This document shows positions 1-64,000 of a stretch of DNA of 64,000 nucleotides, one piece after another (position 1 is the stretch's first letter; each line of letters begins with the position of its first letter). The stretch covers positions 7,626,001 through 7,690,000 of the forward strand of contig OZ249451.1 in NCBI GenBank assembly GCA_965235115.1. The letters run 5' to 3'. Both the position numbers and the translations under genes were made by a program. Source of the DNA: Laetmonice hystrix. Lineage: Eukaryota. Under the pieces are notes generated by a model, which ran no database searches, had not been told where the DNA came from, and saw only the letters and a program-made list of their open reading frames with translations.

Positions 1-98
1 GGTGGCATTTTAGTGGACGGCAAGTTTATTAAACCAGGAATCCTTCATATTCACTGCCTCAAGTTATTAGACGTACGGTCAGAAACCGGACGACGACC

Positions 99-3000
99 AT
101 GGCTCATCCTCAAAGTCTTTGTTGTCTATTCGTCGCAGCGGCCTTCTTGATTTCTATGGGCCCCTGTGAAGCTGCCGAAGACACAGGTAAAACCTTAGCA
201 TACAGCAAAAGCATGACTATAAATTGGGGCTACCATTTCAACTAGGCCTACGTGTGAATAATAATATGGCGGGAACAGTTCGTGTCTTGATTAAGTACAT
301 CTCGGCCCCACTTCACGCACTCTATACTCCCATTGCCACCATGCTTCTTTTCATTTGAGATTTATGTAAGCAGACTCCGTAAAATGACGAATATTATCAT
401 TTATTTGGATAAAATCAAGATACTGTGTGGTAGTTGCTAAGCATCAAGTCTCCGTCCTCAAAGCCCCCCCCCCCACGCACCCCTGACGAAGGGCCTTAGC
501 CTGGTCCCCTGCCTACCAGATATATGTAGTCAATATTGACCTGGGGACGAGGCTAGAAGGGCCTGAAATGGCCCTGTCGTAATATGCTGGATTTTGGCAA
601 CTCTAAAACCTAAAATAGTTTATGCAATACATGGAGGGACATGAACCTCAACAATGATGGGTATCATTTAGGTCTAGGCCTACATGAAGACTACCAGTGC
701 CACGCGACTATGTAAAGGGGTAATATCAAGAGTCAAGGTATTACGTGTTGTATCGAAACAAACCTAGGACTGCAGTCTGCGGGTAACCAAAGGAACTCTT
801 CATATTTCCACGCAACATGTCCCGGGATTGCATTATATGATGTCTTTTTTTACCAATTTCCCAGAGGAGCAGGGTTTATGACCGTCTCTGAAGTACCTAA
901 ACTTCGGACCCCCCCCCCCTCCTTAACCAATTTCTTGATACACCACTGTACATCCAATATCTGACGCAGAAACTCCCACACCAGGATTCAGGTGTTACGC
1001 CTGCTCATACAATCAAGAGGCCGACGATTCCTGCTACACCTCACCTAGCAAAGAAAAGTACGTCCGCTGCCTAAACGGAAAGTCTTGTACCATCAAGAAC
1101 ATTGTATTTTCCGGTAAGTAAACCACAGTATACTGTAAAGAATGGTGAATTATCTGCCCCCCCCCCCCCTGGCTTGCATCCGCAACTCCTGAGTTGTGGT
1201 GATGGTGATTATGTTGCTTTTCGGCAAATGTTGGCCATCTTCAGGGCGAGTTGTTCCCCCATTTATTATCCCATCTCCCGGGGGGAAGTAGGATTTTTAA
1301 GTTGCTGGGTTTCGTCTATACTATTCTTGCTTCTTTTTCTTATGATTATTCCTGTAGTTATAGAATATAGCTGTATGGCAGGATCACAGATTATTCCTAT
1401 TGTGAGACTATGGCCGTATCTCAGTTATCTCTGAAGGTATCGTCATGAAACTTGCAGGCAATATTGCCTGGTTGGTTGTTGACCTGGCATTGACTTGAAC
1501 AGCCAATGAGATTCATCGGTTCATCTCGGTGATTCTTTGAAGCCAAACATGTGTTATACACTATAACACAAGCAGACCAACCAGATCACGATCTTCCACA
1601 TGTAAATGGTGAACAGATGGCCGAATCACAGAACGCTCAAATTAAACGACAGAAAACGGTAGAAATCCATATTTGGGAAAATATGCGATCCTACCTCTAG
1701 TTTCGCCAATCAGAGTTTCTAGTTCAAGCTCGGGTTAGGATGGTGGGATGATACATAACAAAAAACAAAGCAAGACAAAAACAAATTACTCGGACAACAT
1801 CCTACTCCGTCCGTGAGGTGCGGTGGTAAGGGTTCTTTTACGTGCAACACTACATAAAGAGTGTAACCCCGTCGAACCCACAAGCAGTAGGGGTCCAGGG
1901 AGAGGCTAGGGGGCCCGGGCTATTTATTATTTTTGGATAAAGATACATTAGTACAGTCAAAATTAAAAGCTGAGAGTGGCAGGGCAAAAAAGATTTAGGT
2001 GGACTTATCAAACTGCTGGTGCCCTCTTATCAAAATCCTGGTGGGCCCCCTGATCAAAATCCTGGATCCCCCACTGCACAAGGAATTCTACACGCAACTA
2101 TCGCCTTTACACAACCACCGAGACCCCCCCCCCCTCCTTACCACCAACTTCAAAGGTACCTTTGAAATCTCCGAAGACAAAGATTCAGTCTTGATCAGCG
2201 TTCCGTAATCTCACTATGCTTGGAGAAAAGGAAAATATCATTTTATCATGTTGTATTTTTGTATTATGCTTATTTGTTCGAGCAAGTCAAGCTTTTTGTA
2301 AAACAAGATCAAGGTTCTCAGATTAAATGACCATACTCTCCAATATTTTGGTTCTTAAACCGTTCGTACTCAGAAACACATTGTAAACGCATTTAAAGAA
2401 CATTTTTCAATGAATTTGCGCGGATTGTTGCCTTAAACAAGAACTCTCCAATTTCCATTTTCACAGGAACTGAAACTGTCTATAGCTTTGAACGGAACTG
2501 TTATGTGGATCGCGGCGACCAAGGCTGTGTAGATGGCGGCGGATTCCGTACATGTCTGACCTACTGTAAAGGCGATTTTTGTAACGTAGGCAACGGCTTG
2601 AACCCACCAACTAAAAGACCTCTCGCTGGCGGCTCTGGCCAAATGATAGCTGCCACAGACACAGGTAAAACCTTAGCGTACCGCAAAAGCATGACTATAA
2701 ATTGGGGCTACCATTTCAAGTAGGCCTACGTGTGAATTATAATATGGCGGGAACAGTTCGTGTCTTGATTATGTACATCTCGGCCCCACTTCATGCACTC
2801 CATACTCCCATTGTCACCATGCTTCTTTTGATTAGAGATTTTTGTAAGCAGACTCCATAAAATGACGAATATTATCATTCACTTGGATAAAATCAAGATA
2901 CTGCTGTTTGCTAGGCCTAAGCATCAAGTCTCAGTCCTCACCGACCCCCCCCCCCCCCCCGCACCCCTGAGGAAGGGCCTTAGCCTGGTCCCCTGCCTAC

Positions 3001-5372
3001 CAGTCATACGTAGCCGTAGCCAATATAGACCTGGGGATCAGGCTAGAAGGGCCTGAAATGGCCCCGTCTTAATATGCTGGATTTTAGCAACAACTCTAAA
3101 ACCGGAAATAGTTCATGCAATACACGGAGTGACATGAACCTCAACAATGATGTGAATCATTTAGGTCTAGGCCTACATGAAGACTACCAGTGCCACGCGA
3201 TTATGTAAAGGGGAAATATTAAGAGTCAAGGTATTACATGTTGTATCAAAACAAACCTATGACTGCAGTCCGGGTTTTAGTCCATAAAATGTCTTTAACT
3301 CGTAGTACGTCTTAGAACTTCTGGTTAATTATAGCTCGACTTGACCAGCTCATCAGAACACCTCAGACATTTGTTGGGTCTTGCGAGCGTACATCATTTC
3401 CAAGTACCCCCCCCCCCCCCACCTTCCGTTGAAAGAATGACTATATTAATGACATTCTTTGTAAAACAGGCGTGTAAAAAGTGCATTATTTTGACCGAAG
3501 GAACTCTTCATATTTCAACACAAGATGTCCCGAAATTGCATTATTTTTTTTTTTTTAATTTCCCAAAGGAGCAGGGCTTATGACAGTCTCGGAAGTACCT
3601 AAACTTCGGACCCCCCCCCCCCCCTCCCTCCCTCCTTAACCAATTTCTGGATGCGCCACTGTACATCCAGTATCTTATGCAGAAACCTCAATAGAATGCT
3701 ACAAGTGCTTCTACAACCAGACGGTGGGAAACACGAGTTGTGTGGATGGGACTGGGCCTGAGACAGAACGCTGTGATGGACAGTGCTTCTCTACCCGTAT
3801 CGTCAAAATAGGTAAAATTATATAAAAACAAGTAATACGTTATGGGTTATTCCTGTTGTAGGCCGACATTTCCGTGTCAGATCAGGAGGGAGGGCACAGG
3901 GTCGAAACTCCAAACACTCCAAACAATAACAGAGCTAGGCCTACAGAACAGACACTCTATAGAAAATCTATGACTATCTTGACATCATAATTACTTTCTG
4001 AAGAATACAACTGACCAGCAAAATGGTGATATTTACTTTAATAATACTGCTAATATTTTCCAACAATTTAGACCAGCCAGAGATAGTAAGTGTGGAAAGA
4101 GGCTGTAGAGAGGAGAGGGAGGCGAACTGCAACGACAGACCCGAATGTACTAAAGTATGCGGAGATGACCTGTGTAACAATGCAAGCTTCAGTCTGGACG
4201 CAGCTCCTCCACACACGACTCCCAATCCAGGATTCAAGTGTTACCTCTGCTCATACAATCGAGGGGACGAAGATTCCTGCTACACCTCACCTAGCACAGA
4301 TTTGAACGTCCTCTGCAAAGATGGAAAGTCTTGTAACATCAAGAACGTGGCATTTTCTGGTAAGTAAACGACAGTACACTAGAAAGAATGGTGAATTATC
4401 ACCCGAGTTGTGGTGATGGTGATTATAGGCCTATTATGTTGCTTTTCTGCAAATGTTGGCCATCTCCGGGGCGAGTTGTTCCCCCATTTATTATTCCATC
4501 CCCCAGGGGGAATGGAATTTTTAAGTTACTGGGTTTCGTCTCTACCATTCTTGCTTCTTTTTCTTATGATTATTCCAGGTGTAGACTATGGCCTTAAGGC
4601 AGAATCACAGATTACTTCTAGAGTTAGACTATGGCCGTATCTCAGTTATCTCTGAAGGTATCGTCATGAAACTTGCAGGCAATATTGCCTGGTTGGTTAT
4701 TGACCTGGCATTGACTTGAACAGCCAATGAGATTCATCGGTTCATCTCGGTGATTCTTTCAAGCCAAACATGTGTTATACACTATAACACAAGCAGACCA
4801 ACCAGATCACGATCTTCCACATGTAAATGGGGAACAGATGGCCGAATCACAGAACGCTCAAATTAAATGACAGAAAACCGTAGAAATCCATTTGGGAAAT
4901 GCGATTACATGTATCGTGTTGTATTTTTGTATTACATGTATGCTTATTTATTCTGGCAGGTCAAGCTTTTTCTAAAACAAAATCAAGGTTTTCAGGTTAA
5001 ATGAAGATATTCTCCGATATATTTTGGTTCTTAAACCGTTCGTACTCAGAAACACATTGTAAACGTATTAAAAGAACATTTTTCAACGAATTTACGCAGA
5101 TAGTTGCCTTAAACAAGAACTCACCAATTTCCATTTTCACAGAAACTGGAGTAGTCAATAGCTTTGAACGGAGCTGTTATGTGGATCGCGGCGACCAAGG
5201 CTGTGTAGATGGCGGCGGATTCCGTACATGTATGACCTACTGTAAAGGCGATTTCTGTAACGAAGGCAACGGCTTGAACCCGCCAACTAAAGGACATCCC
5301 GCCGGCAGCTCTGGCCACACGACTCCTGTGGTAGTTCTTGTACTATCTTCTGTTTTCTGGCAAATTCTCTAA
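99..5372 (+). CDS. GPI-anchored three-domain Ly6/uPAR (three-finger, LU) protein, 358 aa, 6 exons
   Basis: Exons 99-186, 970-1113, 2467-2664, 3683-3811, 4072-4359, 5143-5372; all introns GT-AG and phase 1, frame open throughout. Signal peptide MAHPQSLCCLFVAAAFLISMGPCEA; three 10-Cys domains ending in the LU signature C-x2-D-x-CN (CKGDFCN, CGDDLCN, CKGDFCN); C-terminal small-residue stretch plus hydrophobic tail (GSSGHTTPVVVLVLSSVFWQIL) typical of a GPI signal. Confidence 0.85.
170..5312 (+). repeat. Tandem segmental duplication of about 2.5 kb inside the Ly6 gene (unit 1 ~170-2642, unit 2 ~2643-5312)
   Basis: By-eye alignment: 187-900 matches 2665-3600; 970-1690 matches 4218-4895; 2240-2642 matches 4910-5312. 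Intron identity is about 90-98%. Confidence 0.95.
1885..2076. mobile_element. MITE with CAGT..GGATCCAGG-type terminal inverted repeats
   Basis: Left end cagtaggggtccagg, right end cctggatcccccactg; 6-bp direct repeat cacaag on both flanks (1879-1884, 2077-2082). Lies within a ~550-bp insertion absent from the second duplicated unit. Confidence 0.7.
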
Positions 5373-6310
5373 GATTTTTCACTTCAGCCCACTACTTGAG
5401 ACCACGCTTTTTCTTAAAATCTTCCCTTCTACAAGAACGTTGATACTAGACTTATTATCCTAATAGGGTAAAGATCCATGCATTATTGCAAGAGTATGAG
5501 ATTATTATGAGAATTATGAAAACCGGCTGAAATTACCGGGCTGCCAAAGGCAAAATTATGACTTCTGTGGTAGCCTATTAGTATTGGGAGTCACTCAGAC
5601 CCCCCCCCCCCCCCCCAAACACAAATGTGTTATTGGGGCCAGGGCCCTTATGACCGGTGATTTTACCATCATGCCGTACCTTGAACTGAGCACCTACTAT
5701 AACAAAGAGGAAATCCCTTTTATAAATGTTCTTTATTGGGTCACATATAATGAATATTACTGTCGGAGCTCCAGCACTGTGCAGTGTATATTATCGTCAT
5801 CACGCCCGTGGCCTTCAGGCGGGGTTCTCAGTACTAATATCCTCATCACCTTAACAATCATCTGTCTTTCATGTATCGTTACAATATACTGTTTGAGTGG
5901 TCTATTCCGGTGAATTCAGCTAAAAATCTGCGAAATTGCATCTTCTTAACGAAAACCTGTTATTAACACATTACTTGTTCACGAAACAAGGGAAGGCAGA
6001 TAGATTATAGATGTAAGATACACAGGCCCCCTTTCCGCATCCTGCTGGGGATGGGGGCATAACTGTTAAAACTGCTGAGGCACTGAGTGAAAGAAAACAA
6101 ACATCAGCTTTACAAGTATGTACCGTAAAGCAGGATAGAAAACTACGAGGGCCTAATGGTACCAATCATCCTAGTTCACCAGAGTGAGCAGCCAGTCAAT
6201 ATGAGTAAAGGAGACGGCATGAGATTTACATAAGAAATATTTAACTGTTTTCTTTCTGATGCTGACTAAGCTAGTCGTATGCCGCTAGAGAATCAATGTA
6301 CCTCTTCTTT

Positions 6311-6316
6311 AATAAA
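6311..6316 (+). terminator. Candidate polyadenylation signal of the Ly6 gene
   Basis: First AATAAA seen downstream of the stop at 5372; a second lies at ~6364. Confidence 0.4.
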
Positions 6317-9300
6317 TTATACAAGAGCTGTTAGCATTTAACATACTGTATTGTTGTTCTTAAAATAAAAGTTTGCGCTGATTGGACATTATGTGGGGGC
6401 TTGGTGGTAAGTCATACAGATTTCTTGTGTTCAAACTCAAGAAATATTTTTCAGTTCGGCTGGAATTACTCCTTCTCGAATTGGATTCTGACACATCCAA
6501 CAACAACAAAAAAAGAGAGAAAAAGAAGACAGGCCAATATTCGACCTAGTGATTCCACTAGATTCCACACAATATGTGTTAAATTCTACTCACAGAACAT
6601 ATCAAAAAGAATTCTGACTACTTGAGACAAGCCATGAAGCGAGTATGGACAATGTTATGATAATGTATTCCCACTTTCTGAGTTATAAATCTAGGAATGC
6701 AGAGTCATAATGCTAATATTGGCCACTAGTGTCTGACTTTCGGCTAACGAAAGCACTTGGTAGTATGAAACAAAGCATCACAAAAAGGACAGGCAAAACC
6801 ACACAAAATTCAAGGTCCCTCAATGATATTCCAAGCCCACGTGTGCTTAAAAAGTCAGGCTATTTGGAATACTTTCTTTTCAAATCACACAGCTTACCAC
6901 GGAGCTCTCATGAAATTTACCCCAAAAAGACAGGCAGAAATGACCAGAAATCGACCTGCATAACGTTTCAGGATATTGTCATTCATTTGACCAAACAATA
7001 AGGGGTGATTTTACAAATTTCAGGAAATCCTGGACAAGTACAAACTCTTAAGGCCGAATCACAGTTCTTATATAAGTGACCGAATCATTTTATGCTAAAC
7101 GTCGGCGACTAGACTTGTCAATCGGGTTTGAATGGTGGCACGAACTGGTCGCCTACATTATACGGCGATAGATTTTTCATGGTGTCCTCCCACCATAATT
7201 TGATCAGAATTCCTTTAAAGCACAAACGTCCCTGTCTTGTCCATATGAAAACATCTGATTAACACCGTTCTGATATTAATCTTCTAAACTTGATTTACAC
7301 AAAACATGCCTGGTGGACCAAACAAAATGAACACATGATTCGAAGTGACCTTTTTTGATTTCGTTTTTTATAAATATGATCAAGCTTTCTACGACCTCGC
7401 AGAACCAAACATGTAGTAAGCATCTTAGGTTTCTCAGCGCGAAATGGTTGATTTAAAAAAATATATTTATTTATTGAGCTCGCAGTTCCTGCTACGATTT
7501 ATTTTCTGAAATCACTATGATTTTTTGGGGGGTGTTAGCACAATTTCTTTCCCTTTGTTATTCGTTCACCACACCTACGTCACCAATCACAGCCTACCAT
7601 AGACACTGTGGCACATTTATTTACCACTCTAACACTATCCCAACTCGGCACAACTAAACGCCATGCAACACAGAATTACGTCCTTACGGCTTGCACATCG
7701 CAACTTCTGACAGGAGATTGCTGCTGCACATTTATCCGTCTGTGTCTACCTAGAGCGCTGCACAGAACGCAGCATCTAACTTAAACGGTTGATATACAAC
7801 CCCCATTTCTTACATACACATCCTTTCTATATTTAGGGCAGCTTAACGTAAAATAATGCAACAACAACAGATTAAGGGTTGTTAGGGAAAGAAAACCTCT
7901 ACAACCAAAACGAGAACAGAGATTATCTTTTAGACAGGGGTTACTTTTTATTCCCCTTTTTCTGTTCAAATCCACTCACACTTGGTCCACAAGTGTCGTG
8001 TCGGCATTATCAGCAGACATTCCAAAGCCTTATTTATGCACATTTGGATCAAATGAAATGCCGAAGAAAAAACTAAGTCGCTCAAATACTCATTCGTAGA
8101 ATCCATTCATCGGAGTGTGATAAATATCAAAATCAAACGCCATGATTTTAGGTCGTGCTCCCCACACTGGCAAAACAAAATCTGAATTTAAATCTCAACT
8201 TCGAAGGAAAGTTTCCGAGAAAAAGACCATCCTTATCTTTCAAACGACCAGTGGTACTGGAGCAACTTTTAAAGCATACACATTTACCATTACCAAGTAC
8301 CCCGTTTTGTGCAGTACCCTGCAGTGCTGCCCCCATGTGGATTCTGGGCGATACGGACAGGCCTAAGCCCCTCGCTGCACCGGAAACTGTGAATTTTCCA
8401 AGTCCTATTTGATTTATTTACGGGCGTTTCTTTCCCCGGCGACTTACACAATGATTCAGGCAACAGCTCCTAGGTGGCGTATCAAATTCTGGCAATTGGA
8501 CATATTTATGATCATTATGACACTGGAAACATTAAACAAGCATTTTCTGTTCAAATCGGACTATAATGTATGTTAAAGTGGGAGCACCCTATGGAAGAAT
8601 CTACTTCCGACATCCCCAGGCTCTTTATCGGCGACATGGTACAGACTGGCGAGTTCATTCCTTGCGACCTGGTGCTTCGCTGATGACCTTATGTTTTTCA
8701 AATTGGGAAAGATTATTTCTGTAATCACTGCTTCCCGCAGCAATGCATATGATCAGGTTTTAAACCTAAGGGCGGTCTACCTCCCTTGGTCAGTTTGAAG
8801 ACTGGAATATAACCCCTAAAAGTAGCTCATGGTATAAGTGGGTTTTGATCGGACTAGATCATAAAAGAAGTTAGCAGACCTCAGGCAGGAACCGGGTTTG
8901 AACCACCCCGTTTTCTCACAACAGGAATATCAAAATATCGTGCCGTCAGATTCAAGACGTGTTTTTCGTCCCCTTTCTGTGGTAACCTCCATAAAATAAA
9001 GAGGGATTGTATATAAGAAACTGGATATATTGCAGCAATGATGACATTTCATGACTGACCGTGCTATTTATAACTCAGCTCACTTCATGGACTGGTGTGG
9101 ATGGAATGATGAGAGAACACCTATGCACCAACTTTATCGGTCCCATCGCTATAAATTGTCAGCTGGTTTTAAATGGGTTGACACCGTTCAAATACTGCTA
9201 TTTTTAATTTGCCGCTTTCTATGCACGATTTTAAGAAACCCTCTGTCTCCAGCCACTCTCATGCTCCAGTCTTAATCCACCAAAAACAAACAAAAAAAAT

Positions 9301-12233
9301 CGAAATGAGACAGCTTATACACTTTTCAGTCGTAGCCAGCATCCCTTTCAACTGCCTGTTTATCTTTGATTTCCTAACTCGGGAGTGGCATGGTATCTGA
9401 AGATAATCATTTAAACTGCTCCAACATCTCCCAATATTCTGCAGTTCAATAAGTCACACATAACACAATCTATCACTTGTTCCCCCTGGCTCACTAATAC
9501 GTTCAAGCCAAGGTGTAAATTAAGTGGTAATACCATACACATGCCCTCCTTGTCATCCAATATACCAAATACCTACAGCTCAGGTACTCTATATCCAATT
9601 ACTCATACGGTCCTGCACTGAAAAAGGTAAGCTACTGATTTAGGCCATACTGCTATTCAACTTCTATTCACATTACATGTGTACTTCCACGCCAATGACA
9701 CAAGCATCAAAACTACTCGTTCTCAATTAAACTGCTCTTTGAATCTTTAACAACTTTTCCAATTTAGCTGTTGGACTTGACTTGCTTTATACCACAATCT
9801 TTCACGATGCCCTCTGCACGTTATAATTATCTTTAAAACAAGGGTGAAATTAATGAGGATGTCACTACATAATACTTTTTCATGGTACGATGCACTCATA
9901 CCAATGTAGTATGAAACGTATGTAAAGAACATACCTTTCAACCAACCCTTAACGAACCGCAAACTCAGGGGTAAACGTTGGTGGCTTTGGCAGCTTTGAT
10001 GATGGATTCTATTCTTAATATTCTTTTAAACTTTCTGTCTTTTATAATCAAAGTTGTCCAAACAAAAATGCCAGACATTTACAGACACCCACAGCCCTGT
10101 TTAAATGTCGTACTTATGTTTTACGGACAACTTTTTTGTGCTCCATTTGGATGCCCTTTCCAATTGTTGGCGAATTCCGGCATTCTAACCTATGAACTTC
10201 TTTTATGGGACAACCAGAATTGTCAGTGTGACCCGCGTACACATGAGAGTTTCAACTTTTACGACTTTAGGGATAAACTGGTTAGGAGGTTCCGACAGTA
10301 TTAATATGTTTGGCAGCAAAATATTTCCAATACTAGAAAAATAATACAAGTTCATTTCATTAAGTAAACTGCTGGGGAAAAGATTACCAGCACTTTATAA
10401 ATGTGGCATAAAATAATTAAATAATATTATAATAATTATACTCCCTTCCCACCATAAAGAACGTTTCTTCTTTAGTACTATAGTAAATACATAGGACTAC
10501 CGTAAAAGGTTATTTCCACTCAAGAGATTTATGGTAAACTGTTTAAATGAGGTTTGATTTTAGCAGTTGGACTGTGCTTTGAATAAAGTCTTGACGTCAT
10601 TTTCTTCACGTTATTTAAAATGCGTTTCATTGACAAATAGACTGGAAGTTTATTTTTCACCATTTAAATCAACCGACAATTACCTCTTACTGCAAAAAAC
10701 TAAACAAAAAAAATTTGTACCTTAAAGCTGGTTCAAGTGAGTTCAATACATGGCAATGCATAACGGCAGGGTAACATTTTACGAAACTGCCTTTCTGTAA
10801 AAATGTAACCAAGATTATTTCTACATGACATGCAGACTATGGCACAAACATAGAACAGTAGGTGGGCAAAATGATGTGCTAGAAAATATACTTTTATGTG
10901 AAACTCTTCATTCAAAAAGTTTTGGGCCAGTTAGGTGTGGTGGGGAAGACATCATCTTCCTATGAACTGCACGTATTTTCCAATCTTTTTTGTTTTTGAA
11001 TGTATGTCATATGTACATGCAAATATACTGTTTGTATACAATCTACCATATTATTTATGCCTTTTATATGCAGTTGCTGATTTCGTTTAATATAAATATT
11101 TCTATTTCATTTTAAACTGGCTCTTCAAAAGGCAAAGGCAGTTTGTGCTAGTATACACTTGGGAATAGACCAAGCTCCGCAGAGATCCTGCTTTATAGAA
11201 TCATACCAGAATCATTTCACAGACAAGATAGTCAATATGGCCACTTTCTTTCCCCTCGAGTAACATCTCTCACTGCCTGACAACATACACTGCACTGGCT
11301 CCGGGCTTTCCCCTCACAAAGGCTCCGCTCACCGAGTTCCTCGTTTTCTAAGCGGGTATATTCCAATATTGCAGTAAACTCAGTGGCGCCGCCATGTGGG
11401 AAGCCTTGTTACTGTTTTTCTTTTTTGGCAGTAACATTTTAGTATGCCCAAACAAAATATCCGACCTAATGTAAACTGCGCACAGTGCACATTTTGGCTT
11501 GATAAAAAGCAGATCACATTGTATCAATTGTGGCAACCTGACAGCAATAGCTTTACCATCCTACGGCTCTGAAGTACATGGCAGAGTTCAGCGACAATGT
11601 CCTTTTTCTATCCTTGTATATATATCTGTCCGCTTACGAACTCTGTTTAACAATGGAAAAAAAAGGCTCAAGTAAGTGTTTCTTCTGTGAGATTACAATG
11701 CTTCGTTTTTTTCTCCTCAATCTCATCACCTTGATATTAGATCACAGCTTTCAGACCAAATATACAGCAAAGCTTCACCTATGGAAGCCTCAGGTCCAAT
11801 GGGCACTTGCCGACCAAACTATATATAGGCATGCCTATATTTGGCAACCTTCACCTGACCAAAATTTTCTCATTTTTTTTTGCATATCCAGCATGTTCAC
11901 ACCCACCCATTCCACATGCACACATAAGATCCAGCTTAAAAGTGTCCCCAATGGGTGACGTCACGTCGACGAACATGTCAATGTCAAGGTCAAAAACGCT
12001 TTTGCCCATGTGCCAATTTGGTCGATTCTCAATCACTTGGTCATAATTAAATATGTCCTTATGTGGTCATTTCGCGATTACCCAGGATCACCCGCGGGGA
12101 CGTGCTTGATCATTTCATGATCTAAAGTTGCCCCCTGGCCGCAGCCGGCAACGACCGCTTCTGGTGTGGTAAATCACGTGATTAACACAGCCATTTGCAT
12201 CCCAGTGTCCGTAGTGTCCACCAGGGGTCTCTG

Positions 12234-15200
12234 CTATAGGATAGCACAACATCTGCAGTATCGTTGTCTGCCTCCTCCGACAGAGGGCGGTGGCGTCACG
12301 GGCGCAAAGTAAGCATGCACTTTGATGTCTGGGAGGTGGTTCTGAAAATAGAAAGATTGGGGGGAAAACATGGAAAATGGATGAAAAAGTCAGGAGGGTT
12401 TGAAGAATTCATTTGCCCAGGCAAAGTGGGTTTGTTTGATTTGAGCACTTTGAGCATAGGGCAAGTGGGTTGTGAACATTTACTCACCTTCCTCTGAAAT
12501 TCACCTTTCCCTGTGGCATTCACTTGGTCATGTGTAATGCACTTACAACTCAGACACTATCTGGACCTATTGGACTGCCGACGATTTGATCAACTTGCCC
12601 AGGACAGGCGATAGGATGTAAACACCACTGGCTTTCTTCACAACAAGCAGTGATGAGCAATGTGTTTCACAAATTTAGTGTTCCTAACATTGAGCTTAAC
12701 CCTTTTGAGACGGGCCCCTTGTGGCCGAGACGTGCACTAGTGACGACGTAACAATTGCGTGAATGTGCCGTAAGGACGGGCCATTCTGGGCGGCCACATG
12801 TGATAACGGATTGCCTTCCATGCTTCCAATCACTGTCATCCCCAGAAAAATGATCAATGTTTTAGACAAAAGTAGGGAGTTGGGTCTAGAGTTGATCTAG
12901 GTCCAGCGCAGCTAGCACTCGATTGGGACATTACGTCACAGCGCTGCGCTGTCGCTCTATACACAATGGGCTCTGACGTAAGTCAAATGATGCCTCAGGG
13001 CATCATCCGGCCCCCGCCCGGGAATGCCTCAAGGCATCACCCGTCCTTAATGGGTTAATCAGTGTAAATAAAAAATTGACCATTTCATCCTGGATATGCT
13101 TAATTCAAGGTTGTTCTGTTGAAACACCTTATAGGAATACATATGAAATTTCAGATGACACCACTGCAAACTTGTACAAATTGAAAACATACATATTAGG
13201 ACTAAACATGAATTTCTCCGTCTATGTTTTTATAAAAGAAACAAATTCCAATATCTCTCCTCCATTTGATTGACTATGCTCGCTTACCCTTAGTCGCCTA
13301 ATTCCGGCACGTGTTATGAGCTGGCAGTCATAAAGTTCTATCCTTTCTAAAGCTTGGCATCCTCGCAGATGTTCTAAGGATGCGTCTGTTATTAGTGGAC
13401 AGTTGTCGAGTTCAAGCACAGTTAATGCCTCAGTGGCACAGCTGCTCTCTCCAAGATGTCGGATGCCTTCATCAGTTAGCAGTTCACAGTGGGACAAACT
13501 CTGTAACAGTGATGTCATTCAACATCACCTTATATTTATAATACAATGTACTGGGCACATTTTTCACCACCCTGTATGACATGAACGAAAAAAATTGGCC
13601 TTTTGCAACTGCACCCCAACGATTTCATTTCACATCAGATCCAATATCAATATTCAAATATAACAAAGTAAAGCCACAACATCATGTCCCGTCTTTGTAC
13701 ACGGCTATAAAAGCTTATAAAATAGATGCCAAAAAGAACTAGGGGAATCAGATTTATAAAGATATTTCATTAAAAGCCCCCCTTAGTATGGGTACGACAA
13801 CAGAGGTTATCAACCTACCATTATTTTTGCCACATACCCGGTAGTTTATTTTTGCCAGTTTATTTTTGACACATAGTTTATTTTTGGCACAATTTAAGTG
13901 TTTATTTGACACATATTTTATTTTTGACAGCTTAAACAATAGATACCAAAAACAACTAGGGGAATCAGATTTTTAAAGATATTTCATTAAAAGCCCCCCT
14001 TAGTATGGGTTCGACAACAGAGGTTATCGACCTACCAGTTTTGAAAGCAGTGGACAGTGAAGTGCAAGGTGGCCCAGTGTGGCATCTGTTATCTACAAAA
14101 ACAGTCAACAGGTCTCTGCTTTAGATAGCATATAATTGTTTGGCCATCCTACAGGTGATGCTAAAAGCGAAAATATTGTTTTTGAATTCTGGATCTCATA
14201 ACATTATGGAGAAACTGATTTGTTCGATGCTCAAAACCATACGGATGTCTAATTTTCTTAAATTCAAATACATGTACACTGATATACAATGACCATATGA
14301 TTTTATCAGGTGAGGATGGCTGGCTTGGATGTAATACTAAAAAAACTCACCAGGACGCATTCTTCTAAATCCATTCGTTCCAATAAATGACAATTCTGTA
14401 AGACATGTGTACTGATCTGTTAATCGTTGTCACACCATGGATAACATATTTACCTAGTGCAAAACTGTAGGCACAAACAATGATGATTTTCTTAAACATT
14501 TCTACTAACTGCAGCCAAAGTTATGCTAAAGCAAGAATCTATAACATACACAAAAAATATATTTCCTACTTACATTTGGATATATTTTATAAGAACTTTG
14601 TCACTTACCCTTGCTAATGCTTGGAAACCATTGTCTGTGAATTGTGAACAACCCGCAACTTCTAGAGTTCTGAAACATAATACGAAAATACACACTTTGT
14701 AAACGTTTGATTTAAATGACTTCAGAGTACCGAGGTATATAGAGGCTCGTTTTTCCAACACAGCAAGAGAAGGCTGAAAGGAAATTCTTCAGGGACTGGT
14801 GTGCGCTTACTTGAGCTCATGACATCCTTGTCCGAGTGAGACAAGAGCGGCGTCCGTCAAACTTGAACATCCCGATACACAGAGCATGGCGAGCCTGTGA
14901 CATCCTTCACTTATACTGTGCACTGCTTCGTCTGTGATATTCTACAAGAGATACAACTCATTGTTACCCACATAATCAGACAAGTGGTCTAGACACATTT
15001 AGAATCTCTCTCTGGGTTGAACCTTGATGGTAAAGGTCCGCACATTTAGATTGTAGGGCATTTGGGCCACGGACGTTTGGGCCATGGCCGTTTGGGCCAC
15101 GAACCTGCAGCCAAGGACATTTGGGCCACAGGAGGTAGGACATTTGGGCCACGGGACAATAACAAAAATTCTTCAATATAATGAATAATAACATTTTTTT

Positions 15201-18200
15201 TTTGTCCGTGTCACTGCCCACACTGTTCTCTATTGGCGATCACTGTCAAATACCGTTTCCTAATAATCGATAGAGAACATGCACAAGTTCAAGTACAGGT
15301 TTGAGGTTATCATGCAGTAAACAAGTTTTGCACATACATGTATAACCATCACACACACACGTACATAAACATGTAAACCCAAATGAATGTAGAGAAAAGT
15401 CATAACTATAGTCTGAGCTCTCCGGTAAATATTAAGATATGGTACAGAACCGACTGCATATATTTATATATGCACCAACACTATGCAATCCCCTCAATAG
15501 TAGGTGCACATTGCTTGCCAACTATTGGAGATTCAGAAATAGATTCCCGACTTATTTGACACATAGTATATTTTTGACACATAGTTTGAGTGCTTATTTG
15601 ACACATAGTTTAGTTTTCACACATAGTTTATGTGTTTATTTGACACATCGTTTATTTTGACACCGTATATTTGACATATAGGACATATAGGCATGGGTTT
15701 CAACCAGAGTTCCCCAAGGTGTGGGGTGCCTCATCATGTTGAGCCCTTCAGCTACAGCTTAGACGGTGAGGCGTCACACGTGTTGAGCAAAAAATTAACT
15801 CAACAAACTCCACAAAATACAATAAACTGTAAGCAAAGGAACACTAAAGATCGGCAAACTACTAAATATAAGCACAAGGACATTAAAAACACAATTATGT
15901 TTCGTAGCCCAAGCATCCACCGCAGTAGACCCCCATGGCCCAAATGTCCTAGGTTGCAGGTTCGTGGCCCAAACGTCCGTGGCCCAAATGTCCGTGCACT
16001 GCAGGTTCGTGGCCCAAACGTCCGTGGCCCAAACGTCCGTGGCCCAAATGTCCGTGCACCGCAAGGAAAGGAACACTAAAGATCGGCAAACTACTAAATA
16101 TAAGCACAAGGACATTAAAAACACAATTATGTTTCATGGCCAAAGCGTCCACCGCAGTAGACCCCCATGGCCCAAATGTCCTAGGTTGCAGGTTCGTGGC
16201 CCAAACGTCCGTGGCCCAAATGTCCATGGCCCAAATGTCCGTGCACCGCACATTTACACCTGAACCATTTGCAACAAGACAGCATTTGCTCTAGCTATAT
16301 TATCACACGGTTTTCATTCTATACATGCAATAAATATAATATTACATGGATGTAGGGATTCAACCTAAATGCTTTTGACATCTTAAATGAAATATCTGCG
16401 AGTGAAAGTAAGAAGTAAACATAAAGGAGTTAAAACTTACTGTACAACTATGAAGATTTAGAGTCTTCATTCCTTGACAATTCGTTGCTAGGGCACTGAT
16501 GCCTTCATCCGTTATCTAGGATGAGAGAATTATCCTGAAATTCTTCCAATCACTTGAAAAGAGTGTGTCACTGTTAAATCTTAATCGAAATAGGAAGCAA
16601 GGTAAAGAAGGATACGATTTCTAAACTTGATGAACAATACCAAATGTTTTAGAATTTTGTATCTGAAGAAAGATTAAAATTCCCAGCTTCTCCAGGGAGT
16701 CATGATTTCCCAGACCTATGTGAACAATGGAAGTGATGCAAATTACCTGTGAGCAGCCTTTAGAAATGAATGCGGTGAGACGGGGACAGCCGGCGGCCAG
16801 AGCAACCACTCCGTCGTCAGTGATGGCGCCACACCACGACACATTAAGGTGGTCAAGGAAATGGCAGCCCTCTCTGAGAACACTAAGTAATACAAGACAT
16901 TAGTGGGGGGCACTTCTAATGCTGGACTGTCCAGTCTACAGAGGAGAGACGTAGACACACACCAGCATATGTACAGATATGGTTCATATAGCACAAATTG
17001 ATCCTGTTATGCAAAGGATGGATTGTGTGCAATCTGCATTTAAATTCTTCTTGGCCACACTCTCATGTTCTTCTGCCTACACAATGTCACAATTTTGACG
17101 TCACACTTCTTTCTACTGGACAGCAGGACAATATGCTCTCCTACCAGAATCGTAACATCACAGCGAGAATCTAGTCTTGACCTTTATGGTGAGTATGACT
17201 TTACCTGAGTGCATATAGAGAGTTGTTGGAGATACAGGCACAAGAGTCAAGATCAAGATGAATGAGTTTTGGACAGTTGGCGCCAAGGCTTTGACACGTA
17301 CTGTAAACAAAAATTACAATTCGGCTAAAAATGACTGAAGTGGTTTTGTGATTGAGTGAATATATCTGTTCAAGCACAGTTACTTAGTTCCTGACTGTAA
17401 GGTATTGTACCCTATATGTTTTTCAATGACTGATGTTGTACCGGGATAGACCAGATTTTGGTCACTTTCATTATCTATTTCAATGTAACCCACGAACAAG
17501 GAATTTCCAGAAAAAGCCAATTTTGTTCATTGTAAGCCAATATTCTTAAAAACATCATATCCTGACTGAAGCTTGAAGTTCGAAGTTCAATATACTTACA
17601 CGTCTGTTATCTTCTTACAATCACTTAAGTTAAGAAACTCTATATTATGACATTGTTGAGAAAATGTTCTGAAATGAAAAACAAAAACAAGAGTATAGAA
17701 TTTGGTTCAGCTTCCAAAGTACACTGTTCTGTTCACTACACCTGAGGTAGTTAACAGCGCAGTTAACACACAACTAAAGAAATCTTATCTTGGACAGGTA
17801 TATGTAGACTCTACCAAACCATTAAATACAAGCCCTGGATGCCAGGTGTACCAGTTACTTTACAGCATTAGAAACTTGTTCCTGAGTGACCTTACCGAAG
17901 TGCCCCGTCTGTGATACTCTGGCAGCCTCGCAGACTGAGACTCTTCAGGAACCCCCCACATCGCCGTGAGATGTTCTCCACCACTGGTCCCTAAACAACG
18001 GAAGAGACAATTAATGTAACTGATATTACATGAACTTTATATACAATTTCCTTCCTGGTACATACTTTTTTAATATTAGACAGCTGCAGCCATTGTAATG
18101 ATGTGATACTATATGTCAGCCCTACCTCTACATCTGTCTGGAAGTCAAACAAGTCGACCCTCTGCCAGTTACTGCCATCCAGGGCCAACACGTTCCAATA

Positions 18201-21200
18201 CTGAAGAAAAGGAGACATTACACTTTGGTATTTAATAAATTTGACAAGTACACAACTTACTTTTTCTGATGTAACAATAAAATCTCTTTACATTTTCACT
18301 TTCTACAATAAAATACCTTTTTTTTACATTTTCTAAAAAAAACTTTTTTTCTGAGGGGGTGATTTCCCCTTTATATAGAACATGCAGGTTCACTTCTTTA
18401 ATTTCTCATCGGAGAACCATGGTTGCTGTTTTGCTTACCTTTGATACTTGGGCACATCGACATAACGTTACCACATCTAAATAGGAAAATATTCTGAAAA
18501 TTTAAAAAAAAAAAAAAATGAAGATGCATCTAACGCATTGACAGTTTAGGTCTGTTTTTTTTGTGCTGGGGGGGGGGGGGGAGGCTCCTCCAAAATCAGT
18601 TACCCAGTCGTCCCCAAAGTTTTCTGGCTTTATTTGTTCAACCTAGACCACACATTTCAATTCTCCCTCCAGGAAAGCCTTGATATATCAGCAGATTAGT
18701 AATAACGATCCACAAGATGACATCAGCAGCAGGTATGCTAGGAATGAAACTACAACAGGAGGCTCTAGCTGTATGTTTACCAGCAGAATCCTGGTCACAT
18801 CTTTTTACCCCTGAGGATTACAATACCAGTATCTCGGATCGACACTATAGCATGAGTCACCACTTACTTTTGATTCCTTTTTGTGCTGCATAGAATGTAC
18901 CGGTAATCATATACAAATATAGTTGTCCTACAGACCAATAACTCCCTGTTATTCTGGTGCAGGCCACAGAATATGAGCCCCACAAATTGATCAGATCACT
19001 CTTGTAATACCGACCTGGTCAATCAGCAATGCATTTTCTTACCTCCCGCCCCAAATAATATACAATATGTTATTGATGACTCACCTTAAAAGAAGTTCTC
19101 TGGGCAACTTTTTATTAAGCAAAGCATCATCATCTGTTGAGCTAAGAGATGACTGCAAAGGAAGATGATTAGAAGATGACTAGAGAAAGAGAAAGTGATT
19201 ATAGGATGACCAAGATGGTAGGTAAGGTACATACATTTTTGGACTTCATCATTATTTATCACCACTACTAGCAAGTTGAATATAACTTAAACAACATTCT
19301 ACTAACATTTTTAAACTTGAACAATTTGATACAGTCAGGTCGTCTTTAACACTTTGAATTCTCTTTAAGAGGAGACAGAGTATACCTTAAGTGTGTCTGA
19401 GAGTCCTCGTGGGATGCCTGGACGGCTATTTGGCCGACTCGTCCCTCCATTTACCTGAAAATACACCACCTCTAGAGATTAAATTAAAATCAAGGAAAAT
19501 TCAAGTCAAGAGGTTTGATAGATAATCACAGCCATTCCTGCCCTGATTTGCTTTGTTTTTCAGACGTTTACTACCACCAGGCTATGCCACTTATTCTAAT
19601 TACATGTATCGGAAAGATCTGCATACTAAGTAACTAATGAATTTCTATCAATTTTCTTAGTAGCGTTACATTTACACTGAGTTCTTAAACCTTAGTTTCA
19701 TGTTCGCTAGACTGCAAATACACATGGAAAAACACCAATTTCTGTCTGTTAGTGTAACAGTTTTTATGCCAGTTATAGGTCAGGTACGTCAGTAGTTGGG
19801 TCAGTGCAGCTGACCGATAATATCACAGCACAGCTGTGTAAAAGCACAGTAAAAGCACAGCGCAGGTGCACTGACCGATAATATGGGGCAGGTGCACTGA
19901 CCGATAATATTATGGGGCAGGTGCACTGAGGTGCTATTCCACAAAACTCAAAGAGCTGATCGCCTCTCCCCCTCCCCCCATCCAATTCAGCTGACCGACT
20001 ATCACTCAGCCTGTGGTGAAACGTGCCCTTCGCCTCAAGGGGTCCGCAAAACATGTGCGCCACTCATTAGAATGATCTTATCAATATCATCAGTGGTCTG
20101 GGGCTGGACAGTAAATACTGTTTCACTAAGGAACAGCACTGAAATGTCCTAGTATTATCCAACTTGTCGCGACATTCCGAGCACTATTTGCTTGGTTGGC
20201 TTCAACAAACAAGGTTATCCAATGAGAACTTTTTTATGCATGACATAAGGTTGCCATATCTTGAGAATTTTTCAAATGGTGCTCCAGTTTTTCCTGATGG
20301 GTTTTTTCTCTTCACTTTATGTTGGAAGACAAAATTCGATTAAAGCGCTCGATACGAGAACATTTTAATATTGTTGATTGGCATTAGAGGATCACTTAAA
20401 CTCCACTGCTGTGCCCCACGAGGCTGACTATAAAAAAATTGTTTGTTTCGTAGAATCCTGCTGCATTGACCAAAAAGGTACACAATAGTCGAACCAGACA
20501 ATATGCTTTCACGGCCAGGACAGTCAGTCTGTCCTTGTCCTTATCTCTCTAACATGTATGGTACGTTGGTTTTTTAAAAACTAAAACAATCCTAGACCAG
20601 TTGCTGTTTCTGGTCTCCCCATGGACACTCAACGAAACAAACAATTTTTTAATGTTGGAATGACCTCCCTACACTACAGTAGTTATCTTTTGTCAGTGCT
20701 GTTCTTTGTCAAAAGAACCTGTACCTGTAACTGGGCTTTGACTCTGAAATGTCTGTCAATATCTGTAGTACGCCCCTTAACACCGACTACTACTACTACC
20801 CTGCTCTCTTGTGGGAATCCCCAGGTGCCTTGACATATTTTTTACTCTGAAGCAGTGATCGATACAACTGATCAGCACTGAACCGATCTATTACCAAAAA
20901 TCCTGATCCGACATTGAAAACTGTATAAAACTATAACTATATAAAAAGAAATCATAAGCCAACCCCTAGGGTGGATGTTCAACATTCTGTGGAGTTTGAT
21001 GCCTTTTTTATACATGTATAGCAGAAATTAATATACTGCTAGAAAAACCTAAAGCACAGCCTAAAGCACAGCCAATTCAGTTCACCCCCTCCCCCCTAAT
21101 CTACTTTATAGGAGGGACTACAATAGAAGACGATATGACCTCGGGTCAGGTTTGGGCTTAACAATCAAAGAGTCATCCGACCCTTCACTGTCCCATTCAG

Positions 21201-24200
21201 GCCATTGAAATCCCACTGCCCAAGTGATAAGAACTTATTTGATACAGATCAAGTCTTGGCCACATTTGGATGGCTGACAATACCACAATTTATCACATCT
21301 GGGTCACAGAGTTCCAATTACTAGGGGGGGGGGGGCGATTGGTAAGTGTTTGTGTGTGTGTGTGTGTGGGGGGGGGGGGGCTGGCAGGCTGAAAGAGCTC
21401 TTTTTCCCAGACTGGCATCTCCGCCAAGTAGGAAGAAGCTGGGGCACTATGGCTTTGCAGGTCTGGTCTCAGTATCAGTACTGACTGACCTGGTGTTAAC
21501 GTCAATTTCAAAGTCACATTGAGAGTACGTGCTGGCTATGCTGGATACACCATAGTTATTAAGGATCTGTTCCAACAGTGTTCAATGTGTCTGACATGTC
21601 ATGGATCTAATCTGTCAATTTTATATGTCTGATTTGGTTGATGCATCCGAGTGGATGTTGCCATGTCATAAAATGATTCCATCTCAAAACTGCCACATTA
21701 TGGTACATGTACTTTCCCTGGAGAGCAGCAACAATTCCAAGCCTAAAGCAAGTTTTGCTATTTTTAAATTTTTCATGGGTTCCTTTGACCGATAGACGAG
21801 TACTGATGTTGGAATAGGAGACCTGCATCTCAAGTGGAGACATGTATCGGTCTAGATAGCAGATGCTGGTACTGGCTTTAAACGTTCTGAGAGGTCTCAC
21901 TCCCTACACACAAATTAATTGGCTCTACAACAAAGCCAAATACTTCCAATGAGCTTTCTTCAAAATATGGACAATAATTTTTGAAGCAATTTTTAATGTC
22001 TAGTATTGTTGACTGCAGAAGCAGTTAGTTCACCTGAATGGTCACAAATTCAATTTGTAGATCTACGATTTTTCCTTTATTTTATACAGGATGTTGAATT
22101 TGGGAATGTGTGATCTGAATGATTGCTATACATGTTCTTAAACATTAAAACGGGCACTGGTTTAATGCACCTGGAATATTTTGCATCTTTCCAAAAGTGG
22201 CTATCGATACTGTGAAGATTCAAGTCGACACTGTACCAGGTCATTTATCTTTATGGATCCAGAACACATCATGGCCTGGAATACTGGCAAGGAAACGCAT
22301 ACCAACTTCATCATGATTTTTACCCATGACCGCTTGAAATAGATCCTAGCTAAAAACATGTTTTGCAACAAATTTTCTTCTCTGCACACAATTAATTAAG
22401 GTTTCCTAAGCTTTCCCATCTAATCTCCTGACTAGCAATCCGGGCCGTTTTCCCACACCACCACCTCCTGCAGGTAAGATAATTACTGTTCCAGAAACTG
22501 CCTTATCATGAATCAAAGACACCTTACATAAATAGCACACTCCCATTGATTTATTTGTAGACATACTTTTCACACTGAGTAAGACTTGATTCTTGGATTT
22601 TTAATTCTGCTATAATTTGCTTAAAAATTCTCCATTCCGAAGCACTACAGGCATCTCTTTGCTTGAGCTCAGCCCTATTTTATCATTCTGCCACCATCTT
22701 GAGCCTGTCTGCTGAAAGCTATAATTTAATGCTCATCACTGGTGGAAACCAAATGTGCTCTAATACAGACTGCGCTCTGCATTATTACTTCTTCCTTCAA
22801 GAGTTGAGCAAATATTGAAATACAGAATGTTCAAGAATAAAAGCCAACCTTCAAACATTTGAAACATGATGAATTCATCAAGGTGTAGGTGCCAAGGTTA
22901 GATAAATAGATAAAATTCAGATAAGAATAGATAGAAGATTCATTGGAATACACATAGTACCAATTATAGTAATTTATACAACTGAAAACTCAACAACTGG
23001 ATTTGCAAACTCGTGTCTCATATTTGACTAAATACCTACGGGTATGCATTATATATTACATCTCTGCCAGACTATAGTCAGTCATCCCGTTCATTTGGTC
23101 CTTTACCTAGTGGTCACAATACTTCAGATATGGAATTTCTGAGGTTGTTTGTAAATGTGTACATTCACACCTCAGAAGCTGTAAAGATGCCTTTTTTCAG
23201 AATTAACTCATGTTGCTCTGTCTATTTTGATTCATAATCCAAAGAAAATTTGAGAATTTGAATGACATCCTCGACTGCTGTCAAACAAGAATTTGACAGA
23301 TCCTGTGCAGGAAATGAGTTTATTATGACAAATGGTGCCGTCTAGATATGTTTGTTTTTATTATTTCTTACACAATCATTAACCATGGAATCTATGTTAA
23401 TATTAATGTCGGCATTTAAGCAAATGTTGCCACATGTCTTGGGGCTACACTATTGTATGTGGTAATGTACCATGCTCATGGTGACAAGTCATGTTTCAGT
23501 GTTGTGAATAAAGTGGCCAAAAATAGTCAAGGCGATGACAATGGAGTACCCTCGGTACCACCGGTGATATGATTGGCTAGGAAATGGGTCATTTGGTCCA
23601 GACTAAGTTGAACTGCCATTTAAAGGCAAAGGCTCTGTGCTGACACTGCCCGGATCTCAGTGCCCGTTCGTATTCAGGGTGAGGGCCCTTCAGCCGGGCT
23701 AAGCTCCGTCAACCTCACACCTCTGAACGTGTAAATTGAATGCAGGCAGCGGAAACTCACAGCGGCCCAAATCCGTGTTTACCCTGATATATCCTAAGTA
23801 CTGATTCTTACACCTTGATGTCGGTAGGCTTAATTCCTAGAGACTCCTCATCACTATCGATGGTTCTAACAATTATATGGCTTATGTAAGCTGCCAACAT
23901 TCGTTACCTTCCGAAATGCTCAATGCTACATACACGTGTGTAGGTTTTTAGTTCCTCCCAAACTGGAGAGCAGTTGTGCTGTGATTGGTCACACACTGCG
24001 GCATCAAATTACCAGAGGCTATGGCGGCATCCACACGATGAGCAGGCTCTGGCACTAAAATGCTATTTGAGCACCAATTTATTGTGTGCAAATCTTTTCT
24101 AACCGGCTTACAATTTCATGGCCTTTGTGCCTGGCCATGTGCCAACTGAGGCCAGACTTTTCTTTTAACAAATTCTTTGCACGAAATTTTTCTTTATTAG

Positions 24201-25395
24201 AAACCTAATGCCCAACCTGAAATTTTAGACCTATTTCCTTTAGTCTAGTCCAAGATTCCACAGGCTCACTGGCGTAATGTACATAGATCTGAGAGCCTAT
24301 AAAAAGTTTGGAGGCCCTACGAGTTCAATATTTAATTTATAATCAATTATAGATGGCTGACAATTGATGTAAGCTTGCCAAAATGAGTTCCACTAGGCCT
24401 ATTACGTTTGGAATCGATGGATTGTTTAAAAGGAAAGCCTGTGAAATAATTATGAATTAATAGACAGACCCCTGCCCCTGTTACATTGTTAGAATGGAGA
24501 TGGCCACCATCATCCATTTAAGAGTTACCAAATCAAATGCACCTTGCACCCCCCACCAAAAAAGATGAAACTAAACGCTAAAGTAAAGACCTCTTCTCTG
24601 GCCACACGTTGAGTGATTGACTCCACAAATTATAGTAGTAACACACATCAAACAATAAACACACATTACATCCCGTTACAATGATTGCAGACATTGTCAC
24701 TGCGAAGCTATTTCTCGCAAGGAACGGGCGTTTTGTTTACATAGCTCCCCGAGTCCCCCTGCAGCCATCACTGCATCAGCTGATCTCATTTCTAGGCCCG
24801 CTGACCGACTGGACGGGAAGAGCCGACTGTGCTATGCTCGCCTATCGGCGGCGCACCTGTCAAATATTCCAACTCCCTCCCTGCGACGCCCCGCCCTCAA
24901 ATCAAAGCGATGTCTACGCTACTGTTCTTAGGCACATCACTCGTTTTCATATCACTAAAGAAAAAAGAGAATTTGGCCCGTTTCTGCGACATAGATGGGT
25001 GTAGATGTAGACATACTACGGTGACCCATCATGAAAATGATCAGCAGGAGAGAAGTACCGAAACAAAGGCCGTGTTTGGCAGGTCTGCTGCCCGCTGCTG
25101 CCTCGATAATCACGCTTACCTCTGGTCTGCCTTTGAAGTGATAGGTATGGTGAGAGTAATGGTTGTGGTTATTCATCGTCAGTTTGAATTCCTTCGAACC
25201 AAACTGCGATTTTTCGGCAAAATCCTGCTGGGTATGAAATAAAAATAAAAACACCGACCTCGGACAAGACAGGCACGTTTGCAAGATGCTCTGTGATTGG
25301 TACGGGAGACGAGTGTTCGGAACGAGGCTGTCACTTACCACATGCATTTCTGGTCGATCTGCACGCTTCCTGAGCTTGAAATAGGACCGTCTCAT
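12234..25395 (-). CDS. FBXL20: F-box/LRR-repeat protein FBXL2/FBXL20 orthologue, 466 aa, 16 coding exons
   Basis: Exons 25339-25395, 19386-19454, 19085-19152, 18439-18493, 18126-18200, 17896-17990, 17600-17668, 17205-17300, 16747-16873, 16441-16515, 14811-14941, 14609-14669, 14351-14395, 14036-14092, 13288-13500, 12234-12341; all GT-AG with consistent phases. F-box LNKKLPRELLLRIFSYLDVVTLCRCAQVSKYWNVLALDGSNWQRVDLFDFQ, Cys-containing LRRs and C-terminus HAYFAPVTPPPSVGGGRQRYCRCCAIL closely match the vertebrate FBXL2/20 sequence as recalled. Confidence 0.97.
12700..13054. mobile_element. piggyBac-like MITE in the last FBXL20 intron
   Basis: TTAA on both flanks (12696-12699, 13055-13058); ends cccttttgagacggg and cccgtccttaatggg match as inverted repeats at 11/15; CCC termini. 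Confidence 0.6.
13721..14037. repeat. 100-bp direct repeat (13721-13820 and 13938-14037) flanking a ttatttttgacacatag array
   Basis: Two ~94% identical copies of aatagat..cctacca separated by 117 bp of the same minisatellite seen at 15551, 31497, 35668 and 36421. Confidence 0.9.
15049..16250. mobile_element. Non-autonomous foldback/TIR element with 15-bp subterminal repeats (ggacgtttgggccac) and an internal minisatellite
   Basis: Left arm 15052-15145 and right arm ~15930-16245 are inverted arrays of gga(c/t)(a/g)tttgggcca(c/t); internal gacacatag array at 15551-15678; right end tandemly duplicated (15836-16063 and 16068-16250); ccgcacattta occurs at both 15038 and 16246 (possible TSD, or degenerate TIR). 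Confidence 0.7.
19803..19929. repeat. Minisatellite of ~25-28 bp unit (caggtgcactgaccgataatatgggg) in FBXL20 intron 1
   Basis: Three near-tandem copies plus one diverged upstream copy. Confidence 0.85.
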
Positions 25396-26724
25396 CCTCA
25401 GATTGTAACCACAAGTCCTCTCCGGGCCCTATGTGGTAAACGACATCTAGTTTCATGTCTGTCCTTGCTCTGAAAATATGCTGCACACGACCTGGAATTG
25501 GACCAATTATATCGCATTACACAAGTCTGCAGCCTTTATTTTGCTTTATGACGTCATAGTACGCGAAATTCACATGGCTGCTGCAGTCCACTCCACTTGC
25601 TGCCGTGACGGCGAGAGGAGCCAAAGATAGTCCCTACAGTGGAAGCCTACCAGTGTAAGGAGTGGTTTTTAGGGGGCATCGCGAAAAGCAGCGATGCCAG
25701 TCGACACTCTCCCTCATTCATTCAATCAATCCGTAGCACGCGGACGGGGGCCAAGCGGCAATGCACTGCCTGTTACAAAAAAAAAAAAAAAAAGGGGGGG
25801 GGGGGCGTTGCAGATAGACCATCATCCGGATCCAACTAGGCCGGGGACTAGGCTAGGGGGCTCCAGCCCCCCCCCCCCCCCCCCATCTTGACAATATTAT
25901 TCCTATACCTTCTTTTATCATCCAATTATGAATTGATAGGTATAATAGTAATATGCCTAGACTAGAGCCACGTAGAGGCATATGGTTTAATACTATAATA
26001 TTAATAGGCCTAAGCCTAGGCCTAAGGCTAAGGTAAGGTCTATTTGGAAAAATAAGTTGGTTCAGTGAAAACTGTTTAAAATGTGGTTTATTATAGCTGG
26101 GCTATATGGACTCTTCGTCTGCTTATTTCTAAAGATAACCCTTAATTTTCATTTGTGAGATCAATCTTTTACAATTCATTTCCATGGCCCTAATTAAAAG
26201 TAAAAAGGGAAATCATTCATATGCCTTCAATTTATTTACTTTCACATGATGATGTGTGCTGAACACATGCTGCCTATTCTATTAGACATAGCCATAGCCT
26301 AGGCCCTATAATGTTCTTCCAGATGCTGTGTGGCTAGGCTATTGGCCTAGGCTAGATATAGGCATACGCCCATTTTAGTACGTCATCCCTGTCCTGCCTC
26401 GCCGTCATCATCCTCGAGCCTAGTCTGTATTAAGTGTACATTATTTTATAGGCCCCATCTCCAGTCCAGGTAATCGGCTGCCGGCGGCAGTGCTGACGAC
26501 CGCTCTGAAGGCGCCCTCTGGCGTAAACAAAAATATCAGGGCACCTGTCCATCATCATAAGTGGGCTCTACAGTAATGTCGTAAAAATAATTATGTAAAA
26601 TATTTCTGACCTTTATAAATTAGAAAGGACATGCCGTAATGTTTTTTTCATAGATTACAAATAATGATTGATTTCGACAATGATTATTAGGTTGACGACA
26701 ATCGCAAAACTCAGAAGTGACAAA
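25396..26724. promoter_or_regulatory. Head-to-head promoter region shared by FBXL20 and SNX4
   Basis: Start codons are 1.33 kb apart on opposite strands; CpG-enriched; CRE palindrome TGACGTCA at 25549-25556; CTCF-like gcgccctctgg at ~26511. Confidence 0.6.
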
Positions 26725-29700
26725 ATGGCGGACGAAGTAAGTCGTACGGATTCTGAATCTTCTCAGGAGAAGGGAACCGACAAGGACGATGTTAAACCGC
26801 TTCCGAAAAAGGTATCTTCATTGCCACGAATGATCTATGATGCTGTTTTAGGGATATCGCTGAAACAAGAATGGTAAAAACTGCACCCTCGGGTGTCGAG
26901 ATGCAAGCTCAGGGCAGCTTGTAAACAGTCGCACACACGACCATGTCAGTGACGAGGGGTAGTCAACCGGCGGGCGGGGTATACCGCATTACCGGTGTCG
27001 CGGTCTCAGATAGCCACGGTCTTAGGCCTAGATCTCTGGGGGGGGGGGGGGGGGGGGGGGGTTAGCTGCGTAGCCATATGTTCCAGTCGAACTATCCGAA
27101 ATCCCAGGTCTCGGACTCAGTTGAGACTTGAGTCACACACGTAATAAGGGGCGGACCATTGATTCTCGTTTCCGATAATCCGGGCATTTCTAGATGGCAA
27201 CAAAAGCCTAGCAACGCAACGGAACTAAATATAGGTGTTACTGGCTTGGGTTTGGTCATCACACTGTCCTATAATTAAACTGTCACGGGGGGCAATGCTT
27301 CTTGATACCCTTGTTTTCACCGGTCGTCAGGCTACTCAGGACCAGAAGAACTGACCTCGAAAACGAGAATTGCATTTGATTATGGCCTTTGTTTGCTATG
27401 GTTTTTCAATGTGCAAACTTTTTTTTTTTGCGCCTGGGCCGAAGGTATCTTTTTTTCTGCTAGGACCATTAATCAGACTATTCCCCCCCCCCCCATTTCT
27501 ACTTGTTTATTCTTATTTGTAAGAAAACTCCATGGCCTATCAGGTAGCAAACGACCGGAGGTGTAGTCTGATTCAGCATCTAACGCTGAATAGGAGACCA
27601 TGCTCCCAGAGATGTGAGACTGGCGGAGATGACGAGTGTGCGACACCGGTGTAAGATCAGTACCAATCACATGACATGATAGTCGCCACCAACAAGGATA
27701 GCTGTGAGATACAAACTTAGGAAATATTTGTTAATCTTTGATGAGTGACAAATAGAATATTTTTTGTATTTTGTTATTTCTCCAGGGCCACCTCCTCCAG
27801 TGGATGGAGATCTGTGTCTCAGAGCCAGAGAAGAGAACTGGAGGCTCCTCCATGAAGATGCAGGACACCTATGTTGTTTATTTGGTGGAATCCAAGTGGG
27901 TATAGAGCCTAAAATACTTGGCTATTTAAGGGTTTCTCAATTTAAAGAAAACAGAAATATAGGCTGTATGATGATGCAAAATTCAGATTTCAAACTTCAA
28001 GTTTGGGGAATAATAAATATTGCTTCTCGGGATGAACCTTTCAGGGTTGCAGAGCTCTGTCATTTTGTATTATTAGAAAATGGTGATCAATAAACAAATT
28101 TATTTATCATGGAGATTTGCCAAGAAAAAATGGTAAATATTTGAAAGCCTCATTGATTACTTAAATGTTTTTTTAATTTAAAAATGAAATAATTCATAAA
28201 TGTAACAACCAACTTGATGAAGTGTGTTGCTCTTTTATAGCATGTAGAGAGAGAAGTTTATTATTAAATGAACAGAAAGTGGAAAAAATAGGTGTTTGGC
28301 CTTTTGCTACAAGTTAAAGTTTATTTCCTTTATGCAGAGTTACTGATCCTGGGATGCCTGGATATGCAGCCGCTCCTACTTCTCTATGGCGACGTTACAG
28401 TGAATTTGAACTCCTGAAAAACTACTTGGAGATTACATATCCTGGAATTGTAGTACCACCACTTCCAGAGAAACGAGTGAGTAGGATTTAAAAAAAGGTA
28501 TATGTACCATAATTTTTAAATGCTGGTGCATTTCTTAACATTCACTGTTCTCTTGATTATTATGGTGAGTATTGGTGAGATGGTGTCATCTTTTATGTTT
28601 TGTTGTTCTTTGGATTCCACTGTTTTGTGTTAGTGAGACTTTCTGTATCTAATTGTAAATATTCTGTGTGTAGAAGGCACATGCCAAGTGAATACTGGCA
28701 TTGTGAATGAAACCTATAACTGGGATTTTGAAACAATGGCTTTATGAAGGTGCATTGGTAGTAATATGTGTATTTTAAAATATGTTTCTCTCTTAAAGGG
28801 GTTCTTTGTAAGTGTATTTTTCCTTTGACTTTATAAGAATTAAGATGTGACTATAGTCCCGACTCCAAACAATTGACCTATGCTTTAGACCTGACCAGTG
28901 ATTGATCCGTTTCTGATTTACAAACCGTATTACTAGCCCAGAGATCCAAGTAATGATTTATTTGTTTAATTTTACCTACCCTACACACTATTCACCTTGC
29001 TTTGAACCAGTTTAAAGCTATCTTCTAGTTCACAAGATAAATTCAAGCAGACGCATAGCAGCTCAACTGCAACAAGTGCTAAACAGGTTACCCATGAGCC
29101 AGGGATTGCCACATGGTTTGGCATTTCACATTTGTCTTGAGATATCAGCTTAGGTAGTGAAGAGGTAAAGAGAAAAAGAAGGGGCAGACTTTAGTTAAAT
29201 CAGTTGAAGTTTACTTCAATCTATATGTTGTGACTCGATTATAAGTCTTCATCAGAGTTGATTTTATCTTTTAAAATAGAAGCCCTATTCCCTATTTATA
29301 AGTGCACTGTTGTTGCTAAGGTGCCAGTACCTACCATAGATTTCCATAACAAATACTGTACAATAAAAAAGATCAAGTTGAATGATATTTCCAAGACCAC
29401 CATCTTTTCCCTGATATAGATCTGGCTGGTCTAACGAACCCTGGTCCACATATATATAGATATTCCTGTCAAATAATAGAGTTGGCCTGGGGAAGGGGGT
29501 CGCTTCCTGGGGTGTCCACTGTACATAAATGTTTCCTTTTTATTATCTTACCTTAAGGATATTAAAACTAAACCCAAGTAGTCATCAAGAAAGACTATTC
29601 AATGGTGATGATGTACAAATGTAGAGAATGTAATTATTTAGACCTGTTGCATGATACAAGTAAACATTTCCTAGGTGATCTGCACAGCTATTCTGGTGTG

Positions 29701-32700
29701 TTGAAGTTTGCCTTGGATTTTCGTGAAAAGGAAGTCAAGATTCCAGTGGGTTATAGTTAGATTCTGACTTAAGTTAGCACTGAAGATTCTTGGTTTGAAA
29801 AATTCACTATTCAGAGACATCATCTTTAATTTCTAAAGCTGACAGTATCCTAGATATCACATTAATCAATCATTTGAATCTTACAGGTAACCCATGCTTG
29901 GCAGAAACTTCCAACGGACAGGTTTGATGCCGAGTTCATAGAACGTCGCAGAGTAGGATTGGAGGTTTGTGTTCAATAGCGGCAGTCTGCCTTAGGGTTC
30001 AACTCAAAATTAAATAATGCCAAAAAAAAGATTGAAAGATGCTTCAACCTCCTGCCCCTATCAAAAGACTTAAAACATAAAGATTGGCATCATGATTAGC
30101 AAAACTAAAGAAGAAGTGGGGAACTCTGCACGTAGTCCTGATTTCAGAAGGTTACCCGGCATGATATACCGCAGTGTTTTTTTTTCAGGCTGTTTTCACA
30201 GTAATTGTCATTTGTTTTAAATCATGTCATTATGCAAATCTTTCTGACATCTAAGGTGTGGACTTATGTATTTATATAATCCTAATTTTAATTATCTTGA
30301 CACTTTTGGGGGCTTTTTTGGCCCATATTTTGACCTTCATTGTATACAGATGGAAATGTCAGATAAGAACTGCACCCTCACATTTAGTTTTACTCAAAAG
30401 TCAAGTGATTAGTCGTATGTTCTCAGAATGATTTAACACATTTGGCTTTGTTGAATGTCTTCATTTAAGAACTTTCTCCTGCGTGTCGCATCTCACACCG
30501 TCTTGTCAAAAGACAAAATCTTCCATGGTTTCCTGAAGCAAGAAGATGGTTGGAAGGAGACAGTATACAACACTGATTTCCAAAACAAGGTATAATATAT
30601 TATTTCATTCAAGTGAATTTTATGGTTTGGGTGCAGTAATTTGAATGGGTACAATGAATTCTAAAATTTACAGAATCTGGGTACTGTAATCCACCTAATA
30701 ATGTTTTTTCCTTTCAGGCCGACTCCAAGCTGAAGGCCCTGAGTGCTTCATACCGACTCAAAAAACCAGATCGTCGCTTTGAAGAGATGAAAAACTACAG
30801 CAATGAATTACAAACTAACATCACAAACCTTCTTAAGACTCGAGCCGTAAGTCTTTTATCATGAAGCCTCAGCTTGTTAATGGGAAAAAAGTAGCTCTTT
30901 AAATTTAGCCAAAAAGCAAACGCCTCTTTAAAGAGAAAAACTGGAGAATACATTTTATGAAATGCAAAACAATTAAGGAAATTGATGCTGATGATGGTGT
31001 ATGGCTGGTTGCAGAGACTTTCAGACCGACTCTACGGGATTCACAAGGTTCATTCCAACTATGCTCGGGTATTCAATGAGTGGAGTGGTATAGAGAAGGA
31101 AATGTCCGATGGCTTGAAAAGCGGAGGCCACTATATGGATGTGTAAGTTTCTTTAAAGCATTCTGAAACTTGGTTTTATGGACTGATCCTTTACTGACTC
31201 TCTGAAAGGTTAAACCTGGGGTCTCAATGGACTTTTTGAATCACTGGTGAACATTGAAATTGTAAGTGTAGCTTGATGTGTTAACAGTGGAGTTGTGTGT
31301 TCATTCAGCTTCGGTTCCTCGGTGGATGGAATCTTGGAAGATGAAGAAACATTTGCTGACCAACTCAAAGAATATTATTCTTTTAGCGATTCCCTTCGGT
31401 AAGTTAGCCTCAGTAGCTATAGTGCTATCCCATCAGGACTTTCCTGATATGATCATAAGATATGATTTTTATTATGTCTTGCAAATAGTTTTTGAAAACT
31501 ATATAAACATGAACTATGTGTCAAAAATAAACTATAAACACATATATGTCAAATAAACACATGAACTATGTGTCAAAAATAAACTATGTGTCCAATAAAC
31601 ACATGAACTACATGTCAAAAATAAATTATGTGTCAAATAAACACAAATTATGTGTCAAATAAACACATGAACTATGTGGCAATAAACTATGTGGCAAAAA
31701 TAAACTTTTTGCCTTGAACAGATGAGATGTTGGATAATTATCTTGTATAGGAGATTTATGGATGACTGTGTGGAACTGTTTAATTCAAAGGGGCACTATC
31801 ATTGAAAAACTTGGAAAGCATTAGAAAGGACAATATACTGCCGCTATTGACCCGTTGACAAGATGATTACCCATTCGACGTGGCAAAAATGAAATGTTAT
31901 TATTCATCATATTTAAGAATTCTTATTATTGTCCCGTGGCCCAAATGTCCTACCTCTGTGACAATGTAAGACAAAGGGAGCCAGTGAGGACATTCAACAG
32001 AAACACTATGACAACTGACTAGGAATTCACTTTAAAGACAGATGTGCTGCTATCAATAGATTATTTGTTGGTCAGGTCGGTGTGTCGGAAACAGGAGCTG
32101 CTACAGCTGGACCTAGAGAAGGCTGAGGAGAGTCTGATTTACAAGGAACAACAGCGGGATGCTCTGGTAGGAACAGGCTTACTGATATATGGCACATTCC
32201 CTCGATAATGAAGGAAAAGGGCAAGATATTATAACAGTTAAAGATGAAGAAAATACGAAGTCAATCATATATATTGGCCTAAAATCAATCTTAAAAATGG
32301 CTCTAAATCAATTGCAGAACAACTTTGAATTTATTTAGCAGGAAAAGAGTGTCTGGCAAATCTATATCCCATGCCGAATATGAATATGTAAGCATTTTCA
32401 GTACATGGCAAAACACAATTAACAAGGTAGTAAAAAAAGGTGGTACTGGACAGTGACTTGAAGTAGGAACCAGTCTAGATAAGGATAGAGTTTTCCAGTT
32501 TGGGGGTCTCCTTATTAGTATTCTCGGAAAAAATAAGTTAATACAGTAACTGAGGCAAGGTAAGCTAAGAAGTTGTTACTCTTTCATTGCGACCTAATGC
32601 TGAGCCAGCAGGTAAGCTCTGCATGGTTTGTCTGTGCATGTGTAGTAGCTGCGGCCTGATGGGAATGACATCGTATGTCTCTGTCCGAGCCATTCCCCTC

Positions 32701-34332
32701 ATGTTGTGACCCATTTTCAGGTTATGTATTCAGTAACATGGCAATGACAGCTTCAACAGGCTGTCGTGTGCGCCTCTGTTGTGTTTCAATAGCCGAATAA
32801 CCAGACCACAAATATATTTGGCCATGTGAGTTGCTGGTAGCTATGAGGATCGCTAGGAAATATGGCTACTGCATGATTGTTTAGCTATTAGTATTGATTC
32901 TGAAGAGTGAGGCCCCCTCTGCAGGGATGTAAGCAGTAAAAGATTTGACGTTTCTTGGGGCACTTGTTGGGGGAGTGATGAGGACTGGCTATGTTTTGAG
33001 TCAGTCAGCCAAAGACTTCTCATCATTACCTGACTTGGTTTTGACTTGAAGGCAGAGTCAGAGTGTCAGGTCTTTGTAACCTGTTTGGTAATACTTGATT
33101 AGACTATCTTGTCTTTTGTAAATGTTTTACTTTACGATGGATTTATAAGATAACCAGATCCTTATAATCAACTTTGCTTGAATGTAGCTAGACCAGGTTG
33201 ACCGGTCATTGTAACCTGTTTGGCTTGAATGTATCTTGACCAGGCTGTTTACAGCTGAACAGCTTGACCAGATTTCCTGTCCTTGTAACCTGTTTAGTTT
33301 GAGTGTATCTTGACACAATGTATAAAGCAAGCTTCCTGGCATCAGATCTATTTTTATATCCCCATCTTTGTTCTGTGGTGATTCTGTTTTAGGGTTTATT
33401 ATATTCTCTTTTTTCATCATTTTTAAGGTGGTTCTTCTAATGTTATATTCCTATTATGTACCAAGTGACTTGAGTTTCACATGTTCTTGTATTGAGAAAC
33501 TTTGACCATCTTCTGTACAAAGCTTCCACAACAGCGGAGCTCATCTGTGGCAAGTCCTGAGACAAAACTGATGTTTGTAACAAGCAGAAAATCCTTTCTG
33601 GGTTTTAAAGTCTGGGTGGAAGCTCTGTCGGAAGAATAGTTATGTTTTATGTCAAATAATTATATTCGAGTCATCTATAATATAACAGTATACTTTTATA
33701 AATGACGTCCGAGTGGTATTAATGCCTCTACATAATTTGTGACACTGCAGGCAGCAGGCAAGACAGGAGGCTTCTCCCTGAGCGGTATGAAGACAAAGCT
33801 GTTTGGAGGCGACACACCAGAGCAGCGAGAACAAAAACTGAAAGTACTTGAGGAACAGATCCAGGAGGCAGAGCAGCAGAACAAACAGGCAGAAGAGGAG
33901 TTAGGGTCAGTACCCACCCATGTTCTTAATGAGTATAGAGAGTTGTAGAGAGTGGTATGTTGAGTCCAGGGTAAATGGTTGAGTCTACCTTTCTGTTGCA
34001 TTTCAGTGCGTTCTCAGAAGTGGCTTTGAGAGACATTGACCGGTTCAAACGTCAGAAAACGAAGGATCTCAAGGAGGTCTTCATGAATTATTCTGTTATG
34101 GAGATCGACCGCTGTAGAAAAGTTAGTTTCTATCATGTGTCATCACATCAATTTAGGTTGGCTTGGAAATGTAACAAAACATTTTTGGTAAATCCCTAAA
34201 TGGATGGTCAGATTTGATTAACTTATGTTTCCATAGAAAATCAATGAGCACAGGTTAGTGATGTTGTTTAATTTTTGGTTTCAGAGCATTGAGTGTTGGC
34301 AGAAGATGAGAGACTGCTTCATGAAGATGTAG
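26725..34332 (+). CDS. SNX4: Sorting nexin-4 (PX-BAR), 429 aa, 12 coding exons
   Basis: Exons 26725-26811, 27786-27895, 28338-28476, 29887-29964, 30470-30589, 30718-30846, 31015-31142, 31309-31398, 32076-32166, 33751-33905, 34007-34121, 34285-34332; phases consistent. PX motifs SLWRRYSEFELL, VVPPLPEKR, FIERRRVGLENFLLRVASH; BAR region KLFGGDTPEQRE and DIDRFKRQK match SNX4. Confidence 0.97.
31497..31956 (-). mobile_element. Partial reverse-orientation copy of the foldback/minisatellite family (array plus left-arm homologue)
   Basis: aactatgtgtcaaaaataa array at 31497-31705; 31885-31956 is the reverse complement of ~15135-15205. Confidence 0.75.
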
Positions 34333-35263
34333 GGTAGTACCAGTTCATAGAAGAAACATTAAGGACAGCCTTTGCAATTTATTGGTAAAGCATGAGATTT
34401 ATAAACAAATGACGAAAACAAGAATAGTTGCCTTGGCAACTGGTTGTACATGATATCTTTGCGGTCTTGGTTACTTATGGATCTATAAATGCAGGTTTTG
34501 TAGGTCACAGAAGTGGAGGAAGAAAATGGTATAGATATGTAAAAAGAACCCAGATTACTATAGAAAATGCTCTTAGTTTTACTGCATGGTCTCGGTAATT
34601 GGCCTGTAACGTTTCTGTTAAATATATAAATATACCGTAAATGGGGTGTGCAATATGAAAAACTGAGGTAGGGCTACAATCAGTTACAGGTGACCATCTA
34701 GAGATGTTATCGCGATGTGACTTTCCTTGACTAGACTTGTTGATGTGACAACAAATGAAGTTGTATAACTTCATTTGCCTTGATTATTCAAGTTTCAAGT
34801 ACGGCGCACTCAGACAGTCACTTTGGCTGTAGGCAATAGGTTGTGTCTCACCAGTGCTGTTTTACTATCAGATATGGGACAAGTGGGGCCCCAGGAGCCC
34901 CCCCCCCCCCCCCCCAGTAAGCAAGTAATGTTAGCAAAATTCACATTACAAAGTGAATTGTTTTCTTTTTAAGTCAACAGTGATGAATCTAGTCAGTAGA
35001 CAATCAACTGGTATGAGCAACTCGTAAATCCTCAGATAAGCTTAATGAAATAAACAAAATGCTAAGACCTCATCAGTATTGAGAAAAATGTTTCTTTCTG
35101 TTAACTAAAACAGGATTTTTATGGAAGTCGGAAAAAAGGTACACTTTTGAACACTGGCCGACAGCAGGGATAAAAATACATATTTCTAGAAGTTACATTC
35201 CTCCAAATATATCTGTGTGTTGTATCGATTTCTGTATACTGTCATGTGATTCACTGTAATTTA

Positions 35264-35269
35264 AATAAA
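35264..35269 (+). terminator. Candidate SNX4 polyadenylation signal
   Basis: AATAAA ~930 bp after the stop, followed by T/GT-rich sequence. Confidence 0.5.
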
Positions 35270-35400
35270 TGTTGAATATTGAGACTTTATTCAAATTGTT
35301 TTCTCCCAACATTAATCGATTTCCCACTCCATAACATTATTGCATCTCAACCATTTTTCCCAATTTTATTTAGATTTAAATGGTAGCCTGGCAATGCTGG

Positions 35401-36592
35401 TGCAGGGACATTTGGGCCACAGGGGTCTACTGCAGTGGGCGTTTGGGCCATGAAACATAATTGTGTTTTTAATGTCCTTGTGCCAATATTTTGTTGTTTG
35501 CCCATTGTTAGTGTTCCTTTGTTTATAGATTTTTACCGACCCTCTGGGCTATTCCAGTCCTCTGCCATATGGAAAATATATGAACACAGCAAGCACAAGT
35601 CCCAGCTCCCTGCAGGCCTCCAAACCGCCCTCAGTTCCTTCCAAACTCTCAAATAAACTCAAAAAAAGCTATGTGTCGAATAAACACATGAACTATGTGT
35701 CAAAAAATAAACTATGTGTCAAATAAACACTTAAGCTATGTGTCAAAAATAAACTAAACACGTAAAATAAACACATGAACTATGTGTCAAAAATAAACTA
35801 TGTGTCAAATAAACACTTAAACCTACAGGAAAAGCTCAAACTATCAATATAAGGGTGTTCAGCACGAACAAGCTTGTTCCTACCTACAATCCTGTGATGG
35901 TCTGATCTTTAATACAGGAATAATCAACTGAAATGTAGCTAGGCATTCTCCCACTGGCTTCGTCTGCCCTACTTGTCCACGAATTGTTATGCGGTCGCCA
36001 GGCGGAACGAACCACGCAGATTCCCAGCCAGGGTGCCGCTATTCACATCCCACTGCGATTCCACTTTTACCAGAAACATGCTCATGATAGCGACAGATTC
36101 ATTGAGGATTTCAGAGAGGGTTGCAAACGATAGCCGCACACAAACTCTGTATTTGTTAACATGCCCCAGTAAGGGTGTGAAGAGAGAGAAAAAGGTGTCT
36201 GCTGTCACCGGTAAGAGTACACAGTCAGTAGTGCAGTCGTAGTGAGTGAGTCTCCGATGAAGCCATTGGCGGCGTAACGAGTGTGAAAATAGCGAATGAC
36301 CTATACAGTATTTTTAAAAGTCACCTTAGACAGTGTTCCACTTATCGGCGCGACCTTAGACACTTCACATGGTGTTACTGGTGTTCAAAGGTACGTTGGT
36401 GAGGAACTTTGCCTGCCTCTTTAAGCTATGTGTCAAAAATAAATTATGAAACAAACACTTAAGCTATGCATCAAAAATAAACTATAAACATGTGTCAAAT
36501 AAACACATGAACTATGTGTCAACTGTCAGATAAACACATGAACTACATGTCAAAAATAAACTGTGTCAAGTAAACACGAACTATGTGGCAAT
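35401..36592 (-). mobile_element. Reverse-orientation copy of the foldback/minisatellite family with two arrays enclosing ~600 bp of unique sequence
   Basis: 35403-35523 is the reverse complement of the right arm at ~15836-15950; arrays at 35668-35820 and 36421-36592 (alternating 18 and 24 bp units). Confidence 0.75.
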
Positions 36593-36648
36593 ACATGTAA
36601 TGGACAGGCATGATGATATACAAAAACAATATTTTATATTCAAATTTT

Positions 36649-36654
36649 TTTATT
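36649..36654 (-). terminator. Candidate ATPSCKMT polyadenylation signal
   Basis: TTTATT on + (AATAAA on -), ~55 bp after the stop codon. Confidence 0.5.
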
Positions 36655-36707
36655 AGCATCCATGAAAAAACATGATTGTTTTATCTATATAATAAACAAT
36701 TTATCTG

Positions 36708-38272
36708 CTATCTGGGAGTAGCCGTTGTGAGACTGTCGGCAGTGTATAACCACACTGTGTCTATGCCCTCTCCCACACTACACTTTGGGACTGCTCCGGG
36801 CAGGGGAAACCGACATGCTATCACTTGGCCTTTAGAATTCAGCTCTGATGAAAGCTTCCCTTCGAGCTGAATCATCTGAAATCATACAAATTATGCAATT
36901 AGGCCATGCTAATTTTATTATGACTGGCGATTAACTGTGATTGGTCATAAATCCAACATTTTTATAGGAAAGCATCGGGTTGGAACCATCACAGATCTGG
37001 CTGACCCATGCCAACCATAACGATTTCTCTTTATTTTTGGCTGATCAGAACGATTGTTGATCTTGTCAAGGATCTCTAGTCAGTGGCAAGATGGCAAGGC
37101 CAACAGAATCCCGACCTAAGAATTTGGGAAATTCATAAAATGAAGGAAGGTATCATAACTTTTACTTTCAGAAATTTGATGGCCTTTATGTAGCGTTCTG
37201 TTAATTAAAGTTCTTACTTACCATTTGTTCCACTCCAAATATCACAACGTTATCGTAGGCAGAAAGGTCCATCTGTGGAGTAATCGATTATAATTAATAA
37301 CCCACAAAAAGATCTTTGCATCTTTTTCATACTGTCATAACCCTTAACTGATTTAACAAAATGTAAAGGAATTTGAAACTTTAACCACGGGGCAACCATA
37401 TAATAATTACGGTACTAAAATATACTGAATTCTTTATTTAATATACAAACAAATAGATACCTTCCAGAGATCCCTGGTGTAAAAGTTTGTCAATGAAGAA
37501 ACCCCATTACGAAATGCTGAGAAACGTGAATACCACACAAGCCACGGATTTAACTCTATACCAGTCGCACTAAAGCCAGCACGTGCAGCCTCGATTACCT
37601 GCTAAACAAAGGATGCTTACTGATCTGGTAAAATACAAATTCACATTATAATAACCCTGCTTTTTGGTTCCTCATAAAATATGTCACCTAAAATATTTAC
37701 AAAATTTCACAGCATAAAACTAAATGACAGCTAAAATTAAAATGCTGCCTATAATGGTTGTGGGGCACAAAATTTCTATAAAAGAAAATACAAATTTAAG
37801 GTACAAGAATACAATTAAGGCATATCAATTCATTATATCTTTAAAATGAATACATCTATGGTACCGTACTGAATGTTTAATAAACTTATTGATCATTCAG
37901 AAACTCAAAATCTATAAGTGTTGGGATTGTGATATATTGGGACCAAAAAAAGACTTCAAACATGTTCCTTCTTTATCAGAAGATTATGTGAAATATCTCA
38001 CTCACTATCCGTCCATCTCCGCTACCAAGATCTACGAGTGTACCAGCTCTACCTCGTAACAACTTTAAGACATTGTTGACTTGTGTTGTCGTGGCAGGAA
38101 CATAGGGCAAACAGACCTTCCTCAGGGCTGGCAGTAAGAAGGGCGTGGACACTGCAAACACAGTTACAAACGCTGCCCCTGAGATTCCGAGTAACACTTT
38201 ACCAGTCTGGGTTAACTTTGGCCGTGTTTTATCTGTTGAGTTTTCTGTGGCTGCTGCTGTCAACACGTCCAT
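36708..38272 (-). CDS. ATPSCKMT: ATP synthase c-subunit lysine N-methyltransferase (FAM173B/FAM173A family), 207 aa, 4 exons
   Basis: Exons 38006-38272, 37461-37598, 37222-37272, 36708-36875 (all phase 0, GT-AG). Motifs [17 protein letters not shown] motif [47 protein letters not shown] are diagnostic of FAM173. Confidence 0.95.
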
Positions 38273-38842
38273 GGCTATGACCTATGTCCCTGCATTAGAC
38301 TGATGAGAAAAAGCATGTTCTTAGACACGTTACATGATAGCCAGATAGGAACTTCAAGTTTGAACAACAGTCCTTCCCGTGGCAGCTGTCTCAACTCATG
38401 TTTAGATGACAGTGCTGCCACCTTTTGACTGCCATGAATAAGGCGCCATCTAGTGATTTAATCCGAAATTTTCGAAGACTCCTTCAAGCAGTCCCTTCAA
38501 GTGAGGAAGGTGTTTTCCTTGTGGCATGTCATGGTAACTCCAAATATCCCGGTGCAGTCTGTAGGAGGTTGTCGAGTGAAGTTTGAGTATTACTGTCACG
38601 AGAGACTAGCGTGAATGAAATCAACAGTCATGTAAGTTGAAGCCGAGAATTTCATTCGCAACTGGACTGTTTTGAGTTGGTTGTGGGCGATAATAGAAGA
38701 AATGCAGAAAACCATGTTACACCTGTCAAATCAATAATATGATGTAGGTGCTACCTAGAGGGCGAGCGCCGCGACGGGAGGCCTACACTATAATACTATA
38801 ACAATATACAATGTCAGGACTGGTCACTTAGCAGCACGTCGG

Positions 38843-38953
38843 GATATTGTGGCGTCACAGACACTCACGCGACTGTTTGTTCACTGTGACGTCGCGATAT
38901 TGTGGCGTCACAGTGAACAAAAACTCACGCGACCGTTTGTTCACTGTGACGTC
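38843..38953. repeat. Tandem ~55-bp duplication forming a three-arm 16-bp inverted repeat
   Basis: tttgttcactgtgacg at 38876-38891 and 38936-38951; its exact reverse complement cgtcacagtgaacaaa at 38906-38921. Confidence 0.9.
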
Positions 38954-39179
38954 ACAAATCAGACACGCTCTGCAAAGGTCACATGACCCTCCATGGATTT
39001 CTCCATGGATTTGCTCCATGGTTTTTCCGGTTCCGGTTTTACGTGACGAAATTTTTTTGTGAGACGGTATGTGTCACCTTGGCTACCGTTTCACACGTGT
39101 TGTCATAGAGCTCGCTTCGCGAGCCGCTGCGCGGCTCGCTTGCGCTCGCTATTAACAGTATCTAAAGTCACCTGTTTAA

Positions 39180-40144
39180 GGGGAAGGAGGACCGTAAAAT
39201 TTCAGTAGTAAACTTTGACATTTTTTGAGTTTTTTCAATTTATTAACATATAAGCATCACATAATCACCAAAAAAATGATATGCTTCCATGCTAATTTTT
39301 GTAGTATGGGGGTTTTTCAACTGCCCCCTCCCTGAAAATGTGGCAAATTCTGACGCACTTCCATGTCTCGTTTCAGGCAAAAGAAATACATCAAATAATA
39401 TCAAATGTATATTTTTTTTACCTAGAAGGACTGAAATGTAACATACCTGCCACACTGTACTAAAAAATATCCCGATTAAACTTCTTTTTTTTCAGATTTT
39501 GTATTTTTGCCGAGGTGATTGCATATATTTTTCATCGTAAAATCCCACCTTTTTCAATAACAGGAGAAAACTGGTAGTAAATGTTATATTTTTTTGGTTA
39601 AAATTAAAGACAATGACCAACTCTCATCAAATCAGTAAAAAAAAATATACCATTCCAGGGTATTTTTTTGGGTAGGACCCCTTTTTTGTAGGAAATTTAC
39701 CCATTTTTACCCAAAATTCGGGTTTTTTGCTCCTACAAACTAATTTGTGGTGAATGTATTTATACAGTTTTGGCCTATAATTAAAGATAATGACCATTTT
39801 CATCAAAATAAACTAAGACATCTATGTCATTTCAGGTAAACGTGTCCCTGTGACCACCTTTTATGTTGAAAAGGGCCCCAAATCACACCCCCCCCCCTCC
39901 CATGGCTGGTCACACTGTGGCCAGTGGCAGTGGTACAGGCCGGCTACTATTGTGACGTTAGAAATTAGGCCCTATTGTTCAGTAGTTCCAAAAGTATTGT
40001 GACGTCACAGTATCTGAGTGATGACAATAGGACTGTTCTGATTTGTGACTGCTAGTTCTTGTCTGTGCCACTGGGGCGCCACTGTAGGCCTACTATGCGC
40101 GTAAACCTGCGCAGTGGTCTGATTTGCTTCGGTGCTCCTTCCCC
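39180..40144. mobile_element. Kolobok-like non-autonomous DNA transposon (965 bp)
   Basis: TTAA on both flanks (39176-39179, 40145-40148); termini ggggaaggaggacc and ggtgctccttcccc match 13/14 as inverted repeats; purine (GG) start after TTAA fits Kolobok rather than piggyBac. Confidence 0.75.
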
Positions 40145-40529
40145 TTAAATAAGAAATGTACTTCTACGACTACAAATTCCAATCTGTATTCAGGTTTTCT
40201 TCATAGCTTGACTCAGTGGTTAAATAAACATTTCTCAGTGACTTCGTCATTTGAAGTTAGTGTGACTGTGACTGAGAGTGTACTGAGTACTGACTGAGCC
40301 TGAAGCTGAGTGTTGGTGAAGGTGTGGCATTTCATTTCATTTTTGGATCCTCGTAAAAAAATAAGTGTCTACCATCATTTTAACCTCAGGTGAACTTCTG
40401 TAGATCTACACATAAAAATTTATTTCCTAAAATACAAAGTCTGCCAGAATTTATGTTATATTTTGTTTTATTTGTTGCCTTAGAGTCATAGAGTGTACGT
40501 GGCTGATTGCTTGTTTAACCACAGATGCC

Positions 40530-42211
40530 ATGAACTTTCTTGCACTGGAGGAAATCCGTAGGTTTAGAGACCAGAAAGACACTCTGCTCCATCAAGCAGC
40601 CTATAAGGGAGACGTCTCACACATCAAGAAACTCCTAAAAGATGCGTCCTTACGTAACAAGATCAACAGGCGCAACAGGCTTGGCTGTTCCCCACTCCGC
40701 TTGGCAGCCACTGGCAAGTAAAAAATATATCCGGAGAGAACATATCCTGTAATTAACAAAAGTCGAATGCGAATAATAGTCATTATAGTGATCAATAAAA
40801 TACTTCTGCCATACAACATGGCAAACAATTAGATTAGTGTTGCTTTCTCATCGTATAAAAATAACTAATTCTGCTCATCCTATGTCCAATATGTGTGGCC
40901 TTACCTTCACAAAACTGAAATGATCAAATGTAACAAAATAATTGATTGTTCCAAGTCTCTTTGCAAAACAACAGATTTTCAAAAATGAACCATAATGAGT
41001 GTAATTTGTAAACCAGAAGGTTCCCATAGGACTAATTGGATGCTTGAATCTGACCTCTCTTACAGGGGGTCACACTGAGGTTGTTTCACACCTCCTTGAG
41101 GCCGGGGCAGAGGTCAACATCAGTGATATAAAGACCCAAACGCCACTTTATGTAGCGGTGAAGAAGCACCATCTGGGCTGTGTCAAACAGTTGCTGCGGG
41201 CAGGGGCTGACCCCAATGGAGATGAGCGTAGTCTCTGTACACCAATATACGTAGCTGCCATGGATGGGTGGGCTGAAGGAATGAAGGTAGGACCCTAGAG
41301 ATTGAAATGGTATTGTAGTGATTCTTAACCCTTACTTGTGGGCTGTGTCATGGCCAGCTTTAGATAGGAGTGTAATTTTTGTAACTACAGGTATGAAAAT
41401 ATCAAATCATGCTTATGAAAATTACCATATTCGTGAAGGAAAAATAAAATTTAATTCTTAAAAAAATCAACTTCAGTAACTGTGCTGAAAGCAGTGACAT
41501 AGATCTAACCAGAGTACTTTTCTCATGCAGGAATTGATCCTTCATGGAGCTGACATTGATCGTTCCCAGGCCAGTGTTGGCACAGTCATAGGTACACCAC
41601 TCTACATTTCAATGGTCTATCATCACCAGCCCTGCTTCAGGATGCTTCTTCGTGTTGGAGCAGACCCCGATGTTCAGTGTCGGAGTCATCCAGGTGACAG
41701 AAGTCCCCAAGGTGTCGTGCAGTCCCTTTTCCATGCTGCTGTCCGTCACAACTTGGATGCCTTCTACCCTCAGGAACTTTATGATTTTGGTGCAGGGCTT
41801 TACTTCAGGGATGACAAGGGAAGATTGGCATCTGAACTTGACACCAACAATGAATGCAGGCGTTTCATTAAGACCTTATATGGTAAGAAGACAGAACAGG
41901 AATAGGTCCTGACCATATGATATCCTTTCAAAAGTAAAAGAAAGTTTCTGTTTAATCGGTTTTCAAATATAAAACTTTTTAGGATATTAAAGGAATAAAA
42001 ATCCTGGTAATCCACAGATAGCTTATCAAAATATTCAGGAAAAAATAGTCGGATCAAAAATATTTTGCTTTGAAAATTTGCAGATAACCCACGGACCCTA
42101 CTTTCACAGTGTCGGATCAAGATAAGAAGTTGTTTAGGGAAAAGTCATCTTACTGCCATCCAGGATTTGCCTTTGCCTAGCAAAATCAAGACTTATCTAC
42201 AGCACCACTAA
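40530..42211 (+). CDS. Ankyrin repeat and SOCS box protein (ASB1/ASB12-like), 294 aa, 4 coding exons
   Basis: Exons 40530-40713 (GC donor), 41066-41286, 41531-41882, 42084-42211. Ankyrin repeats (LLHQAAYKGD, SPLRLAATGGH, QTPLYVAVKKHH, LLRAGADPN, TPLYISMVYHH) and a SOCS box NPRTLLSQCRIKIRSCLG..LPLPSKIKTYL; layout matches ASB1/ASB12. Confidence 0.92.
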
Positions 42212-44313
42212 TCAGGCCACAGCATCATTTATTCATATCATCTGTTTTTAGGAAGAGAGAAAAAGCATACATTTCCTCTGCCATTTGCAATTTTAAAGTA
42301 CTTGTACTGTTAGTCAAATGTGTAGATGAGTGGATCAAATCTATTATGATGAGACGATAAAAAAAATTGGCTGCAGACATAAAAGACATGTAGTGGTGTT
42401 TGACTTAGGTCATCTATGGTGCCCCTACCACCCTGAAGATTAGTCACAGTGCCCTTTGATGAAAATTCTACTTAAGTACTATAGGGCAACTTTAGCTTTG
42501 CCCCTTTTCTGTATTATTCTAAAGGTATTATTTAAGCCACAGTTTGTGTATTTCACACTAGTACTACGAGTATAGGGCGAGTAGTCTAGTCTTTGCTGCT
42601 CTCCAATTTGAACACTTACAATTTTCACTAAATGTACACATATATGACACTTGCACTACTTTGTGTGGTACATGTATTATGCTGCACTGGTTACAAAAAC
42701 GTTAACTTTGCGTATAATTTCGGTAGAGTCCTTCCAATTGTTTATTTTGTCAGACACATGTTGCATTGGAAACTGATCAAAGTTTGAACAGATTTTGTAA
42801 TGGTTCAAAATTACATAAGTGTACAGCGTTTGCGTTAATGCAATTTCCCTGTGTATTTACGCGTAATATAGAACAGGACACAAAATTCAAATGTATGATG
42901 CTTTTAGATGGTACTGGGGTCCCAGGGGACCCCAAATTCAAATTGCTAACATGAATACTGGATTTACAACAGGGCCAGTATTGTTCTGATTCCATTGTAG
43001 ATGTCTCAGACAAATTGTGGTGTAAGTTAGTTAACGAAGAGATAATTTGCATAAGATACAATTATACAGTCACTGTATCTTTCTTTCGTATTGCTGTAGA
43101 GGATATTGTTAATAATGAAAGTTTTTACCTTCTTTCACATTCAGATCGGCCATGCTTTTCCTTACCATCCATCAAATGTCGACCATTATGTGGTTTTGTC
43201 TATAATGCATTCAAATTTTATCATTTGAATTATTACCGTGGCTCCTTATGGCCTCAGATCCTTTTCAATTTGATTACTCTTTTATTGTAATCTCTTTATG
43301 TTCTTTTTTCCTTTCCTTTGGTTTGTGAAGGTTGGTTATTTGTCCTGTTAAGAAGGATTTATTTATGTTATCAAGTAGGTTCTTTTCCTCTTATTGGAGG
43401 AATGATGCAAATATGTTGGTCATCCTATTAACTTTATTGATAATTTAGTTTTGGTCTTTAAAGCCTTAAGTTTATTTTTTAAATTCCCAAGGGGGTTTTC
43501 ACTCCCTCATGGTCATTGATGCAAAGTTGATAACTAGTGATTCCTATTTGAATGAAAGGCTGTGATCATATAAATAATGATTTAACATTATCTAACCTAA
43601 TATTTTGACAATTACAGTGCATGTTTACATGCACGATGGCGTTCATCGAGAGATGAGAAAGATCGCTGGCTTCTGTTATACAGTTATCGTAGTGGATATA
43701 GCAAAATTGGAAAAAAGGGATGTAATATATAGCGTTATCTACATACATGTTTGTTTGTATTTCTAAGTGCCTTTGGCATGAGATGCAATTCTGAATAGAT
43801 CAGCTGGGGTGCTTTTCACAACCATCGTGACCCTGTGGTGCGTTAAAATCTCTATTGAAAATACATTGGTGTTAACCATATGACAAGCTCATGACAGGTT
43901 GTGAAATGCACCCTAGAATCGCTAACTGTACAACTAAATGTCTAAATATTCCCAGCGAGTTCATACACTGTTATAATGGACTCGTTTTTCAATGTACATG
44001 TTTGAGCCAATGTGGGGAAAAACTTGAATTGTATTTAATCACTGGTTCGTTATTTTTCTTGTTGAAATATTAGTTGAGTCATGTGATGATAATCTGTATG
44101 TATGATTATCACATTCTGGTGCCATGAGTTATCCATGCCGTGAGAAATAGATCTGAAGAACACCTGAAATGCCTTTCAATCTGAAAGGAATGAGTTATAA
44201 AGAAAAGTGTGTGAATAAATGTAAACAAACCATAGGATGTTCACAAATGATATGTAACAGTCCTGTACACAACGCGTACATTTAAAGTAGTGTTCCTGTT
44301 TGTATCATATGGT

Positions 44314-44484
44314 CAATGGCGGGTCCAGGGGTGCTAAGGGGGCCCTGGCCCCCGACCCCTAAAATCCAGATGATGTTATAAATATCAGAGGAAAAGCCAC
44401 TGACTCAAGAGTCATAGTCTTTTCTCCACAGATAGCCCCCCCCCCCCACCCCCCCACCCAGTAATGCAGGATCCACCCATATTG
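44314..44484. mobile_element. Degenerate GGATCCAGG-type MITE remnant
   Basis: Left caatggcgggtccagg, right caggatccacccatattg, internal poly-C; no clear TSD. Confidence 0.3.
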
Positions 44485-45927
44485 TTTTATGATGTATTAT
44501 TGCTGTGAACAGCCAAACCGTAGTGGATTTTCTGAGGTCTGTGGAGGATCATGAAGAATATAAGCATAAAGGAGGTATTGTTTTGGTGAGTTGGATGTCT
44601 GGTCTCAGGCACATTCTTAAGAACTTAAGATGTAGAAAAGTTCTAGGAAAGTCAGTGATCCTTCCCCCACCCCGAGCTCTTTTGTTACACAGTATTTACC
44701 TTGGCTTTTTTCTTGAAAAGTGTTAAATAGTTATGCAGATCTACACTTGTAGCTATCACTATCAGTAGTATAGAATGTCACAAGTTTGCGTTCCATTTTG
44801 TATGGCATGAAAGCATTTTTTTGCTTTTTGTGCAAGGAAGGGTACATGTATCAGTTTTGATATTTGTGTGACCTGTATCCGCGTCATAAATATTTTTAAC
44901 TGCAGCTGTGGATCCCAAGTGGATACGAGTAAAGGTGCAATATGTTATAATATTTACTGTGTGAAAATACGTTTTCTATATGGAGGAGTGAAAATACGGT
45001 TCACCCAGGAGAGAGTTTTCACTCATATAACCTTGTCTCAGCACATTATGTGTCATTGTAAAATTGTTAACAAGTTGTTTTACATTATGTCCAACACTAC
45101 GTACTCAAAGATGTTTCACAAATATCATGTTTTATAGGATGTCATAATGTACCACCAATTTTGTATCATTGGGTGATTATTTTCAGAAAATGTTAACAGC
45201 ATGGTAACCAGTGACCTCAAAAGTATAGCTTACACCAGTGTTTTGGAGGGTCCACTGGGTCTAAGGTTATCACAGGCATAAAGTATTATAATGAATGGAA
45301 ATATATATTATACCCGGGAGAAATATTTGTTATACTGGAATTTGAAGAGTCAGTAAGTCTAGATATGTTGGTGAGTTTCGTTGAAATTTAATACTTTCAT
45401 CCTGTACGCAGCTAGGGCTAGAGCGTAGAGTCCTTATGTACAGCTTAGTAAGCCTTATTGTCATCGCAGAAACACGTTGGTTAGAACGCCAGCCCTTCTA
45501 CCAGTAGTTTGGTTGTGATAAGCTGGTGAGGTCAGTACGCCACAAGAAGAATTTTACTTATGTAAAAATGTGGATTGCATAATAAAAAAAAAAGTATTGA
45601 TAACGTTACACCTTCGTTTCATCTAGGGTTTAGGAGTCAATTACATACATTGTACAATGTATTTTGAATTCTCGTGTCGTAAACAACAAAAAATTCACAA
45701 GCACAGAGATGTGTGTGAAAACAAGGTAGTAAAAGCAAAGATAAGGAAAGAAAGTCCAATATTTTGCTACACAGTCTATCCAGAGACGGCGTCTAAGTAG
45801 TAGTTGTGTCAGTGCTGTCTACGCTCCATACATAGTCTGGAGCGCATGCGAAATAATTAAGATATAATTTTAATTAGATCGGGCTTAAAAAGGTAGAGAC
45901 TGGGCGGTGTGTTGAAGCGCAAACATT

Positions 45928-46007
45928 AGCGCCACCCTGGAGACGATATAGAGCGCCATCTGCCACAAACTATAGGAACTACTGTCTGCATGTGCTGCCA
46001 TCTAGCG
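45928..46007 (-). promoter_or_regulatory. Cluster of three co-oriented CTCF-like motifs
   Basis: On the - strand: ccagggtggcgct, gcagatggcgct and ctagatggcagca, all resembling the CTCF core C(C/T)AG(A/G)(G/T)GGC(A/G). Confidence 0.4.
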
Positions 46008-47549
46008 TTAACCCTTGGATTCGACCTTTGAAAGTCAGGAGTGTCAAGAGGCTATAGTTTTGAATCCGCCTGTTCATATGATCCATGGCGAAGTGATGCT
46101 TTAATTTTTTTCTGTTAAAAAAAAAGGAAAATACCTTTAAAGTGTTCTATAGAACTGTTGGCGATAATCGGAAGAGAACCCCTAAACGGTTTTACCAGTG
46201 TCATTACTTTTGTTTGACCTTCAGGAGAGCTTTGATAGCAACTAAGCCAAGATATTTTTATTATTATTAGGAGAGTGAAACGTTTCGCCCTATTGCGATA
46301 GAAAGTAAATCAGGCAATCTTTTACTGCGGATTTTTACATTTTTCCCATTTTGTGGTTTGATAACAAAACTGAATGCACTCGTGTGGAGCTATGATACTG
46401 TAGTATGTAATGCACTGAAGAGTATATTAAAGTTTATTTGTGAAAGCGTTTATTGGATTCTGTTGAAGATTACACTATAACTTTATGCTATTAGGGCCTA
46501 CTACATGTATTTCTTCGTTAATTTCATTGTTCTATTTCACAATCACTTCTTACAGCAACGCTGACCCAGATCGTTTAAACGCCCCTCCCAAATTTCACGT
46601 AGTATTTAGAGAAAAAGTTCTTATATACAAAATGTTTACAGCTTCTGCACAAAACTCGTTTTCTACAAGTTTTACAACATGGTAGCAGGCCACCACCCAG
46701 TATCGAGTTGATTTAACCATACCTCCTAGGTCATCTGGTGCGGGCCCGGCGTCGGATAGCAGAAATAGTGCGTCATTTGGCCTACAGGTGTCGCCACCAG
46801 ACGGCGCTGTGGAGCGGATTGACCGGGCTCCGTGAGAGAGTGGCTCGCTGGCGTTCCCCGGGCAGACTGATGGAGGTGGCGAGGGTGGCGGTTTGCTCGT
46901 AAACTTCGGAGCTGTTGTTGCCGTCGGCTCAAAGTTTTAAGTTAGGTCATCTTAGGAGGTTTATCTGCTGAGTTGGAAGACTTTCCTAGGGCTTCGGCGC
47001 GACGGCTTGACGAAGGTAGGTGGGTGTTTGGAGGAAGTTTTCGCGGACAAATTGAGGCGCGGTTGGGGCTGACTTCGTTTCGGATGCTGGAGTGGGGAGC
47101 AAGGAGGGGACTGGGGAAAGGGTAGGCCTACTCTCAGTGTCGGGCCGGGGTACGCAGGCGGGGATGGCAAGAGGCAGGCGGGGTCTAGCTGTCCCGGGCA
47201 AGCGTCGTTTACTGCATGTGGGTGAGATAACTTCATAAGGGACTCTCACCTGGACTGGGCCTAACGGTTAAGGTCTACCTGGGCTCCCACTGTTAGAACC
47301 GGTGAGCGGTGTTAAGGTGCGTGGCCGTGTGGAACAGGGACTTTCTGAAAGGCTCGCGCCCTTTAAAGTTTAATGTTCCCTACTTGAAGCTTGGCGGTGA
47401 CCGCCTCGACGGGGGCGGCCTGCTACTCGGGGCTGCCTGAGTAGGCCTAATACCCGGGCTGGAGAGGGCTTGCCACTTTGAACGTGCACGGCTGAGGCGT
47501 CCTGCTCCCCTGCTCGCCCATTGGCCAAAGCATAGACCACCAATATTGG

Positions 47550-47788
47550 CAGGGCCGGATCCAGGATTTTTTTCAAGGGGGGGTTGCAGTCGTCAAGTCC
47601 GAAATTATTATTATTTTATGAAATATATAGGCTAACGTTAGGCTACTTATCGTTTTAGATTCTAGATTCACACTGTGCCGTTCCTGGGCTGGAGCAGTGG
47701 AGGACGAACATTTCCTTTTCTTTCTTTTTTTTATGTCTAAGGGGGGGGGGGGGGGTACAACCCCCACATCCCCCTGGATCCGGCCCTG
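47550..47788. mobile_element. MITE with perfect 16-bp TIRs (cagggccggatccagg)
   Basis: cagggccggatccagg at 47550 and cctggatccggccctg ending at 47788; 5-bp direct repeat attgg on both flanks; internal poly-G. Confidence 0.85.
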
Positions 47789-48202
47789 ATTGGTAGAGCC
47801 TATTGCCTGTTGGTGTTGGTGGTGACAAGGGTAATTGGGGGAGGGGGAAAAGCTGAACATGAACTAAGGAATTATTAAGCTCAAGAAAACCAGTTTGAAA
47901 ATGTAGGTCTCTATTAAATTTAATGCAACCATAACCTATAGGCTAAATATTGGTGGGGGGGGGGGGGGGGGGCAAAACATACTCTACCCCTCCCGGCTTG
48001 CCCACAATATAACAATCAAAGAAAATATTAAAATAATTTCATTTTGTCATGAAGCTCAAAACAAGAATACAACCCAGCATCTAAAGGGTTTTTTTCTGTG
48101 TCTCTAAAGAATCCTGAACTGGAAAAAGGTTATTTTAGTTTAACACATGTTTCATATTGAACCAACCCAAGTGTCTGCCAGTTCTTTTTTTTTTTCTTGT
48201 AG

Positions 48203-49583
48203 GCGTTAAGGGGCAATGTGACACTGTTTGAAAGTATAGCCGCGAGGATGAGAAAAAAGAAAGGAGCCATGGCAACTGCATCAAACAAGACTACTGGTAG
48301 TCCCAAAAATTCAGTCTCCAAGTCTCCGTCAAAGGGCTCTGCCCCCCTCAGCCCTAAGTTATCGAGTCCAACAAAATGCATCACCCCAAGCCCTGTGATC
48401 TTGAGCAAGGAATCTGTGTCGCCCACACCCAATGGGACGGCAAAAGACCACTTGCCATTACACAATGGAAAAGCTGAGGATGAAGACAAACCAAAGGCCC
48501 CTTCGACACCGAAAACCCCACAGACTCCAAGGACTCCTCGACCTGCAGAGCCAGGGCCTTCAGGACTTAACCGACCTCCTGTTGGTCCATCTGCAGATGG
48601 TAGGGTACCATCAGCAGCTTCTTCAATAACAATATTTTCCCCTGCAGATCCACTTGGGTTAAAGGATCGGGGAAAGGTGACAGTTGGAGAGATAGTCCAG
48701 CAGATTGAAATAAAGTCTGGTGCATTGTTGCGAAGAGATGACTTTACGAAAGCAGACGTTTGGCCAGATTTGAGCTTTCTTGCGCAACAGTCACGTTACA
48801 ATTCGGATATGCATGTGAAGCGGAAACTCTACATGAGGATGGTTGACAACGGCCTTCTGAATATCTTCTTGAAAGTTTTTCGCTCCATCCATGGGATTGA
48901 CTTTCTGAATATGCTCCAGGCTGCACAGGAGGAAAATGCAGACAACGTGTCTGAGGCATCATGCATTATGAACGACACAGGAAAGGATAAGGACTCGATA
49001 TCATTCATAGACGACAAAGACTGTGAGGACGACCGGAGTATTGGAGTACCAGAGGACATACGAGACAAACGTGGTAAGATTGCTGCAGCGGAGCGATATC
49101 GCAACATGCCCGACTTCATGAAGAACTTCCGGGCTGCGATCACTTTACTTTGGAATGTTAGTGAGAAATCCCCAGCCTTGTGTGAGGAGTGTATTAAGAA
49201 AGGAATGATCCAACTTCTGTTAACAGATCTGACAGATCCAAGATTGGGAGTAAATGACTTGAAGGATCCAAACAAGCTGCACCTCGTGAAAGGATACCTT
49301 GGCATCCTCAGCAACCTTGTGCGTTTCCATGGTGAAGCGAGGGATATATTTCGTGATTCAGGAGCAGTGAAGATTCTGCAGCATTATCTGAAATCCTCGT
49401 TGCTTGTGATTAAGTCAAAGACAGTCATGCTGCTATCCTATATTATAAATGAAAGTGAAAATGATATCATCAATTCTTCGGATAAGCACATAGCGTTCTT
49501 TGTGAAAGTGCTACAAACAGCTGTGGAAAGTGAAAATCACTATACTAAGAAATATGGATACTGGGCAGTTGAAGTTATTGCAG
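48203..49583 (+). CDS. Large coding exon of an armadillo-repeat protein (probable N-terminal part of an invertebrate ARM-TIR type protein); gene partial
   Basis: Strong acceptor (T-tract then TAG at 48200-48202), 460-codon open frame, donor CAG|GTAAGC at 49583/4 (phase 1). First ATGs at 48248 and 48269. S/P/T/K-rich N-terminus followed by amphipathic helical ARM-like repeats (GMIQLLLTDL, YLGILSNLVRF, GAVKILQHYL, VMLLSYIINE). No downstream exon recognised before 64000. Confidence 0.75.
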
Positions 49584-52500
49584 GTAAGCAGCTTTTCATT
49601 TGGTTTGTTTTTCAGGATAAACACTAATTAATTGAAATTGCAAAATTGGTTTTCTTTCAGTATCAGAGAGGAAGGTAAGGGGAACTATGAAATTTTGATT
49701 AGCTCGTGATTTCGAGTTCTGTGGTATTTATAGATGGCTAAACATTGACGTCATGGCTGATAAATATGTAGCACTACTAGCCATGGTGGCTAATGATTCT
49801 CAAAGCCCACTTCTAATAATAACACAATGAAGGAAGAACAAAGGCCTATATCATGGCAGTTGGCTGATGGCGTGCACTAACTGACTGTACCTGCATTTTG
49901 AAAGGACTGTTTGGCAGAGTCCGCTGCCATGGTGGTTAGTTTTGGCTAGTGTATTGGCCTCACTTGGAAGGCAAACCATGGAAGCTTCCATACAACAAGA
50001 GACATCCTACACAAAAGTGACCTTTCATGTATGGCATCATTTCAAGCACAGGGTAGTCTCTCATTGTAGCCATCTTTATATATATTTCTTTGAGGTATAA
50101 ACACAAAATAAAAGTGAACTGCACATTCAACTTCTTGCTGCCAAATTCCCAGGCTTGGTAAATGTATACTTCCAAGTCCCCTGCTGTATAGGGTGTTGTA
50201 GTTTGGTCATTTACTACAGGGCCCCACTCCATGCACTAAGTGTATCCAGATGACCAAACTGTGAGGACTTCATTGACACTGACAGCATGCTGGGGTAATT
50301 GACTAAACAGGGCTGGTGTCCAGGCTAGCAGTGGGACCAGGTTATGGTGGCCAGGACTGGGCTGGAACAGGGCGGGAGGTCTATGTGTTCCTGAGTTGCA
50401 TTTGGAATGTGCAGTCATGACAGTATAGGGGCTGGGGCTGAAGGTTTGTTCAAGAATCGTGGTATGTTCCCAAAAATTTGAGGACAAGAAGATCATGTGC
50501 ATCAATATTATAATAAAGGTCTGGTACTAACATGACAGTTTGATGAGGAAAATATTTCCACATAGTGTTGATTTTATTACTTGAGCCTAATATTTTGAAA
50601 CACTTTCCTTAAAATTGTAGATGCGACTGAATTAGTGTAAATGGTAACTGCGTCCTGAGTGTAATAAGTACTGTATTATCATGGTATCCCTAGGAAACAG
50701 AACGAAGAATAGAGCAAAGGGGGATTAAGGTCAATAGGTCAAGTGAGAGAACCTGGTACCCAGTTCGTTGATTTGGGTGGCTTCTTAAAACCATTAAGTA
50801 AATTAATTCTATACCTCACAACATATTTATCCAGATTTTAAATTTTAAGTAACTCAGATTTGTTAAGATATGGACATGTCCATCGTTTTATTATCGAGGG
50901 GTGATCAAATATCAAATGTTAATCGAATCAAGTGAACTTATTTTTGTGATATTTGAAACTTGATTCACGCAAATAAAAAGAACAATGGCAATTTCATAAA
51001 ATAATATGAAGAAACTAAAGAAATCCATGTTGATTCCACGGCTTTGATAACTTTCCTGTATAGATCTGTGTGTCTTCTGTATTTGATTAAAATCAGATTT
51101 GCTAGCTGTCCAGAAAGCTTAGAGATGAAGGTAAATTAAACTTAACTAGGGTCAGCTTTATGGAAATTGATATAGTGAGGTGGTAGAGGTCAGTAGGTTG
51201 TTGCCATGGCAACAAATATTTTCTAAATGGTAGAAGACAGATGTTTACCTGCCGGCACCTGGTGCCCTGATTGCAGGTAAACAAAAGGAGCTTCTGAGAT
51301 GGCTGGGAGCAAGCACGTGGTGTCCAGGTGGCTATTCAGTGGGCAGCAGAGCAGACATGGCCTCAGACCTCTGAATGAATTAACTTTGTAAACCAGGCTT
51401 TGGCTCATCCTTGAGGTGAACAAGTACACAACAAAGGTTTTACAGTAGTAGGTGGGTTGATATCTGTGTGGTCATGTAGTGTACACTTCAAATTGTTTGA
51501 AGGAGGCTTTTTATGATCATCAGCATCGTTTGTTCTTGACATTGTGTGACCTCGACAACCCCCTTGAAAACCCCCTTACCATCACCGACTGTCATGAAGT
51601 ACATACATATTGTACTTTATTTTGTAATTACGCCCTGTGCTGAAAGAAGATTTTGCGTTGCTCTTGACACCATTTCATCACAGATTTAGAAAATAAATCA
51701 GGACAGTACCGTACCAGTTTCTATTTTGATGCCATGATGAAATTGTCAATTTGACCACACATATTTGGCTTATGAATCACTGAGATATGGGAAAGACCTC
51801 AGTATATATTCTACACTTGATATGTTGGAGCAGGCCTTTACCATTTTAACTTGGGGCACTAAATGAAGTCCGACCATTTGAGTGAGTAATTTGATGCCAT
51901 TTTTTTGAAATCTGAGACCGTGAAGGCTAAACCGTAAATGCCCCTTTCCTTTGGCCAAGTTTATGGTCCAACCTGGAACAGATGTTTTCTGTGGGGGTTG
52001 CGTACACCCAGCTGTCGTTGGGGGAGGGGAGGCGCTGGAAGAATTGCTAGAAATGCTACAGGTTGAGGTAAAAGTACTACAGGAAGGGGCCTTTGGCAAG
52101 AAACTAATGACTTTGTATTTAGGTCACTTTTTTCTCGATGATTAATCTGTGAGTAAGTGTCTGGAGGTTGTGAAAGTTGTCCTTCATCTGGGCGTAGATT
52201 TTTTCAAACATGCCAGTGACTGTCTGAGTAGAACAAAAACTTGGGTAACGACTGGGAAACTAGAGCGAGGACGCGAACTCGTCTGGTAGTAGCTTGAGGT
52301 GATAGGTCTGACACGAATGACAGAGCTAGACATTCCTGGTGAAGACACTGAAGTAGCTCGAGTCAGTATTATTGGTTTCTGCTAACTTGAGTGTTTAAAT
52401 CTGAGGTGCTATATTAACTTTGAAGAATGTTACCTGTCAAGAAAGATGTCTTTTAGCCTTGTTCACCAAACCTTAAAAAAATATTTGATATCTGAAGTAG

Positions 52501-55500
52501 TTTACATTGACATTGATCCTGGTAATTTTGTTATTAAAGCTTGGGGAGGTTGCACTCGAGCTGCCGAGGTAGAACTCTCATGTTGGCCAAATATATCGCA
52601 CCATGGACAATTTCGAGGCGTGATCGAGTGTACTGCTGACATATATTTTCCACCCTGACCAGAAAAAGGAGGGTCGGCGATTCATATTATAATGTAGGTC
52701 GGTCAACTTAAGCAGCTCTTTGCCTATTGTTTCAGTGTAACGGTATTGGAACTCAGCATGGGGCTAGGTTATCCTGACACAGGTGTTGCCAACACCTGTG
52801 TAGCCATGTTCACCCTATCACAGGGTGACGCCATCAAGGAACTTGAACACTGTTTACCAACCACTTTCAGACCTGTCAGCTAAAGTGTTTTGGAAAGTGC
52901 GACTGTATAAAAAGATTGTGGTATTTTAAGTAAACGCTTGATGGCCATTTATTGCCATTGATGGTGCATCAATTGAGTACAAAAAATGCTAAGAAATAAA
53001 AGATGATTCTATTTAAAGATTTCATATGAAAAAGGTGAACACTATAGGTGGGAGTGCTTTTAATAGGGCTATAGTTCAAACGGTTGTCTCTGTTCCTTTA
53101 TTATTTGATATGTTTTAAAACATTTTAAAAACACCTTCAGAATTGCATGGTGTGTGATTGATCAGTATATAATTGTCATAGATTCATTAGTAGATGATAA
53201 TAATTGGAATGTTTAAACATTGACTATTCGGGCTGATTCTTTCATTCTTTCGTCGTCGATAATTGCATTGGGTTCATACTCGTCAGAACTGTATATTTAA
53301 TAGATGAATTAAAACTTGTTTAATAAATTAATGAAATTTGACCTTGAGACACTCCATAAATTATCGAGTCACGTGAAATACAGTTGGCTGCCGAAAAGAT
53401 CTTTCCCTTTGTGTATTAAATACACAGACTGGAACAGTCTTGTTTCTTCAGCAGCTTTTCTGGCCACGTAACTAGGATATTACGTGTTGTTTTGATAAGT
53501 AATTCAACAGGCAGGCAGGGTAATGTTCATTTACCTGTGTAATTTGAAATTACGCACGTCTCACACAAAAAGCTTCATTTAGAACCTTAACATCTCAAAG
53601 CTGACAGTAGATATTTTTAGGTTACCGACAATGATCTACTCAGCCTAAAGCATTCCATTAAAGTTTTTATGGGCAGTACAAGTTTTTGAAATGTCAGTTT
53701 CCCCCCTTTCCCCACTCAAAGCTTCTCAGACCATAAACCACCTTTATTCTCATAGCAATGAAACTGTGTATATACCTTACTTAAACTCTACCTTTTAAGC
53801 CGTGTGCGGAAAGCTAGGATAGTGAACCAGGTGGTAGGAGGTAGCAGTATGTCCGGAACAAGTTTAACCACAAGAAAATACCCCTGGGTAGATTTGATAT
53901 ACAAATGTATGTGTGTGTTGACCTTCCACTTGGCTCAGTACGCTATATGTAACAGTTACAAATGAGTGGGAGTGTAGGTAAGCTGGACCTTTTGTGTTAG
54001 CGACTTGGCACGGCACATAGCCCCACCAACTGGGTGCAGCCAGCAGGAAGAGTCAGAGTACCCTTGGGGTAGTGAGGGAGCAGCAACAATAATACCCCTT
54101 AAAGCCCAAGGGCAACGGGGCTGTTATTTGTAGCGAATAGCATAAAAATGTGGTAATGACATCGGAATAGAAAAGAAGAGGAAATCATGTGCATAATGTC
54201 ATATACACAACCAATTTTGTGGGCAATTGCTTGTTAATGTGTTTATGAATCAACTTCAATCGATAGGCACAACTTTAACGTACTCATTTCAGTACCATAG
54301 TAAAGAAAGCTGCGGGCATTTTCCGGCCAATTACCTGCAATTTTAGACAGTGATGAAGGGGGAATTTGCTTTTTAATTTTCATATTATATCAACTGTAAT
54401 GCTCAATTTTCCGCTAATATGCATTTTGTTATTGAGCTCTTGCCGCATTGCAAACTCTAATATATATATCTTGCCACTTGATGGTGAGCTATTGAAACAT
54501 TCCTGCACAGTAGGTGCTATCTTAAGTGAGTAATAATGTTGTATTTTACAAACAAATCCTTGGATATACGTATTTAGATGACTTGATACGGTATCTATAC
54601 ATAGGTAAAGTAATTTGCCGATACAAAGTCAACTGTAGGTCATTCAAGAGCCATAAATTTTGTTCGTAAAGCTGGGAGAGATGCTTATAATCAGCATAAA
54701 CCAGACAGAAGGTCGCAAATTGTAAGACCACTATTGAGATAAGTAGTGAGAAGGATGTGACCTTTTCTGCTGACACTGTCAGGGTCGGCCGACATGAATG
54801 CTTTTGCAGTCCGTCCCCTCCACCCGTGGTCAAACACTGGCAAGGACAAGTACCCCCCCCCCCTCCCTCTCACGGCCCATGGCTCCAGCAGTAAAAGTCT
54901 GAGGTGGGGGAGGGACTTGACTAGGTGCATGTGTGTGTAGCAAACAACTCACAAACAGGAGAGGGGGGTTACATAGCAGGGCAGTTCCCCAAGGTACATT
55001 CCTTATTTAGGCAGGTGCTCCCTGGGTGTTAAAAAGATTGAAGACATGAAGATGCCGTGAATGCAAGTGAAGATAGGATGGCACGTTACAATACAGGGTA
55101 ATTTATCATTTTGCCTTTATGTGCTATCTTATCAGTTCATTGGCATGCAATAGTTAACACAATGTTGTCATCACACACCGCAAAGTCTAAATTGATGGAC
55201 GCTGCATTATCTTACTACATATGATTCCTTATACTTTTGTTATCTTATTGTCATGAAATCTCTTTATATAGCCCTGTACATCTACAAGGAGAATCCTAGT
55301 GGTGGCTTTATCTATCTAGGTTAGAGTCGGACCTTGCCTTCCCAATATAGGACCGCAATGGTTGCAGACAGATGTATTCCTGATATTGATAAACTGATAT
55401 TGATAAACCTAGAGCCGTTTATACCTTTTGTTATCGAGCTATCAGCTAGGTGTTAAAGTGTTTGGGTGGATGAAAAATATCTCAGAAACGATGTTGTATT

Positions 55501-55694
55501 GTTTACCAAACGTGGTTCCACATAATGAAACCTCTGTATGGAACAACCTAATTATTAAAGCGAGCAGTACGGGTATAATGACGGTGCGTCTTAAATACCT
55601 TTTTGATATTCTGATCAGGGCACATCGATCGTAGTCTGTAACGGTAAATGATCTGCATAATATAACGTGAGCTGGATATAAATCAAGGAAGATA

Positions 55695-56552
55695 TATCGG
55701 GTGGATAAAAAAAACGCCCCAAACTTTAAACTTTAATATTTCAAAAACTATGCATTATAATTCAATAAATTTTCTCTTAATATCACTTCATGATATTATC
55801 TCTGGTATGTTAAAGTTTCAGCTCAATAGTTTTGATATTAATCCCGTGGCGCTAAAAACAAAAATCAGTGTCTAAAAACGCAATGCCGGAATTAGGTCAA
55901 ATATCATGCAGCTGCCAGGTGTCCAATTTGATACCTGTTTGATGCACCGCGTTGTACCTTGGGTAATAACATTTTCAATATTTAGTTTTTGCATGTTTTA
56001 CAATATGTATAATGTTGTGGACCACTAGATATAATAAATTATGTGCTATTCCTAGTACTTCTAGAGAAAAACAGATGTTTAATGTGCCAAACCCTACAGA
56101 GAAACTGCAACATTAGGACGATATGACTGTAACCAGAAGTTCAAGGGAAATCGTATCATTATCACGTTTAGCAACACATTCAGAACGTTGCATATTTCCC
56201 AATGTTGGGAAGATATTTCCCTATCAGAGATCAGGAAGTGCATTGGCTCATGGAAAAAGAGACTGAGAGCAGTATGAAGTGAAAACGGGGGACCGATTGA
56301 CCACCTACTCGAGTGTGAGGCCAGGCACTCTGGGTGCGACTACACGTCGCTTTAGCACGGCATTGCGCTTTTGTACAATGACTTTTGTTTTTAGCGCCAC
56401 GGAAATATTATTCAAGCTATTGACTTGTAACATTAACAACTAAGAGACAACATCATGAACGGATAGGAAGAAAAATTTCATTGAATTACAATCATTACTT
56501 TTTGAAATATTGAAGTTTAAAGTTCGGGGCGTTTTTTTTTATCCACCCGATA
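55695..56552. mobile_element. Tc1/mariner-like MITE (~860 bp) with long TIRs
   Basis: TA on both flanks; first ~50 bp tatcgggtggataaaaaaaacgccccaaactttaaac nearly perfectly inverted at the right end; inverted homology extends to ~170 bp (gtggcgctaaaaacaaaa at ~55847 vs ~56383). Confidence 0.85.
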
Positions 56553-59500
56553 TATACTGACATATAAACTGCCGACGGTTTGGTAATCCACCATTGTAAG
56601 AGCTCCACCAAATCGGCTGACCTATACGGATTAGGGTTAGACTCATGGCTGGGATTATAGTGAGGTATTTTTACAGGTGAACAGTGTATTTAGTCATATT
56701 TATTAACACAGCTGAATGTTTGGCTTGCAGAAAATGTTGATTGCTAATGTTTCCTCAATGTCTGTTCCGACAAATGATGCACTGCTTTCTCATTACACAT
56801 TTCTGGCGCGAACAGCTCGTTGCCATTTAAAAACGTGAGCCCTTGTATAATTTGTTGATGATTATAACATCGGTTTGCTATTGCAGAGTGAGCATATAAA
56901 TTAATGGTGATTATAACAAGTTCTCAATGGAACTCCATTAATTGTACAATAATTGAATGCAAGAGGTCTTGAACAATAATCAATATACCAGGTTTAGTTT
57001 TGTGCATTCATGGAATAAATTTTACAAGTGATTGACAGCGTCGCTTGTCAGTGGTCACATATTAACACGGACAACTTAGAGTGTGCACTCGGGAAACTTA
57101 GAAACATAAATAAGGGATTCCGACATGTCATTTTACATAACAAATAAACAAAGAAAACCAGAACGTTTGTCATGTTTTAGAAGGCTGCTGTTTTTTTATA
57201 CCGTCTTGCCAATGAATTGAAGTAGGTGAAGTAGTGGTACGGTATATCAGGTGTTTCCTTCTTTGATTATTAAAAAAACAACTTTCGACACCCCACACTC
57301 TAGACCCGACCAGGTTGTCTGCCAGTACTAAAAATAGTATTTAAAGTTAAGAGGTTTTTGTTTATCTTTAAATTACCTTTACTCACTTTAAGACGATCCT
57401 AATCTTCCTCTTGACTGTTCACTTAAATACACAGAAGACTTTTTGGGTCAAAGAAAAGTGCTCGACAGTTGACGGTAATATATATTTGATTCTCTGGGAC
57501 AGCTGGTAATATATACCTGTGAGACAGGTGATGGTAGAGCAACCACAGGTTTTCCTACATGTAAATTATGCCGAAAACAGTCAGTTGAAAATGAAAACAT
57601 GCTTTGTTTGACCTCAAGGGCCCCTTACACTCTTCAACCCCCCCCCCCCCCGAATAAAAAGTAAAAGAAAAAGTTTTTAAACAAAATTCGCAAATTACCG
57701 TACTCTCCAGCTTTTGCCTTTATGATTCTGGGTCAAAGTCTTGTGTCTAATCAAGATTGAAAATTATGAATAATGTACAAACGACTTGGAAGAAAAAAAA
57801 CAGGGGGAGAGTTTAGCCTCCTCTCTCCCAAATTGCTAGCACTCGACACAGCTGATCCGCAAGTTTTCTGTCAGTACAGGCAATTTTTCATGTCCCTGTA
57901 AGATGTGGTCGAATGGCATGGAATAAAGATAGCCATGTCGTATTTTTTAAGAACTACACAGAAATATGTGAGGTGTTGATGAGTGGGGTTGTACAGATTT
58001 AACTTTGAGGTTCTAATAATATAGTCCGTGCCGCTGGTGGTTACAGCTATACCCAACGTCTTTAGTCGTTGGGCTCGTCTGTTTTATGGTCCTCAACCTG
58101 ACGTATAGGACGCTCCAAGTTACAGAATGTCAATAATTTTAAGTAGACGGGCCAACTGAACCATTTCCAGATGGTTGCACAGTGACCAAGAGACGGCTCG
58201 TGCCGTTTCTCCCTCGTCCTATTCCTCTAGTCTGTCTCAACCCTGTGCACCTTTGAGGAATCGGCAAGATCAGAAGAGACGTATTTGATCAACTAAAATG
58301 TTTTAGCTAGTAAATCTATAGTTACGTCATAATGTGGATTACATATGTTAATATATATGTTTTTCAATACGCCCTCAATACTAGCGTATGGCACGACTGT
58401 TCCATTGGGTGGTTTGGAGTTAAAACCTTCTCAACTCAGCCCTTGCCGGAGTTGACATTCAACTTCAAGTGCTCTACTCTGACACAGATAAGTTCTGTTT
58501 CATGCAATGTCAGGGAATGATGGCACTCCACTCCATGGGGGTTTTACCCTAGTTTTTTTAAAAGGTAAAAATATTGGATTAGCTGGCCACCCATGGCGTT
58601 CAAGATAAAGAACTCGAGTGGCACAGCCTTGGATTGTCTAACGTGCTTGTTGTATTGATTGCAATGGTGGCGTTAATCATAAAAAGGGGCCTTGTACAAG
58701 TTGTAGTAGATCAGCTACTTTGGTAGTGTCAACTATCAGAAACAGCTGGGAGGGGGCTCAGTGGGTCAGCCTGCTCTGCCCTGTGACTGATACTCCAGAC
58801 TAAGGTACATTCTGTCTGATGTGGCTCCGATGGTGTGGTCTGTAACACATTGAAAGGCTCATGTAACGTCCCCTTCACTGTATGTACAGACACAGACAAT
58901 ATACAAAATTACACTTTCGGGAAGGAATAGTAAACGTTATTGAGAGGGGGGTTGACCAGTAGACTAGAAATTTAGACAATTTTACGTGACAACACCCCCC
59001 CCCCCCCACAAGACAATACCAGGTAATTTTTCATATTACCACTCAATATGAATTGACTTTTTTCGATTTCGTTTTGGATGGCGTGAGGGACTGACCACGC
59101 TAGGATATTCTGACAGAAGGGTTGAAAGGGACACGCTACCAATCAATGGCTGCAAAACTGAACCCTGTTTAACAGCCAACAATAAACCGATTTCCTGCCT
59201 AACATTTGTTACATGGCCATCGTATATTTTAGTTTGTGTGACCACTGGCATCATTCAGGAGACAATTTGTGTAAAATGATTATTTAGTATTTACCGGGTA
59301 AATAGGCCATGCTCTGCGTTATTTTGTGACTCGGGCCAGGCCCTGCACCTTTGTGCAGCTTTTACTGAAGTATGGGTTTCTGTTACAATGCCATGTGCAG
59401 CATGAACATATCAACTGTGTGCATTACATTCATCGCTTTGATAATCTGTGATTTATTGTTGGGAAGTAGGGGTTCATGATCACACAACTAAACCTTTTAT

Positions 59501-62500
59501 CACTGAGTACCAGTGTCAGGTTTGTAAGGGTGGAGTATTGTACAGTTGGTAGACTATTACTCCTACAAGCACATATTGGAACATTATTCAGGAGTGCATA
59601 TATACGGTATATATCTAGTGAGGAAAAGGTAGTATTTTGGAAAAAGATTACATTAGATTTAAAATTTTGGAATCTTTGTATGTCTAGTTAGGGAAAAGGG
59701 CAAGTCCTGAAATTGGGAGTTTGTGAAGAGATTGTGGTTTATCGTTCCAGACTGGAGTTGGTTGCTTGAGTCTGCTTCAGTGGCTGCATGGTAGGCTCAG
59801 TGAGGGCTGACCCACTTTACCAGGACCAACGTGCATGGGGGCCCCTAAGTCTGACCTTTGACCCTCAAGCTCTGGAGATCAAAAATATGGCTGGGGTAAA
59901 AGAATGCCAGGTGGCTTACTGGTTTGATAACAGAGGAAGGTCGTAGTGTGACCGCCTCACTGTACATGGATAGAACTAACTGGTCAGCCAGCAGCAAGAT
60001 GGGACCAGTCATCCTCAGGAGTTAGCGTGAGGGGGTGGGGTGGATGGCACTACCCTACCCCAAGTCCCTCTCATTGTCATGAGACAGGCAGTCATGTGTT
60101 CTCCGGGATTCTATTTATAGACGACTGGGATGTTTCCGAGGCTCCTGTTCCCCAGCCACCGATAAGAGACCAACCTCTTGGGAACAGGACTTTACCAATG
60201 GGGAGACCCTGGACTCCTAAAGGAGCACCTGCTCTGATTCTCTTATGTATGCAGCTCACCCTGGTGCACAATCTCTGCAGTCATCTGATGCGTTGCATGA
60301 CAATTGGACATTTTGTCTTTGTCACTGAACGCAGTACGGTAGGGTAAGGTTGCAGAGTATTGCGTAGATCTTGTACCGTCCGTCTACCGTAATAATAATC
60401 TAGGACCCCACTCTTCAGAGTAGGCCTTAGAACGGGCAGGGAAGCATATTCTATTCTATTCTGTTCTATTCCAGAATGTCGTACCTGTAGTCTGATTGGG
60501 GGATCGCATCTACACCCCACAATCATAAACACTACCTCGGAAACACAAAAATGAAAACTTGTGCTCATATTTTGATAAAATGTACCATACGTAATAGAAG
60601 AGGTGTCTTCAGTTGTTGAACCGGAACGTTGAGTCACCTGGCCTCTGTCAGTGCCCATTCATTTTTCTAAAAACCCAGGACTGGAGATCACATTCCAAAA
60701 TAAGAACTAGAAATGTCAGAGGTTTTTTCCCATTACTTGAACTTTTTTCACCTTTAAGACTGAAAGCTAAAGAAGAAAACAGGCCCTGGGTCCACAAGAA
60801 AACGTCGTGCGAAGCTTGGCGTGGGGTGCAGTCTCTCCTGTTACTCGTGTGGCTGATGCATGATCTCCCAGATCTGTCAGAAACTCAAAGTGTACCCTAA
60901 ATCATATACTACTATTCGTGACGGCAATTCTAAAGTGGGAACCAACCTACTTTTGGCGCTTAAAATCCAAATTCAATCTGTTTCATATCTATAGTTTGGA
61001 TAAATCAGTTTGAGATCATTATTGAGATCATGGGAGCATGGTAAGGAGGTGTTGCCCCAGTGACGGGGTGCCAGTTCTCCGTTTGATCAATGCCCTTATC
61101 ATGTCAAACCCCTGTCAGGCTGCATGAACTGAGTGACACGGACGTCTTCAAGTCCAGCACCCGGCACGGTTGTCATGGACATATATGATCCCAAGAGAAT
61201 AAGACACAGGGGCCGCAACATGGCAGCGGGCACTTTACAGGAGATCATGTGTGTTAAATGCAAAGGGCGTTTTCAAGGTCAGCCGTGCCTGCCCTGAAGG
61301 TCACCTGTTGCCGCCATCATAACATTATGACTATGATGGATGACACCTAAAAGCTTTCACTTGGAGAACAATCTCAGGAGGTTTGCCCGCTTTCGATCTC
61401 TGGCGGGATGGCATGTTGGTGGCCATAGGGGACAAATTTAGTTTAAACAGGTATTATTAACAGTGGCGGTTACTTCGGTACGGTGGGCTGGTTAAAGAAT
61501 AGGTTAGGTAATGGGATAGACAGGGTACGGTATTTTAAAACCAGCCTTTTGGTTCGGGATTGTGTCAACCTATGTTACATCTGGCTTGTCTTGGCCCAAA
61601 CGCTTGAGAAAAATACTGCAAGGTACTAATAGGAGATCTTTTCTACCAAAACGCTCCAAATTTTTAAAAGTTAAAATTACAAAAATAAAAAAGCCTGCCT
61701 GTAAACTGACACTGATTGTTATGTTTTAACTGCATGCGAAATGACTAAAGTTGAAACGGTGAGCCACCGTCTCCCCTGCTATGTAGGTCTAAAGTTCAAC
61801 TTTGAACAGTTACTGCATATATGCAGTGACCACATTACAACTAGTGAACAGTTAATAGGTAGGAATTCTCATGTCTCAACCGTTTACTCTTTCAGGTATA
61901 GATAAACGTCAATAGTTTTCACAGGGCATTCCTTTAATTTAAACGGTCTGTTTATAGTGTTCCATGAGGCTTAGCAGTCTAATCTTCCATGTCCATGGAT
62001 CTTGCGGGCTGACCAGTAAAATTCCGGTCCAATATTGGTGCCAAGCGGTCCATGGACCGAGGAGCTAGGATTCCAGGGCAGTGACGGGATCCATGGTTGG
62101 CTCCGATCAGTTACACCCTAATGATGATACGTTCAGCATGGCCAGGCGCCTGTTGAACGTGTACCCAGGTCAGAATGGTGTATCTCAATCTATTATACCG
62201 ACATTATACAGTCAGCCAACCTCAGGTGCCTTCTGAACTCTGACCTTGTGAGCTTGACCATCAGCTGTTAAAGGTGCACATATTGACCGCTTTTTTGACT
62301 TTATCCTGCCTTTTTGAAGAGGGAAGTAGAGAAACTATTCGTAATCGCAAGAATGTATAAATTAACTTGTCAGGTCATTACAGGTCATCACTCGGACGTT
62401 GAGGGTGGGTTCTAATAAAATATATTTTAAAATACCAAGTCTAAGGAAGGGTTGTCCAATATTCTGGGCTCAGAAACGAGGTATCTCAGTTTACTTCATC

Positions 62501-64000
62501 CATATGTCACCTTACAATAATAACGTGTGACTTGAATAGCAGTAACCTCTTATGAAGGAGCGTTTTACAGTTAGCTTGTATTCATAATTTGAGGACATGA
62601 AGCCCCCCCCCCCCCGCGCCAGAATGTGAGCCGCATAATATCGGTGCTGGAATATGTTCAAAGATCTTCCACAATAGGTCTCTGATGTGAAGATGATTGG
62701 GGAGCTGATTGTGTCGAAGAAGTCCCCATGCAGTCTTCAGTCCAGTACAAGTTGTAATACAAGGAGGGTTGGGAAATGGTGGTTACGGCACGTTGAGTGA
62801 GTGTGACACATTCCCAGGAACCTAAAGGTAGCTCTGCCCCTCAGCCGCATTCCTAATGGTGCCTACCATACCGTACGGTAGCCGGGGTCGCTTTCAGAAT
62901 GATGCGCCGATGTCTAATGACCGGCAGATGGCGCGCAAGAGGTCTGGCTGCTGTCCCCCTGCCGGGCCTGGCTGGCTCATCCGGGCCTGACCTCTTGACC
63001 CCTGAGGCCGGGAAATGACATCCTCATTTTAAGTAGATAAATTCCATATGGTTGTTGATAATAAATGGTACGGTTGCATTGGTTCGCACAGAGAAATTGT
63101 CCTTTTGCTTTTAGATAATTGTGTTAAAAGTTATGGGAATTTTTGTCTCCCAAGTATTGGTGTTTGTTACTGGATACAAGAAATGCCTCTTTTTCTGGAC
63201 TCTTGGGTAAAGGTCCTTATCTTCAGCCAGTTTAATAGCTAAATGATTAAAGGAATGTCGTCTTTTCTAATAGATTCATTAGCAACGATAGCCTGTTTCA
63301 CCAAAGTTGTACAAAGTAGGCCTGGCGTGTGGAAAGTGTTACAAGACTTGTTCATCCCTGCAGCCGTTAAAGTCATAAAATGTGCATTAGAAAAGCCGAC
63401 ACGTTCCAATGAAAAGGCCATTTATTTTGCATCCAAAACATAAAAACGGGGTTCGCGTTTCATTACAAATGAACTGTAACTTCCAGAACAAACTTATGCA
63501 CGCATCTCAAGTTGCGTCTCGAATTCCGGCCGTCGTTGACATGAAGAATCTGGCAGGTTTGTATGAAGACAAACAGATCCCGACTTTGTTGTTGTCAGAC
63601 GGAAGGCGGGGTGGGATGGTGGGAGCCGACACAGGCCGGGCAGTTTCGGTGGACGGTCGGCTCGGCTTGCGTCAGTTCACACAAACCCGCGGCTCCAAGA
63701 TCCATGTTCTGAACCCCCGACATCGGCCGACTCGGAGACACCCAACACTGACATATACGAAGGGTGGACGACCTCTGACCTGAGGATCGCGTCGGAGGGT
63801 ATAAGCTTCACCCCCGCAATGTCTACAGTGTCTGCGCGTTGTCAGCGGGGCGGGGTGCTGGGTTACCCCGTGATGGACGGGGGTGTGCTGGCATCACACC
63901 CTTTACCTGGACGATCTGTAGTTATCAACCCTTACCAGCTGTGCTCGCTGTGGATTCATTCCGAGATCGTGATCATTCTCAGTGCCGTCAAAGGTCCATC

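Follow-up and report, generated by a model that had tools for sequence, protein, structure and literature searches.

Introduction

The multi-domain proteins uPAR (three LU domains), C4.4A/LYPD3, TEX101 and CD177 resemble the predicted product of the locus analyzed here in carrying tandem LU domains after a signal peptide and ending in a C-terminal GPI-type tail, and multi-domain Ly6/uPAR proteins share with it the allocation of one exon pair to each domain and the use of phase-1 introns. A signal peptide and a GPI-attachment signal are typical of membrane Ly6 proteins, although the LU domain itself does not require them. The resemblance does not extend to orthology, and the third domain of the present protein, unlike those of uPAR-type proteins, comes from a recent, lineage-specific internal duplication. 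Insect Ly6 proteins of the Quiver/Sleepless type, to which the Pfam model closest to the B domain described below (QVR, PF17064) belongs, have one domain, whereas there are three here. In invertebrate genomes LU repertoires can be large, with 101 in Lingula, and sponge proteins contain one to three LU domains (PMC13719153).

The same fold is found in the snake three-finger toxins, whose genes show accelerated exon evolution, or ASSET: loop-encoding exon segments change radically, but the introns remain more than 85% alike, cysteines are retained, and conservation extends to a segment close to the C-terminus (PMC2711939). That exons can evolve faster than introns is thus already known as a general phenomenon from these toxins. 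A preliminary description of the window (the whole stretch of 64,000 nucleotides that was analyzed) had proposed that duplicated Ly6 exons within it diverge faster than their introns, under diversifying selection. In contrast to the toxins, the sequences compared here are two domains within one non-venom invertebrate gene and not paralogous toxin genes, the acceleration affects one of two exon pairs only, and a single pair of sequences is involved. A diversifying paralogue family of the snake-toxin type is absent, since a genome-wide search at the DNA level found no third close copy and the only two copies are both domains of a single gene. We regard the locus as a well-characterized candidate for adaptive acceleration, not as a demonstrated case.

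Results

A gene predicted to encode three LU domains

Positions 99–5372 of the window contain a single forward-strand gene with six GT-AG exons, in which every junction is in phase 1 and the reading frame is uninterrupted over 358 codons (Table 1). The 358-aa product comprises, in this order, a putative signal peptide, LU-B1, LU-A, LU-B2 and a hydrophobic GPI-like tail. What had been described as two copies of a recognition system are domains 1 and 3 of one protein, not two genes; consequently, the data show divergence between domain repeats and not selection among alleles or paralogous genes. Judged by eye, the N-terminus is hydrophobic, and at the C-terminus GSSG is followed, after a short spacer, by a hydrophobic tail of 14 residues. 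The encoded protein is probably secreted and GPI-anchored, the GPI signal being read from the sequence pattern only, and from the open gene model we infer expression and splicing into a single three-domain transcript. Hypothetically, such a protein could belong to a fast-evolving recognition system.

Table 1. Features of the three-domain gene, in window coordinates.
Feature	Position	Strand	Description
Exon 1	99..186	+	Opens the 358-aa frame with the start codon and a putative signal peptide (MAHPQSLCCLFVAAAFLISMGPCEA...); followed by a GT donor at 187
Intron 1	187..969	+	Homologous to intron 3 (2665–3682); 64 mismatches in 772 aligned columns
Exon 2 (BN)	970..1113	+	N-terminal half of LU-B1, fingers 1-2; fast-diverging exon; twin at 4216–4359
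Intron 2	1114..2466	+	Homologous to intron 5; segment 1689–2241 has no unit-2 counterpart
Low-divergence tract	1405..1688	+	Inside intron 2; 5 mismatches in 279 aligned columns against 4626–4904
Exon 3	2467..2664	+	C-terminal half of LU-B1 (finger 3, CN motif) and linker
Intron 3	2665..3682	+	Copy of intron 1; additional 215 nt at 3271–3491
Exon 4	3683..3811	+	N-terminal half of LU-A
Exon 5	4072..4359	+	C-terminal half of LU-A, linker and N-terminal half of LU-B2 (4216–4359) in a single exon
Intron 5	4360..5142	+	Copy of intron 2; contains the twin tract 4626–4904
Exon 6	5143..5372	+	C-terminal half of LU-B2, then the small residues GSSG and the hydrophobic tail VVVLVLSSVFWQIL; stop codon at 5370–5372

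An arrangement of this kind could also arise as an artifact or represent dead DNA, with haplotypes mis-joined in the assembly, or with two genes or a pseudogene in place of one three-domain gene. In favor of this explanation, a search for sequencing runs returned no RNA run and three DNA runs, all from a single sample that is probably the one assembled. Read depth, however, was alike (~35–65) in the unique flank (90–267), unit 1, the bin covering the junction (2582–2759), the part of LU-A present only in unit 2, and unit 2, and was neither halved nor doubled in any of them, making the mis-joined haplotypes envisaged in the preliminary description unlikely. Moreover, large indels and a whole domain distinguish the units, the 358 codons are open, and the 320 exon nt contain no indel, whereas 20 indel events occur over the 1257 aligned columns of the introns (P = 0.006); a second gene beginning at Met137 would lack a signal peptide. 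We therefore consider an artifact or dead DNA highly improbable.

Fold and relatives of the LU domains

B1, A and B2 each contain ten cysteines in the LU order, and all three end in C-x4-CN. Cysteines 8 and 9 are spaced C-x3-C, unlike the usual adjacent pair, which gives the cysteine end C-x3-C-x4-CN instead of the CC-x4-CN of uPAR-type proteins, and the third finger is short by comparison with theirs. AlphaFold models were obtained for B2 (pLDDT 86, pTM 0.76) and A (pLDDT 81), and the 50 top Foldseek matches in the PDB were all three-finger/LU proteins (LYPD6, GPIHBP1, C4.4A, Lynx1, uPAR), with a TM-score of 0.63 for LYPD6 (6gbi) and an E-value of 6.8e-4 for Lynx1; TEX101 and CD177 were also among the structural matches. 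As modeled, the domains have the three-finger (Ly6/uPAR, LU) fold, and they appear Quiver-like.

The whole 358-aa protein had no match in Pfam or in a word-indexed protein search, and the single protein retrieved nothing meaningful from the PDB sequences. The B2 domain searched alone scored only 13.1 bits against QVR, under the cut-off of 27.3, and among 19 relatives of the B domain QVR was matched by 10 and UPAR_LY6 (PF00021) by 6, the best E-value being ~2e-5 and all scores lying under the cut-off; one relative, from Manduca, is named UPAR/Ly6 domain-containing. A profile of the B-domain family matched LYPD3 only among the PDB sequences (E = 0.0028). An exhaustive HMMER search with cluster look-ups found no orthologue and no relative above ~50% identity; the best sequence relatives are uncharacterized two-domain proteins of lophotrochozoans, at most 37% identical.

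Origin by internal duplication

The last 17 nt of exon 3 (2648–2664) duplicate the 3' end of exon 1 (170–186) and hence mark the junction of an in-frame duplication, the weld of the two units lying at 2642–2664. The ancestral gene had a two-domain A-B layout, such as is still present in a paralogue 3.7 Mb away (C21:11.29 Mb) and in homologues of 240–270 aa from brachiopods and other lophotrochozoans, for example Lingula XP_013407584. A tandem duplication with breakpoints within exon 1 and within the last exon joined two such units in frame, at an age of ~0.10 substitutions per neutral site, and a 531-bp deletion (273 coding nt) subsequently took LU-A out of the first unit. Since then both B copies have remained under selection, acquiring neither indel nor stop and keeping all their cysteines, while residues of fingers 1-2 (exon 970–1113 and its twin) were replaced about twice as fast as expected under neutrality. 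In our reading, B1 and B2 would thereby have specialized adaptively, so that a single protein presents different binding surfaces. An intron tract of ~285 bp was probably homogenized later by gene conversion. This is the account toward which we incline, namely a three-domain gene formed by internal duplication and loss of LU-A, with later adaptive divergence of the B1 and B2 loops and still later conversion of the tract, and we hold it to be somewhat probable as a whole.

Intron divergence and a probable gene-conversion tract

Outside the low-divergence tract, the introns of the two units differ at 115 of 1257 positions (9.1%). This divergence is homogeneous (chi-square P = 0.52–0.59) and reaches at most 13% in any intron sub-window. 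The tract itself differs at 1.8% of its aligned columns, with some additional small indels, and departs strongly from the remaining introns (Fisher P = 3.5e-6). The intron block that the preliminary description had cited is therefore an outlier.

Within the tract an old transposon copy is present (~1440–1730), which belongs to an interspersed repeat of high copy number; compared with that family, both units share an internal deletion of 20 nt. Independent transposon insertions were ruled out as the source of the near-identical block, because the copies have common flanks in addition to this private deletion. A search of positions 1–6000 against Rfam gave no match, so that the conserved tract does not correspond to a known RNA. 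The sharp-edged tract is probably a gene-conversion patch of ~280 bp. Recent gene conversion as the cause of intron identity, which the preliminary description itself had listed as speaking against its proposal, is thus the best reading of the 2% block, but it accounts for that stretch only. Since conversion of the tract is likely, the duplication may be older than the introns suggest, a point against the account favored above.

Divergence of the B-domain exons

Re-alignment reproduced all of the earlier hand counts for both exon pairs and the intron block. The exons encoding the N-terminal halves of the B domains (BN; 970–1113 and 4216–4359) differ at 26 of 144 nt (18.1%), 24 of which fall in the 141 nt of the 47 whole codons; 18 of these codons differ, all but one of them (17) with a change of amino acid. 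When compared to the 9.1% of the introns, the divergence of BN is significantly higher (Fisher P = 0.0018), and a scan statistic computed across all 1856 alignment columns gave P = 0.007. By contrast, the second exon pair (BC; 2467–2642 and 5143–5318) differs at 17 of 176 nt (9.7%), which is the intron level; 11 of its codon differences alter the amino acid and 3 are silent. The proposal that exons diverge faster than introns consequently holds for BN and fails for BC. The ten cysteines are kept in both B copies and the changes are located between them, in the loops of fingers 1 and 2, as had been described.

The 17 amino-acid-changing codons of BN compare with 8.6–9.3 expected at the intron rate (P = 0.003–0.007); when neutral divergence was set at the 13% of the top intron sub-window, P was 0.067. 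By codon position, BN mismatches are distributed 6/12/6. CpG decay was ruled out as the origin of the BN changes, transversions (16) outnumbering transitions (10), and ectopic conversion from a third paralogue was likewise ruled out, the next paralogues being at most 41% identical.

BN might look fast without being so if the duplication were older (>9%) and had later been homogenized, with conversion resetting the second exon pair as well as the introns and BN escaping by chance or through selection against conversion. The sharp-edged tract, by making conversion between the units probable, lends this some credit, and BN has so few synonymous differences (3 of ~30 sites) that they are compatible with 18% silent divergence. 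Outside the tract, however, the homogeneous introns show no mosaic of patches, the silent sites of BN (10%) resemble introns and not replacement sites, and the excess lies nearly entirely at replacement positions, as the distribution over codon positions indicates. We judge such homogenization improbable.

Selection on the B domains

Synonymous divergence (dS) was ~0.10, equal to the intron distance. Three or four methods gave an omega of 2.0–2.3 for fingers 1-2 and of 0.27–0.32 for the finger-3 core, the pairwise value for the whole B domain being 1.2–1.6. In the core (codons 53–96), 3 codons are changed versus 8.1 expected (P = 0.026). An omega of ~0.3 in the core, together with the absence of exon indels and of stop codons, indicates that both B copies are constrained. 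Diversifying selection, as originally proposed, draws partial support from a replacement rate of about twice neutral in fingers 1-2; on dN versus dS alone, in a comparison of two sequences, omega does not exceed 1 significantly (Fisher P = 0.41–0.55). Taken from one pair of sequences, these results suggest that the loop divergence in fingers 1-2 is adaptive. Polarization of the changes with outgroups assigned 9 versus 6 sites and was uninformative.

Relaxed constraint combined with mutational clustering would offer a non-adaptive explanation, in which redundant B loops drifted and multi-nucleotide events and chance inflated the count in one 144-nt exon. The non-significant dN/dS is in line with it, as are the double hits in 6 of the 47 codons (clustering P = 0.07) and the loss of the BN excess when mismatches no more than 2 nt apart are counted as one event (15/144 versus 95/1257, P = 0.25). 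The changed sites also vary across the family, as is expected for weakly constrained sites as well, and this counts against the adaptive reading. Drift, on the other hand, cannot surpass the neutral rate, and the excess of replacements persists when codons are counted, a measure that clustering inside a codon does not affect; adjacent mismatches occur in the introns too, and the neighboring core is clearly constrained. Drift with clustering is in our estimation unlikely, though it carries more weight than homogenization. As to function, we propose only tentatively, and with some doubt, that this non-venom invertebrate gene follows the toxin-like mode of evolution within a single protein. Fingers 1-2 in one B domain, or in both, would have been remodeled by positive selection after the duplication, conversion would have preserved the similarity of some of the non-coding DNA, and the outcome would be a GPI-anchored receptor whose two binding heads are related yet differ in function.

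The host lineage is annelid-like, and Ly6/uPAR proteins there are numerous but unstudied. If the acceleration is adaptive, the locus would illustrate, in compact and datable form, the acquisition of a new binding surface by a multi-domain three-finger receptor, in which an internal duplication was welded in frame, a domain was lost and rapid change limited to two fingers followed, and the pattern of exons outpacing introns known from snake toxins would extend to an ordinary surface protein.

Gene structure and assembly

The coding structure was rebuilt by reading window positions 1-7000, and the six exons joined to a 358-aa product with an unbroken frame (see table). The product begins with a hydrophobic signal peptide, followed by a three-finger domain, B1 (exons 2-3), and a linker. 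Exon 5 is shared by the next two domains: its first half, with exon 4, encodes domain A, and its second half, with exon 6, encodes domain B2. A GSSG stretch and a hydrophobic tail of 14 residues follow. The predicted protein may therefore carry a GPI anchor. Because B1 and B2 lie in one uninterrupted frame, the two copies of the preliminary description are domains of a single predicted protein rather than separate genes. Three short-read runs of one sample, probably the assembled individual and hence not independent support, yielded contigs of similar depth (about 35-65) over unit 1 (which holds B1), the junction bin, the A part of unit 2 (which holds A and B2) and unique flank, which argues against mis-joined haplotypes, a possibility raised earlier. 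In two of the three runs, position 4110 had A for G (Glu to Lys in domain A, CREEREANC), where the sequenced animal was probably heterozygous; position 1382, in an intron, was also variable (G/C).

Features of the window gene and its surroundings (all exons have AG/GT borders and phase 1 joins)
Feature	Position or unit 1	Unit 2
Exon 1	99-186	
Exon 2	970-1113	
Exon 3	2467-2664	
Exon 4	3683-3811	
Exon 5	4072-4359	
Exon 6	5143-5372	
Homologous segment	170-784	2648-3275
Homologous segment	786-973	3494-3686
Homologous segment	972-1689	4218-4905
Homologous segment	2244-2641	4912-5317
Interspersed repeat	1440-1730	4660-4905
C runs of 10-20	467-478, 911-921, 1165-1176, 2131-2141, 2945-2960, 3408-3420, 3611-3625, 5600-5616	
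Open frame, 126 aa (+)	41525-41905	
Open frame, 469 aa (+)	48218-49627	

Origin of the domain layout

The homologous segments were mapped by self-comparison and global alignments of the window sequence. Exon 3 ends in 17 nt (2648-2664) that duplicate the end of exon 1 together with its donor site. At this junction (2642-2664), B1 homology stops at ...GGCCA and is followed by six bases, AATGAT, and then by the exon 1 copy with its donor; Met137, created there, has no signal peptide behind it. The recurrence of the exon 1 end and donor in exon 3 indicates that a single tandem duplication joined the two units in frame, its breakpoints lying in exon 1 and the terminal exon.

In unit 2, domain A follows the copied intron and precedes the B exon; unit 1 lacks exactly this stretch (531 bp), 273 bp of which are coding, so that the loss of the domain was in frame. 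A paralogue at C21:11.29 Mb (C21:11288708-11291830, gene at about 800-2100 of that stretch) has A-B three-finger domains and a hydrophobic tail, and the best outside relatives are A-B proteins of 240-270 aa, such as Lingula anatina XP_013407584, relatives being found in Lingula, Haliotis, Owenia and Capitella. These comparisons indicate that the A-B layout is ancestral; unit 1 must thus have lost A, rather than unit 2 having acquired it. In the paralogue, whose introns are rich in (CT)n and (CATT)n microsatellites, an intron that the window gene lacks separates the A C-half from the B N-half. Another paralogue match lies at C21:10.41 Mb of this annelid-like genome.

Membership of the Ly6/uPAR family

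A Pfam search with the protein itself gave no match, its relatives matched QVR and UPAR_LY6 below cut-off only, and a B-domain profile matched only human LYPD3 among PDB sequences (E 0.0028); taken alone, the sequence evidence for Ly6/uPAR is weak. The structure models (pLDDT 86 for B2 and 81 for A) clearly support a three-finger fold, since the top 50 PDB matches of both were three-finger proteins only, including LYPD6, GPIHBP1, C4.4A, Lypd6b, uPAR, Lynx1 and snake toxins. Both the fold and the cysteine pattern of Ly6/uPAR proteins were found.

Divergence between the duplicated domains

The exon encoding fingers 1-2 of the B domains (BN; exon 2 and its twin in exon 5, 4216-4359) differs between units at 26/144 nt, with 17 codons changing the amino acid and 1 silent, and the exon on the finger 3 side (BC; 2467-2642 and 5143-5318) at 17/176 nt, with 11 and 3, respectively. 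These codon counts, and the ten cysteines retained in B1 and B2 alike, reproduce the preliminary description. Its claim that exons diverge faster than introns held for BN only. The introns differ at 120/1536 columns, or, minus the tract 1405-1688, at 115/1257 (9.1%), evenly distributed (chi-square P 0.52-0.59), and the synonymous sites agree with them (7/70, 10%; dS about 0.10 against an intron Jukes-Cantor distance of 0.098). BN stands at 18.1% (Fisher P 0.0018), and of all windows in the alignment the one richest in mismatches lies within it (scan P 0.007). The nucleotide excess in this one exon is real; its significance disappeared (P 0.25) when mismatches ≤2 nt apart, many of them adjacent, were merged. 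The exons have no indels, whereas the 20 intron events predict about 5 for an equal length (P 0.006), indicating that both B copies were maintained.

For the single pair B1-B2, omega (NG86, LWL85, YN00 and ML) was 1.2-1.6 over the whole B domain, 2.0-2.3 in fingers 1-2 and 0.27-0.32 in the finger-3 core (codons 59-96). With only seven silent changes between the two sequences, dN against dS alone was not significant (P 0.41-0.55). In a codon-level simulation with introns as the neutral yardstick, BN had 17 amino-acid-changing codons against 8.6-9.3 expected (P 0.003-0.007; 0.067 with the neutral rate set at 13%), and the core had 3 changed codons against 8.1 (P 0.026). Outgroup polarisation (9 sites against 6) was uninformative. 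Comparison of these two sequences suggests selection on fingers 1-2: most likely, these fingers have diverged adaptively between the duplicated B domains of a single surface protein, and conversion has acted on one local patch. In snake three-finger toxins, introns remain similar while the exon segments that encode loops change (PMC2711939), a pattern that the window gene resembles, and large LU repertoires are reported in invertebrates (PMC13719153).

Near-identical intron tract and repeats

The intron block cited in the preliminary description falls in the outlying tract 1405-1688 (5/279 columns; P 3.5e-6), bounded on the left by highly diverged sequence (1358-1404, 28%) and on the right by an indel. 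It contains an interspersed repeat whose candidate copies across the genome number at least 1320 and are 70-89% identical to it; read-derived depth there runs into the thousands. The family showed no long terminal inverted repeat, and no Rfam family matched the block. Since both local copies have common flanks and share an internal 20-nt deletion that sets them apart from the family, they represent one old insertion duplicated along with the unit. The low divergence begins upstream of the repeat, and the tract is most simply read as a gene-conversion patch. Conversion, foreseen as an explanation of the intron identity, would account for this tract; the remaining introns are evenly diverged.

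The repeat 3' end is kept in unit 1 and truncated in unit 2. Because it was removed there, the ~550 nt present only in intron 2 (1689-2241) reflect, at least in part, a deletion from unit 2; this stretch and the 215 nt present only in intron 3 (3271-3491) include high-copy sequence. The C runs, which occur within introns or downstream of the gene, probably belong to another repeat family; many have similar contexts and lie in bins of very high read depth. Farther along the window, two open frames each resemble an exon of another gene.
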